From the NCBI GenBank assembly GCA_026770705.1, contig JANJGN010000029.1:28086001-28150000 (forward strand): DNA of 64,000 nucleotides, written 5' to 3'. Below are positions 1 to 64,000 of the stretch, one piece after another. Within the stretch, counting starts at the first letter, position 1, and every line of letters starts with the position of its first letter. Made by a program: the position numbers and the translations under genes. Below the pieces are notes generated by a model. That model was given only the letters and a program-made list of their open reading frames with translations, made no database searches and was not told the origin of the DNA. The DNA comes from Isurus oxyrinchus. Its lineage: Eukaryota.

Positions 1-760
1 GTGGTCACCGCATGGATACGTGTCTGAGGCAGGTTCAGCTGAGCTCCCCAGCACTGCTGGGGAAGAGACACCTGTAAGGTCCACGTATGGTGACAAGCTT
101 CTTGATTTGGCCTTCCTCAACTCATCCAACTAAGAAGGCAGGAAAACATCATGCAGAGCTGTTGGAAGGCCTCAACAGAGCGGCATGCAAGTCAGAGGAG
201 TGCGTCCACCTGCTTTCTGATGAAGTGGTGCCCACATGTGAGCATATGGAGGTCTCCATGGGGAGGATGGCAGACACCATGGAGACCCCGGTCCTGCAGA
301 GATGGAGATGTGTGCAGCCCTGCACTCCATCATGGGAGCCATGAGTGAGTTCCTGCAGTGACAACTTGAGAGGGAAACGGGATATCTTGACATTCTGCCA
401 GATGCTCCTTCCTCTCAGGGGGTCAGGTTGGGGCCCCCGGCTACCTGAAGGGAGGAGGAGCAGTAGGATGACCCCTGGGTCATCCACTCAGGAATCTCAG
501 AGGCTATCCTCTCCCTCCGAGTCCCCTTAGCCTATGAGCCCCTCAACCTCATCCTCTGTCAAACAGAGGGCCCACAGGAGGACAGCCAAACCAAAGCTGC
601 TGCTCTCCAGAGGACCCAAGCCGAAGGCATCAGAGGCATCACGACCGACCATTGCACAGGCTGTCTCCACCCTTACTGCGGACGTCAGGGCAGAAAGTAG
701 AAGTTTAAGGCGTTCAAAGGTGAAGAAATTCTGATCAGGGTTGGTTGCATGGGTGAACAC
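1..760 (+). mobile_element. Probable Harbinger Myb/SANT-gene remnant
   Basis: GC-rich decayed coding-like sequence resembling 47700-48400; no diagnostic motif intact. Confidence 0.35.
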
Positions 761-1449
761 ATTTTGTCACTTTACAGTGTGGAAGTATATTCACTTTCAT
801 TGAATAACGTGTAATGGTGTCTTTCAGCTTCATTGACAGGCTTTGCGAGTCCTCCCACTGCATTCCCCACTTACCACTAGCAGTTCAGTTATATGCAGTA
901 GGCCCATAAGCAATTCTGGAGGGAGGAGTGTGTGTATGTGTGGCAAGGCCTTTTGGAGCCTTGTGCAAGCATTCTCCCACACGTGGATCTTTCTCATATC
1001 ACACTCACCTCAATGCCCTGAGCATGTTCAATGCTGTTAGCTGGCATCCACTTTCAGTTGACCACCTGAGCTGACCTGTATCTCTGCCCATCAACTGATC
1101 ACATTCCCACGCAGCACCTGATCTCACCCAGCACGACTCTCATTTCACTTTCAATTTAGCCAACGTGGTAGCAATACAGTTTTTCTTTCGCTCCCCTGTC
1201 CTTTACCCTCCCCCAATCACCTGTTTCCTCTCCCCCAATCACTGTTGACCTCCTGGCATCACCTTCCACCTCCCCTCTGTGACCTACCAGCCACAACCCT
1301 TTTCATTTGGGATGCCCAGGTGAATGTGCACGTTCCCTTCCTTCCCAAAAACCCCAACACCATCCACATTAACCTCCCTGACAGCCTCCTTCCCACCCCC
1401 AGGGTCCGCATCTGCCTCTGAGTGCCCACCAACTACCCTCTCTGTCCCT

Positions 1450-4400
1450 CTACTGATATCGTCGAACCCTCATAGTGAGGCGGATTAACACTTTTCTCTG
1501 CAGCAAAGAGCGAGAGTCCAGAAGGCTAAGTTGCCTGCCCGGTGCAAGGATTCGGGATATCTGCTCAGGGCTGGAGAGGAACTTGCAGTGGGAGAGGGAG
1601 GATTCAGTTGTCATGGTCCATATAGGTACCAATGACATAGGCAGAGCTAAGAAAGAGGTTCTGCAAAGCCAGTATGGGACACTGGCATCAGTGGGGAAAA
1701 TGAATCTTAACACAGTTTACACCTGAACCATGCTGGGATGAGTGTCCACGCAAATTGCATTACTAGGGAAATAGAGAAGGCTTTAAACTAAACAAGAGGG
1801 GTGAGGGATCAAGCTTGGGTAGAGGTAGCAATTCAAGGCGTAGAGTCAAGACAGGAGAGCAAGATAGCAATATGAGGGTCAGAGAATGGTAGGAAGGGAC
1901 AGAGAGAAAAAACCTATGAGTACATCAACAGTCAAGACTAGATGTTACTAAGGTAGCAAAAAGACAAAACTAAAGGCTTTCTATCTGAATGCATGTATCA
2001 TTCATAACAAAGTAAATGAATTGAAGTAAATAGATATGACCTGATAGCAATTATGGAGACGTGGCTGCAGGACGACAAAGACTGGGTCCTTAATATTGAG
2101 GGATACATGACATTCAAGAAGAATAGGAAGCTTGGTAAAGGTGGAGGGGTGGCACTGTTAATCAAAGAGGGCATTGGTGCAATAATTAGAGATGACCTTG
2201 ATTCAGGAGATCAGGAAGTAGAATCAGTTTGGGTAGAGATGAGGAATAGTAGGGGAAAAAAGTCATTAGAGGGAGTAGTCTGTAAGCCCCCTAACAGTAG
2301 TCACAGTGTAGGACAAAGTATTCAAGAGAAAATATTGCGTGCTTGTGATAAAAGGACGGCAATAATCATGGGTGATTTTACACATAAACTGGAAAAATCA
2401 GATTGGCAGTAGTAACCTGATGAAGAGTTCTTAGAGTGCTTTTGAGATAGTTTCTTAGAGCAGCATGTTCTGGAACCAACCAGAGAGCAGGTTATATTAG
2501 ACTTGGTATTGTGTCACAATGCAGGATTAATTAATGACCTCAGAGTAAAGGCACCGCTAGGTAGCAGCGATCACAATATGATTGAATTTTACATCCAGTT
2601 TGAAAGGGAGAAGAGTAGGTCTAAGGCAAGTATCTTAAATTTAAATAAGGGCAACTGTGTGGAGATGAAAGCTGAGCTAGCTGAAATGAACTGGGGAACT
2701 AGGCTAGAGGATAGATCAATAAAGAAGCAGTGGCAGACATTTAAGGGCATATCTCAGAGTATTCAGAATAAGTACATTTCTAATAAAGAAAAGTTCTAAG
2801 GGGAGGACCCATCACCTGTGGTTAACTAAAGAAGTTAAGGAAAGCATCAAACATAAGGAAAAAGCATAAAACTCCCCAAAGATGAGTGGGAAGACAGATG
2901 ATTGCACAGAATATAAAGAATGGCAGAGAATGGCTAAAAGATTAATCAGGAGAAAGAAATTAGAATAAGAGAAGAAGCTAGCTAGAAATCTAAAAACTGA
3001 TAGCAAGAGTTTCTACAGATACTTAAAAAGGAAAAGAGTAAGTAAAGTGACTGTTGATCCTCTACGGAATGACAGTGGGGAGTTAATAGTAGATAATAAG
3101 GAAATAGTGGAAGAAATGAACAAATATTTTGCTTCTGAGTTCACTATAGAGGATAAAAAAAATCCCAGTAATAGCTGTAAATCAGGAGGTGAACGGGAGA
3201 AAGGAACTTGGTGAAATTGAAATCATTTTGGGAAATGGTACTGAGCAAATTGATGGAGCTGAGGGTTGGCACACCTCTGGGTCCTAATGAACTACATCCT
3301 AGGGTCATAAAGAGATGGCTAATGAAGTAGTTGGTGCGTTGGTGTAAATTTTCCAAAATCCATTAGATTCTAGAATGGTTCCATCAGATTGGAAAGTAGC
3401 AAATATAACCCCTCTATTCAAGAAGGCAGGGAGGCAGGAAACAGAAAATTATAGCCTAGTTAGGTTGTGGAGAAGTTATTAGAATCGATCATTAAGGAGG
3501 CTATAGCTGGGCACTTAGAAGAGCTCAAGGCATTCAGGGAGAGTCAGCATGGTTTTGTGAAAGGAAAGTCATGTTTAACCAACTTATTGGAGTTTTTTTA
3601 AAGGAGTAACATGCGCAGTGGGTAAAGGTGAGCCTGTAGACATACTGTACTTGGATTTCGAGAAGGTGCCACATCAAAGATCATTACAGAAAATAAAAGT
3701 GCACGGTGTAGTGGGTAACATATTAACATGGATAGAAGATTGACTGGCTGGCAGAAAGCAGGGAGTATGCATAAATAGATCTTTTTCTGATTGGCAGGAT
3801 GTGACGAGTGGAGCCCCACAGGGGTCTGTACTTGGGCCTCAACTTTTTATGATTCATATCAATGACTTAGATGAGGAGAGTGAGGACATGGTAGCTAAAT
3901 TTGCAGATGACACTAGGATAGGTAGGAAAGTATATTGTGAAGAAGACATGAGGAGGTTGCAGATGGATATCGATAGGTTGAGTGAGTGGGCAAAGATCTG
4001 GCAAATGGAATTTAATGTGGGAAAATGTGAAGTTGTTCACCTTGGCAGGAAGAACAAAAAAACAGATTGTTACTTAAATGGAGAACGGCTGCATAATTCT
4101 CAGGTGCAGAGGGATCTAGGTGTTCTAGTACATGAGCCACAAAAAGTTAGTATGCATTCAAAGGAGGTTTACCAGATTGATACCTGGAATGAATGGGTTG
4201 TCTTATGAGGAAAGGTTTGATAGATTAGTCTTGATTCCACTGGAGTTTAGAAGAGTGAGGGGTGATTTGATTGAAGGATACAAGATCCTGAATGACCTTG
4301 ACAAGGTAAACGTCAAAAGGATGTTTCCTCTTGTGAGTGAGTTCAGAACTAGGGGGCATTGTTTTAAAATTAAGCGTCGCCCTTTTAGGACAGAGATGAG

Positions 4401-4655
4401 GAGAATTTATTTTCTCTCAGACGGTTGTGTGACTTTGGAACTCTCTGCCTGAGAAGGTGGTGAAGGCGGGTTCATTGAATATTTTAAGGCAGAGGTAGAT
4501 AGATTCTTGTTAAGCAAGGGAATCAAAGGTTATCAGAGTTAGATGGGAATGTGGAAATTGAAACACAAGGAGATCAGCCATGATCTTACTGAATGGTGGA
4601 GCAGGCTCGAGGGGCCGAATGGTCTATTCCTTTTTCTATTTCTTTTGTTCTTACG
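1450..4655 (+). mobile_element. Degenerate near full-length CR1/HER1-type LINE
   Basis: ORF1 SGNH esterase (CLPGARI, HIGTND), APE endonuclease (ETWL, GDF, SDH), RT (PQGSVLGP, FADD) and 3' tail; many stops. Confidence 0.9.
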
Positions 4656-5320
4656 TCCTCACCCTCCCACCTTACCACTTCACTCTGCACTCAGTCATTT
4701 TCACCATTCCCTCACACTACACCACACCACACCCACCCTCAGTTCACTCCCCAGGAGGCAGTCATCAGAGCCCTCCCTTGCACGTTCACCTGGACATCCC
4801 ACACCCTGGAGTCTTTCCCTTACACCTTCCACCTCCCCAGTTGCTGCCTTCTCCCCTGTTACCCCCAACCTCTCTTGTAGTCCCCCCCCCCCACAGCTTC
4901 CCCTGACACCTTCGATCCTCCCCAACTCCTTCGTTCCCTCCTCCCAACCGTACCTCCTTGACACCTTTGTTCCCCCCTCCCAACTTCACTACCACCCCCC
5001 GAACTGACACCTCTTCCTCTCCCAGTTGACCCTATATCTTCAACTCCCCTCTCCCACCCCCCGGTACATCTTCCTCTCCCAAACACAGCTGGATCTTCCT
5101 CTCCACCCCCTCGACCATCACCCATTGTGAGCAGACCCTCAATGGTGACTTTCCACCTTCTGTGAGCTGCTTCATGATGGAACCATTTCTATGAGAATCC
5201 ACCCAGCATTCCGTGGACATTCCCCTAGGTTCCCATTGCTGTCAGCATCTTCTGCTCCTTGATGTCCACAATGTGAGCAAGGCCCTGACAGTAAGTTCCC
5301 ACTTCTGCATATCGCAGTTA

Positions 5321-6669
5321 TGTTATGATCCCCAGCTGAGATTACCACTGGACAAGCCTGATTCCAGGGTGAAACCCAGCTTGATAGATCTTAACTTTTA
5401 TTTGTTTGTTTTGGCACATGGAGAGTGGCTACTGAACAGTCACCAGAGTCAGCTCATGAACTTTTAACAAAAGCATAAAACATTTATTAAGCAAGAAAAG
5501 GTGAACCAGATTACACTATTCCCTTACCCACAACTATACCTTTGAAGATATGTACTAATTTGTAAGGATAACACAAGTTATGAAAGCTATTTTATACTCT
5601 AATGTTCATAGAGTACACAGTCCATGTAAACTAATAAGCACCTTGTGGTCAGACACACTGCACTCTGAAACCAAGTGACAGATGCCACCTCAACCAGATG
5701 CTATGGATGTCTCACCAACTACCTCCCCAGACTCTTGTCACACCATGAGCCAACCAGTCTCACTGAACTTTGTCTTTTGCATGAGGGTTCCCAATCTCCA
5801 CTCTCCAAGAAATTGCCTTGGAATCTTCTCCCAAACCAATGCTTTCTCTAAGACGCCTTCCACAAGGGCTCACCTCCAGGGTTTTGGACTCTCATTCTGA
5901 TGTTCCTCTCCCCTGGGTCACCACATAAATTCAAGTTTTCCTCCATGCATCCTCTCTCACTGACTCAGCTGTCAACAATACACAACTGCTTCACATGGCC
6001 ATAGCAAAGGGTTACAGACCTTCAGTTACCTCTTTGGACCTTCTGACTTCTCACAAGCCTTTGTATCGCTTTGACTCTACTTCCTGTGGCTTGAAGCTTG
6101 GAGCCTTTCTCTGCCCATCACTCTCAACTTCAATTAACAGGACCTTTTTCAGGCTCCTGCCCTTCCTTTGACTAGAAGGTCTGTTTGGGACTTTTCCCTG
6201 TTCCACTCCCCCGGATTGTTGAGGACTTTCTTCTTTAACTTGGGACTTGCTATCTGTCCCCTTTGCTCCAGTCTCTCTCTGGCAGCTACTTTCACCCAAC
6301 TTTAGCTTGGCATTGGCTATCTGCCCCTTCTAGGCTGCTTCTGCCTGGCGGCTGTCTTCAAAACTGAACTCAAAAACTGCTGTTTCTAATTTGTTCTCTG
6401 TGCCTGTGGGAAGGACCTGTCTTTCTGGACCCCTGGTGCTAGGCAACAGCCCAGTTTTTCTAGTCTTGTGTTTGCTTAACTTTCCTAACAGTTGTAAACT
6501 CTCATTAGAAATGCAGGCATGTTTTAAAGTGAAACTAAAACTCAACTTGACTTTTTCTTAACACACAGATACAGAAATACAAATCAAACTTAAACATTAA
6601 AGCTGAAACTCATTCCTAACACCCACAAATACCGATATGACTAGCTTAAGCTATCTCTATTTCGTAACA
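5321..6669 (-). mobile_element. Probable solo LTR
   Basis: Termini TGTTATGA...TCGTAACA, non-coding; no clean TSD. Confidence 0.5.
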
Positions 6670-6954
6670 CTTGTCAAGATATGTTCTGCACTGGCATGTT
6701 TTCCTGCCAACACAGGCAGATGATGCAGCGTGGAGGGATGATTCCGATGGGCTGGCCTTATAATGATATACAGATGTATTACAATGAGGTTCCCGACATC
6801 CGATGGCAGGAAACCCAGCCCGCCATTGATGGGCTGAATGGACCATCACAAAGCGGTTTCACGACATCATGAAACCAATTTTGGCCTTCTGGCCATATTG
6901 TCCGCTCATGCCACCAAACGTGCCCGATGCCAGCGGGCACTGAAAATTCCGCAC

Positions 6955-9372
6955 AATATCAAATTGAAAGAAAAAGGGTACAATTCCGCAAAGCTGAATG
7001 GCAGGTCAGAGGATTGGACAGAGTATAAAGTACAGCAAAGAATGACTAAAGGATTAATAAGGTGGGAGAAATTGGAGTATGAGAGAAAGCTAGCTAGAAA
7101 TATAATAACAGATAGTAAGAGTTTCCATAGATATTTTAAAAGGATAAGAGTAAGTAAAGTGAGAATTTGTCCTCTGGAGATTGACAATGAGGAATTAGTA
7201 ATGGAAGATAAGGAAATGGCAGATGAAATGAGCAGATATTTTGCTTTTGTCTTCACTGTAGAGGATATAAATAGCATCCCAGAAATAATTGTGAATCAGG
7301 AGGTGAAAGGGAGGGAGTAACTTAAAACAATTGCAAACACCAGGAAAAGTGTACTGAGAAAATTATTAGAACTAAAAGCTGACAAATCCCCAGGTCCTGA
7401 TGGACTTCATCCTGGGCTCTTAAAAGAACTGGCTGCTGAGTAAGTAGATGCATTGGTTTTAACCTTCCAAAATTCCCTAGATTCTAGAAAGGTCCCATCA
7501 GACTGGAAATAGCAAATGTGATTCCTCAATTCAAGAAAGAAAGAAGATAGAAAGCAGGAAACTACAGACCAGTTAGCTTAACATCTTTCATAGGAAAATT
7601 GCTGCAATCTATCGTTAAGGAGGCTGTAATGGGGCACTTAGAAAATCTCAATGAAAGTAGGCAGGGTTAACATGGTTTTGTGAAAGGGAAATCGTGTTTG
7701 ACTAATTTATTGCAGTTCTTTGAGGAAGTAATATGCATCCGCAGGTAGATGTGCTGTACTTAGATTTCCAGAAGGCATTTGACAAGATGCCACATCAAAT
7801 ACGACACATACAATACAAAATAAGAGCTCATGGTGAAGGGGGCAACATATTATCATGGATAGATTATTGATTAGCTAACAGGAAGCAGAGAATATGCATA
7901 AATAGATCATTTTCGGGTTGCAGGATGTGACGAGTGGAGTCCCAAAAGGGTCTGGTCTGGGGCTTCAACTATTTACAACCTATATTAATGACTTGAATGA
8001 AGGGACTGAATAAATGGTTGCTAAATTTGCTGATGACACAAAGATAGATAGGAAAGTACGTTGTGAAGAAGACATCAGAAGTCTGCAAAGGGACATAAGT
8101 TAAGTGAATGGGCAAAAATTTGCCAGATGGAGTATAATGTGGGAAAACGTGAACTTGTCCACTTTGACAGGAAGAATTGAAAAGCAGCATATTATTTAAA
8201 TGGAGAGAGATTGCAGAACTCTGAGGTACAGGGGGATCTAGGTGTCCTGGTACTTGAATCAGGAAATGTTAGTATGCAGGTACAGCAAGTGATTAATAAG
8301 GCAAATGGAATATTATCATTTATCGCAAGGGGAATGGAATATAAAAATAGGGATTTATGACTCGCCAGAACACTCATCCCAGCACGGTTCAGGTGAAGAC
8401 CACTCCAACAGTACAGCTCCCACTTTCCCCAGTACAGGTGCCTGTGGTCCATGAATCGAAACCCATTTCTCCCATACCAATCTTTAAGCCACACATTTAT
8501 CTTTCTGATCTGATTTACCTTACACCAATTTTCTTGTGGCTCAGGAAATAATTCAGAGAATCTGCTTTTTAATTTAGCCTCTGTTGCTCATACTCGCTCA
8601 GCAGAACCTGTTTCCTAGTTCTACCTATGTTATTGGCAGCTACATGGACCACAACGACTGGTTCCTCCCCTCCCACTGCAAGTTCCTCTACAGCCCAGAG
8701 CAGATGTCCCAAACCCTGACACCAGGCAGGCAACACAGCCCTCTGGACTCCAGCAGAGAACTGTGTCTACTTCCCTGTCTATGCTGCTACAGTTGAACAG
8801 GGCATTGGTGAGACCATATCTCGAGCGCTATGCATAGTTTTGGTCTCCTTATTTAAAAAAGGATATAAATGCATTGGAAGTAGATCAGAAAAGGCTCACT
8901 CGACTGATACCTGGGAAGGGAGAAGGTTACCTTATGAAAAAAAGGTTGGACAGGCTGGGCCTGTGTCCATTGGAGTTTAGAAGAATGAGAGGTGACCTTT
9001 TTGAACATATTAAATCCTGAGGGGACTTGACAGGATGGATGCTGAATGGATGTTTCCCATTGTGGGAGATACTAGAACTAGGGGACTGGGTTTAAAAATA
9101 AGGGGCCTCCCATTTAAGACAGAGAGGAGAAAAATTGATTTCTTTCCGAGGATTGTGAATCTTTGGAGCTCTCTTCCCCAGAGAGTGGTGGAGACAGGGT
9201 CAATGAATATTAGGCAGAGGTAGATAGATCCTTGACTAGCAAAGGAATCAAAGGTTATCAGGAGTAGGCGGAATGTGGAGTTAAGGCCACAATCAGATTA
9301 GCCATAACCTTATTGAATGTCCAAACAGGCTCAAGGGGCCAAATGGCCTATTCCTGCTCCTAATTCATATGT
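6955..9372 (+). mobile_element. CR1/HER1-type LINE ORF2 remnant with an inverted ORF1 fragment at ~8357-8780
   Basis: Homologous to 2850-4655; the minus-strand insert encodes esterase motifs (WLKDW..GFRF..GLHLN). Confidence 0.85.
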
Positions 9373-9384
9373 ACATATGCTCAT

Positions 9385-10447
9385 AGCTGAGGAATTAAAT
9401 GAAAACTTTGCCAAGTCTTTACCAAGGATAAAGATGCTATCCAGGCCATGGTGAGGGAGGTGGTAATTCAGACACCAGAAGGGTTAAAACTTGATAAGGA
9501 GGATTGGATAAGCTGTTTGTACTTAAAGTTAATAAGGCACCAGGATCAGAAGCGATGAGTTCAAGGATACTGAGGGAAGTGAGAGTGGAAATTGCGAAGG
9601 CACTGGCTGTAATTTTTTAGTTTTCATTAGACTCAGGGGTGATGCCAGAGGACTGGAGAATTATAAACATTACACCCTTGTTCAAAATAGGGTGTAAAGG
9701 TAAGCTCAGTAACTACAGACCAGTCAGTTTAACTTCTAGAAACAATAATTCAGGGCAAAATTAATAGCCACATGGACAAATGCGGATTAAATAAGGAAAG
9801 CCAACATGAATTTCTTAAGGGAAAATCTTGTTTAACTAACTTGCTGGAGTTTTTTGAAGAGGTAACAAAGAGGGTTGATGAGGGCAATGCTGTTGATGTA
9901 GTGTACATGGACTTCCAAAAGGCATTTGATACAGTGTCGCACAACAGACTTGTGAGCTCATGGAATAAAAGGGGCAGTAGCAACAGGGACATAAAGTTGG
10001 CTGAGTAACAGGAAACAGAGAGAAGCAGTGAATGGATGTTTTCTGGGTGGAGGAAAGTTTGTAGTGGAGTTCCCTGGGGTCAGAGTTGGGACTCTTGCTT
10101 TTCCTGATATGTATTAATGACCTATACCTTGGTTACAGGGCACAATTTCAAAATTTTCAGATGACACGAAACTTGGAATCATTGTGAACTGTGACGAGGA
10201 TAGTGCAGAACTTCAAAAAGAGATAGACAAGTTGTTGGAATGGGTGGAAAGGTGGTAGATGAAGTTCAATGCAGAGAAATGTGAAATGATTTATTTTGGC
10301 AGGAAGAACATGGAAAGACAATACAAAATAAAGGGTACAAATCAGACAGGCTTCAGGAGCACAGGGACCTGGGTGTGTATGTGCATAAGCTTTTGAAGGT
10401 GGCAGAACAGGTTGAGGGAGCAGTCAATAAAGCATACAATATTCTAG
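9385..10447 (+). mobile_element. CR1-type LINE, 5' part (interrupted by Penelope)
   Basis: KSCLTNLLEFFEEVT...DFQKAFD; continues at 16618. Confidence 0.88.
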
Positions 10448-10484
10448 TTGACGTTTCAAGTCCTCATGACCCTTCAACAGAACT
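10446..10484 (-). ncRNA. Minimal type I hammerhead ribozyme (Penelope-associated), CpG-decayed copy
   Basis: AGTT-CTGTTGA-A-GGGTC-ATGAG-GACTT-GAAAC-GTC^AACT; the last 2 nt are supplied by the TSD. Confidence 0.6.
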
Positions 10485-10872
10485 TGATTTCGAGTCCAAG
10501 AAAGAGTTGAAATATAAGCTGGTTTAAGGTGTGTGTGTGGGGGGCGGAGAGAGAGAGAGAGAGAGAGATGGTTGTGTAGACAAACAAGCAGTGATAGAAG
10601 CAGATCATCAAAAGATGTCAGCGACAATGGTACAATAGAACACATAGGTGTTAAAGTTAAAGTTGGTGATATTATCTAAACGAATGTGCTAATTAAGAAT
10701 GGATGGTAGGGCACTCAAGGTACAGCTCTAGTGGGGGTGGGGGGAGCATAAAAGATTTTAAAATATTTAAAAATAATGGAAATAGGTGGGAAAAGAAAAA
10801 TCTATATAATTTATAGGGGAAAAAAAAGGAAAAAGGGGGAAACAGAAAGGGGGTGGGGATGGGGGAGGGAGC

Positions 10873-13617
10873 TCACGACCTAAAGTTGTTGAATTCAATA
10901 TTCAGACCGGAAGGCTGTAAGGTGCCTAGTCGGAAGATGAGGTGTTGTTCCTCCAGTTTGCGTTGGGCTTCACTGGAACAATGCAGTAAGCCAAGGACAG
11001 ACATGTGGGCAAGAGAGCAGGGTGGAGTGTTAAAATGGCAAGTGACAGGGAGGTTTGGGTCATTCTTGCGGTCAGACCGCAGGTGTTCTGCAAAGCGGTC
11101 GCCCAGTTTACGTTTGGTCTCTCCAATGTAGAGGAGACCACATTGGGAGCAACGAATGCAGTAGACTAAGTTGGGGGAAATGCAAGTGAAATGCTGCTTC
11201 ACTTGAAAGGAGTGTTTGGGCCCTTGGACGGTGAGGAGAGAGGAAGTGAAGGGGCAGGTGTTACATCTTTTGCGTGGGCATGAGGTGGTGCCATAGGAGG
11301 GGGTTGAGGAGTAGGGGGTGATGGAGGAGTGGACCAGGGTGTCCCGGAGGGAGCGATCCCTACGGAATGCCAATAAGGGGGGTGAAGGGAAGATGTGTTT
11401 GGTGGTGGCATCATGCTGGAGTTGGCGGAAATGGCGGAGGATGATCCTTTGAATGCGGAGGCTGGTGGGGTGATAAGTGAGGACAAGGGGGACCCTATCA
11501 TGTTTCTGGGAGGGAGGAGAAGGCGTGAGGGCAGATGCGCGGGAGATGGGCCGGACACGGTTGAGGGCCCTGTCAACGACCGTGGGTGGAAAACCTCGGT
11601 TAAGGAAGAAGGAGGACATGTCAGAGGAACCGTTTTTGAAGGTAGCATCATCGGAACAGATGCGACGAAGGCGAAGGAACTGGGAGAATGGGATGGAGTC
11701 CTTACAGGAAGCGGGGTGTGAGGAGCTGTAGTCGAGGTAGCTGTGGGAGTCGGTGGGTTTGTAATGGATATTGGTGGACAGTCTATCACCAGAGATTGAG
11801 ACAGAGAGGTCAAGGAAGGGAAGGGAAGTGTCAGAGATGGACCACGTGAAAATGATGGAGGGGTGGAGATTGGAAGCAAAATTAATAAATTTTTACAAGT
11901 CCCGACGAGAGCATGAAGCAGCACCGAAGTAATCATCGATGTACCGGAGAAAAAGTTGTGGAAGGGGGCCGGAGTAGGACTGCAACAAGGAATGTTCCAC
12001 ATACCCCATAAAGAGACAGGCATAGCTGGGGCCCATGCGGGTACCCATAGCCACACCTTTTATTTGGAGAAAGTGAGAGGAGTTGAAGGAGAAATTGTTC
12101 AACGTGAGAACAAGTTCAGCCAGACGGAGGAGAGTAGTGGTGGATGGGGATTGTTCGGGCCTCTGTTCGAGGAAGAAGCTAAGGGCCCTCAGACCATCCT
12201 GGTGGGGGATGGAGGTGTAGAGGGATTGGACGTCCATGGTGAAGAGGAAGCGGTTGGAGCCAGGGAACTGGAAATTGTTGATGTGACGTAAGGTGTCAGA
12301 GGAATCACGGATGTAGGTGGGAAGGGACTGGACAAGGGGAGAGAGAAGGGAGTCAAGATAACGAGAAATGAGTTCTGTGGGGCAGGAGCAAGCTGAGACG
12401 ATCGGTCTACCGGGGCAGTTCTGTTTGTGGATTTTGGGTAGGAGATAGAAGCGGGCCGTCCGAGGTTGGGCGACTATCAGGTTGGAAGCTGTGGGAGGGA
12501 GATCCCCAGAGGAGATGTGGTCAGTGACAGTCCTGGAAACAATGGCTTGATGTTCAGTGGTGGGGTCATGGTCCAGGGAGAGGTAGGAGGAAGTGTCTGC
12601 GAGTTGACGCTCAGCCTCCACGAGGTAGAGGTCAGTGCGCCAGACAACAACAGCACCGCCCTTGTCAGCGGGTTTGATGACAATGTCAGGGTTGGACCTG
12701 AGAGAACAGAGTGCAGTAAGTTCAGAGAGAGACAGATTAGAATGGGTGAGAGGAGCAGAGAAATTGAGACGACTACTGTTCTCAATGAACAGATCAAGAG
12801 AAGGTAAGAATCCAGAGGGAGGGGTCCAGGTGGAGGGAGAATATTGGAGATGGGTAAAAGGATCCGTTGAACGGGGAGAGGACTCCTGCCCGAAGAAGTG
12901 AGCCCGGAGATGAAGACAGCGGAAGAAGAGTTCAGCATCGTGCCGAGCCTGAAATTCATTGAGGTGAGGGCGTAAGGGTATGAAACTAAGTCCTTTGCTG
13001 AGCACTGAACGTTCAGCATTGGAGAGGGGAAGGTCAGGGGGTATAGTGAATACACGGCTGGGGTTGGGATTGGAAGAAAGGGTGGGGATGGAGGGACAGG
13101 CAGGGGTGGAGGGTCCTAGATGGGTGTTGGTGTCGATGAGTTGTTGGAGCTTGCGTTCCTTAGCAGTTGAGAGAAAGAGAAAAAGTTTCTTGTTGAGGCG
13201 TCGGATGAGCCGAAGGATAAAATGAAACTGGGGGCACGCGCAGCTTTGAAAAAGGGTACGGCGGTGCTGCTGGAGGGAGAGGTCAAGTGTGTTCATATGG
13301 CGGCGCATGGCACTGAGTGTGGATTTCAGAATGTGACGGGAACAGCAGTCTGAGAAACGTTTTATGTCCCGGAGATACCGGTAATCCTGGGTGGGTTCGA
13401 AAGATGAGGGGTGGAATTTCAGTTGAAATCCACGTGGGGTAAGTCGGAGACGGAGACAGTCACTGAGAAAGGAGATATGGCTGTGAAAGCGGGTTTTAGT
13501 ATACACCTTGTCAAACACCAGGAGGGAAATGGAAAGCAAAGAAGGTGAACAAGGCAACAGAGAGATACGGAAATCTTGTCGCAGAGAGGAACAGAACTTC
13601 TTCAAGGAGGTAGGCAT
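10873..13617 (-). pseudogene. Penelope-like RT + GIY-YIG endonuclease ORF with a single premature stop
   Basis: ORFs 11893-13641 and 10873-11619 share a frame. Motifs KPADKG, LPKIHK...GRPI, DVQSLYT, GVAMG, RYIDD and VYCIRC...YIGET.R...R..EH. TAA at 11893-11895; first ATG at 13617. Confidence 0.93.
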
Positions 13618-13753
13618 TTCTTGAAGAGCAGTGGCAGTCAATTAAACACAGAGATAAAAACAAAACAAAACTGCGGATGCTGGAAATCCAAAACAAAAAC
13701 AGAATTACCTGGAAAAACTCAGCAGATCTGGCAGCATCGGCGGAGAAGAAAAG

Positions 13754-13792
13754 AGTTGACGTTTCGAGTCCTCATGACCCTTCGACAGAACT
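13754..13792 (-). ncRNA. Minimal type I hammerhead ribozyme (variant core CUGUCGA)
   Basis: Stem I AGTT/AACT, core CTGTCGA, stem II GGGTC/GACTC, GAAAC-GTC with palindromic ACGT in place of a stem III loop. Confidence 0.7.
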
Positions 13793-14783
13793 TGATTTCG
13801 AGTCCAAGAAAGAGTTGAAATATAAGCTGGTTTAAGGTGTGTGTGTGGGGGGCGGAGAGATAGAGAGAGAGAGAGAGGTGGTTGTGTAGACAAACAAGCA
13901 GTGATAGAAGCAGATCATCAAAAGATGTCAGCGACAATGGTACAATAGAACACATAGGTGTTAAAGTTGGTGATATTATCTAAACGAATGTGCTAATTAA
14001 GAATGGATGGTAGGGCACTCAAGGTACAGCTCTAGTGGGGGTGGGGGGAGCATAAAAGATTTTAAAATATTTAAAAATAATGGAAATAGGTGGGAAAAGA
14101 AAAATCTATATAATTTATAGGGAAAAAAAAGGAAAAAGGGGGAAACAGAAAGGGGGTGGGGATGGGGGAGGGAGGTCACGACCTAAAGTTGTTGAATTCA
14201 ATATTTAGACCGGAAGGCTGTAAGGTGCCTAGTCGGAAGATGAGGTGTTGTTCCTCCAGTTTGCGTTGGGCTTCACTGGAACAATGCAGTAAGCCAAGGA
14301 CAGACATGTGGGCAAGAGAGCAGGGTGGAGTGTTAAAATGGCAAGCGACAGGGAGGTTTGGGTCATTCTTGCGGACAGACCGCAGGTGTTCTGCAAAGCG
14401 GTCGCCCAGTTTACGTTTGGTCTCTCCAATGTAGAGGAGACCACACTGGGAGCAACGAATGCAGTAGACTAAGTTGGGGGAAATGCAAGTGAAATGCTGC
14501 TTCACTTGAAAGGAGTGTTTGGGCCCTTGGACGGTGAGGAGAGAGGAAGTGAAGGGGCAGGTGTTACATCTTTTGCGTGGGCATGGGGTGGTGCCATAGG
14601 AGGGGGTTGAGGAGTAGGGGGTGATGGAGGAGTGGACCAGGGTGTCCCGGAGGGAGCGATCCCTACGGAATGCCGATAAGGGGGGTGAAGGGAAGATGTG
14701 TTTGGTGGTGGCATCATGCTGGAGTTGGCGGAAATGGCGGAGGATGATCCTTTGAATGCGGAGGCTGGTGGGGTGATAAGTGG

Positions 14784-16617
14784 TGGTCTGAGGGCCCTTA
14801 GCTTCTTCCTCGAACAGAGGCCCGAACAATCCCCATCCACCACTACTCTCCTCCGTCTGGCTGAACTTGTTCTCACGTTGAACAATTTCTCCTTCAACTC
14901 CTCTCACTTTCTCCAAATAAAAGGTGTGGCTATGGGTACCCGCATGGGCTCCAGCTATGCCTGTCTCTTTATGGGGTATGTGGAACATTCCTTGTTGCAG
15001 TCCTACTCCGGCCCCCTTCCACAACTTTTTCTCCGGTACATTGATGATTACTTCGGTGCCGCTTCATGCTCTCGTCGGGACTTGTAAAAATTTATTAATT
15101 TTGCTTCCAATCTCCACCCCTCCATCATTTTCACGTGGTCCATCTCTGACACTTCCCTTCCCTTCCTTGACCTCTCTGTCTCAATCTCTGGTGATAGACT
15201 GTCCACCAATATCCATTACAAACCCACCGACTCCCACAGCTACCTCGACTACAGCTCCTCACACCCCGCTTCCTGTAAGGACTCCATCCCATTCTCCCAG
15301 TTCCTTCGCCTTCGTCGCATCTGTTCCGATGATGCTACCTTCAAAAACGGTTCCTCTGACATGTCCTCCTTCTTCCTTAACCGAGGTTTTCCACCCACGG
15401 TCGTTGACAGGGCCCTCAACCGTGTCCCGCGCATCCGCCCTCACGCCTTCTCCTCCCTCCCAGAAACATGATAGGGTCCCCCTTGTCCTCACTTATCACC
15501 CCACCAGCCTCCGCATTCAAAGGATCATCCTCCGCCATTTCCGCCAACTCCAGCATGATGCCACCACCAAACACACCTTCCCTTCACCCCCCTTATCGGC
15601 ATTCCGTAGGGATCGCTCCCTCCGGGACACCCTGGTCCACTCCTCCATCACCCCCTACTCCTCAACCCCCTCCTATGGCACCACCCCATGCCCACGCAAA
15701 AGATGTAACACCTGCCCCTTCACTTCCTCTCTCCTCACCGTCCAAGGGCCCAAACACTCCTTTCAAGTGAAGCAGCATTTCACTTGCATTTCCCCCAACT
15801 TAGTCTATTGCATTCGTTGCTCCCAATGTGGTCTCCTCTACATTGGAGAGACCAAACGTAAACTGGGCGACCGCTTTGCAGAACACCTGCGGTCTGTCCG
15901 CAAGAATGACCCAAACCTCCCTGTTGCTTGCCATTTTAACACTCCACCCTGCTCTCTTGCCCACATGTCTGTCCTTGGCTTACTGCATTGTTCCAGTGAA
16001 GCCCAACGCAAACTGGAGGAACAACACCTCATCTTCCGACTAGGCACCTTACAGCCTTCCGGTCTGAATATTGAATTCAACAACTTTAGGTCGTGAGCTC
16101 TCTCCCCCATCCCCACCCCCTTTCTGTTTCCCCCTTTTTCCTTTTTTTTCCCCTATAAATTATATAGATTTTTCTTTTCCCACCTATTTCCATTATTTTT
16201 AAATATTTTAAAATCTTTTATGCTCCCCCCACCCCCACTAGAGCTGTACCTTGAGTGCCCTACCATCCATTCTTAATTAGCACATTCGTTTAGATAATAT
16301 CACCAACTTTAACTTTAACACCTATGTGTTCTTTTGTACCATTGTCGCTGACATCTTTTGATCTGCTTCTATCACTGCTTGTTTGTCTACACAACCACCT
16401 CTCTCTCTCTCTATCTCTCCGCCCCCCACACACACACCTTAAACCAGCTTATATTTCAACTCTTTCTTGGACTCGAAATCAAGTTCTGTCGAAGGGTCAT
16501 GAGGACTCGAAACGTCAACTCTTTTCTTCTCCGCCGATGCTGCCAGACCTGCTGAGTTTTTCCAGGTAATTCTGTTTTTGTTTTGGATTTCCAGCATCCG
16601 CAGTTTTCTTTGTTTTT
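14784..16617 (+). mobile_element. 5'-truncated inverted Penelope copy (mid-RT to 3' end)
   Basis: Reverse complement of ~12196->10448, extended through the tail; same TAA (15085-15087); 11-bp deletion near 15427. Confidence 0.92.
16482..16520 (+). ncRNA. Minimal type I hammerhead ribozyme (variant core CUGUCGA)
   Basis: Same 39-nt motif; predicted cleavage after 16516. Confidence 0.7.
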
Positions 16618-17250
16618 ATACAATATTCTAGCTTTATTAATAGGGACAGAGTATAAGAGCAAGGATGTTGAATTTGTATAAGACACTAGTTTGGCCTCAG
16701 CTGGCATATTGCATCTAGTTCTGGACACCAAACTTTAGGAAGGATACAAAGGCATTGGAGGGAGTGCAGAAAAGATTCATGAGAATGGTTACAGGGATAA
16801 GGAACTTCAGTTATGAAGACAGATTGGAAAAGTTGGGACTGTTTTCCTTGGAGTAAAGAAGGCTGAGAGGAGATTTGATAGAGGTATTCAAAATCATGAG
16901 GGGTCTGGACAGAGTAGAGAAGGAGAAACTGCTCCCACTCATGAAAGGATCGAGAACCCGAGGGCACAAATTTAAAGTAACTGTCAAAAGAATCAAAAGC
17001 AACATGAGGAAAAACATTTCCACACAGCGAGTGGTTAGGGTTTGGAATGCACTGCCTGAGTGTGGTGGAGACAGGTTCAGTTGAAGTATTCAGAATGGAA
17101 TTAGGCTGTTATCTGAAAAGGAAGAATGTCCGGGGATACGGGGAGAAGGCAGGAGAATGGCACTAAGGGGATTGCTCATTCGGAGAGCGGTGCAGATATG
17201 ATGGACCAAATGGCCTCCTTCTGTGCTGTAACAATTCTGTGATTCTGTGA
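16618..17250 (+). mobile_element. CR1-type LINE, 3' part (after Penelope)
   Basis: LIEVFKIMRGLDRV...TRGH...WNALP; (TTCTGTGA)n tail. Confidence 0.88.
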
Positions 17251-20200
17251 TGGTAGGGCAGTCACTTCCTGAATCCTGAAAGCCTCTCCACCATCCTAAA
17301 GGCTCATTGTCAGGAGTGTAATTGTGTATTAACTATTCACCTGGATGGGTGATACTGGCACAACACTCAAGAAACTCAACCCCATTCAAAGCAGAGCCGA
17401 TTCAATATCCACTCTTCCATTACAGTGTGGTTACAGTATATACAATTTATACGATGCATTGAAGCAATTCACCAAAATACTTTTGACAGTGCCTCCCTGC
17501 TCTGCGATCTCTTATCATTGAGAGCAAATTTATAAAAGGGAAAACCATCATTCACTTGTCATTGTCATGCAGAGGCAGGGAAATCTGAATTATCAGGATG
17601 TAACAATCTTCTTGACTGTTTCATGTCCTAGTCACTTGCCTCCTTGCCTCCTGCTACCCATATGAATGCCCATTCATGCTGGTGTATAGCCTGTGTTCTA
17701 TCCCATGTTGAGTCTTCCTCAACTATCTCACCTGTCTTCACCAACCCCCACCTCTTTTCACACTGATTTCAAAATCCTCATCATATACAAATCCTTTCAT
17801 GGTTTCACCCAATCCTACTTCTGTCAGCTCCTCACATCTGTCACTCCTTTTACTTAAATTGACCCGCCCTGACTCTACTCACCCCTTGTGCTGGAGGTAG
17901 ATTCTTGTTGACCTTTGCACTGTGGAATTTTCATCCCAAAACCCTGTGCGTGGATTTGCTGTTTCTCACCTTCAAAGTTTCCTCAATAACTATCTCTGTA
18001 CCTATGGGTTTGATTGCAGGAACAAGAAAGTTGAAAGAAGGTTTAGTATTTATTTCTCCCATCCTTTTGTGAAGTGCTTTGGAACATTTTGGGGCATTAA
18101 AAATCCCACATAAGTTGCATCTTGTATTATAAAGAACATGGTCAGTAGGAGATAGTAGTGATCAGATGTGACACTGAGCACTTGCCAAATACTGTCTTGC
18201 TCTGTGCCCTCTTCTGTCTGTTGCCCAATAAACTATACACTGCCTTTCATTTTTGTCTGTCATTTCTTTCTAGTCTTCATCTTCCGATTTCGGGAAAACT
18301 GAAAACAGGTGGAAATATCTTTTGAATCTTTCCAAAATCTTTTAAGAATTTTGACCTTTAATTCTGCCATTTCCCTGTCCCAAAACTTGACTTCCACCCT
18401 GCACATATCCAAAGCTTTCCCTGAAAGTGTGCTGAGTTACAATAATCAGCTGGCCATGAGAAATGGATTGCAATCAGAAAATGGGCCTTGTGTGATTTTG
18501 CACTCTTTTCTAGCCAGTCGTAATGAAACTGCAAATATATTAGAAAATCTGTTACAGGAAACAGCTGATCTTCCATTATTAGATGATCAGCCTTCTACAG
18601 GGACTGAAAAAATGAGGAAGCTTCATGGCCACACCTGATTCAGGTAGAATGCTGCACTATTATACCTCCAATCCATTACTATCACACCCTACCTACAAGC
18701 AATATATAAGCTATAACTACATTTGTTTATCATATTCTCTGATTTTCATGGGCTCTGTAGTTTAACCTGTTTGGACCCTCATGCTGGAGATGTAAATCCA
18801 AGGTTCTATTTGCAGTAAAAGAGGAGATTTTGAAAATACATGCCCAAATCTGCAAAGTTCCTGCTAAAAATCCAATGCAATAACCTCTTGGACTGTCCAG
18901 TCTGATGGCCTTATTTTTTTACTGCACCCTCCCAATACTTCTTATTTCTCCCACTCTTGGTTGTTCAAAAGTCCTATCATCATGGTGATGGTATAGAGGG
19001 GCTCATTTTTTGAAAGTAATTAGAGTTTTCTCTGTAGTGTCAGGCTATCCTGGCTGCCTACTATTTAAACTGAAAGCTCCAAGGTATACACGAAGCTCAA
19101 TCGCCAATTCTCTGAAAAAACACAGCGCGCAAAATCGCAACTGGTTAATGCAGTGTGTTTTAGGAGGTCAGGCTAATTTTAACCTCAGTTTATCCAAAGT
19201 ACTTCCAACTGCATCTGTTTATACTAGATATACTGTAATCAACCAGCTGTGGTTAGCGGCTTTGGAGAAAAAGGGAACTTTTAGTTTAAAAACTTTACAT
19301 ATACATTTGATGTGAATGTTAACAACAACTTGCATTCAAAGTAGAAAAACATCCCAAAGCCCCTCACAGAGGGAAAATCAGGAATGAATGAACGCAGAAT
19401 GATGGGAGAGTTAAGGGGGATGACTGAAAGCTTGCTTGAGTTAATGGGTTTTAGAAAAACTTGTAAAGATGCAAGGATGAAGGGAGAGTTTTGGAGAGCG
19501 GGATTGAGGCATTTTTTAAGTCCTGCCACCAGTGGTGGAGCAAAGGGAAGGGACAGAAATTCAGCAGGCAAATTTGAAGGGTTCAGGATACAAGTCAGAA
19601 AAAAGCTGCAAAGGTCAACTGGGACAAGGCTCTTGAGAGGTTTTTTTCTGTTATGTCTCAACTTAATCTTTAATGTGTTTGAAAACATGGAGCCAGTATA
19701 GATCAGCAAGGACAAGAGGTGAATTTAGAGAGCTGAAGGAGTCATGGGGTATCCTTGATATTTAGGGCAATTCTGGAGGAATAGGTTTTAATGGTCATTT
19801 GTTAGTACAGAACTTGAGAATTGCTGAAAAAAAGAGATAAGACGAAAAGTTTCGACATGCCTCTTTTCCCAGGAATAGGTTTCAAGTGAGGAGAGTGACT
19901 CAACCATGAATTTAATATGGTTGAGCTGATCTGGTGATGCATGAGCAGGCATTGCTGGGTACAGTCTGTTTTATGATCCCTTAGACTTCAGGGAACTGTA
20001 CCCGCCAACAGCAGGAATGGGAGACAGTGGACAATTTGGTTAGAACAAGCACATTGAAGACAAAGGTGAGGAGCAATTACTTTCAAAGGAAACATTAATT
20101 TGAAAAATTGATTTTTCCAGCATTTACATTTGATCTCAATTCACTATTAAAGAAAATTATTTTAATACAATGTTCCTTCAAAAAAATCTGTTTACTTGTT

Positions 20201-20586
20201 CAAATATACCACACTGGTAGGCTATGAACATTACTTTTTGTCCTAAACAGTTGTTATATCATTACCTACAATCTTAGTTTATTTAGTGATATCTTGAGAG
20301 ATTGCAGAAAAACAGTTTCATACAATGGATGTTACATTAATGAAACTATCAGAGGATACATTGCATGTGCTCAGAAAACAATAGTTCAAAAATACAACTG
20401 TTTGAAAATATACACTTATAAAAACATTTATATCAAAACAGAAGCAGTGTACAAGCAAAGTACAAGCAATTGGCATTTACTAGCATCTCTAATGCTGTAA
20501 AACTTCCCAAGCTTCTTCACGGGAGAGTTAACGAACAAACTTTAACACTGAGCCACATAAGGAGATATTGGGAAATAAAAAGCAGG

Positions 20587-21000
20587 GGTTGCATTTATAT
20601 AGCGCCTTTAATGAGCACAGGCCATCCCAAAGCACTTTTCAGGTAGTACAGTGTTTTTTGAAGCTTATTTGCTGTTATGCTGTAGCAAGTGTGGCAGCTA
20701 GTTTGTGTACAACAAGCTCCCACAAACAACAATGAAATAATCAACACATAATGTATTTTTGTGATGTTGATTGAGGGATAAATAATGGCTAGGAAACAAG
20801 GGAAAACTCCCTGTTATTGTTAGAATAGTCCCATGGGATTTATTTACATCCATTTGAGAAGGCAATTGGTTTAAAGTCTCATCTGAAAGATGGCACCACT
20901 CCCTCAGTAATGCACTGAAATGTCAGCTTTGATTTTTCTGCTCAACTCCTGGATTGGGACTTGAACCCACAACCTTTTCATTCAAAGGCAACTGAGCACT
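20587..21000 (-). mobile_element. tRNA-derived Deu-core SINE (SacSINE1-like)
   Basis: B-box GGTTCAAGTCCC on the minus strand, core GGTTTAAAGTCTCATCTGAAAGATGGCACC, L2-like tail; recognised from memory. Confidence 0.65.
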
Positions 21001-21244
21001 TGGCACGTCATAACATTCAAGGCTATGGGCCAAGCGCTGGTAAATGGATTAGGTAGGTAGGTCAGGTGTTTCTCACATGTCGGTGCAGACTCGATGGGCC
21101 GAAGGGCCTCTTCTGCACATGTGATCCTGTGATTTTGTGAATTACAGCTGACAAGTGGCCAAAAGCTTAGTCAAGGATGTAGGTTTAAGGAGAGTTTCAG
21201 AGGAGAAGACAGAAACAGAGAGGTTCAGGGAGGGAATTCTAGGG

Positions 21245-22450
21245 TTTCTTCTTAGGCAATCCCTCGGGATTGAGGATAACTTGCTTTCACTTTGGTCCGA
21301 TGGGTTCTGAAATGACTGATAATGCATGATGCGCAGACTCTGCTACATGTGGGGCAGGTGATGCTTGAGGCACCAGGGAGATTATTTGTTTGGAGGTTTT
21401 GAACTCTCCCGTGCCTCAACTTTGCCTCTGCAAGTTCCTGACAAAGTCTCTCGATGTGTTCAGTGCCTTCCCAATTTAACCTTCTCTTGTTTTGGTCGGT
21501 CACAAACCAGGGACTCCCATGAGTTGGCAGTGATGGCCTTTCATGGATGCTTTGAGGACAGCCCTCAAGAATTTCTACTGTACTTCTAGGAGTCTGCTTC
21601 TGCAACCAAGTTCTGAGTACAGCAGTGCCTTCAAGAGTCTGTTATCAGGCACGTGAACAATGTGTCATGCCCAGAGAGCTGGTTTTGAATGGTTAGCACC
21701 TTGAAACTTGGCATGTTGGCTTGGGAGAGGACACTGCTGTCGGACCACCTTTCTTGCCACCAGATTTGGAGGATCTTGCTGGTGGTACTTCTCCAGTGCT
21801 TTGAGGTGTCTGCCATAGGCTGTCTAAGTCTATGAAACAGATAGGAGTCTGGGGATCACTGCTGCCTGGTAAACCATAACCTTAGTTTCAGGTTTGAGAT
21901 CCTAGTCCTCAAATACCCTTTTCCTCCATCAACAAAAGGCAGAGCTGACACATTGGAGGGGCTGATGAGTCATCTTTGTCTGCTTTTGTTGAGAGAAGGT
22001 TCCTAAAGATATGGAAATTGGTTCATATTTTCCAGGTTCTCATTGTTGATCTTAATCGATGTGGCAAGGAGTTTTGCTGAGGGAGCTGGGTGGAAAAGAA
22101 CCATTTTCTCAAATGCATCGGAGAAGAAGTCTGCAATGACCTGGATCTCAGTTTCTAAGTGAGTGCACACGCAAAGTGTCATCTGCGTATTTAGCTCAAT
22201 GACTGAAGTTGGAGTGATTTTGGTTTTGGATTGAAGGTGACATAGATTGAACAGTTTCCCATCTGTTCTGTAGATTAGCTCCATGCCGGTGGGTAAATTG
22301 CTGGAGGTGAGGGGCAGGATTGCAGCTAGGAAAATGGAAAAGAAAGTTGGTGCAATGACACAGCCTCGTTTGACCCCAGTTTTCACTGATGTAGAATCTG
22401 TGGTGGTTCCGTTGGTGAGGATCACGGCTTGTATGTCATCATAGAATAGG
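21245..22450 (-). mobile_element. RTE-clade LINE remnant
   Basis: TGVKRGCVIAPTFFSIF, YRTDGKLFNL, terminal CPTC..H zinc finger. Confidence 0.85.
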
Positions 22451-22917
22451 ACTTATTGCCTTGGCAGCTGAAGGCACAGCCACTAAGGATGGTGCAATGA
22501 AAATTGGGGAGTGCAAGAGACCAGAGTTAGAAGGCTGCAGAGTTCTCAGAGAGTTATAGGACTGAGGGAAGGTACAGTTGGCTTACAACTCCACTTTCCT
22601 GCCTGTTCTCCATAACCCTTGACTTCCCTATAATGTGTCTATCTCAGATATCTCTATACAATGACTCAGCAACCATTGCAGCCTGGCATAGAGAATTCCA
22701 AAGATTCATGACCCTCAGAGAAGTAATTCATTCTCATCGCCATCTTAAATGAGCAATACCTTATTCTGATACTATGCCCTCTAGTTCTAGATTGTATCAC
22801 AAGGTTAAAGATAGAGAAAGTCAAGGGCATGGAGACATTTAAACATAAGGATGAAAGTTTAAAAATTGAGATGTTGCCTCATATCTAGTCTTCATTTCAT
22901 CTGTTTGTATAAATTGT

Positions 22918-22923
22918 TTTATT
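22918..22923 (-). terminator. Candidate polyadenylation signal of the ICAM-like gene
   Basis: AATAAA on the minus strand about 380 nt after the stop; no transcript evidence. Confidence 0.3.
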
Positions 22924-23300
22924 TTTTCATGGAACGTCGCACTATACATGGCATACATTATGCAATTAAATCAGCCATAACAGGTATAGATCAGCCTTCA
23001 TGTCAGTTAGTGGGGAAGCCATTGTTTTCACAGAGCTCTCTTGATACCAGTGCTAAACCTATCTAGATACCACAGTCCAGGTGACTATCCAGTGTTCGTA
23101 GAAATTGAAATAAAATTTTAACCACAGTAATACAAAAACAGCCCAATAATACTGAGGATTGTCAGTAATGAGTTGTCTTTACAGTTAGTATATCAATTAC
23201 TGCAAGTAGTCTTTAACGCTGCAATGAGCGGAGTCCCTCAGTAACAATATTAACAAGATCATCTTTGGAATTTCTCCAAAAAAGGGCATGTAATATCATT

Positions 23301-23536
23301 TTATTTGTAAAATCCATTTGTAATTGATTCACCAGGATATGGATCACGTTTCTTTAAAGGAAAATTTTCCTGATATTCATTTCCATTGGGGATCTGTGGG
23401 TTGTTGTTAGGTTTTGCTTTGTGTACTTCATATAGTCCTCTTTTATGGGCCCTGTATTTCCAGTACAAGCCAATGACTGCGAATATGATTAATGGTAATA
23501 TTCCTGCCATTACCAAATATGGTAGACATGTTTCAC
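23301..23536 (-). CDS. ICAM-like exon 8 (TM and cytoplasmic tail, stop)
   Basis: Acceptor gttttcatag|GT; hydrophobic LVMAGILPLIIFAVIGLYW followed by basic KYRAHKR and GLYEV; TAA at 23301-23303. Confidence 0.88.
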
Positions 23537-26500
23537 CTATGAAAACATTCGAAAACATAGTAAGATTAATGACAAAACAAAAAAAAAATCTTTGTTACAA
23601 GCAATATGAATTTTTTATAGTCTATCTATTGTGCTATATTCTACTCGTCTCTGTTTTTCAAGTTGCGTTCTTCACCTTCTTTCGTTCTTCCCATACCACA
23701 GCCCACTTCTGCTTTTTGTGGAGGTCAACCTGTTCTCAGGTTCCTGTCTTTTCCCATTTACACACCTACAGGAATTATTCAATGGTGATGCAGATCAATT
23801 TCTCTCCATGAAACTTAAACTTTAGTGACTCCACAATTGTCTCCATTTTCTTCCCTGGCATGGGGGTGAGGAGTTTATGTTTAGAATACAGAGTAATGGG
23901 GAAAGGGGAAGAGGGGGTTTGATATACATGCTACCAGCCTCCTTTTTCTTTTTTTGGAATTGGCACGTGTGTTTTTCTAGACTTTTCCGTTTCAATCTCA
24001 AACCTGATTCGCAGGTGTCACAAATGTTTAATTTCTCCCATTTCTCATTTTACCTACTTACATACTTTAGTTCCCCCAAGATGGTTTTCTAGAGCAGTAT
24101 GTTGAGGAACCAACTAAGGAACGAGCTGTTTTAGATATAGTATCGTGCAATGAAAAAGGGCTAATTAATAATTCTGTTGTAAAGGAGCCTTTGGGAAAGA
24201 GTAGGGTACTGCATGGATCAACGCTTGGGCCCCAGTTATTTGCAATCTATATCAATGATTTGGTTGTGGGGATTAAATGTAATATTTCCATGTTTGCAGA
24301 TGATACAAAACTACGTGGAACTGAGTTGTGAGGAGGATGAAAGGATGCTTCAAGGAGATTTGGAGAGGCTAAGCGAGTGGGCAAAAATTTGGCAGATGGA
24401 ATACAATGTGGAGAAATGTGAGGTTTTCAGTTTGGCAGCAAAAACAGAAATACAGAGTGTTTCTGAAATGGTGTGAGGCTGGGAAGTGTTGAACTTCAAA
24501 GGGACCTGGGTGTCCTTGTTCATGAGTCATGAAAAGCTAACATGCAGGTACAGCAAACAATTAAGAAGGCAAATGGTATGTTGGCCTTTATTACAAGAGA
24601 AGTTGAGCACAGGGGTAAATATGTCTTACTGCAATTATATAGAGCCTTGGTGAGACTGCACCTGGAGTAGTGTGTGCAGTTTTGGTCTCCTTACCTAAGG
24701 AAAGATATTCTTGCCATAGAAGGAGTGTAATGAAGGTTCATTAAATTAATTCCTGGGATGGAGGGATTGGTTGAGCCTTTATTCCCTAAAGTTTTGTGAT
24801 TTTTGAATATTTTTTCTTCGTTCATAGGAGGTGGGCATCAATGGATCGGCAGTGGTGAACTGCCTTCTTGAACTGTTGCAGTACATGTGTTGTATGAACA
24901 CCCCGAGTGCTGTTCGGAAGGGAGTTCCAGGTTTTGACTAGTGACAGTGAAGCAACGGTGACGTAGTTCCAAGACAGTATGGTGTGTGGCTTGGAGGGGA
25001 ACTTGTTGGTGATAGTGTTTCCATGTATCTACTTCCCAGTCCTTCTAAGTGATAGAGGTTGTGGGTTTGAAAGGTGCTGTCAAAGGAGCCTAGGTGAGTC
25101 ACTGCAGTGCATCTTGCAGATGGTACACACTGCTGCCACTGTGTGTTGGTAGTGGAGGGAGTAAATGTTGAAGGTGGTAGATGGGTTGCCAATCAAGCAG
25201 GCTGCTTTGTCCTGGATAGTATCAATGTTCTTGAGTGTTATTGGAGCTGCACTCATCCAGGCAAGTGGAGAGTATTCCATTCCACTCCCACTGATGCCTT
25301 GTAGATGGTGGACAGGCTTTGGGCAGTCAGGAGATGAGTTACTCTCCACAGAATTCCCAGCCTATGACCTGCTCTTGTAGCTACAATATTTATATGGCTG
25401 GTCCAGTTCAGTTTCTGGGCAATGGTAACCCCCGGGATGTTGATAGTGGGGGATTCAGCAATTGTAATGCCATTGAATATCAAGAGGAGATGGTTAGATT
25501 CTCTCTTGTTGGAGAAGGTCAATGCCTGGCACTTGTGTGGCGTGAATGTTATTTGCTACTTATGAGGCTAAACCTCAATATTGTCCCCATCTTGCTGTGT
25601 ATGGACATGGATTGCTTCAACACCTGAGGATTCGTGAATGGTGCTAAACATACAAACATACGAATTAGGAGCAGGAGCAGGCTACTTGCCCCTGGCACCA
25701 GCTCCACCATTCATTATGATCATGGTTGATCTGATTGTAATTTCAACTCCACATTCCCGCCCACCCCGATAACCTTTCACCCCCTTGCTTATCAAGAATC
25801 CATCTAACTCTGCCTTAAAAATATTCAAAGACTCTGCTTCCACAACCTTTTGAGGAAGTGTTCCAAAGTCTCATGACCCTCTAAAAAAAAAATTCTCATC
25901 TCTGTTTTAAATAAGAGACCTCTTATTTTCAAACAGTGACCCCTAGTTCTAGATTCTCCCACAAGAAGAAACATCCTCTCCACACCCACCCTGTCAAGAC
26001 CCTTCAGGATCTTAAAAGTTTCAATCAAGTTGCGTCTTATTCTTCTAAACTCCAGTGGATACAAGCCTAGCCTGTGCAACCTTTCCTCATAAGACAACCC
26101 TTCCATTCCAGGTATTAGTCTGCTAAACCATTGTGCAATCATCCACAAACACCTCCACTACTGACCTTATGATGGAGGAAAGGTCATTGGTGAGGCAGCT
26201 GTGGCTGCTTCAGCTTAGGAAATTACCCTAAGGAACTCCTGCAGAAATATCCTAGGATTGAGATGATTGATCTCCAACAATCACAACCATCTTCCTTTGT
26301 CTTAGGTATGACTCAGATCAGTGGAGACTTTGCTCCCAATTCCCATTGACTTCAGTTTTGCTAGGGCTCCACATTGATGCCACATTTGGCCTAATGCTGT
26401 CTTGATGTCAAAGGCAGTATCTCCTGGTTTTATTTTTCACTGTGATTGCCCCCACCTCCCTCCCTCACTATTGGAATTGAAGCCTAACCATGTGCTGCAG

Positions 26501-29500
26501 CAGCTCACTGAGCTGCCAACACTTTGCACCATGGACAGTCAGTATGTGGATTTGCTGCTGCAACTCCACTCCAGCCGTGTTATTGCCTGTGCCGCCTGGG
26601 CAAACACGGAGCAGAAGGAAGGTGCTTCTACACACAAAGAGGAACAAGTGGAAGGGAAGGTCACTCTGGGCCACTCGTAATAATGTCCCAGAGGCTAGTT
26701 ACAGAGCAGCATTGTTACAGGCAGGCAGTAGTTTATCCATTTGTCCCATCAGCAAGGATGGAGTGGAACAGGAGTCTTGGTGAAAATAAATAAATAACAG
26801 AATTAAGTAAACCAACGTGACACTCAGGATTTAATTGGAGTAACAGAAATGTTTCAATCCTCAAGAGAATAATAATTATTTTTTGAACTCAGACCAGTAT
26901 TAGAAACTGACCTTTGACCCTGATGACCACTTCCTTCTCCTCAATTCCATATTGATTGGTAGCTCGACATTTATAAATTCCTTGATGTTCTGATGTTGCT
27001 TGGGAAATACGGAGAACTCCAGGAGGACCAATCTCAATGTTGCTGCCATTACTGGGGTCTTCCCACTTTACTGTAGGTGTGGGTTTTCCACTGGAATTAC
27101 AGGTTATTGTAACCTCATCTCCTTTACTGATGTTTACTGGAAACCCTGACACTGTTTTGTTATTTACTGATATAGTTGTGTCTCCTGGTTTATCTGGAAA
27201 AGAGAAAATAAAGATGAAAATAGCCAGTTACACCCACAGAATCACTAACACATACACAACTCCACATCAATGCTTGGATTAGCTGGATGCCCAAACTTAG
27301 CCACATATTGTGCTCTCTTCCATCTTCCAAGAGCCATTTCAGAGCAGCTGAATCCTTTCAGTACTGCCACTGCCTGGACTTTACTCCCAGGCACCTGTTA
27401 TTTTGTACAATGAAATGCAGTGCCATTGTGTAAATATAAAGTCAACATAACAGCCACTGTATTTGATTGCTCAACGATATCACAGAGTGTTCACTGCACC
27501 CAGAATAAAGGACGGTTCAAACATTAAATTTCCTGTAATCTGTTACTCACACAAAATGACTGCATTTACATATGAGCTTTTGGATCCATACTCATTGGTG
27601 ACTGTGCATTTGTACAGACCACCATGCTGCATTTGGACTGATGGGATGTGGAATATCTCTCCGCTGAATATCTTTTCATCTTTGGTCCAGAACACCTGGG
27701 GAGTTGGGTTCCCTTCACCTTGACATGTTAAATTCTGCGATTTCCCTTTAATCCAATCTTCTTGACCTTTAAAGATCTGTGCTTCTAATGGAGCATCTGT
27801 AAAATTCATTACAACAAAAAATTAAATCATGAAATTAAACAACAGAAAGTTCAAGTATCCTTCAGATCTTTCTGGTTATTTGTTTGGTGCTCTCTGGATG
27901 TCAGTGCCCAGAATAAAACTGGCTTCTATTTTAAAACCCAGCGTCAGCATCAAAAAGCCCCAGGTCAAGTAAAACACAGGGTAAAGGCAGAGTAAGTTTC
28001 CCTGTACTTTGCAGAAAACAGCAAAGTTCTGAGTGCTGCTTTTGAGAAATTGCCAAGTGATTTCAGGTTTCTGTTGGAATCTTGAATAATTGATTCAGCA
28101 ACACTCTGAGAATAAAGAAAACTGGTGACAGGTTTCATTTCTAATCCTCTAAGAGGAGGTTTCCAGCTCACTAGTTAGATAGAACAGTTGAAGTAGTGTG
28201 CACGCGAGTGTGCCCTGTGATGGACTGCATCCCACCCTGGGTGTACACCGCCTAGCATCCATTGCCTGTCAGGATAGGTTCCAACTCCCTGTGAACCTGA
28301 ATTGGATGAATTGGAAAGTGAGTGAGTGAGTGAAAGATCTGTCATGCAATGTTGGTGCCAGCTAAGCAGTTTGTTGCAGGGTGGCTGAGTTGTACTATTA
28401 ATGATAGAGTTGATCAGCAAACACTTCTTGGGTGGAAACTTTAAATTTATTTACAATATACTCAGCAGCAACTACACGTGTGCTTTCAACTCCAGCTCTA
28501 TCTCCATCTCCACACTGACTGCTGACGTAGCCTGCGCTACACTGATATTGGTTACTACAGATCATGTGATCTTGCCTAACAAGTATTATTCTTAAAGATA
28601 CACTGCACACTAAACAAAACCATTGTTACTACATTCCTCTCCATTTAACTGGGCTATATTATATTTACAAGTACATATTTTTCAAGATAACATAATATTT
28701 ACACTGGGTAAGAAATTTATAAGTTCAGTCTTTCAGGTGGTTTCCTCTCGTGACTATGCCAGTTGTGTCTAGTTTTCTGGCTTCCCTGACTCATTTCCAC
28801 CTTCTCCTCTAAATTCGGCATTATTAGGCTCAATCTCGCCCTGAGACAGTGTTTCAACAGTAACTCCACAGGTGTGACACCTGTTGTGTGAGGGATAGTC
28901 CTGTAATGAGAAAGAAAGCATCCTAGCTTGGTTGCCAAGGAATCACCAGTTAGCTTTTTCATCCCTGCTTTGGATGTTTGAACCACCCTTTCAGCCAGTC
29001 TATTTGAGGAAGGGTGGTATGGTGCAGTTTTCACATGAGCGATATGGTTGAGGTTGATAAACCGTTGAAACTCAGCATTCATAAATGCTGTGCTGTTATC
29101 TAAAATGTCTACTTCTGGCAGGCCGTGAATAGCACAACTCTGACGTAGTTTCTCAATTGTAATGGCCGACGTTGGTGACTTCACCTCATATACATCCAAT
29201 CATTTTGAAAGGGCATCAACAATGAGCAGGAACATTGTTCCAAGGAAAGGTCCAATGTAGTCGATGTGTAACCACACCCAGGGTCTACCTGGCCACTCCC
29301 ATGGGTGTAATGGAGCTGTCACTGGCAACTTTTACAGTTGCTGACATTGCACACAGTGCTTTACTAAACTCTCCATTTCACCATCCATCCCAGGGCACCA
29401 TAGATAGCTGCGTGCTATGGTCTCCATTTGGGAAATCCCTGGATGGGCACTGTACAGTTCAATTAAAAGTGGTTCCCTCCCTTTGGAGGAACTATTACAC

Positions 29501-32500
29501 GTGCTCCTCACAATAAGATGCCACCCTGGCTGGTTATTTCATGTCTTCTGTTGAAGTACAGTTTCATTTTGTCAGTTATGGGCTCCTGTGACCAACAATG
29601 TAGCACTTGTTCTCGTGCTTGAGATAGGACTGGGTCCCGACTTGTCCAGTCTTTGACTACCGGCGAGAAACCTATGAAATTTAACAGTAAAAAGTTCCTG
29701 TGGAACTGGGATGTGCTCTTCATTTTCTTGTGAAGGCAAACGACTAAGGTCATCAGTGTTTGCGATTTGATTACCAGTCCTATGTACGAAAGTGTATTCG
29801 TATGCTGCCACAATTAAAGCCCATTGTTGTATCCTTGCTGAGGCGATGGGTACTATAGTTTTGGCCTCACTAAATAATCCTAGCAATGGTTTGTGGTCTG
29901 AAACAATTATAAAATGACGGCCGTGTATGTACTAGTGAAGTTTTTTGACACCAAAGATGATGGACTGGCCTTTTTCTATTGTGAGTATCTCTTTTCCGCT
30001 GTGGTGAGTGTTCTTGATATGTAACCTAGCGGCTCTTCTGTGCCGTTGTGCATCTGATGAGAGAGCACTGCTCCCATTCCATAGAACCATAGAACCATAG
30101 AAAAGTTACAGCACAGAAGGAGGCCATTCAGCCCATCTTGTCCATGCCAGCCCAAGGACACCCAGGTGCCCTTTCTAATCCCACCTTCCTGCACCCGGCC
30201 CATAGTCCTGCAGCTTACTGCACTTTAGGTGCAGATCCAGGTACTTTTTAAAAAGAGTTTAAAGTTTCTGCCTTAAAGACGTTCTTTGGTGCAGGAGCAT
30301 CTCTTATGGCTCTCACTTTCTCCTCAATTGGGTAGAGGCCCTGTGAATCTACCAGTGATCCAAATAGATTACATCCTTTTCTTGGAATATGCACTTTTCA
30401 TTTTTTAAAAGCATTCCAGCTTGCAAGAAACATTTTAAGGCTTCATCTAAGTTTGCCAAGTGCTCTTTTTCAGAGAATCCTGTCACTAAAGTAGCCCTGT
30501 CCCTAAATAGACTACAACCTGGGGCAGTCCCTGCAGTAAGCTTTCCACTGCTCTCTGAAAGATGGCACAAGCGGAGGAGACACCGAAGGGCAATCGTGTA
30601 TATTCGTACAACTCTTTGTGGGTATTAGTTGTGACAAATTCCTGGGAGGCATTATCCAACTCTAATTGTTGATAACATGACTCATGTCAAGCTTAGTGTA
30701 TGCTGTCCCTCCTGCCAGCTTGGCATACAGGTCTTTGATTTTTGGAATGGGTGCCTGTTTAGCTGAGCTACATTATTAACCGTCAGTTTGTATTCTCCAC
30801 AAATTTGGACACTTTGGTTACGTTCAAGGATGGGGACTATGGGTACTGCCCATTCTGAGATGCCCATTCTGAGAACTGAATAGGTTGTATAACGCCCAGT
30901 TTCTCTAGTCTGTTCAGTTCAATGTCAACTTTTTCTTCCAGGACATATGGCATTGGGCTTGCCTTCATGAAGCGAGGGGTTGCTGCTCTGCAGGCCCTGG
31001 ATTTTCCCCAGTTCACCCTTAAAGATGGTGGCGTACTTTCTAAATCGCTCTGGTAGCCCACTTGCTCTCGACTGGAAAATTTCAGCCCATTCTAACTGAA
31101 TTTCCATTAACCAATTTCACCCCAGGAGACTTGGCCCTTCACCTGCTACCACCATCAAGGGTAGCTTTGCCAATTGGCTTCCATAACGGACAGTTACTCT
31201 GCTTATGCCTTTTATCTGAAGTCTTCACCCGTATATATTTATAGCTTGGTGTCTGTTTCTTCTAAACTTAATTAATGTTCGCCATTATTCAAATATCCGA
31301 AGGTCTGTTCCCCAATTACTGTAGTGGAAGCTCCCGCGTCCACTTCCATTCTAACAGGTTTGCCATTTACTTTCACTGTGACAAATATTGGCTCTGTTTT
31401 TCCAACTTTCATATAAAACTGTGAGTAAATGTCTGAATTTGTTGTTTCAGGCTCTTCTACATCATAGATTTCATTGGGCTTCTTCTTTTGTTCACAAGCC
31501 TGCTTGGATCTTTCCTTACACTGCATCATCATATACCCATTTCTATGACAATAGTAGCATTCGATTTTTTTAAACTGCCAATCATTAAAAGACTGATTGT
31601 TTCCACCTCTATCAAAGTCATTCTTCGATTTCACTGTTAAGTTATTTTTCTTTATTCTTCATCTAGCGGGGGCTGTTTCCTGCTTCTCAGCAGAGTCTCG
31701 CTTTTTCGCGCCTCTTTTGGCTGAGAGATCCCCCATGGCCATCTCTACCTCTAGCACTTTCTTGAAATCCAGATTGACCTTGGTCAATAATATTTTCTGA
31801 ATAGTGTCCTCTTCCACACCACACACTAAACAATCTCTGAGCATGTTGTTCAGAGTCGTACTGAACTCACAATGTTCCGTTAGCTGCTTCAAATTTGCCA
31901 TGTAGCATGCAATTGTCTAACCCGGGGCTGTATTTCATGAATTAAACCGGAACCTCTGCATTGTGACTGAGGGCTTTGGTTGAACATGACCCTTCACGAG
32001 GTCCACCAATTCATCGAAATTCTTCAAATTTGGGGCATTGGGTGCTTGAAACTTTGAATCAAGCTGGAGATATTGCGCCCACAAGTACTCAAGAGGATCA
32101 CTCGCTTCTTCTCTTCCCCCGTAATCTCGTTCACTTGAAAAAAAGAACATGAGGCATTCTATATGTTGAGACCAATCGTCTTTGGCTGGTTCAAAAGTAT
32201 TAATTCTCTCAAATTCTTCAAGTCTAATGGAGCTTGCGACTTACAATTGCTGAGCAAGGTACAGTGCCGATTTCTTTCCAACTTGACTTCTTCTGTTCAA
32301 TCCTGTTTTATCCTTATCACCAGTTTGTTGTAGGGTGGCCGAGTTGTACTATTAATGATTAAGTTGATCAGCAGACACTTCTTGGGCGCAAACTTTAAGT
32401 TAATTTACAATATATTTAGCCCGAACTTCAAGTGTGCTTTCAACTCCAACTCCATCTCCACACTGACTGCTGAGGCAACCTGTGCTACTCTCCTATTGGT

Positions 32501-35500
32501 TACTACAGATCATGTGATCGTGCCTAACAAGTATTATTCCTAAAGGTACATTGCACACTAAATAAAACCATAATTACTACACAGTTGAACTTTATTTCTG
32601 GGCTGAATTTTATGCTGCAAGATCTGGAGTGTTTCCCACTTTGCAGAGTGTATTATGGGATGTGTTGATGTCGGGTGTTGTTTATGACGTCATCATGTTG
32701 GTTTTCGATAATATGGCAGGTGGGAGGGTCAAAAAGTTGGGAACCCGCCTGTGTTATTTAAGTTTCAATTTAAAAGATAATTCAGCTAATGAGCTACCCA
32801 TCTCAGTGCAATAATAGTCAAAAGGCAATAATACACCCACAGGGCATGATTTACAACAGGTGGGAATCTGTTTTTTAAGGGCAAGCATCTTTAGGTGGTT
32901 TTAAAACTGCAGCTGAGACCAGAGTCTGAGCTTTGCAGTTCAAACTCTATTGACTGTGGGAACTGCTCATTTGAGTGGGCAGAGGAACCTGTTGGATATT
33001 TTTCATGAGGAGAACTCTCCTCTGATTCAGAGGGCTCTTTTGATGGATTATTTTTCGGTGCATTAATGAGGGGTGAAAAGTATGTGAGACAAATGGGGAT
33101 CATTGTCTCAGCTGGAGACACAGCCTGCAATGAGGAGGAGAGAAGGATAAGGAGGAGGAGAAGGGTGAGAGGAAGAAGGGAACACTAGAAGACTCATGAT
33201 GCTGTCGTTCCTCAGGAAGGGGACAGAGCAGTGCCAAACCCCAAAGGTCAGAAGGAGCCCAGAAACCCTCATCTGAGGTGCAGCTGAACCTACCACCCCA
33301 AGGGGATACAGGCAGTGATTCAGCCACCAGCAACCGAGTGAGACTCGGTGCAGAAGAAGACTCAAAGACTTCCAATAGCGACTTCCTTTTTATTCATTCA
33401 TGGGATGTGGGCGTCACTGGCTAGGCCAGCATTTATTGCCCATCCCTAATTGCCTTTGAGATGGTGTTAGTGAGCTGCCTTCTTGAACCGCTGCAGTCCA
33501 TGTGGTGTAGGTATACCCACAGTGCTGTTAGGAAGGGAGTTCCAGGGTCTCCAGCGACAGTGAAGGAACGGTGATATATTTCCAAATCAGGACGCTGAGT
33601 GGCTTGGAGGGAAACTTCTAGGTGGTGGTGTTAGTATCTGTCTGCTGCCCTTGGCCTTCTAGATGGCAGTGGTCGTGAGCTTGGAAGGGTTTCTAAAGAG
33701 GCCTGGTGAGTTTCTGTAGTGTATCTTGTAGCTGGTACACACTGCTGCCTCTGTACATCGGTGGTGGCGGGAATGAATGTTTGTGGATGGGGTGCCAAGC
33801 AAGCGGGCTGCTTTGTTCTGGACGGTGTCAAGCTTCTTGAGTGTGGTTGGAGCTGCACTCATTCATTGGAGTATTCCATCACACTCCTGACTTGTGCCTT
33901 GTAGGTGATGGACAGTCTTTGGGGAGTCAGGAGGTGAGTTACTCGTTGCAGGATTCCTAACCTCTGATCTACTCTTGTAGCCACAGTATTTATATGGCTG
34001 GTCCAGTTCAGTTTCTGGTCAATGGTAACTCCCAGGATGTTGATGGTGGTGGATTCAGTGATGATAATGCCATTGAATGTCACAGGGAGAGGTCGGATTC
34101 TATCTTGTTGGTGATGGTCAATACCTGCCATTTGTGTGGCATGAATATTACTTGCCACTTATCAGCCCGATCCTGAATGTTGTCCAAGTCTTGCTGCATA
34201 TGGGCACAGACTGCGTCAGTATTTGAGGAGTTGTGAATGCTGCTGACCATGGAGAAATCATCCCCATTTCTGACCTTATGATGGAAGGAAGATCATTGAT
34301 GAAGCAGCTGAAGATGGTTGGGCCTAGGACACTACCCTGAGGAACTCCTGCAGTGATGTCCTGGAGCTGAGATGATTGACCTCCGACAACTACAACCATC
34401 TTCCTTTGTGCTGGGTATGACTCCAATCAGCAGAGAGTTTTCCCCCTGATTCCCATTGACTCCAGTTTTGTTTGGGCTCCTTGATGCCACACTCGGACAA
34501 ATGCTGCCTTGACATCAAGTGCAGTCACTCTTCTCTCGCCTCGGGGAATCCGCTCTTTTGTCTATGTTTGAACCAAGGCTGTAATGAGGTAAGTAGCTGA
34601 GTGACCCTGGCAGAACCCAATTGGAGTGTCAGTGAGCAGGTTATTGCTAAGCAAGTGCCACTTGATAGCACTGTTGATGGCCCCTTCCATCACCTTACTG
34701 ATGACTGAGAGTAGATCGATGGGGCAGTAATTGGCCAGGTTGGATTTGTCCTGCTTTTTGTGTACAGGATATAACTAGGCAATTTTGCACATTGCTGGGT
34801 AGATGCCAGTGTTGTAGCCATACTGGAACAGCCTGGCTAGGGGCACAGCAGGTTCTGCAGCATAAGTGACGTCAGCATGTTAAATGTTCGGAGGGGAGAT
34901 CTCATCCAGTTGCCTTGGGAGCCACCAATGCCTGTTGCATTGAAGGTGACAGTGGTTCTTCACTTCTTTGCAATAGGCGTCATTCCAGTCAGCCTGTGGA
35001 GACCTCAGTGGGATAATGACACCGACTGCACACCATTGCATCAAGCTGTTTGCAGATGTGCTGTTCTGAAGGGCTGGAAATTACGTGGACAGCCATGCAG
35101 CAGAAAGGGCTTGCACTTGATCAACCTGCAGCTGGTGTGCGACCATAATTGGCAGGTCATACAGGTCTGTGCCAGGTACTCAGGCAGCAGTCACAACCCA
35201 TACATCCTTAGGAACTCAAAGACACCAAACCTTTTCACTGGCCCACATTCCTTGGAGTTGTGGATACGAGGGGATAAGGGTTATCCACTGAAAAGATGCC
35301 TAATGATGCCTGTGAAGGTGCCCCCAGACCTGACCCAGACAGAAGGTATAATGAGAGCCACACCAGCACCAGGGCCACAGCGGAACAGCCCATCGGTCTA
35401 AAGATGCAATTCTGATGCCTGTACTGATCTGGAAGTGCATTGCAGTGCTCCCCCTCAGGTGTGTGGCTGATGGTCATGATTTGCTGGGCACTCCATAACA

Positions 35501-38500
35501 TCGCCATTTAACAGGGAGATGCCCTGGAGAATGATGACATGCCAGATAGCAGCCAATCCTCTGAGGACATGGACGATGCTGAGTTGAGTGGCCACAGTGT
35601 TGCTCCTGCTGATGGCCCTGACTGTGATCAAGTGGATGGCCATGTCACCAGGGATGCCCCAGTATGGCAAAGTTTTCTATAAAACGTCTTGCCACTATTA
35701 CAGAGGGGTTTGGTGAACTCTTGGCCCTCCTTTTCCCAGCGCTCTGCATGAACTGGTCATGTTGAACATATGCTGCACGAAGAGGGGTACAAGGGCGGCC
35801 TGACTAAATCGGGCAGTTTCACCCCTGCAAGAACGCTTCTCCCCCTCGCTCTGGTGGTGCGGGCGTCTCTCCATGGGAATATGGAATTACTGTACAAGCC
35901 CTCAATCCAAAAGGTGGGAGTCCTGCTGATTTTGAAAAACTGCTGCCACCTATTAAGATTGACATGGTTGGCAGAGATGAACCAAAATTGAAATTGACGC
36001 GCCTGGCCAGACTGGAAAATGTACGAATCTTTACTGTTTGTAGATGCACTCGACTGATCATCTGCTGGGTCAGCTGACACTGCCCTGTGCCAGGAGCCCA
36101 TTAACGTGCTGGTCATGACATTGTTCCAGGTCACAGCCAGCAGCCTCAGAGACCAGACACCCCACCCTCCAGCACTCATTTGGCAGGATGACGGTCTATA
36201 AACCGCCATTGCCGTGAATTCGCGGTAATCATTGTATTATTGGGTGTGCACTGACGGTGGGCCCAGAAGTTGGATTACCGCTGAACCCACCATCGGCGCG
36301 TGACTATTATTATTCAGCCCTCAGACTTTGAAGGCAGCCTTGTCAGCATGCAGCTCCATTACAGATCCACTGGGTGGCAGTGTTAGTAAATATCTGACAG
36401 CCTCTCACTCCATTCAGAAAGCAGCCTTTTTCACCCTCCATCCACTGTGGCCATTCCCCCAAAGTTGCCTCCGGATCCCACCTGAACAAAATGGTGGAAC
36501 CCCTCAGGCATTGCATGAGATTTCATATCCATAATAGCCGCTCAATGAAAATAGGTACCGAGAGTTCACAAGGCAAAGATTCCATACATTGCATATTCCC
36601 CCAAACAACACACTATACTCCGCTATGAACTCAGGGATACCCATTGGCACAAACACCTCACCACTCTGTGCCTCCTGACTGTGAATTCCACATTGCAGCA
36701 TGAGCTTAAACTGCCAGTGATTCTCCACTTCTGTGCTGCACTCCCATCGATAAAACCCTCAACCCACATTACCCTAATTGACAATTCATCTCATGCCAGC
36801 GTTATCTTCGATTTATTAAAAACTCAAATTTGATGCAACAAGAGAAAAGAGAAACAAGCAGCATAGAGGACCGGAAGAGACAAAATCACACAGGAGTAAA
36901 GAACATTCCAGAAATAAGCGGGATCAGATGGGAAATGTGCGATAATCTAAGATAGGTTTGGAGTACATATGCACAATTTGGCAAAGCACGATAAGTAAGG
37001 TTGGTGAGCTGCATGCACAAGTCACCACATGGATCTATGATATAGTGACAAGAAGAGAAACCTGGCTTAAAGAAGGGGAGGATTGGGAATTTATTATTCC
37101 TGGCTACAAGACATTCAGCAAAAATAGGCGAGGAAAAGATGACCGGTGTAGCAGTATTGATGAAAGAAAGGGGAGTGATGGTGGCTGGAATTTTACACTT
37201 CCCAGGAGTTGGACGGCAAGTGGGGGGTGGTGTGTAAAATAATCAGGTGGGATTCTGGGGTGTCCATCACATTCCTGCCTCCACTGGTATTTTAGCATCG
37301 GCAGGGTAGGTGTTAAGTGGCATTCACACCCACCCTCGGGCTAATGTCCACTTAAGGATCTCTTCCAGTCACAGCTGATGGTGGGGAGACCACGTGATGT
37401 GGCGAGGCTGCCAGAGTTGGGGAGGGGGTGTGGGGGGTCTTCCTCTTGTTGCTGTTCCCCTGTGCCCAACAAGGAAACCCAGTGGAAAGGGAGCCTCATC
37501 TCGATTACCACCCCGCCTGGCCCCCCAATTACCAACCCCCACACCCACCCTGCTAGTGATTATATACTATAGGCTACCAAATAGAGGGAAGGACAGAGGG
37601 GCAAGTCTTCAGGTAAATTACCGAAAGATGCAAGAACTGCAGAGTGGTGATAATGGGGGACTTCAATCATCCTAATGTGGACTGTGATTGTAGCAGAGTA
37701 AACAGCGCAAAGAAAATCCTGGAACGTATACAAGAGAAGTTTCTTGATCAGTGCTTCTCTAGCCTAACAAGGAAGGAAACAGTACTGGATCTAGTTCTGT
37801 GGAACAGGAGTAAGTGGCAAATGTTTTACTGGGAGAGCATATAGGGAACAGTGATCATAATACCTAATCTTGACAGTTGGTATTTACAAACAAGGCTGAG
37901 AATTTTAAAATTAAGACTTTGTTCACCTGGAGCTATTGTAGGTCAGTGAGCATAAAGGTGCTAGACGAACAGGAGTTGCTGCATGTTAAGACACAGACAG
38001 TAGAGTTTTGGATGACCTAAAGTCTACAGAGGGTAGTATGTGGGAAATCAGTCAGGAGTGTGTTGGAATAATCAAGTCAAGTCAGGATAGAAAGCAGAGC
38101 ATAATGAACAGTGGTGTTTGCCAGGGCTCAGTATGAGGACCACTGCTTTTTTTCTATATACTGTACATTAATAACCTGAACCTGGGCACAATTTTTGCAG
38201 ATGACATAAAACTTGGAAATGTAGTAAATAATGAGGTGGACATTAACAGACCTTTGCAGGACATAGACGAGTGAAATGGACAGATCCAGAGAAGTGTAAA
38301 GTGATACCTTTCCACATTCTTCCAAGCAAAATGTAATATGAATTAAATGGTGCAAATAAAAAGGAGATGCAGGAACGGAGTGACCTGTGAGTATAGGTAC
38401 ATAAATCTTTGAAGGTAGTTGAATAAGTTTTGAAGGCTCTTAGAAAAGGATGTAGAATCCTTGACTTTATCAATAGAGGAATAGGGTACAAAAGAAGGGA

Positions 38501-41500
38501 AGATGTGCTAATCATATAAAGGCCAAGGAGAGGATGCAGAAGAGGGTTAATAGAATGGTACAAGGGATGAGGGGCTTCAGTTATGTGGAGAGACTGGAGA
38601 AGCTGGGATTGTGAAAGTCAAGAGGAGATCTGATAGAGAAATAAGGAGAAGCAGTTTTCAGTGGTCGAAGGGTTGATAACCAGAGGTCACAGATTTAAAG
38701 TGATGAGAAAAAGAACCAGAGGTGAGATGTGGAACCTTTCTTTTGAAACAAAGCAATTAGCTATGATCTGGAATGCACCGTCTGTAACGGCAGTGGAAGC
38801 AGATTCAGTCGTGACTTTCAAAAGGGAGTTAGATAAGTACTTGATGGGGAAAACATGACAGGGCCACTGGTAAGGAGCAGGGGTATGAGACCAGTTGGAT
38901 AGCTCTACCAAAGAGCCACATATGAACATATAAATTAGGAGCAGGAGTAGGCCATTTGGCCCCTCGAGCCCACTCTACCATTCAATAACATCATTCCTGA
39001 TCTGTTTGCGGTCTTAACTCCACATTCCACCTAGCCCATAACCTTTGGCACAACGGGATGGGCCGAATAGCCTCTTTCTATACTGTATCATTCTAAGCAT
39101 CATAAAGGGAAGAGCATCATCAGTTACTGGAGAGGGGCTAGGTGTATGTTGTTTTCCTAGTTTCTTTGCTTCTATGTTTGATCTATTTTGCCATCACAAT
39201 ATCATTTCAGATAACATAGGATCATGGCTTCCCAGAGTGCTTCTCCACAAGTTTTGGACAATTACACCAGTCTGTCTGCAGCACTCATGAGCTGGATGTG
39301 AGCCTTCACTCTTCACAGCCGTGTACCATCACCTCCATTGAAAATGCTATTCTAGCATTCTCCGTCTCTCATTAAATAGGTCCTATCGTTATCCCTCACT
39401 TTACAGCAGCCCATTGTGGCCCAGCTTCCACTTCCTCGTCAACTTTCCTTGTGGAAGTGCCTGGTCTTCACTTAATATCTTTCTCACTGGTCTGGTCAGG
39501 ATGCGCACCTTGCTACGTGGGGGACTGAGGACACACACTCAGACGATCGCACTCTGTGACTCAATGCACTGCAGTTGTAATGGAGTGTCTCCACACAGCC
39601 TGTCCTGTAGCTTGTTCTCTTCAACTAAAAAGAGCCATTGGAAGGCAGACTATGTGTGAAGATCATACGAACATATGAACAAGGAGCTGGAATAGGCCAC
39701 TCATCCTGTCAAGCCTGCTCCACCATTCAGTAAGATCACGGCTGATCTGATTGTAACCTCAATTCCACATTTCCACCTTTCACCTCCTTGTTTATCAAGA
39801 ATCTTTCCACCTCTGCATTAAAAATATTCAAAGACTCTGCTTCCACTGCCTTTTGTGGAAGAGATTTCCAAAGACTCACCACCCTCTGAGAGAAAAAAAA
39901 TCTCCTTATCTCTGTCCTCAATAGGTGACACCTTATATTTAAACAGTGACCCCAGTTCTAGATTCTCCCAAATGAAGAAACATCCTCACCACATCGAACC
40001 TGTCAAGACACCTCAGGATCTTATATGTTTCAACCAAGTCCCTTCTTACTCTCCTAAAGTCTAGTGGATACATGCCTAGCCTGTCCAATCTTTTCTCATA
40101 AGACAATCCACCCATTCCAGACATTAGTCTGGTAATCCTTCTCTGAACAGCTTCCACGAGACCAATTCAGTTTGTTTAGGACTAAGGGCAGAGTTGTTAT
40201 GAGTCTTTTATTGATCTCCATTTAGGAAAAAACCTCACAAACCTTTTATGATCAAAATGGTGCTACTTACACAGGACATGGAGAGTCTCAACCCGTTTTT
40301 TAACAACGGGACTTGTCATTGGCTGTAATTGAAGTTTCATTTCAGCCTCGCAGACGTACTGCTGTCCATCCAGCTGTGCTTGTGCATCTACAGTGTGATA
40401 GATAGTGAGCCCACTACTGCTTGATCCATTCACTAATGTGTCATTTCCGTTCTTCAGTCTGAGTTGAAGTTTGCCCGAGACATTAAACACACTGCAGGTA
40501 ATATTAACTGGGTTTCCTTCAGGGCTGGTTGGTATTTGGATTTCAGGGGCAGAGAAAGCTGTAAAAATATCAGAAAGATATTATTAGAAACATTCCCAAA
40601 GCTTATCTTGCAGCCCCTCAGTGTGACTATAAAAATGAGGCAAAAGCAGGTACGTCGAATGCTTATTGCTCACCATCCACCTCAATGATTACGAAGTGGA
40701 TGTACAAGGCCCCAGGCTAACATGTCTGTAGTTCCCTGTTTTCTCTCTCCCTGCTTTCATAAACAGTCGGGTTACACTTGCTACCTTCCAATCTGCAGGC
40801 ACCATTTCAGAGTCTGCAGATTTTGGAATGATCACCAATGCATCCACTATCCCTACTACAGTCACCTCTTTCAATGTACGAGGATGAAGAGGTCTATGGG
40901 ATATATCAAATTTCAGTCCCATTAATTTCTCCAGTACTACTTTTTTAAAATTCACACTCATTTCTTTCAGTTCTTCATTCTTGCTAGTCTCTTGGTTCTC
41001 TAGTATTCCCAGGAAGTTTTTTGTATCTTCCTCTATGAAAACAGGCACAAAGTATTTGTTTAGTTTCTCTATCATTTCCTTATTCCCCATTACAAATTCT
41101 CTGGTCTCTGTCAGTGATGGGCCCGCATTTGTCTTCGCTAATCTTTTCCTTTTTACATACCTATAGAAGTTTTTACAGTCATTTTTATATATCCCACTAG
41201 TTTCCTTTATCAGTTTACTTTGTCCTCTTCCTTTGATCTAATACAATCATTAACTTCTCTTGTTAATCACAGTTGGATCACCTTTCTTGCTGGGATTTTG
41301 TGCCTCAAAGGAATGTAAATTAGTTGTGAAACTACATTAAAAGGTATGATATGTATAGGCAATGGCTAGCATTTAAAGAATTAATACATGGTTTACAATC
41401 TACCACAGCTAATTTTTCCCTCATACATTCCTAGTTTCCTTTGTTTATATTCAAGACTCTAGTTTCAGATTGAACTAATCACTTTTGAACTTAATGTAAA

Positions 41501-44500
41501 ATTCCTACATATTATGGTCACTTATTAGGGAGATTATTAATTAGCCATTGCACAATACTAGATCTAAAATAGTCTATTCTCCAGTTGGTTTCTCAAATTA
41601 CCATTCTAGAAAACCATCACATAGACATTCCAGGAATTCATCCTCCACAACATTGTCCACTGGATAAAATTAGTTTTATCCAGTCTATATTGAAGTAGAT
41701 TGAAGTCCCCCATGATTATTGTATTACCGTTGTGACATGCACCTCTATTTTCTGTTGTATACTGTGCCTACATTACCACTACTGTTTGGTGGCCTATAAA
41801 CAGCTCCTACCAATGTTTGTCACCCTTGCTGTTTCATAGCTCCACCCAAACTGATTCCACATTTTGATCTTCTGATGAACTTTGGCATCTCCTGATGCCG
41901 TGAAAGGCACTGTATTAATGCAAGTTCCTTCTTTCATTATGTCTGCTGATATTTTGTATTTTCAGTTTTTGATACTGCATTTGTTTATTATTGCAGAAAA
42001 ATTACTGACCAATTTATTTACTGGTAACTGCTCAGAATAAAACATTCTGGACACGTGATCTGTTGTGTCATTAGCCGCTTAATCATTGATCCATGTTACT
42101 TGCCTACGCAACACATATACATTCAGCTACTCCACTGTCTAAGAGTAGGTAGCAATATTTCTTCTAATACCTGTTTAAAGTGATGTAAATCTGACAAGCT
42201 GCGGTTTTGACTATAACAAACTATCAGGATGCTATCTGATTGTAATGACCCCAATAACCAGAATCCTTACCGTACACCTCAATGAAAATGCTATCATTCT
42301 TTGGTGGAACAGATGGATACTCCTCAAAATCCGCTGTACAGGTGACTTCCATCAGACCAGACACCTGTGGTATCCATGCTGTTGTTACCCGGATAGTATT
42401 GGAATTTGGCCTTGTTGGAACTGAATTCAATTCTTCACCATCCTGAGACCATCTTACTCTCATCTTCTCAGCGGGATAGACATTTGTAACCTCACACGTT
42501 AACGTGACTTCTTGCTTCACTTCTAAGGGATTTTTGTCAAGGATTCTAGGCGGATCCATAAAAGCTGCAATACAGACAAGAAATTCACTTCATTTCGATT
42601 TGCTGTGTTGTTTTAGTTCCTAATGGACTGAATGGAAAACTGACCAGTACATCCCAATATACACATCCCAGGAATCTATCACACTTGCTCACTGTGAGAA
42701 AACTAGAGCCATCATCAGGAGGTCACATGCTTTATTTTTGAAATTAACCCTTGCTACTCTTCAGGCAGCCCAAGTATCTAACTTGCTACTTTTGCACCAG
42801 TTACTATGAGTGGTACAGGCTGATATACTCTCTGACTTAGCTTCACTGTGCTCTTTAATTGCATCTGTCTACACTATCCCAGTTGAGACTTGGACTTCAG
42901 TGTGCGTGATTCTGGATATGAATATTTCAAGCTTGTTTTGCTATCCCTGCATCATGGGATGGGCTCACCTGCTCCATGACTATCACCTCTACTGGCCACA
43001 AGGATGTGCAAGGCAGCCAGGTTAATTTCCTTTAGAAATCCCTGTCATTATTAGGAAACCTGTGGCTGCCTTCTGACAAAAACAGGAGAGTGATAATAAT
43101 ATCAGCAAGTGGATTATTCTGGAGATAAACATACTTTGCACCAAAATTTTTTGTTACAATCAAACAGAGGGAAAAGTCTTTTGAACCTAAAGCTCATTCC
43201 AGTCATGGCTTATCTCTCAGTGTCTAGTATCTTTGCATTGCCTGAAAGATTGTTCTGAATAAAGGGTACTTACTTAGCTTCTTACTCTAAAATGATAATC
43301 TTCATGAGGCTGACCTTTAGCATTCCTCTCTCCCTACACTTTGGCTTGATTTTCATTCACCGAAAGAGGTTGGTTGAAGAGGTGGAGGGGCTGGTGTTTG
43401 TTAAGATCAGTGCAGGTGTGCTTTGAAATTAGTGCTCCCGGATAGCATGTACACCTCCAGGGCACACTGCTAAGTTCAATGTGGGGTGCATGGTGGAGAA
43501 GCCAGGAACCCACCTGCCTCCAATTAATTGCCAATTAAGCTCCTTGAGGTGCTGGTGACGGCCAGAACAATTTAGTGTAAGTTAGTGTGCAGCAGCTGTT
43601 GGGTGCAATGCGGGGAGCACAGTCATGTTAGTGGTGAACAAATTTTTTGCAAACAGGGTTTTTGTATCAGTGTGGGTACAGTACATTTTTGTGACAATTT
43701 GTCACTTGTCTGCACCATGATGCTGCTGGCCCTCTGATCTCCTGCCTTCTCTGTTCTGCAAAGCAGCAGAAAGCCCATGGCTGCCATCTGCCTTTGAGGA
43801 TTGTAGTCAGGAGTCAGTTCCCACTTTCTGGAAGGGCTTAGCCTCAGGCTCAATTAAGGAACCTGTATTTGGAGATTGTATTGCAAAGCATATGCAGCAT
43901 GAGGTTGGGATCCGGAACTAATCCAGGCGTTGGGTTCCCAAGCCTGGATTGAAAATCAAGCCTTTGAATCAGGCTGGGTCTTGGATGTCTTTGGATTCAC
44001 GTTATTACAACACTCAGGTTGGTTTGGCAGATCTTGCAAAACGATTGTTGACCCTAGCTTTCAAACTAGGTTTTGCACACTGCCTGGCTGGCTAAAAGAT
44101 GTGCAGATAATTTACATTTACGCCTTGAGCAGATTAGAAGGCTGCATATTTGCAGCATGATCCAAAGTGAGCAATTTTTATCCATCACATTTCTGTGGTA
44201 TGGCTAAAACAGGAACTAATGAGGGGTTTATTACTATACTGTTTCCAATAGATATTTAACCTATTCCCAAAAAGAGAGCATTTCTTGCTCATTTGGAACT
44301 TACAGTAAATATGCAGAGTCACTGAGGAGTTTGTAATTGGTTTTGTGGTGTTGGAACCCAAGTCCACTTCCGCCAAGCAGGTGTACTCCTGTCCATCGTC
44401 TGACAAACTTGCAGTGAAACTGAAGACATTCGTCAATCTTTCATCTTCATCTGGGAAACCTGGTTCTCCTGTGGAATTACTCTGAACAACCTCTCCCCCT

Positions 44501-47500
44501 CTCAGCCATGTGAGTATGAGTTTATTGTTTGGATAGACCCTCGGACCAGTGCACTCCAGACTATATGTTCTGTTAACTTCCAGCACTTCAGGAGGTGGAG
44601 TAATGTTTATCTCTCGATCTGTTAAAAGAGAATCACAGTGAACAGAATGCACTGAAATCAAGTACTTAGTACTCCCTGTTCCTTCTCCTTACACAGTCAG
44701 ATGTATGAGTGGTACAATAAGGATTTACCCCAACAACAAATACCGGAGATTCAATCTCTTTCATTGAAAATTAGTACATTGATCTCTTTTCATTCTGAAT
44801 TCCCAACATCAAAAGTAATTAAATTATTAATTGTAAACAATAACAATTTGCACTTATATAGAGCCTTCAATATAGTAAAACATCCCCAAACCTGACATAA
44901 GAGCGTTTTCAAAAAAATCTGGCAGCAAGTTATATAAGGAGATATTAAAGCAGATGACTAAAAGCTTGGAGATAAGGGTAGATTTTAAGGAGAGTTTTAA
45001 AGGAGGAGAGAGAGAGAGAGAGAGAGACAGAGAGGTTAGGGAGTGATTCCACATCCTAGAACCTTGGCAACTTAAGTCATAGTTGTCAACTCTGGAGTTA
45101 AAATCAGGGGTGCACCAGAGAACAAAATTGGAGCAGTGTAGAGGGCAGGCGGGGTTGTTGGGCTGGTGGAGGTTACAGAGATAGGGAGTGGCGGCATCAT
45201 GGACACTTTTGAATGTTTGTTTCAAAGCAGCCAGCAGTGTATTGGTGAGATAATGAACTGTGGTACTAATGTTCCCACACAGAAAAGAACTAATCACAGA
45301 ATGGAGAGGCTTAAAATGGATTCAAGGTAGGAGGAAGGTGAAAACCAGTGGCAAGTAAATTAGTTTTAGGAAGGAGAATCAGGGGCAGGAACTGGTTTTG
45401 GTGGATCAGTATGCTGACCAACTTGGCTGGTCTTAATTAGAACTATGAGATAAAGCGTGTTAATTACCTTCTTCTATTTCAACCTTCCAGCATTTCAATC
45501 ACCAACAATAGAAATCTACTGAACCAGTAATCTCTATCGCTAAACATTATCTCATTGGATAAAAACAAAACAAAACTGCGGATGCTGGAAATCCAAAACA
45601 AAAACAGAATTACCTGGAAAAACTCAGCAGGTCTGGCAGCATCGGCGGAGAAGAAAAGAGTTGACGTTTCGAGTCCTCATGACCCTTCGACAGAACTTGA
45701 TTTCGAGTCCAAGAAAGAGTTCAACTCTTTCTTGGACTCGAAATCAAGTTCTGTCGAAGGGTCATGAGGACTCGAAACGTCAACTCTTTTCTTCTCCGCC
45801 GATGCTGCCAGATCTGCTGAGTTTTTCCAGGTAATTCTGTTTTTGTTTTATTATCTCATTGGAAGCGTTTTCACTTACTGTAAACAGTGACCACTTTTTT
45901 TGCAGTCTTCTCTTCTCCACACCTCACAAAACATGGCACAGAGATATCCCATGCCTCGACACTTGGGAAAAAGTCAGCTACCCATTTATCACCGTTAGTT
46001 CTGTTAGGATTTATCCCTGATTTATACTCCACCATAATTAATGGCTCAGAATCTTCACATGTTGTACTGCAGTTTGCCCTCAGCGAGTCTCCAAATTCCA
46101 GAGCTGGGGGGTTTGTGTCGATCCAAATTTCAAATCCAGCCAGGCTTGCTGCCAAGAAAACAAACCAAAGTAAATACAGGGGCATGGAACCCATTCAGTG
46201 TAGGACATATTCAGAGTAACTCCCAGAGGTAATACAAAAAACAAGCCTCTCTTTAAAGTAGGAACATATTGTTGCAGCTGATGTTATTCGCTGAGCAAGC
46301 CAAATCCCAGAGGGAGAGCCTTACTGATCATAACTTTTTTTTTGCGTTTTGAAAACAAGGGAAAGAACTACTGACCCCAGAAGCATAGAATCCCAGTAAC
46401 ACCTTTAGGATTTTAAAATTAAAAGATTTATTAACAAGGAGGAAAAAAATTAAGCACAAAAGATTAAAATTACACTTTTGAAACAATCTTACAAAACATC
46501 CCCCCCAATAACTCACTTGGTCAAAACACATAAATAAACTCTTGGCAACAACTCCCTTATACGAGAATCGCAAGGACTTCCATTCTCTGAATGTTCAGCT
46601 GGTGTTCAACCACCACAAACGCATCCTACAGGTCTGCGCACGATTCCCAGTAGGTGTCCATGGTTCCTACATTCTCAGTATGTCTCAGATCCCTGACGTT
46701 GTTCAGGGTCCACAGAGGCTGCAGGTTGGCTCCTCGGGGACAAGGCCTACCCGCAGAGGATGTGGCTGAAGATGCCTGTGCAGCAGCCTCAGACTGCAGC
46801 AGAGAGAAGATGCAGCAAACCATTGGGATGCTGAAGATGAGATTCTGGTGCCTGGACCGTTCTGGTGGAGCCCTGCCTTTCATCCCACAGAGGTTGTCGT
46901 CATCTGCTGCGCCCTCCACAACCCTTGAAGATGAGGATAACGGTGATGAGGCCATTACATTGGCCAGATGAGGCAGGCGTGGTCAGGAGGCCCTCACAGC
47001 TGCTAGATTCATGGAGGATGATGACAACATGCAGTGAGGAGACTCCATAGATCCTCACATTGTATCTGTGAACTTCTGACTCCTGTCTGGCTGATGGCAG
47101 CACACATCACCTTCTGTGATATGGCTCCTGTCATGGAGATGCAGCAAATGCCCATAGTCTCTACATTCCAGGAGGATGATGACAACATGCAGTGGGGAGA
47201 CTCCATAGATCCTCACATAGGTTAAGTAAACGTCTGAATCCTGTCTGGCTGATGCCACCTCGCTTGCGCTCTGTGAACAGGGTCATATCAAGGAAATGCA
47301 GCAGGGAAACTTCTCCTGATCCTATGGCATCCTTTGTGAGCTGAACCCTTCAGGACCACACTGTCACCGGACACAGGTGCTGATGAGATGGAGGGCCAGC
47401 TGCATCTCAAAAGGTGCTGGGAACACACAGAGAAGATGCTGGAACTCCGTGCTGCTGGCTCAGGATATTCTGGCACCAATGATTAGCCCCATCGAGGTGC

Positions 47501-50500
47501 AGGCATGACTGATGTGTCCAGTGACTGTGAAGGCGCATCAGTGTGCTGGGAAGGTTGCACAAAGCACAGGGAAGAGACGGTGGACTGAGACACCTGCCTT
47601 TGTCTTGTGCAAGAACCAAAGTTTCACATCTGAGTGACACAAAAACTGCTTGTCGGAACAAGGAGCCACAGGCAAGGAGGCATTCTTGAGAGTTTATTTA
47701 TTTACAATGTGAACATTATGTATAAGTGATTAACACCGGTGTCCAGGCTGTGCAACTATATCTTCCTGCCGCTACATCTTGGTGCTCCCCCGACATCCAC
47801 AGTGGAGATGTGATGACCTTGATGGGTCTCCTCTGGAGGGCCAAGACCTGGCCTGCTTTTGGGGTCCTGTTGTGTGGCAGTGGTACCCTCCTCGGTCTGT
47901 GGAGATGGAGCTGCTGGGGTCACATGAAGAGAGGATTTGGATGTGCCAGACTCCTAGGGTCACTTGGGTGGATGGCCTCAGAGTGTGCACCTGCTGATCC
48001 TCCTCCCTATGGGTGCCCAACAGCCTCTGGCTGACTCCTTGAGGAGAAGGGTTAGCTGGAGTGAGATTGGGCTGTCCTGCACCCCTCTCGCGTTGACACT
48101 GTTGGAGGCCAACTATGGCGCCAGTGATGGAGTTCAGCCCAAGCAACAGTGCAGGACCAATGTCTTGGACAGCGGACCAAGGTCTTCATGGTGCTGCCTT
48201 TATGCCAGTGTTGACCTCAGTGTGTTGGCACGCCGGCGCTATCACCTCAGCCTGAACGAACTCCTCTATTGTGCCTTGCAATCTGATGAGGCAGCGGTCA
48301 TCCTGTCCTGACGTTCCCGAGCTCTGGACCAAGTTCAGAGCCTTCTCATCTGACTCGAACTCAACAGATTCCTGGCCTCCAGCAGACCTCTGAATGCCAG
48401 ACACTGGGAAATCCCTGTTGCCTCCTGCTGTGGATCAGGCAGTGTGATGTGCTCACCAGATTGTGAACCCCAAGGCTACTTCAGACCTAGGTCCCACTCC
48501 CTTCTCTGCACTGGTGGAGGGTGTGGGTGAGCGCTGTGATGGGTCTTCATTTAGGGTGTCATCAGTTGCTTCTTCTGAGATGTCTTCGGGGCTTGACTGG
48601 GTTGTGGACCCCCTCAGCTGATTCCCAGATGTGCCTGTGAAAGCAAGGAGAGATAATTAGTGCATGGCAGGAGACTGCGGAACAGGGGAAGTGACTAACA
48701 GCATGGTTGTCTGATGGATGTTGTACTGCTGGATCCTCATTTGCTTGAGCACCACAGACATCACCGTCAGCACAGGAATGGTCCAGATCATCATCGTCCA
48801 GCTGGATTACTCTATTTTCAAAGTCCATGGGGCCCTTCCTTTCAGGCAGCCCTCCACCATTCTGTGACCTCTCCCTTTTGTTGTGCGTCAGCTTGTCCTG
48901 CATGAATACAGATGGAAAGAATGTAAGCAGGACACCTACCAGGCCAGATGATAAGGATGCCTGGCATGTGTGGGTGGTGCCATGGAAGGGATGAGGACAT
49001 GATCCACAGAGCAAATGAAGATGTGTCTGTGAAAGTGTGAATGGTGATGTCCCTTGAACTGGCAGTGAATGAGATCCCTGTGGATGTGGGATGGGTTTGA
49101 AAGAGTGTGAGTTGAGAGTGATGAGAAGAGTGACTTACTCTGGCAGAATGGAGATCATTCATCCTCTTTTGGCACAGGGTGACTGTCCTCTTTAGCAGGG
49201 CATTGGCGCCCACCGCTGCCGCCTTCAATGCTGGATTTGTCACCTTGCTTGGTGGTCTTCACCCAAAGCAGGAGTAGAGAACTCCATGACGGGCCTCCAA
49301 TGTTTCCAGTAGGTGCACAAGGGAGGCACTGCTAAATCTGGGGCTGCATGTTTCCTCCCTTTGGCAGCCATCAGTTCCTAGCAGCTTCGTGTCCCTTGAG
49401 GGGTGCTAGGGGTGGCCTTTAAATATGGCTCCTGGTTTACTGAAGGCCTGCCAGCGACCCAGCATATTTCCCAGGAATGCATAATTAATGAGGCAGGAAA
49501 GGGGCGATACAGCGTGAAAAGCTGCCATTGCGGCTGGTGGGTAAAACATCCTTTCTCCCACCTGCTAGCATATTTAGAGCAAATCTGGGACGATACCGCC
49601 CTCAGACTTATTGGCTGGCATATTTGGTGGAGACTGAAGTCCCATCGCAGGGGCCAAACACCCAACCTGCACCCCACCCCCCCGCAGCCCCCCCTCCCCT
49701 CCAGGGCAGTGGGCCCCTGGGGTTGCATTTTGTTGGTGGCGGTCATTTGACAATTAACCACCGGAGTTACCATCGAATTGCGGCCCACCCCCAAGAGCTG
49801 ACAGCAAAATGCCACCCCAGGCAGTTGCCACCCTCAATGCCATTGCCTCAAAGGCATGTAAGATTCTCTGGAGAAGCTGGGATCAGGCAGGCAGGCCCTG
49901 AAAATTGGGAAGGTTGGGGAAGAAGGCCATCATGGCAGGGGAGTCATTGCCTCAGGGAGTACCCTCCATGGGCAATGGAGCAACTTTTAAGGAGTTTCAC
50001 CCCTCCCCGTCACCTGTAAGACCCGTGAGGGAGGGAAGTGGCCCTTAATTTGGCCATTAAGTGGCTCAGTTGGTCACTTCTGCCTGTCATGAACAATATG
50101 CCATGGCAGCAAGAAGATTTTGGGCTCCCCTCCTTACTGTGCCATATTGCCAGCCCTCTCGCCTCCCTGCCTGTTGCCATAGGACTGGGAAAATTTAGCC
50201 CTATACCTCAGTGCGGATTTTTCAATATGACCGGTTAAGGAGACACACATTTGCTTGCCTTAAAAACATCAGTCTTTGATCCCCTGTAGAGGACATAGTG
50301 CTATTTTTGTTTTCCAAAAACCACAACCTCCAGAGCAAGCGCTGCTAGAAAGTGTAAGTGTTGTACATGACTAGTACTCTCGATTCACCACTAAGAACAA
50401 AATCTGAACCATTGTGTGCAAGTTATTTCCTTCCACATCCCTATCCTGATGGTGATATTGCAATATTGTGAGTGACAGCACATTATTTCACACAAATATC

Positions 50501-53500
50501 AAATATATTTAATCAAAAGGCTTGTAACTTTTGGATTCTTCAATAATTTTAAATTCATTAACTTACAATAAAACAAAAGTGGAATTACAGTCACACTGCA
50601 GGAGAGGGTTTTATAGTGGTATTATCACTGGAATAGTAATCCCGAGGCTCAGGCTAATGGTCTGGTGATGGGGTTCAAATCTCACCACAGCAGCTGGGGG
50701 AATTTAAATTCAATTAATAAAATCTGAACTTAAAGCTACTCTCAGTAATGAATTCATCATTCAATGTTGTTAAAACCCATCTAGTTTAATTATGTCCTTT
50801 AGTAAAGGAAATCTGCCACTCTTGCCTGGTTTGGCTGACAATTTTTTTTGAAGTTCATTTTTTATGGGATGTGGGCATCGCAAGCTATGGCCAGCATTTA
50901 TTGCCCATCCCTAATTGCCCTTGAGAAAGTTGTAGTGAGCTGCCTTCTTGAACCGTTGCAGTCCCTGTCGTGTAGGTACACCCAGTGTTGTTAGGGAGGG
51001 TGTTCCAGGACTTGACCCAGCATCAATGAAGGAACAGTGATATTTTTCCAAGTCAGGATGGTTCCAGGTAGTGGCGTTCCCATGTGTCTGCTGCCCTTGT
51101 TTTCCAGGTAGCAGAGGTTGTGGGTTTGGAAAGCGATGTCTAAGGAGCCTAAGACACTATCCTGAGGAACCGTTGCAGTATTGTCCTGGGTCTGAGATGA
51201 TTGACCATCGACAACCAGTCATCTTCCTTTGTGCTAGGTATGACACCAACCAGTGGAGAGCTTTCCCCCTGATTTCCATTGTCTGTAGTTTTGCTCAGGC
51301 TCCTGATGCCACTCTCGGTCAAATGTTGCCTTGATGTCAAGGGCAGTCACTCTCACTTCATTCTTAAGTTCAGCTCTTTTATTCATTTTTGGACTAAGAC
51401 TGTAACGAGGTCAAGAGCTGACTGGCCCTGGCGGAACCCAAACTGAGCGTCAGCGAGCAGGTTATTGCTGAGCAAGTGCACCATGATAGAAATGTCAATG
51501 ACACTTTCTATCACTTTGCTGTGATTGAGAGTAGACTGAAGGGGCTGTAATTGGCCGGATTGGATTTGTCCTGCTTTTTGTGGCCAGGACATACCTGGGC
51601 AATTTTCCACATTACAGGGTAGATGCCAGTGTTGTAGCAGTACGATCAGCTTGGTTAGGGGCACATCTAGTTCTGGAGCACAAGTACTATTGCCAGAATG
51701 TTGTCAGGGCCAATAGCCTTTACAGTATCTAGTACCTTCAGCCGTTTCTTGATATCACGTGGATGAATTGAATTGGCCGAAGAAAGGCACCTGTGATGCT
51801 GGGGACCTTCAGAGGAGGCCGAGATGGATCATCCACTCGGCACTTCTGGTTGAAGATTGTTGCAAATGCTTCAGCTTTATCTTTTGTATTGATGTGCTGG
51901 GCTCCTCCATCATTGAGGATGGAGATACTTATGAAGCCTCCTATTCCAGTGAGAGTTGTTTAATTTTTCACCACCATTCATGACAGGATGTAGCAGGACT
52001 GCAGAGATTGGATCTGATCTGTTTATTCTGGAATTGCTAAGCTCTGTTATTGCATGCTTCTTGCTCTGTTTGGCATGCAAGTAGTCCAGTGTGTAGCTTC
52101 ACCAGATTGACACCCCATTTTTTGCAATGCCTGATACTGCTCCTGGCATGCTCTCCTGCACTCTTCGTTGAATGAGGATTGATCTGCTGGATGACGGTAA
52201 TGGATATGCCGGGCCATGAGGTTACAGATTGTGTTCGAGCACAATTCTGCTGCTGCTGATGGGCCATAACACCTCATAGTTGTCCAGTCTTGAGTTGCTA
52301 GATCTGTTTGAAATCTATCCCATTTAGCACGGTGGTAGTGCCACACATGGAGGGTATCCTCAATGCGAAGATGGGACTTCATTACCACATTGACTGTGTG
52401 GTCTTACTCCTCCTGATACTGTCGTGGACAGATGCATCTGTGGCAGGCAAGTTGGTGAGGATGAGGTCAAGTATGTTTTTCCCTCCCCTCTTGTTGGTTC
52501 CCTCACCACCTGCCGCAGACCCAGTCTAGCAGCTGTGTCCTTTAGGACTTGGTCAGTAGTGGCGCTACGGAGCCACTCTTGGTGATGGACATTGAAGTCC
52601 CCCAACCAGAGTACATTCTGCGCCCTTACCACCCTCAGTGCTTCCTCCAAGTGGTGCTCGACATAGAGAAGCACTGATTCATCAGCTGAGAGAGGGCGGA
52701 AAGTGGTAATCAGCAGGATTTTCCTTGCCCATGTTTGACCTGATGCCAGGAGACTTCATGGGGTCCAGATTGAAGTTGAGGACACCTAGGGCAACTCCCT
52801 CCTGACCGGATACCACTGTGATGCCACCTCCAGTAGGTTTGTCTTCTCAGTAGGACAGGACACACCCAGGGGAGTGTGATGGTGGTGGTGTCCGGGACAT
52901 AGTCTGTACGGTATCATTCCATGAGTGTGACTATGTCAAGCTGTTGCTTGACTAGTCTGTGAGACAGCTCTCCCAATTTTGGCACAAGCCCCCAATGTTA
53001 GTAAAGAGGACTTTGCAGGGTCGACAGGACTGAGTTTGCCGTTGTCGTTTCTGGTGCCTAGGCCGTGCTGGTGGTCCATCTGGCTTCATTCCTTTTAGGC
53101 TTTGTAGCATTTGATATAACTGAGAGGCTTGCTAGGCCAATTCAGAGGGCATTTAAGAGTCAACCACATTTCTGTGGGTCTGGAGTAGGCCAGACCAAGT
53201 AAGGACAGCACAGCAGACTTCCTTCTCTCAAGTTCATTAGTGATTTTATGGCAATCGACAATTAAGCCAGCTGCTATGGTGCTATTTGAACCAATGTTGC
53301 CAAAGCATCAGCCTGGGCTTCTGGATTATGAATCCAGTGACTTTACCACTACACCACCATCTCCTAATGACATTGGACTTTATTGTAACAACATTGTCCT
53401 GGATGTTGCAGCAGTAATGATGGCAAAACTATCAGTGATTTGTATCAGTCTTCCTCTGAAACTGACGGCAACTTGTGGAGTCTTTGGATGCACAGTTAAG

Positions 53501-56500
53501 CACAGAAATATAAAACCGTCAGTGATTCTATGCTTCTCCACATGGAGTACTGGTGAAGTCCCTGCATTTGGTAATCAATTAGAAATCAGTGAACCGATGA
53601 AAAGTTGGACTTTTACGCCATTAATTTTGCTGAAAAAAACCCTTAAAAGAGTTACACAAAATCACAGAATGATTACCGCACAGAAAGAGTCCATTCAGCC
53701 CATCATGCCTGTGTTGGCTCTCTGAAGGAGCAAGTGCCATTTCCCCATCTTCTTCCCTTAACCCTGCACATTCTTCCTTTTCAGATAATAATCCAATTGC
53801 CTCAAATGTCTCAATTGAATCTGCCTCCACCCCACTCTCTGGCAGGGTATTCCAGATCTTAACCACCCACTGTGTGAAAAAGATTTTCCTCATGTCCCCA
53901 CTGCTTCTTTTGCCAATTACCTTAAATCTGTGCCCTTTGGTTCTTGATCCTTCCACCAATGGGAGCAGTTTCTCCCTATCTACTCTGTCCAAACCCCTCA
54001 TGATTTTGAATACCTCTATCAAATCACCTCTCAACCTTCTCCTCCAAGAAAAACAGTCCCATCTTCTCCAGCCTAAACTGAAGTTCTTCATCCTTGGAAA
54101 CATTCTCACGAATCTGTTCTGCACACTCCTTCTAAAAGCATGGCACCAGAACTGCATGCAGCACTCCAGTTGAGGCCAAACCAGTATTTTAAATAAGTTT
54201 AACATAACCTCCTTTCTCTTGTACTCTATGCCCCTATTAAAGCCTGGGATACTATATGCTTTATTAACCAACCTCTCAATCTGTCTTGCTAACTTCAATG
54301 ATTTATGCACATATATTCCCAGATCCCTTTGCTTCTACACCCACTTTAGATTTGTACCCTTTATTTTATATTGTCTCTGCATTCTTTCTAGCAAAACTTC
54401 ACATTTCTCTGCATTAAATTTCATCTGCCAATTGTCTGCCCATTTTTAAAAAATCATTTTACAGGATGTGGGCATCGCTGGCTGAGCCAGCACTTATTGC
54501 CCATCCTTATTTGCCCTTGAGAAGGTGGTGGTGAGCTGTCTTCTTGAACCGTTGCAGTCCATGTGGTGTAGGTACACCCACAGTGCTGTTAGGGAGGGAG
54601 TTCCAGGAATTTAACCCAATGACAGTGAAGGAATGGCGATATATTTCCAAGTCAAGATGGTGAGTGACTTGGGGAGGAACTTCTAGGTGGTGGTGTTCCT
54701 ATCTATCTGCTGCCCTTGTCCTTCTAGGTGGTAGCAGTCATGGGTTTGGGAGGTGCTGTCTAAGGATCCTTGGTGAGTTTCTGTAGCAAATCTTGTAGAT
54801 GGTACACACTGCTGCTACTGTGCGTCAGTGGTGGAATGAGTTGTGGAAGGGTTGCCAATCAAGCAGGCTGCTTTGTCCTGGATGATATTGATCTTCTTGA
54901 GTGTTGTTGGAGCTGCACTCATCCAGGCAAGTGGAGAGTATTCTATCACAGTCCTGACTTGTGCCTTGTAGGTGGTGGACAGGCTTTGGGGAGTCAGGAG
55001 GTGAGTTACTCGTCACAGGATTCCTAGCCTCTGACCTGTTCTTTGTAGCCACAGTATTTATATGGCTTGTCCAGTTCAGTTTCTGGTCATGTTAACTCCC
55101 AGGATGTTGATAGTGGGGGATTCAGCGATGGTAATGCCATTGAATGTCAAGGGATGATGGTTAGATTCTCTCTTGTCCGAGATAGTCATTGCCTGGCACT
55201 TTACAGGTGAAATGTCATATTTCTCCATGATAAAAAATCAATCAATTTTTTAAAATTATTTTTTGAAGTTATCATTTCAGCTTTTACCTTAATCCCATGC
55301 GTTTGTCCCAATCATTAAATTAAAAATTTAGAGAGCAAAATAAAAGTGAAAATTGTTTTGTTTAACTTTCGGGTTTGCTGTGAGAATATTTCAACGAGAT
55401 TAGCTGCATACCCGACTTCATGACATCACTGTTGCTGGATCCTTGGAAATTCCCCTGGCTTGGTACCAGATTCAAGCTGACATTTAGAAAGGGTAAATTC
55501 ACAGTCACGGAGCTGGTTTTATTTTTGTAGACAGCTTGCTTCGAACTCAGTGGCGAATGTTGTCACAGTTTGCCGCTAACCGCAAAATCCAGGCAAAGAC
55601 ATAGAACCCTCTCATTGCTGCTAGAATTCAAGGAATCGCCCAAAATGGTTTCCACTGGAGTGCTAAATACTGAAGGAACAGTTATGTGTATAAAGACGAG
55701 GCATCCTTGTTCATATACCCACAATAACTCCCACGCTTACGAACCAGGTACCTGGCAACCTCCAGCTTGCTTTTATTGGAGAGCGACTTTAAGCCCCCAA
55801 ATCGGATACCCTCTGTTGGGTGGACCTCTTGCAGCAAAGGTGCCAGTCCCAAGCCCGTACAAAGGGCTGTAAAATCAGTTCCCTATCACAGCTTCTCCTT
55901 TTACTGCAGCCATGTTGCACGTTGGGTTTTATGCGCCCCAACTATGTCATGAGACAAGACAACATAGGCTTTTGGTGAAATTAGGGATGGATCTTCGCTG
56001 CAAAAAGCCTGGGGTAATCGTGTACATGGGGGTGCAGAGTTAAATGTGATATCTCTATACTGCTCGTTTACTAGCACTATAACACTAATCGTCAATGGTG
56101 CAAATGCCACTTCCAAAAGGCGTCTCTGCTTCAGTGTTAATAGCTCTCGTTGAAATAATGTGAACAGAATGGGGAGGTCATTGCGACCAACTAAAGTTCT
56201 CACTCCCCGGAGCCGCTGCTTCCTTTGCTCGGGTTAAATGATAAGAGACTGTCCGCCTCTGGGAAATAACATATAACCTATCTTATATTCATCATTACAA
56301 AACACAATAAACATTGGAGGGAACGGTTAGTTAATGCGAGACACGTTTATCACAAGACAACATAGGCGTGCATAGGAACAACATTTCGAGATAAAACTCA
56401 AGCCTGAACTTCAATAAATCATTCCCTTCACTTCTTTCAGAACATAGCAGAAACACACCCGGTGTTAATGAATAACTAATTAAATGGTAGGAAAGTCAAG

Positions 56501-56665
56501 TAATTACAAAGCCAAAACACGAAACAAACTGACAATCTAACCTTCCGGACAGAGGAGATATTATTTACTGAGTAAGTTCGTGTATCTTAAAATAGTTTTT
56601 TTAAACTTACTTGCCAAGGTGAAGAAGTAAATATAACCATCAAGCGAAGTGATCCTGAAACCCAT
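23301..56665 (-). CDS. ICAM-family Ig-superfamily adhesion molecule, 8 coding exons, 661 aa (signal peptide, 6 Ig domains, TM, cytoplasmic tail)
   Basis: Exons 56611-56665, 45879-46148, 44304-44618, 42271-42564, 40271-40558, 27551-27796, 26912-27193 and 23301-23536 join in frame (1986 nt). All introns are GT-AG and phase 1. D1 has the ICAM-type CSTTC/CFVRC double disulfide and a Glu (VEYK) at the IET position. D2-D5 are collinear with ICAM-1 motifs (VYP..L..LRG, CxAExDL, LHVLYAP, CQxxGNPxP). The orthologue cannot be assigned by eye. Confidence 0.88.
24090..26420. mobile_element. Nested LINE fragments (CR1 plus, Crack/L2-like minus, CR1 3' end minus)
   Basis: RT C-terminal motifs on both strands, matching other copies in the window. 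Confidence 0.8.
26912..27193 (-). CDS. ICAM-like exon 7 (Ig D6, I-set)
   Basis: Acceptor ttctcttttccag|AT, donor AAAG|gtcagt, 282 nt; YKP...ITCNSSGKPTPTVKW...GIYKCRATNQYG. Confidence 0.92.
27551..27796 (-). CDS. ICAM-like exon 6 (Ig D5)
   Basis: Acceptor gaattttacag|AT, donor TTGT|gtgagt, 246 nt; YAP...LTCQGEGNPTPQVFW...GLYKC. Confidence 0.92.
28372..28633 (-). repeat. 3' LTR of the Gypsy element
   Basis: Direct repeat of 32326-32581; polypurine tract adjacent. Confidence 0.9.
30080..30273 (-). mobile_element. CR1/HER1-type 3' tail fragment nested in the Gypsy
   Basis: (CATAGAAC)n tail and GGCCATTCAGCCC stem-loop typical of the CR1 tails in this window. Confidence 0.75.
32326..32581 (-). 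repeat. 5' LTR of the Gypsy element
   Basis: Direct repeat of 28372-28633; PBS-like TGG 3 nt downstream. Confidence 0.9.
32600..36320 (+). mobile_element. Decayed Harbinger DNA transposon with a nested LINE
   Basis: TIRs GGGCTGAAT/ATTCAGCCC, flanks TCT/TCA; HARBI1-type transposase remnants (KG.H.IN.QLVCD, GDKGYPL) at 34877-35480. Confidence 0.75.
33390..34865 (-). mobile_element. Crack/L2-like LINE 3' fragment
   Basis: GVPQGSVLGPTIFSCFINDLP, LGVTIDQKLNW; tail shared with 50860, 54460 and 60520. Confidence 0.85.
36950..39095 (+). mobile_element. Highly decayed CR1 LINE with a MITE-like insert (~37180-37550)
   Basis: ETWL, GDFN, TRGHRFKV and WNA motifs. Confidence 0.7.
39665..40157 (-). mobile_element. 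CR1 LINE 3' fragment
   Basis: GLSYEKRLDRLG...FFSQRVVSLW plus tail. Confidence 0.85.
40271..40558 (-). CDS. ICAM-like exon 5 (Ig D4)
   Basis: Acceptor atatttttacag|CT, donor CTGT|gtaagt, 288 nt; FSAPEI...NITCSV...DGQQYVCEAE...LHVL. Confidence 0.9.
40705..41880 (-). mobile_element. CR1 LINE internal fragment (endonuclease to RT start)
   Basis: EKLNKYF, VPADWKVA, GNYR. Confidence 0.8.
42271..42564 (-). CDS. ICAM-like exon 4 (Ig D3)
   Basis: Acceptor gtctgtattgcag|CT, donor TACG|gtaagg, 294 nt; LTCEVTNVYP...W...VTCTADF. Confidence 0.92.
44304..44618 (-). CDS. ICAM-like exon 3 (Ig D2)
   Basis: Acceptor ctcttttaacag|AT, donor TACT|gtaagt, 315 nt; LECTGPRVYP...WLRG...DDGQEYTCLAEVDL. Confidence 0.92.
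45006..45033. repeat. (AG)n microsatellite
   Basis: Direct read. Confidence 0.9.
45659..45697 (-). ncRNA. Hammerhead motif, left arm (sense in the ICAM-like pre-mRNA)
   Basis: Identical 39-nt motif. Confidence 0.65.
45747..45785 (+). ncRNA. Hammerhead motif, right arm
   Basis: Identical 39-nt motif. Confidence 0.65.
45879..46148 (-). CDS. ICAM-like exon 2 (Ig D1, integrin-binding domain)
   Basis: Acceptor ttgttttcttggcag|CA, donor TACA|gtaagt, 270 nt; FEIW...CSTTC...VEYK...CFVRC...VTVY. Confidence 0.92.
46540..50201. mobile_element. Decayed Harbinger: transposase remnant (+) and intron-containing Myb/SANT-like gene (-)
   Basis: NRKDFHSLNVQLV...CARFP at 46560-46870; CQKRMNDL followed by a splice donor near 49140; right TIR AAATTTAGCCC; ~160-bp tandem duplication at 47010-47260. 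Confidence 0.72.
50601..50836 (+). mobile_element. tRNA-derived SINE/LINE 5' head fragment
   Basis: A-box-like TAGTGG, B-box GGTTCAAATC; homologous to the minus-strand sequence at 53364->53190. Confidence 0.65.
50855..53364 (-). mobile_element. Crack/L2-like LINE, decayed, with a tRNA-like 5' head
   Basis: Endonuclease start (NI.GL..K..EL), GDFNVHH, QFGFR, 3' tail; head with A and B boxes at 53364-53281. Confidence 0.8.
53660..55200 (-). mobile_element. Adjacent CR1 3' fragment (53660-54450) and Crack/L2-like 3' fragment (54455-55200)
   Basis: RT C-terminal motifs and family tails. Confidence 0.82.
55445..55454 (-). promoter_or_regulatory. Consensus NF-kappaB site in intron 1
   Basis: Minus strand GGGAATTTCC matches GGGRNWYYCC; motif only. 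Confidence 0.3.
56611..56665 (-). CDS. ICAM-like exon 1 (signal peptide MGFRITSLDGYIYFFTLA)
   Basis: ATG at 56665, 18 codons plus 1 nt, donor A|GTAAGT. Joins exon 2 to give ...FFTLATSLAG|FEIW. Lies just downstream of the GAS/kappaB cluster. Confidence 0.75.
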
Positions 56666-56767
56666 GACTCTGGGTTTGGGATTCGGCACAATGTTGAGGT
56701 TAAGGTTTGGAATCTGTCTTCGATGTGAACAACTGGGCTCGATGTTAATGAGCGTGACCTGTGTCCA

Positions 56768-56822
56768 TTCCCGGAAATCATTGAGTAACCGAGTGCAGAA
56801 AATTCCAGGACTGAAAATTCCA
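56768..56822 (-). promoter_or_regulatory. Candidate cytokine-inducible proximal promoter: GAS/STAT palindrome plus two kappaB-like sites
   Basis: TTCCCGGAA at 56768-56776; identical 10-mers (minus strand TGGAATTTTC) at 56798-56807 and 56813-56822; 100-160 bp upstream of the ATG. Confidence 0.6.
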
Positions 56823-57002
56823 ACTTCTTGCTTTAACATGTGATACATTGCCAAGGCAAACGTCGGAGATTGCAATGTTTTCAGTGAACGATTCACATGC
56901 AGACAGCACCGCACAGATGGTAAAATAATGAAAACAAATATATTCAGAAATAAAACCTTGATGTCCCTCTGCATATGTGTTAGATGGAGTAGAAAATAAA
57001 GG

Positions 57003-57103
57003 ACAAAACAAAAACAAAAATACCTGGAAAAACTCAGCAGGTCTGGCAGCATCTGCGGAGAGAAACACAGTTAACGTTTCGAGTCCTCATGACCCATTTA
57101 TGT
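57003..57103 (-). mobile_element. Short Penelope tail insertion (related subfamily, hammerhead truncated)
   Basis: 13-bp TSD TAGAAAATAAAGG (56990-57002 and 57104-57116); GGGTCATGAGGACTCGAAACGTTAACT...; 8-nt filler. Confidence 0.85.
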
Positions 57104-57234
57104 TAGAAAATAAAGGTTCGGGTTGTACTCATACACATAGCGGACTCAACTCCCAGGAAGAAATGGCCGCGGTTACTCCGCTTGCTCCGCGTAACTCATC
57201 ATGATAAGCTCCTCACTCTGTTTACTTTTTGCAG

Positions 57235-57810
57235 ATACCTCCTCACCCCCAGTTACTCTTTGCAGTTACCTCCTCATGGTTATTCATTGCAGTTACCTCC
57301 ATCATTCCCAGTTACTCTTTGCAGTTACCTCCTCATTCTTGGTTATTCATTGCAGTTACCTCCATCACCCCCAGTTATTCATTACTGCTACCTCCTCATT
57401 CCCAGTTACTCATTGTGGTGACCATTCGGCACCATTCATAACTCCTCATACTGAAGCAGTCCATGTCCAAATGCAGCAAGACCTGGACAATATCCAGGCT
57501 TGGGCTGACAAGTGGCAAATGACATTTGCACCACACAAGTGCCAGGCAATGATCATCTCCAACAAGTGAGAATCTAACCATCGCCCCTTGACGTTCAATG
57601 GCATTACCGTCAAAGAATCCCCCACTATCCTTATTCCTGGTTACTCATTGCGGTCCCCCTCAGTCCCAGTTACTCTTTGTTGTTAACTCCCCACACCTGG
57701 TTACTCGTTGCAGTTACCTCCTCACTCCTAGTTACTCGCTCTGGTTACCTCCATCACATCTGATTTCTCATTGCAGTTACTTCCTCACACCTAGTTATTC
57801 ATTACAGTTA
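57235..57810. repeat. Minisatellite (~29-30 bp unit, CAGTTACTCTTTGCAGTTACCTCCTCA-like) interrupted by a LINE fragment (~57415-57630)
   Basis: Repeated GTTAYTCWTTGCAGTTACCTCC units; DLDNIQAWADKWQ fragment in the middle. Confidence 0.8.
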
Positions 57811-57959
57811 CTTTGTCATTTCCCATTACTTGTTGCTTGTATCTCAGTTCCTGTTTCAATGTTAGCCGTGGTAAGGCAGACATCCATTCAAAAAAGTTAA
57901 TCTAGCCATTGCGGTTATTAAAACCCAAGTTCAACAGTAACAGTAAATGTGATCCAAGA

Positions 57960-58680
57960 CTGAAACTAAGGTCATGGTTTACTGAGAAGTATTGTCTTTT
58001 AGACCTTGAAAACCAATAACAGGCACTTCAAAGCACTGGAGAAGTACCAGCAGTGCCTTCACAAGATCCTCCAAGTCTGGTAACAAAGAGAGTCCAACAG
58101 CAGCATCCTCTTCCAAGCCAACTTTCCCAGCATCAAGGTATTAATCATTCAAAGCCAGTTCTGCTCAGCTGGACACCAGACTCCTGAAGCAACTCGGAAA
58201 TTAGACACAGCAGGAGACTCCCAGGAGAATTACAGAAATGTTTCAGGGATGTCCTCGAAAGACCCCCGAAGAGGTTAAGCATATTCATCAACACATGTGG
58301 CCAACTAAAATAGAGGAAGCTTATTTGGGAAGGCATTGAACACATGGAGAGACTTCATCAGGAACATGCAGAGACAAAGTCAAGGCATTGGAGGGAGTGT
58401 GCACATCTTGAAATAACCTATCTACCCAATCCTTGAAGCATGTCAATCAAGTTCTGTCGAAGGGTCATGAGGACTCGAAACGTCAAATCTTTTCTTTTCC
58501 GCCGATGCTGCCAGACCTGCTGAGTTTTTCCAGGTAATTCCGTTTTTGCCTTGAAGCACCTCCTGGCCCACATATGACAGAGTCTGCAGATCGCACATTG
58601 GTCTTAGCAGCCATTTCAGAACCCATTGAACTGGAGTGCAAGCAAATCACCCTCAATCCTGAGAGACTGCCTAAGAAGAG
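57960..58680 (+). mobile_element. RTE LINE 3' remnant
   Basis: Homologous to the reverse complement of 21245-21900. Confidence 0.7.
58441..58548 (+). mobile_element. Short Penelope hammerhead plus tail insertion
   Basis: 10-bp TSD CCTTGAAGCA (58431-58440 and 58549-58558); hammerhead 58450-58488; inside an RTE remnant. Confidence 0.88.
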
Positions 58681-58779
58681 GGAGAGGACTGTAGTTACAT
58701 TGTCAATAACCTTGGAGGGAGCAGTTGATTTGAAAGCAGCATAGGCAGCTCTGAAAATCAGGAAGACTTGCAAAACAAT

Positions 58780-59360
58780 ATGTGTCAGCCTTCACTGTGG
58801 AGGATGAATATAAAGCAGCAGTGATACAATAAAAAAACCAGTATATCAGGATGAGGAACTCACTGGGATTAATATAAGTTAAAAAAAATTGTAATGGGGA
58901 AAATCATGAGAATAAAGATAGGTAAATCTCCAACCAATGGTTTCCACCCTAGGGTATTAAAAGAAGTAAGTGAGGAAATTGTAAATGCTCTAGTTATGAC
59001 CCTCCATAACTCTCAATCAAGGTCTATCCCTGGATTGGAAAATTGCTGATAACACTCTATGTAAGAATGACAGGGAAGATAAACTAGTATAGGTTGTGGT
59101 TGTGGGTCTTTGCTAAAATCTGTTATTAGGGACAAAACAGCTGAGCATTTGGGCAAATAGGAGTTGATCGGAGACAGCCAGCATTGGCTTGGAAAGATTA
59201 AGTCATGTCTAATGAATCTAGTTCGATTTCTTGAGGTGATAACTAATGTGGTAGATAAAGGCCTGTTTAAGCAGGTTATTTTTGTGCACTTCCAGAAAGC
59301 ATTCAATAAGGTTCCACATAAGCGATTGTTATCAAAAATGAGAGTGCATGGAATTGGTTC
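58780..59360 (+). mobile_element. CR1 RT fragment
   Basis: KSCLMNL..F.EVI, FQKAFNKVPH. Confidence 0.75.
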
Positions 59361-59644
59361 TGTGATGCTTACCTCACAAATATTTCTATGTGAGGAAATG
59401 CAGCAGGAAGCTGCAGTAAAGAGCTATTGATATTAATGATAGTAGTTAATGGAGTAATGTGGCTTCGAGAGGTCCCTTCTCACTTTTGAATAGATTCATT
59501 AGGACATTTATAAGTAACTAAACAAGTGGAGATCTCAACCATGAGAATAGCACATCAGTAATGCACCACTTCTTTAATCCTACATTGGAGTGTCCTGGAT
59601 TATATGCTCAAATTCTGGATTGACACTTGAGCCCAAAACCTTCT

Positions 59645-60329
59645 GGGCAGAATTTTGCCCTTGGTGGGTGGGTGGGCCCCACTGGTTCAGCGGTGGCGGA
59701 CAGCTGACCCCCGCTGCCAAAACAGGGCCCGCCACCATTTTGAGTGGGTGGGCCAATTAAGGCCCAACCAGCGGCCTGCCCGACAGGAAGTGCTATGTGC
59801 TTCCTGTGTGTGGGGGGAATTCCCAGCTGTCAAAGTGCATGTGAAAGAGCGCACTGCTCCCTGAGACAAAGTGGTGTCTCAGGGAGATTAGTGACAGTCT
59901 AAAAAACTTAAAAAATAGAAAAATAAAAATATCATTAGCATGTTCCCCTCATGTGACAATGTCACACGAGATGGGACATGTTAATAAATATAACATTACA
60001 TTTATTAAAGTTTTTAAAAAGCAACATAAAACCTCATCCCGCCAGTATGAAGGTTCATGAATAATCTGGAGCCCGCTGGGCCTCCTGGCCTGCCCACCAG
60101 CCTTAAGCTTGGACGGGCAGGTCCTTTAATTACTTTAAGTACCCTGTCAATAGTCTCAATTGGCCATTGACAGGTCAGCGGGTGGACAGCTGATTTCGCT
60201 GTCCGCCCACCTTCCTGAAAATTTAAAGGGACCGGGATGATGTCGGGGTTCCTCCCGATGTCATCCCGCGTCATTTTCCTGTTGGCGAGTGGGCCCCGCC
60301 CCCAAATCGCTGACAGGAAAATTCTGGCC
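59645..60329. mobile_element. Harbinger-type MITE
   Basis: TIRs GGGCAGAATTTT/AAAATTCTGGCC, 3-bp TSD TCT; inserted in a Deu-SINE head. Confidence 0.8.
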
Positions 60330-60514
60330 TCTAACTCTGAAATGAAAGCAAAGCTGAAAGTCATAAGGAATTACTGAAGAAATGGACTTCTCTATCTTAT
60401 CAAGATAATCACAAAGCACCATTTCAACATGCGTCAAAACAATAGAACAAAGGTAAATAGGATAGATATCTGGTATGATCAAATATTGGATTAGTCGTGC
60501 AGACAGGATTTTTC

Positions 60515-61210
60515 TCATTTACTTTTGGGCTATGGGTGTCATGGCAAGACCAGCATTTATTGCCCATCCCTAATTTCCCTTGAGAAGATGATGAAGACTG
60601 TTTTCTTGAACCGCTATAGTCCATCTGGTGTAGTTACACCCAAAGTGCTGTTAAGTAGCTAAGAACCCAAGGTTCTGACCTACAATGATGAAGGAATGGT
60701 GATTTATTTCCAAGTTCATATGGTGTATGATTTGGAGGGAAACTTGCAGGTGGTGGTGTTCCCAAGTGTCTGCTGCCCTTGTTTTTTCTAGGTAGTAGAG
60801 GTGGGTTGGAAGGTGCTCTCAGACGAACCTTGGCAAGCTGCAGCAGTGATTTTGTAAATGGTACACACTGCAGCCATTGTGTGCTAATGCTGGGGGAAGT
60901 GAATGTTTATGTTGGTGGATGGGATGCTGATCAATCAGACAGCTTTGTTTTGGATGGTGTTCAGATTCTTGAGTGTTGTTGGAGCTGCATTCATCCAGGT
61001 AAGTATTCCATCACACGCCTGGCTTGTGCCTTGTAGATGGTGGACAGGTTTTGGGGATTCAGGAGATGGATTACTTGTCACAGAATACCCAGCCCCTGAC
61101 CTTCTCTTGGAGCCACAGCATTTGTGTAGTTGGTCCAGTTCAGTTTCTGGTCAATGGTAACTCCTAGGATGATGATGATGATGATGATGGTAGGAGATTC
61201 AGCAATGGTA
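60515..61210 (-). mobile_element. Crack/L2-like LINE 3' fragment
   Basis: LGVTIDQKLNW and family tail. Confidence 0.75.
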
Positions 61211-62504
61211 AAGATAGTAGGGACAAAATACACGCAAGTTGTAGTGATGGAAAAGGGCACTTCATTTTTACCCAGAAAGAAGGATTGAAATGTGCCAGTT
61301 TTCTTTATCCATGCTTACTGTTTGGTTTTGTAAACTGAACTACAGCCTTATTGTATTTTCTATCCGTGTGCTGACAAAAAAGAAAATTACACACAAATCA
61401 TAACAGAAGAAAGTTGTTTGGCCCATTCAGTTTGTGTTAGCAATTATCCTTCCCATGAGCAGCAATTCTGATAACCTGTGCCCACCCGGTTCCCCTGACA
61501 CTTTAACACACTTCACTTTCTTGCTTCAATCACTAACTCTGTTACTGCGTTCCATGACCTCAGGGCCCCCTGTGTAATAATGTTTTCCTGATCTATGTCC
61601 TAAATCTCTTACATTGAATCTTATATACGTGTCTCTTGGTTCTTGGTTAAAAGCAGTGGGAAAAGTCTGTTTCTATCTATGCAGTCCCATCACTTCTTAA
61701 CCTCTATCAAATGATCCTTAAGCTTCTCTGATCCAACAAAAACTGACTCTGTGGTTTATTGCCAAGGAGACTATTATCAGGACGCTCCAAAAAAAAGACA
61801 CCAATGGGACTAAGAAATTATTTGGACTTTAACTAAGATTTGTTGAAAAAAGTGCACAAATATAATGCAATTTAATAATCGGAGATCCAGTATGCCTGGA
61901 ACATTAAACCTTTACATTACATCTCCATTACATTTTACATATTTTTAAAATTTGCTTTTACATAAATTTATTTAAAATGCATCTTTTATGCACCTGAAAT
62001 TAAGGGTTATGGGGAGTGTACAGGAAAATGGAGTTGAAGCCCTTGATCAGCCATGATCGAATTGAATGGCAGAGCAGGCTCGATGGGCCATGTGGTCTAC
62101 TCCTGCTCCAATTTTTTGTGCTCTTGTGATAAAACAGTTGTATCACAACATTCTTGCTAATGATGCTGCAGGGTGATTAGAAATCACTGGTGCCTATTGC
62201 GATGGTAAATACTGAGATGTTCAAATCCCAAAGGGAAACTTGAAACAACTGCCACAATTTGTTTTGCAATTTGTATAAATTTCAAGATACATGCCATGAA
62301 TGCAAATTCCCATTATTTCATAATGTCTTTGGACTTTATCTTCCTAATAAAAACCTCTCATAGCGCTAAGTTTTACCAGTAATCTTTGGGACAAATAAAC
62401 AGTGTTTCTAAACTTCACCTGGCTAGGTGACACATTTCATTCCCCCTCTTAAAAACAACCTAGATGGGTTTATTTAAAAGTGCAAATGTTTCATTGACAC
62501 CTGT

Positions 62505-63135
62505 AGGCAGAACATTGTGCTCGTCGGGCGGGCATGCACCCAACCTGAACAAATGTAAAATGACACGCGTTGATGTTGGGTGAGCATCCCAACATCATTG
62601 CACACTTGCACGATATTTCAGTTGGCGGGCACACACGGGAGTTTGCAGCATGCCACTGATAATTAACAGTCCTATTAAGGCCATTAAAGTAATAATTAAG
62701 TTCAATTTTTCACTGCCCATCCCACCTTACGATTGTTGGGCAGGCGAAAAGGCCAAGCGGCCTTTGGATTTTTTAGAAAACCTCATTCACGGGCAGGATG
62801 ATGTTTCCAAAAGCAAATAAAAATTAAATAAAAATGTTTAAATTTTATTCATAACGTGTCATTGCTCATGTGACAGAGTCACATGTGACATGTTTTAAAA
62901 ATTTTTTTAAATCTTTCTTTTTTACTTTCAAAAATCTTCATCTCCCTAAGGCAGCTCTGTGCCTCAGGGAGCTTTTCCTTTGCCGCCTGTGCCTATGTGT
63001 GAACCTCCACGCTCACCCACCTCCCCGCCCCCACAGGCATATCGTGGTCGGGTCCCAATCACAGATGGCAGTCACTTTTGTGGCCATTCTTGGGCCCACC
63101 CACCACACCCACCTGATGAGGGCAAAATTCTGCCC
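62505..63135. mobile_element. Harbinger-type MITE (same family, opposite orientation to 59645)
   Basis: Termini AGGCAGAA.../AAAATTCTGCCC; internal similarity. Confidence 0.72.
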
Positions 63136-63237
63136 TATGTTTCTAAATTTTCCCATGTTTACCTAATTAACATTTCAAACCTAACTTCTCTTCTTACATC
63201 AAAGCACCCAAACTAGCTGCCTCTAATTCAATTAACT

Positions 63238-63239
<2 letters not shown>

Positions 63240-63283
<44 letters not shown>
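63240..63283. repeat. (CA)n microsatellite
   Basis: Direct read. Confidence 0.95.
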
Positions 63284-63288
<5 letters not shown>

Positions 63289-63291
63289 ATA

Positions 63292-64000
63292 GGGCACGAT
63301 TTTACCGTCAGCGAGTGGGGACAGAGCCCGCTCGCTGATGTGTAAAATGACACATGGTGATGTCGGGCAGAATTCCCGATGTCACTGCGCCCCATTTAAA
63401 TCTTCTGGAAGGCGGGGCCGCAGCAAAATCAGCTGCGCGCCCGCCGACCTGTTTGAGGCCATTGACAGATCAATTAAAATAATTAGTGGACCTGCCTGTC
63501 CAACCTTAATAATAATAATAATAGTTCTGTCGAAGGGTCATGAGGACTCGACAGGTCAACTCTTTTCTTCTCCGCCGATGCTGCCAGACCTGCTGAGTTT
63601 TTCCAGGTAATTCTGTTTTTGTTCTGTCCAACCTTAAGTTTGGCAGTCAGACCGGGAGCCCCGGGGGCAACTAGAAAAAACATGACACCTCACCCACAGG
63701 CGGGATGAGGTTTCATGTAGGCTTTAAAAATGTTTAACAGAGATTGTGTAAAAATTATGGACACATCCCAACTCATCTGACATTGTCACATGAGGGAACA
63801 TGTAAGGGAAATTTTATTTTCCTCCTTTTATCTTTTTTACACATAGGGCCGATCTCCTTGAGGCCGCACTCAGCCTTAGGGAGATGAATGCGCTCTTTTG
63901 TGCGTATGGGTGAAAGAGCGCACTCTCGATTTTAGGCATAGCGCTTCCCTGCAGACGTCATGCTGGGCGGCTTTAGTTGGCCCACCACATAAAATGTCAC
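63292..64000. mobile_element. Harbinger-type MITE, runs off the window
   Basis: GGGCACGATTTT terminus; similar to the reverse complement of 59645-60329. Confidence 0.72.
63510..63623 (+). mobile_element. Short Penelope hammerhead plus tail insertion
   Basis: 14-bp TSD CTGTCCAACCTTAA (63496-63509 and 63624-63637); (TAA)n filler; hammerhead 63523-63561 with mutated GAAAC; inside a MITE. Confidence 0.88.

What the first reader, a model, noticed from the sequence alone, without database searches (positions are those of the whole stretch)
45546..45878. 290-bp palindromic double-hammerhead insertion 29 nt from the D1 exon splice donor
Seen: two Penelope 3' ends joined head-to-head form 127-bp arms with a 1-nt centre (45722) and one mismatch, flanked by a 14-bp TSD. 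Each strand carries one sense and one antisense hammerhead. It looks like a MITE but is made of retroelement sequence. Inference: in the ICAM-like pre-mRNA it forms a long dsRNA next to the exon 2 donor, which would sequester the ribozyme and could affect splicing or feed ADAR/Dicer. On that strand the mismatch is A:C, a context ADAR is known to favour. The left arm also brings a sense CAG|GTAATT donor and pyrimidine-rich acceptors.
Basis: partly seen in the sequence, partly recalled or inferred. Interest (0 to 1): 0.8.

Follow-up and report, generated by a model that had tools for sequence, protein, structure and literature searches.

The report
Two-armed Penelope retroelement hairpin in intron
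A 290-bp perfect hairpin beside an immune-adhesion gene exon is a real, young insertion made of two back-to-back tail ends of a very abundant Penelope-like jumping gene; this insertion shape is already known for that element class, and the neighbouring exon is still spliced at its normal site.

Summary
The arms are 45595-45721 and 45723-45849 (127 nt, one mismatch), with centre 45722. A 14-bp target-site duplication flanks a 290-bp insert at intron position +30 of an ICAM_N-domain exon on the minus strand.

Contigs from a sister organism join 45545 directly to 45850, which is an empty site. Contigs from the source organism bridge both outer junctions. It is therefore a genuine, lineage-specific insertion and not an assembly artefact.

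The arms are the 3' end of a Penelope-like element (PLE) whose RT and GIY-YIG ORFs lie at 10446-16617 in the same window. One arm carries the 35-nt "tail" and the other ends at the internal short end. The arms also differ at a subfamily marker. This fits published PLE behaviour: inverted 5'-truncated copies, a tail at one end, and cleavage and extension of both target strands from two RT start sites.

The "hammerhead" has a non-canonical core (CUGUCGA, A6 to U) and gives no Rfam hit at E up to 10. RNA contigs from organisms with and without the insert share the same exon boundary, so no change in donor site is seen. ADAR or Dicer effects were not tested.

The reads, and earlier unchecked notes of this scan on other DNA of the same genome, show many similar hairpins. 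Verdict: a new member of a known kind, of low to moderate interest.

The parts
45546..45559 (.). Left copy of the 14-bp target-site duplication ATTATCTCATTGGA
   Evidence: present once in the organism B empty-site contig (X5 record 26)
45560..45594 (-). 35-nt PLE 'tail' (sense GGATTTCCAGCATCCGCAGTTTTGTTTTGTTTTTA on the minus strand). It is the distal 3' end of the element and is present only on the left copy.
   Evidence: The same tail ends the copies at 13656 and 16617. Published as an optional 30-40 bp tail at one end (PMC8557442, PMC3846280) lying between two RT start sites (PMC11167929).
45595..45721 (-). Left arm: the PLE 3' end with its sense strand on the minus strand, which is the same strand as the host gene
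   Evidence: blastn against the PLE copy 14700-16617: q1759-1918 matches 45721-45561 at 98.8%
45722..45722 (.). Centre base C. It is templated by the right copy (q1758). 45720-45721 (TT) fit both copies, giving a 2-nt microhomology at the head-to-head joint.
   Evidence: q1756-1885 matches 45720-45849; q1759-1918 matches 45721-45561
45723..45849 (+). Right arm: the PLE 3' end with its sense strand on the plus strand. It ends at the internal 'short' 3' end (q1885) and has no tail.
   Evidence: Three independent mini-insertions in the window end at the same place: q1886 (57004), q1881 (58548) and q1883 (63623).
45850..45863 (.). Right copy of the 14-bp target-site duplication
45747..45785 (+). 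Hammerhead-like motif of the right arm: AGUU-CUGUCGA-A-GGGUC-AUGAG-GACUC-GAAAC-GUC|AACU. Position 6 of the core is U, not A.
   Evidence: no Rfam hammerhead at E up to 10
45659..45697 (-). The same hammerhead-like motif in the left arm, in sense on the host gene strand
45631..45631 (.). The only arm mismatch (G here, T at 45813), which is A:C in the gene-strand RNA. The right-arm variant is a pre-existing minority subfamily marker. It is also carried by the copy at 13690-13816 and by contigs of organism B.
   Evidence: (table 3, place 45813)
45608..45616 (-). Element-borne CAG|GTAATT on the gene strand. It is a potential cryptic donor, buried in the hairpin.
   Evidence: no use seen in RNA contigs
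45879..46156 (-). Host exon encoding an ICAM N-terminal (D1) Ig domain, with donor ACA|GTAAGT at 45879|45878. The 5' boundary is uncertain by 8 nt: RNA contigs match as far as 46156, but the only AG acceptor puts the start at 46148, which would give a 270-nt phase 1-1 exon.
   Evidence: Pfam ICAM_N 30.2 bits, cutoff 21; RNA contigs X15 and X17 (table 8)

Best explanation
This is a young, non-coding, dead-on-arrival retrotransposition product of a very abundant Penelope-like element (PLE) family. Shown: the target was cut with a 14-bp stagger, giving the TSD. The insert consists of two outward-facing PLE 3' ends. The left copy ends at the distal tail end (q1918) and the right copy at the internal short end (q1885). 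These are the same two ends used by independent copies of the family. The insert is absent from a sister organism whose flanks differ by about 1.4%. Inferred: both 3'-OH ends of the cut primed reverse transcription on PLE RNA (target-primed reverse transcription on both strands). They probably used two RNA molecules, because the arms differ at a pre-existing subfamily marker. Each event used one of the element's two RT start sites. The two short antisense cDNAs reached q1759 and q1756. They were then joined head-to-head through a 2-nt TT/AA microhomology at a natural quasi-palindrome (TTCAA), and each was completed on the other. As a consequence, the minus-strand ICAM-like pre-mRNA carries a 127-bp near-perfect hairpin starting 29 nt after the D1-exon donor. 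Each strand carries one sense and one antisense copy of a hammerhead-like motif whose core is non-canonical. The exon is still spliced at its normal donor. Any editing, dicing or quantitative splicing effect remains inference.
For: Palindrome, TSD and asymmetry. PLE identity of the arms: 98.8-99.2% identity to the 3' end of a copy with RVT_1 and GIY-YIG ORFs. Canonical ends: the tail end recurs at 13656 and 16617. The short end recurs at 57004, 58548 and 63623. Loose ends with unrelated flanks pile up at 45594/45595, and those at 45572 have a weak A-rich consensus, in both organisms (table 7). A second insertion with two outward 3' ends inside one TSD lies at 10446-16617. Empty site in organism B and both junctions bridged in organism A: table 8. 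Subfamily marker: the copy at 13690-13816 is 100% identical to the right arm. At 45813, about 1.6 million units of word depth are laid on the right-arm (T) position, against about 26 million at the nearest tabulated left-arm place (45636); this is a rough proxy for the marker's share of the family. Organism B, which lacks this insert, shows it too. Microhomology at the joint. Literature: a PLE protein cleaves and extends both target strands and starts RT at two adjacent internal sites that delimit the tail (PMC11167929). An inverted 5'-truncated copy plus a 30-40-bp tail at one end is typical (PMC8557442). Head-to-head repeats with palindromes at the junction are abundant (PMC3846280). Normal exon boundary in RNA contigs with and without the insert.
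Against: The near-equal lengths of the two arms (ends only 3 nt apart) are not predicted by two independent cDNAs. They need either annealing at a short palindromic site or a shared template end. Snap-back self-priming explains that symmetry more directly. The single mismatch could be a later mutation that happens to match a family variant; I put that chance at roughly 5-10%. The centre of the palindrome itself was not shown in an independent contig. All read evidence is from k-mer contigs, not raw reads. The X15 and X17 runs are only guessed to be RNA.
Confidence: 0.75

Rival explanations
1. Snap-back (self-primed) synthesis. A single target-primed cDNA, started at the tail end, folded back or switched template onto itself after about 162 nt. 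It copied itself for 127 nt and was then joined to the other target end. The palindrome would therefore come from one RNA molecule.
For: The joint is almost perfectly symmetric, with a 1-nt centre. Arkhipova et al. 2013 inferred a propensity of Penelope for self-priming from palindromes at inverted junctions (PMC3846280).
Against: The right arm stops exactly at the canonical internal RT start (q1885) used by three independent mini-insertions. A copy-back strand has no reason to stop there. The arms differ at a pre-existing subfamily marker. A 1-nt loop cannot prime in cis. Other head-to-head joints in the reads include clearly asymmetric ones, such as 45671 to 45747 and 45697 to 45756 (table 5).
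Confidence: 0.18
2. The hairpin is functionally relevant to the host gene. As intronic dsRNA next to the D1 donor, it changes exon inclusion or donor choice, or it acts as an ADAR or Dicer substrate that regulates the ICAM-like gene.
For: A 127-bp near-perfect duplex lies 29 nt from the donor, at -272 kcal/mol. There is an A:C mismatch on the gene strand and a cryptic CAG|GTAATT. Inverted Penelope repeats yield siRNAs in Drosophila (PMC3681739). An unchecked note of this scan (s1-868562) reports an A-to-G hypermutated PLE hairpin elsewhere in this genome.
Against: RNA contigs of the insert-bearing organism and of the empty-site organism have the same exon boundary at 45879. The natural donor GTAAGT is strong and lies outside the duplex. 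The insert is young and lineage-specific, so there is no conservation evidence. Similar hairpins are numerous genome-wide, which argues for neutral by-products.
Confidence: 0.1
3. Each arm encodes an active self-cleaving hammerhead ribozyme, so the insert is a true 'double hammerhead'.
For: The motif has the min-HHR architecture described for PLEs: a 4-bp helix I (AGUU/AACU), an unpaired base before a 5-bp helix II, and GAAAC-GUC with a palindromic ACGU that could make helix III in a dimer (PMC4209133). The PLE ribozyme of the anole is protein-assisted (PMC11167929).
Against: The core reads CUGUCGA. Position 6 is invariant A in hammerheads, and from my own knowledge of the classical mutagenesis, substitutions there reduce cleavage by orders of magnitude. 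No Rfam hammerhead model matches at E up to 10. In the hairpin the motif is locked in a 127-bp duplex. In the anole PLE, ribozyme-dead mutants still insert (PMC11167929), so the motif need not be active for the family to spread.
Confidence: 0.1
4. The palindrome is an assembly artefact, or it is a MITE-type DNA transposon.
For: Palindromes are classic assembly errors. The structure superficially looks like TIR plus TSD.
Against: Contigs independent of the assembly bridge both junctions in organism A, and organism B has a precise empty site with one TSD copy. The 'TIRs' are 99-100% identical to the 3' end of an RT/GIY-YIG retroelement in the same window and include its asymmetric tail. No DNA-transposon features were found.
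Confidence: 0.02

Closest known systems
[quoted passage not shown] 2013, PMC3846280; Craig et al. 2021, PMC8557442)
   Same: It is a head-to-head arrangement of PLE 3' portions inside one TSD. The optional 30-40-bp tail is present at one end only. Both copies are 5'-truncated. There is a palindromic or microhomology junction. The hammerhead-type motif sits in the repeated 3' or pLTR part.
   Different: This is the minimal form. There is no ORF and no direct pLTR, only 162 and 127 nt of the 3' end with an almost perfectly symmetric joint, so it mimics a MITE or a pre-miRNA-like hairpin. The TSD is 14 bp, against 8-10 bp in the rotifer examples.
Both-strand cleavage and extension with two internal RT start sites, shown in vitro for the anole Poseidon PLE (Frangieh et al. 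2024, PMC11167929)
   Same: Two cDNA starts face outward from the two strands of one staggered cut. One start is at the distal site (tail present) and one at the proximal site (tail absent). There is no homology between the target and the RT start site.
   Different: In the anole element the start sites lie in an AC-rich stem-loop inside the next ORF. Here they lie in GU-rich tracts just before the ORF. This locus gives in vivo, sequence-only evidence with no biochemistry.
L1 twin priming (5' inversion of LINE-1 insertions)
   Same: The second target strand's 3'-OH primes reverse transcription, and the two cDNAs are joined by microhomology inside one TSD.
   Different: In twin priming the two parts come from different, adjacent regions of one RNA, giving an inversion and not a palindrome. 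Here both arms are the same region of the element and differ at a subfamily marker.
Minimal dimeric hammerheads of PLEs (Cervera and De la Pena 2014, PMC4209133)
   Same: It shares a short helix I, an unpaired base before a long helix II, and no real helix III but a palindromic ACGU. That paper also reports 'dual min-HHRs 100-700 bp apart on opposite strands'.
   Different: The core has U at the invariant A6 position. Only the U3-A8 covariation is reported there as a core exception. No Rfam match was found.
Intronic inverted repeats (for example inverted Alu pairs) as ADAR substrates and splicing modifiers
   Same: A long intramolecular dsRNA lies in a pre-mRNA close to a splice site.
   Different: No editing, small-RNA or splicing change could be shown here. 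The exon boundary is unchanged in RNA contigs.

Membership tests
Penelope-like element insertion (EN+ PLE) | Sequence derived from an element encoding a PLE-type RT and a GIY-YIG endonuclease | tested here: met
   The arms are 98.8-99.2% identical to the 3' end of the copy at 14700-16617. ORFs of that insertion hit RVT_1 (32.8 bits, above cutoff) and GIY-YIG (21.4 bits, just under the 22.6 cutoff).
Penelope-like element insertion (EN+ PLE) | Target-site duplication and 5' truncation, as expected from target-primed reverse transcription | tested here: met
   14-bp TSD. A precise empty site in organism B. Both copies retain only the last 127-162 nt.
Penelope-like element insertion (EN+ PLE) | Inverted 5'-truncated copy and an optional 30-40-bp tail at one end only | tested here: met
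   Head-to-head copies, with a 35-nt tail only at 45560-45594. The definition is taken from PMC8557442 and PMC3846280.
Hammerhead ribozyme (type I, min-HHR of PLEs) | Invariant core CUGANGA ... GAAA ... UH | tested here: not met
   The core is CUGUCGA (U at position 6) in all five intact copies of the motif in the window. No variant at 10% or more was listed at these positions among the family's contigs (table 3). GAAA and GUC are present.
Hammerhead ribozyme (type I, min-HHR of PLEs) | Helices I and II around the core, with helix III formed in a dimer | tested here: met
   Helix I is AGUU/AACU (4 bp) and helix II is GGGUC/GACUC (5 bp). The imposed structure scores -6.6 kcal/mol, against an MFE of -7.8 for a different fold. 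The palindromic ACGU could pair in a dimer; this is inferred.
Hammerhead ribozyme (type I, min-HHR of PLEs) | Match to the curated covariance models (Rfam hammerhead families) | tested here: not met
   No hit at gathering score in the window. None at E up to 10 in 45450-45950 or 16300-16640.
Hammerhead ribozyme (type I, min-HHR of PLEs) | Self-cleavage at the predicted site | not testable with these tools
   This needs in vitro transcription and cleavage assays.
MITE (non-autonomous DNA transposon) | Terminal inverted repeats related to those of a DNA transposon with a transposase | tested here: not met
   The arms are retroelement 3' ends. The two ends are unequal because of the 35-nt tail.
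L1-type twin-priming inversion | The two inverted segments are adjacent, non-redundant parts of one template RNA | tested here: not met
   Both arms cover the same element positions (q1756/1759 to 1885).
ICAM-family gene (host exon) | N-terminal ICAM Ig domain | tested here: met
   Pfam ICAM_N, E = 3.7e-7, 30.2 bits against a cutoff of 21, on the translated exon. Only this single exon was searched.

The most novel reading that the evidence does not exclude
The hairpin is an in vivo footprint of symmetric integration by a dimeric PLE ribonucleoprotein. Both target strands are cut and both prime reverse transcription, each on its own RNA molecule and each at a different one of the two RT start sites (tail and no tail). 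The cDNAs are then paired at a short palindromic site. If so, the thousands of such hairpins in this genome form a natural dataset. The reads also show many head-to-head joints clustered where arms begin at about q1783. That point lies about 31 nt downstream of a TATA-like TTATATTT in the pLTR. The dataset could map PLE RT start sites, template 5' ends and joint rules. It would also be a large pool of intronic dsRNAs available to ADAR and RNAi.
Probability: 0.45. Interest if true: 0.45.

Novelty: new member of a known kind. Interest (0 to 1): 0.27.

Why it matters
The finding gives a clean, dated example (present in one organism, empty in a close relative) of the smallest possible Penelope "two-armed" insertion. 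Its two outer ends match the two reverse-transcription start sites recently defined in vitro. It therefore supports, with natural data, the idea that PLEs prime on both target strands. It also shows how a retroelement can create MITE-like or pre-miRNA-like perfect hairpins inside genes. For the host gene it is at most a candidate modifier: the normal donor is still used. It does not open a new category of element or mechanism.

Tried and rejected
1. Rfam was run at gathering score on the whole window and at E up to 10 on two sub-regions. No hammerhead was found. The only hits, to plant MIR837, MIR7696 and similar families, are all below their gathering scores and symmetric on both strands. They are generic matches of a long perfect hairpin, not evidence of a miRNA gene.

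2. Assembly artefact is rejected on the junction-bridging contigs and the empty site.

3. MITE or DNA transposon is rejected because the arms are the retroelement's 3' end and are unequal.

4. A-to-G editing could not be read from read laying. All four runs are k-mer contigs, and the arms belong to a repeat whose summed word depth is 10-30 million against about 36 for single-copy DNA. The variants listed in the arms are therefore family variants, not editing.

5. A genome-wide census of similar palindromes could not be run, because no eukaryotic genome collection is searchable here. The only evidence is the joints table and unchecked notes of the scan.

6. I looked for evidence that the predicted ribozyme site defines copy ends. 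Mini-element 5' ends (q1778, q1783, q1795) and the 3' end of the copy at 10446 (2-4 nt past GUC) do not coincide with GUC|AAC.

7. One literature look-up on core position 6 failed because the term was too short. The statement about A6 rests on my own knowledge.

Full report
**1. Observation**

- The repeat finder gives arms 45595-45721 and 45723-45849, 127 nt each, 99% complementary, with 1 nt between them. It also gives a 14-bp direct repeat ATTATCTCATTGGA at 45546-45559 and 45850-45863.
- A direct comparison shows one mismatch (45631 G against 45813 T), a centre C at 45722, and 35 extra bases (45560-45594) between the left TSD and the left arm.
- The insert is therefore 45560-45849, 290 bp, and it is not fully symmetric.
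- A 127-nt inverted repeat with one mismatch cannot arise by chance.
- The gene-strand RNA of 45500-45900 folds into a single hairpin of -272 kcal/mol, against -99 +/- 6 for shuffles (z = -31). In that fold the mismatch is A opposite C.

**2. Is it real DNA?**

The four runs laid on 45200-46300 are k-mer contigs, so they show presence and not depth.
- In organism A, the likely source, a 400-nt contig covers 45200-45583. It crosses the left TSD and runs 24 nt into the tail.
- Also in organism A, a 478-nt contig covers 45825-46300. It runs from 25 nt inside the right arm across the right TSD.
- In organism B, a 708-nt contig (X5 record 26) aligns 45293-45545 and then continues directly at 45850-46300. 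This is a precise empty site with one TSD copy.
- The organism B flanks differ from the window at 10 of 704 positions, about 1.4%.
- The insertion is therefore genuine and arose, or was sorted, after the two organisms diverged. The arms match other young copies of the family almost perfectly, which fits a recent event.
- The centre of the palindrome was not shown in an independent contig. That needs PCR or long reads.

**3. What the arms are**

The right arm is 100% identical to 13690-13816 and 99.2% identical to 16458-16584. Those two sites are the outer parts of a 6.2-kb composite insertion at 10446-16617.
- Its ORFs hit RVT_1 (32.8 bits) and GIY-YIG (21.4 bits, just below the cutoff). It is a Penelope-like element (PLE).
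- It has the classic structure. On the minus strand, a 5'-truncated copy (14782 to 13656) is followed in tandem by a long copy (about 13655 to 10446).
- An inverted 5'-truncated copy lies on the plus strand (about 14700-16617). The whole is flanked by a direct repeat, ACAATATTCTAG.

Taking copy 14700-16617 as a ruler (q1-1918):
- The left copy of the hairpin is q1759-1918, and the right copy is q1756-1885.
- Three short solo insertions in the window end at q1886, q1881 and q1883 (57004, 58548, 63623).
- The tail end q1918 recurs at 13656 and 16617.
- In the reads of both organisms, contigs with unrelated flanks pile up at 45594/45595 (agreement 0.34-0.39), which is the short end. Those at 45572, inside the tail's AAAAC repeats, have a weak A-rich consensus (agreement about 0.5) (table 7).
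- The family therefore has two canonical 3' ends about 33-35 nt apart, and the hairpin uses one at each side.

**4. Mechanism**

This matches what is published for PLEs.
- In rotifers, head-to-head inverted pLTRs occur with a 31-bp tail on one of them, inside 8-10-bp TSDs, with palindromes at the inverted junction (PMC3846280).
[quoted passage not shown] It starts reverse transcription at two adjacent internal sites, and the interval between them is the tail (PMC11167929).

I therefore read the hairpin as the minimal product of target-primed reverse transcription on both strands of one 14-bp staggered cut. Three local observations favour two separate priming events over a single cDNA that snapped back.
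- The tail-less arm stops exactly at the canonical internal start site.
- The arms differ at a site where the right-arm base is a pre-existing minority variant of the family. The copy at 13690-13816 shares it, and it carries roughly 6% of the word depth, including in organism B, which lacks this insert. The 6% compares depth at 45813 with depth at 45636, the nearest tabulated left-arm place, so it is a rough figure.
- The joint is a 2-nt microhomology. 45720-45721 (TT) belong to both copies, and the centre C is templated by the right copy. It sits in a natural quasi-palindrome, TTCAA. Two identical antisense cDNAs can pair in trans there, whereas a 1-nt loop cannot prime in cis.

The near-equal arm length is the main point in favour of the snap-back rival, which Arkhipova et al. 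2013 proposed for such junctions. I give it about 0.18.

**5. Similar structures elsewhere**

The joints table lists more than 1,200 joint types in which a contig runs from the antisense arm into the sense arm.
- The best supported cluster is at 45696/45697 to 45746-45750. For example, 45697 to 45747 is seen in 30 contigs in organism A and 19 in organism B, with 0-3 filler bases.
- These are other head-to-head junctions whose arms begin at about q1783, which is the 5' edge of the hammerhead-like motif.
- Some are asymmetric, such as 45671 to 45747 and 45697 to 45756.
- Simple copies also end there: loose ends at 45697 have unrelated flanks, and the mini-elements start at q1778 and q1783.
- That preferred 5' end lies about 31 nt downstream of a TTATATTT in the element. 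This suggests a pLTR-internal transcription start. It is inference only.
- Artefactual fold-back reads from such a high-copy repeat cannot be fully excluded as a source of some joints.
- Unchecked notes of this scan on other DNA of the same genome also describe families of about 100-230-bp Penelope hairpins with TSDs.
- The refutation condition "no similar palindromes elsewhere" is therefore not met.

**6. The 'hammerhead'**

Each arm carries AGUU-CUGUCGA-A-GGGUC-AUGAG-GACUC-GAAAC-GUC|AACU, at 45747-45785 on the plus strand and 45697-45659 on the minus strand.
- The architecture fits the minimal, dimer-dependent hammerheads of PLEs. These have a short helix I, an unpaired base before helix II, and a palindromic ACGU in place of helix III (PMC4209133).
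- However, the core has U where A6 is invariant.
- All five intact copies of the motif in the window have this U.
- No variant at 10% or more appears at these positions among the family's contigs in either organism.
- No Rfam hammerhead model matches even at E up to 10.
- From my own knowledge of the classical mutagenesis, A6 substitutions are strongly deleterious. In the anole element, ribozyme-dead mutants still insert (PMC11167929).
- "Hammerhead-like motif" is the defensible label. Activity is untested and would in any case be blocked inside a 127-bp duplex.
- Cervera and De la Pena had already noted "dual min-HHRs 100-700 bp apart in opposite strands".

**7. Host gene**

- The translated exon hits Pfam ICAM_N (30.2 bits against a cutoff of 21).
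- The donor is ACA|GTAAGT, with GT at 45878-45877 on the minus strand. The insert starts at intron position +30.
- RNA-type contigs from organism A (X15, with the insert) and organism B (X17, empty site) both match exactly 45879-46156 and then continue with sequence not found in the stretch (table 8). The same donor is therefore used with and without the insert.
- No contig shows use of the element-borne CAG|GTAATT (45616-45608) or intron retention. Contigs cannot quantify either.
- ADAR editing or dicing of such a duplex is plausible by analogy (PMC3681739 for Penelope siRNAs) but was not testable here.

**8. Verdict**

The structural interpretation, two Penelope 3' ends head-to-head inside one TSD, is right. 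The "double hammerhead" is a non-canonical motif. The functional inferences are unsupported so far, and the one testable point, donor use, shows no change. The architecture and its likely mechanism are already described for PLEs, so this is a new, unusually compact member of a known kind.

Noticed in passing
window 10446-16617: A 6.2-kb composite PLE insertion. A tandem pair lies on the minus strand (14782 to 13656, then about 13655 to 10446), and an inverted 5'-truncated copy lies on the plus strand (about 14700-16617). It is flanked by the direct repeat ACAATATTCTAG. One outer end is the tail end (16617). The other (10446) stops 2-4 nt past the GUC of the hammerhead-like motif.
   Followed up: partly
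window 57004-57095 (-), 58445-58548 (+), 63523-63623 (+): Three solo mini-insertions of about 92-104 bp from the same PLE 3' end, with their own TSDs of about 7-12 bp. All end at the internal short 3' end (q1881-1886). Two begin at q1778 and q1783. The copy at 63523 has a (TAA)n filler at its 5' junction.
   Followed up: partly
window 45570-45830 (read depth): Summed word depth of contigs laid on the arms is 3-31 million, against about 36 for the single-copy flanks, in both organisms. The last 100 nt or so of this PLE is therefore present at roughly 10^5-10^6 copy equivalents. Depth drops 3-4 fold inside about q1783-1800.
   Followed up: no
window 16447-16482 (and the equivalent positions in other copies): A TATA-like TTATATTT lies about 31 nt upstream of the position (q about 1783, CAAGTTCTG) where mini-elements, simple truncated copies and most head-to-head joints begin. 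This may be a pLTR-internal transcription start that feeds short templates.
   Followed up: no
window 46148-46194 (-): RNA contigs stop matching at 46156, where no AG acceptor precedes. The only AG (46150-46149) would start the exon at 46148, giving a 270-nt phase 1-1 exon. The ORF also continues in frame upstream to an ATG at 46194 with a signal-peptide-like MGSMPLYLLWFVFLAASLAG. This could be an alternative first exon or a relic.
   Followed up: partly
window 45560-45650 (-): The tail (GGAUUUCCAGCAUCCGCAG) can pair with CCGCCGAUGCUGCCAGA about 60 nt upstream. This forms a stem-loop of -18.5 kcal/mol that includes the tail's pairing segment and the short RT start.
   Followed up: partly
window 45665-45779: Rfam E-value hits to plant miRNA precursor families (MIR837 at 82 bits against a gathering score of 117, MIR7696, and others) appear on both strands. 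They are generic long-hairpin matches and not evidence of a miRNA gene.
   Followed up: yes
window 55109-55212 / 57526-57629: Another inverted repeat pair (104 nt, 84% complementary, 2.3 kb apart), unrelated to the PLE arms.
   Followed up: no
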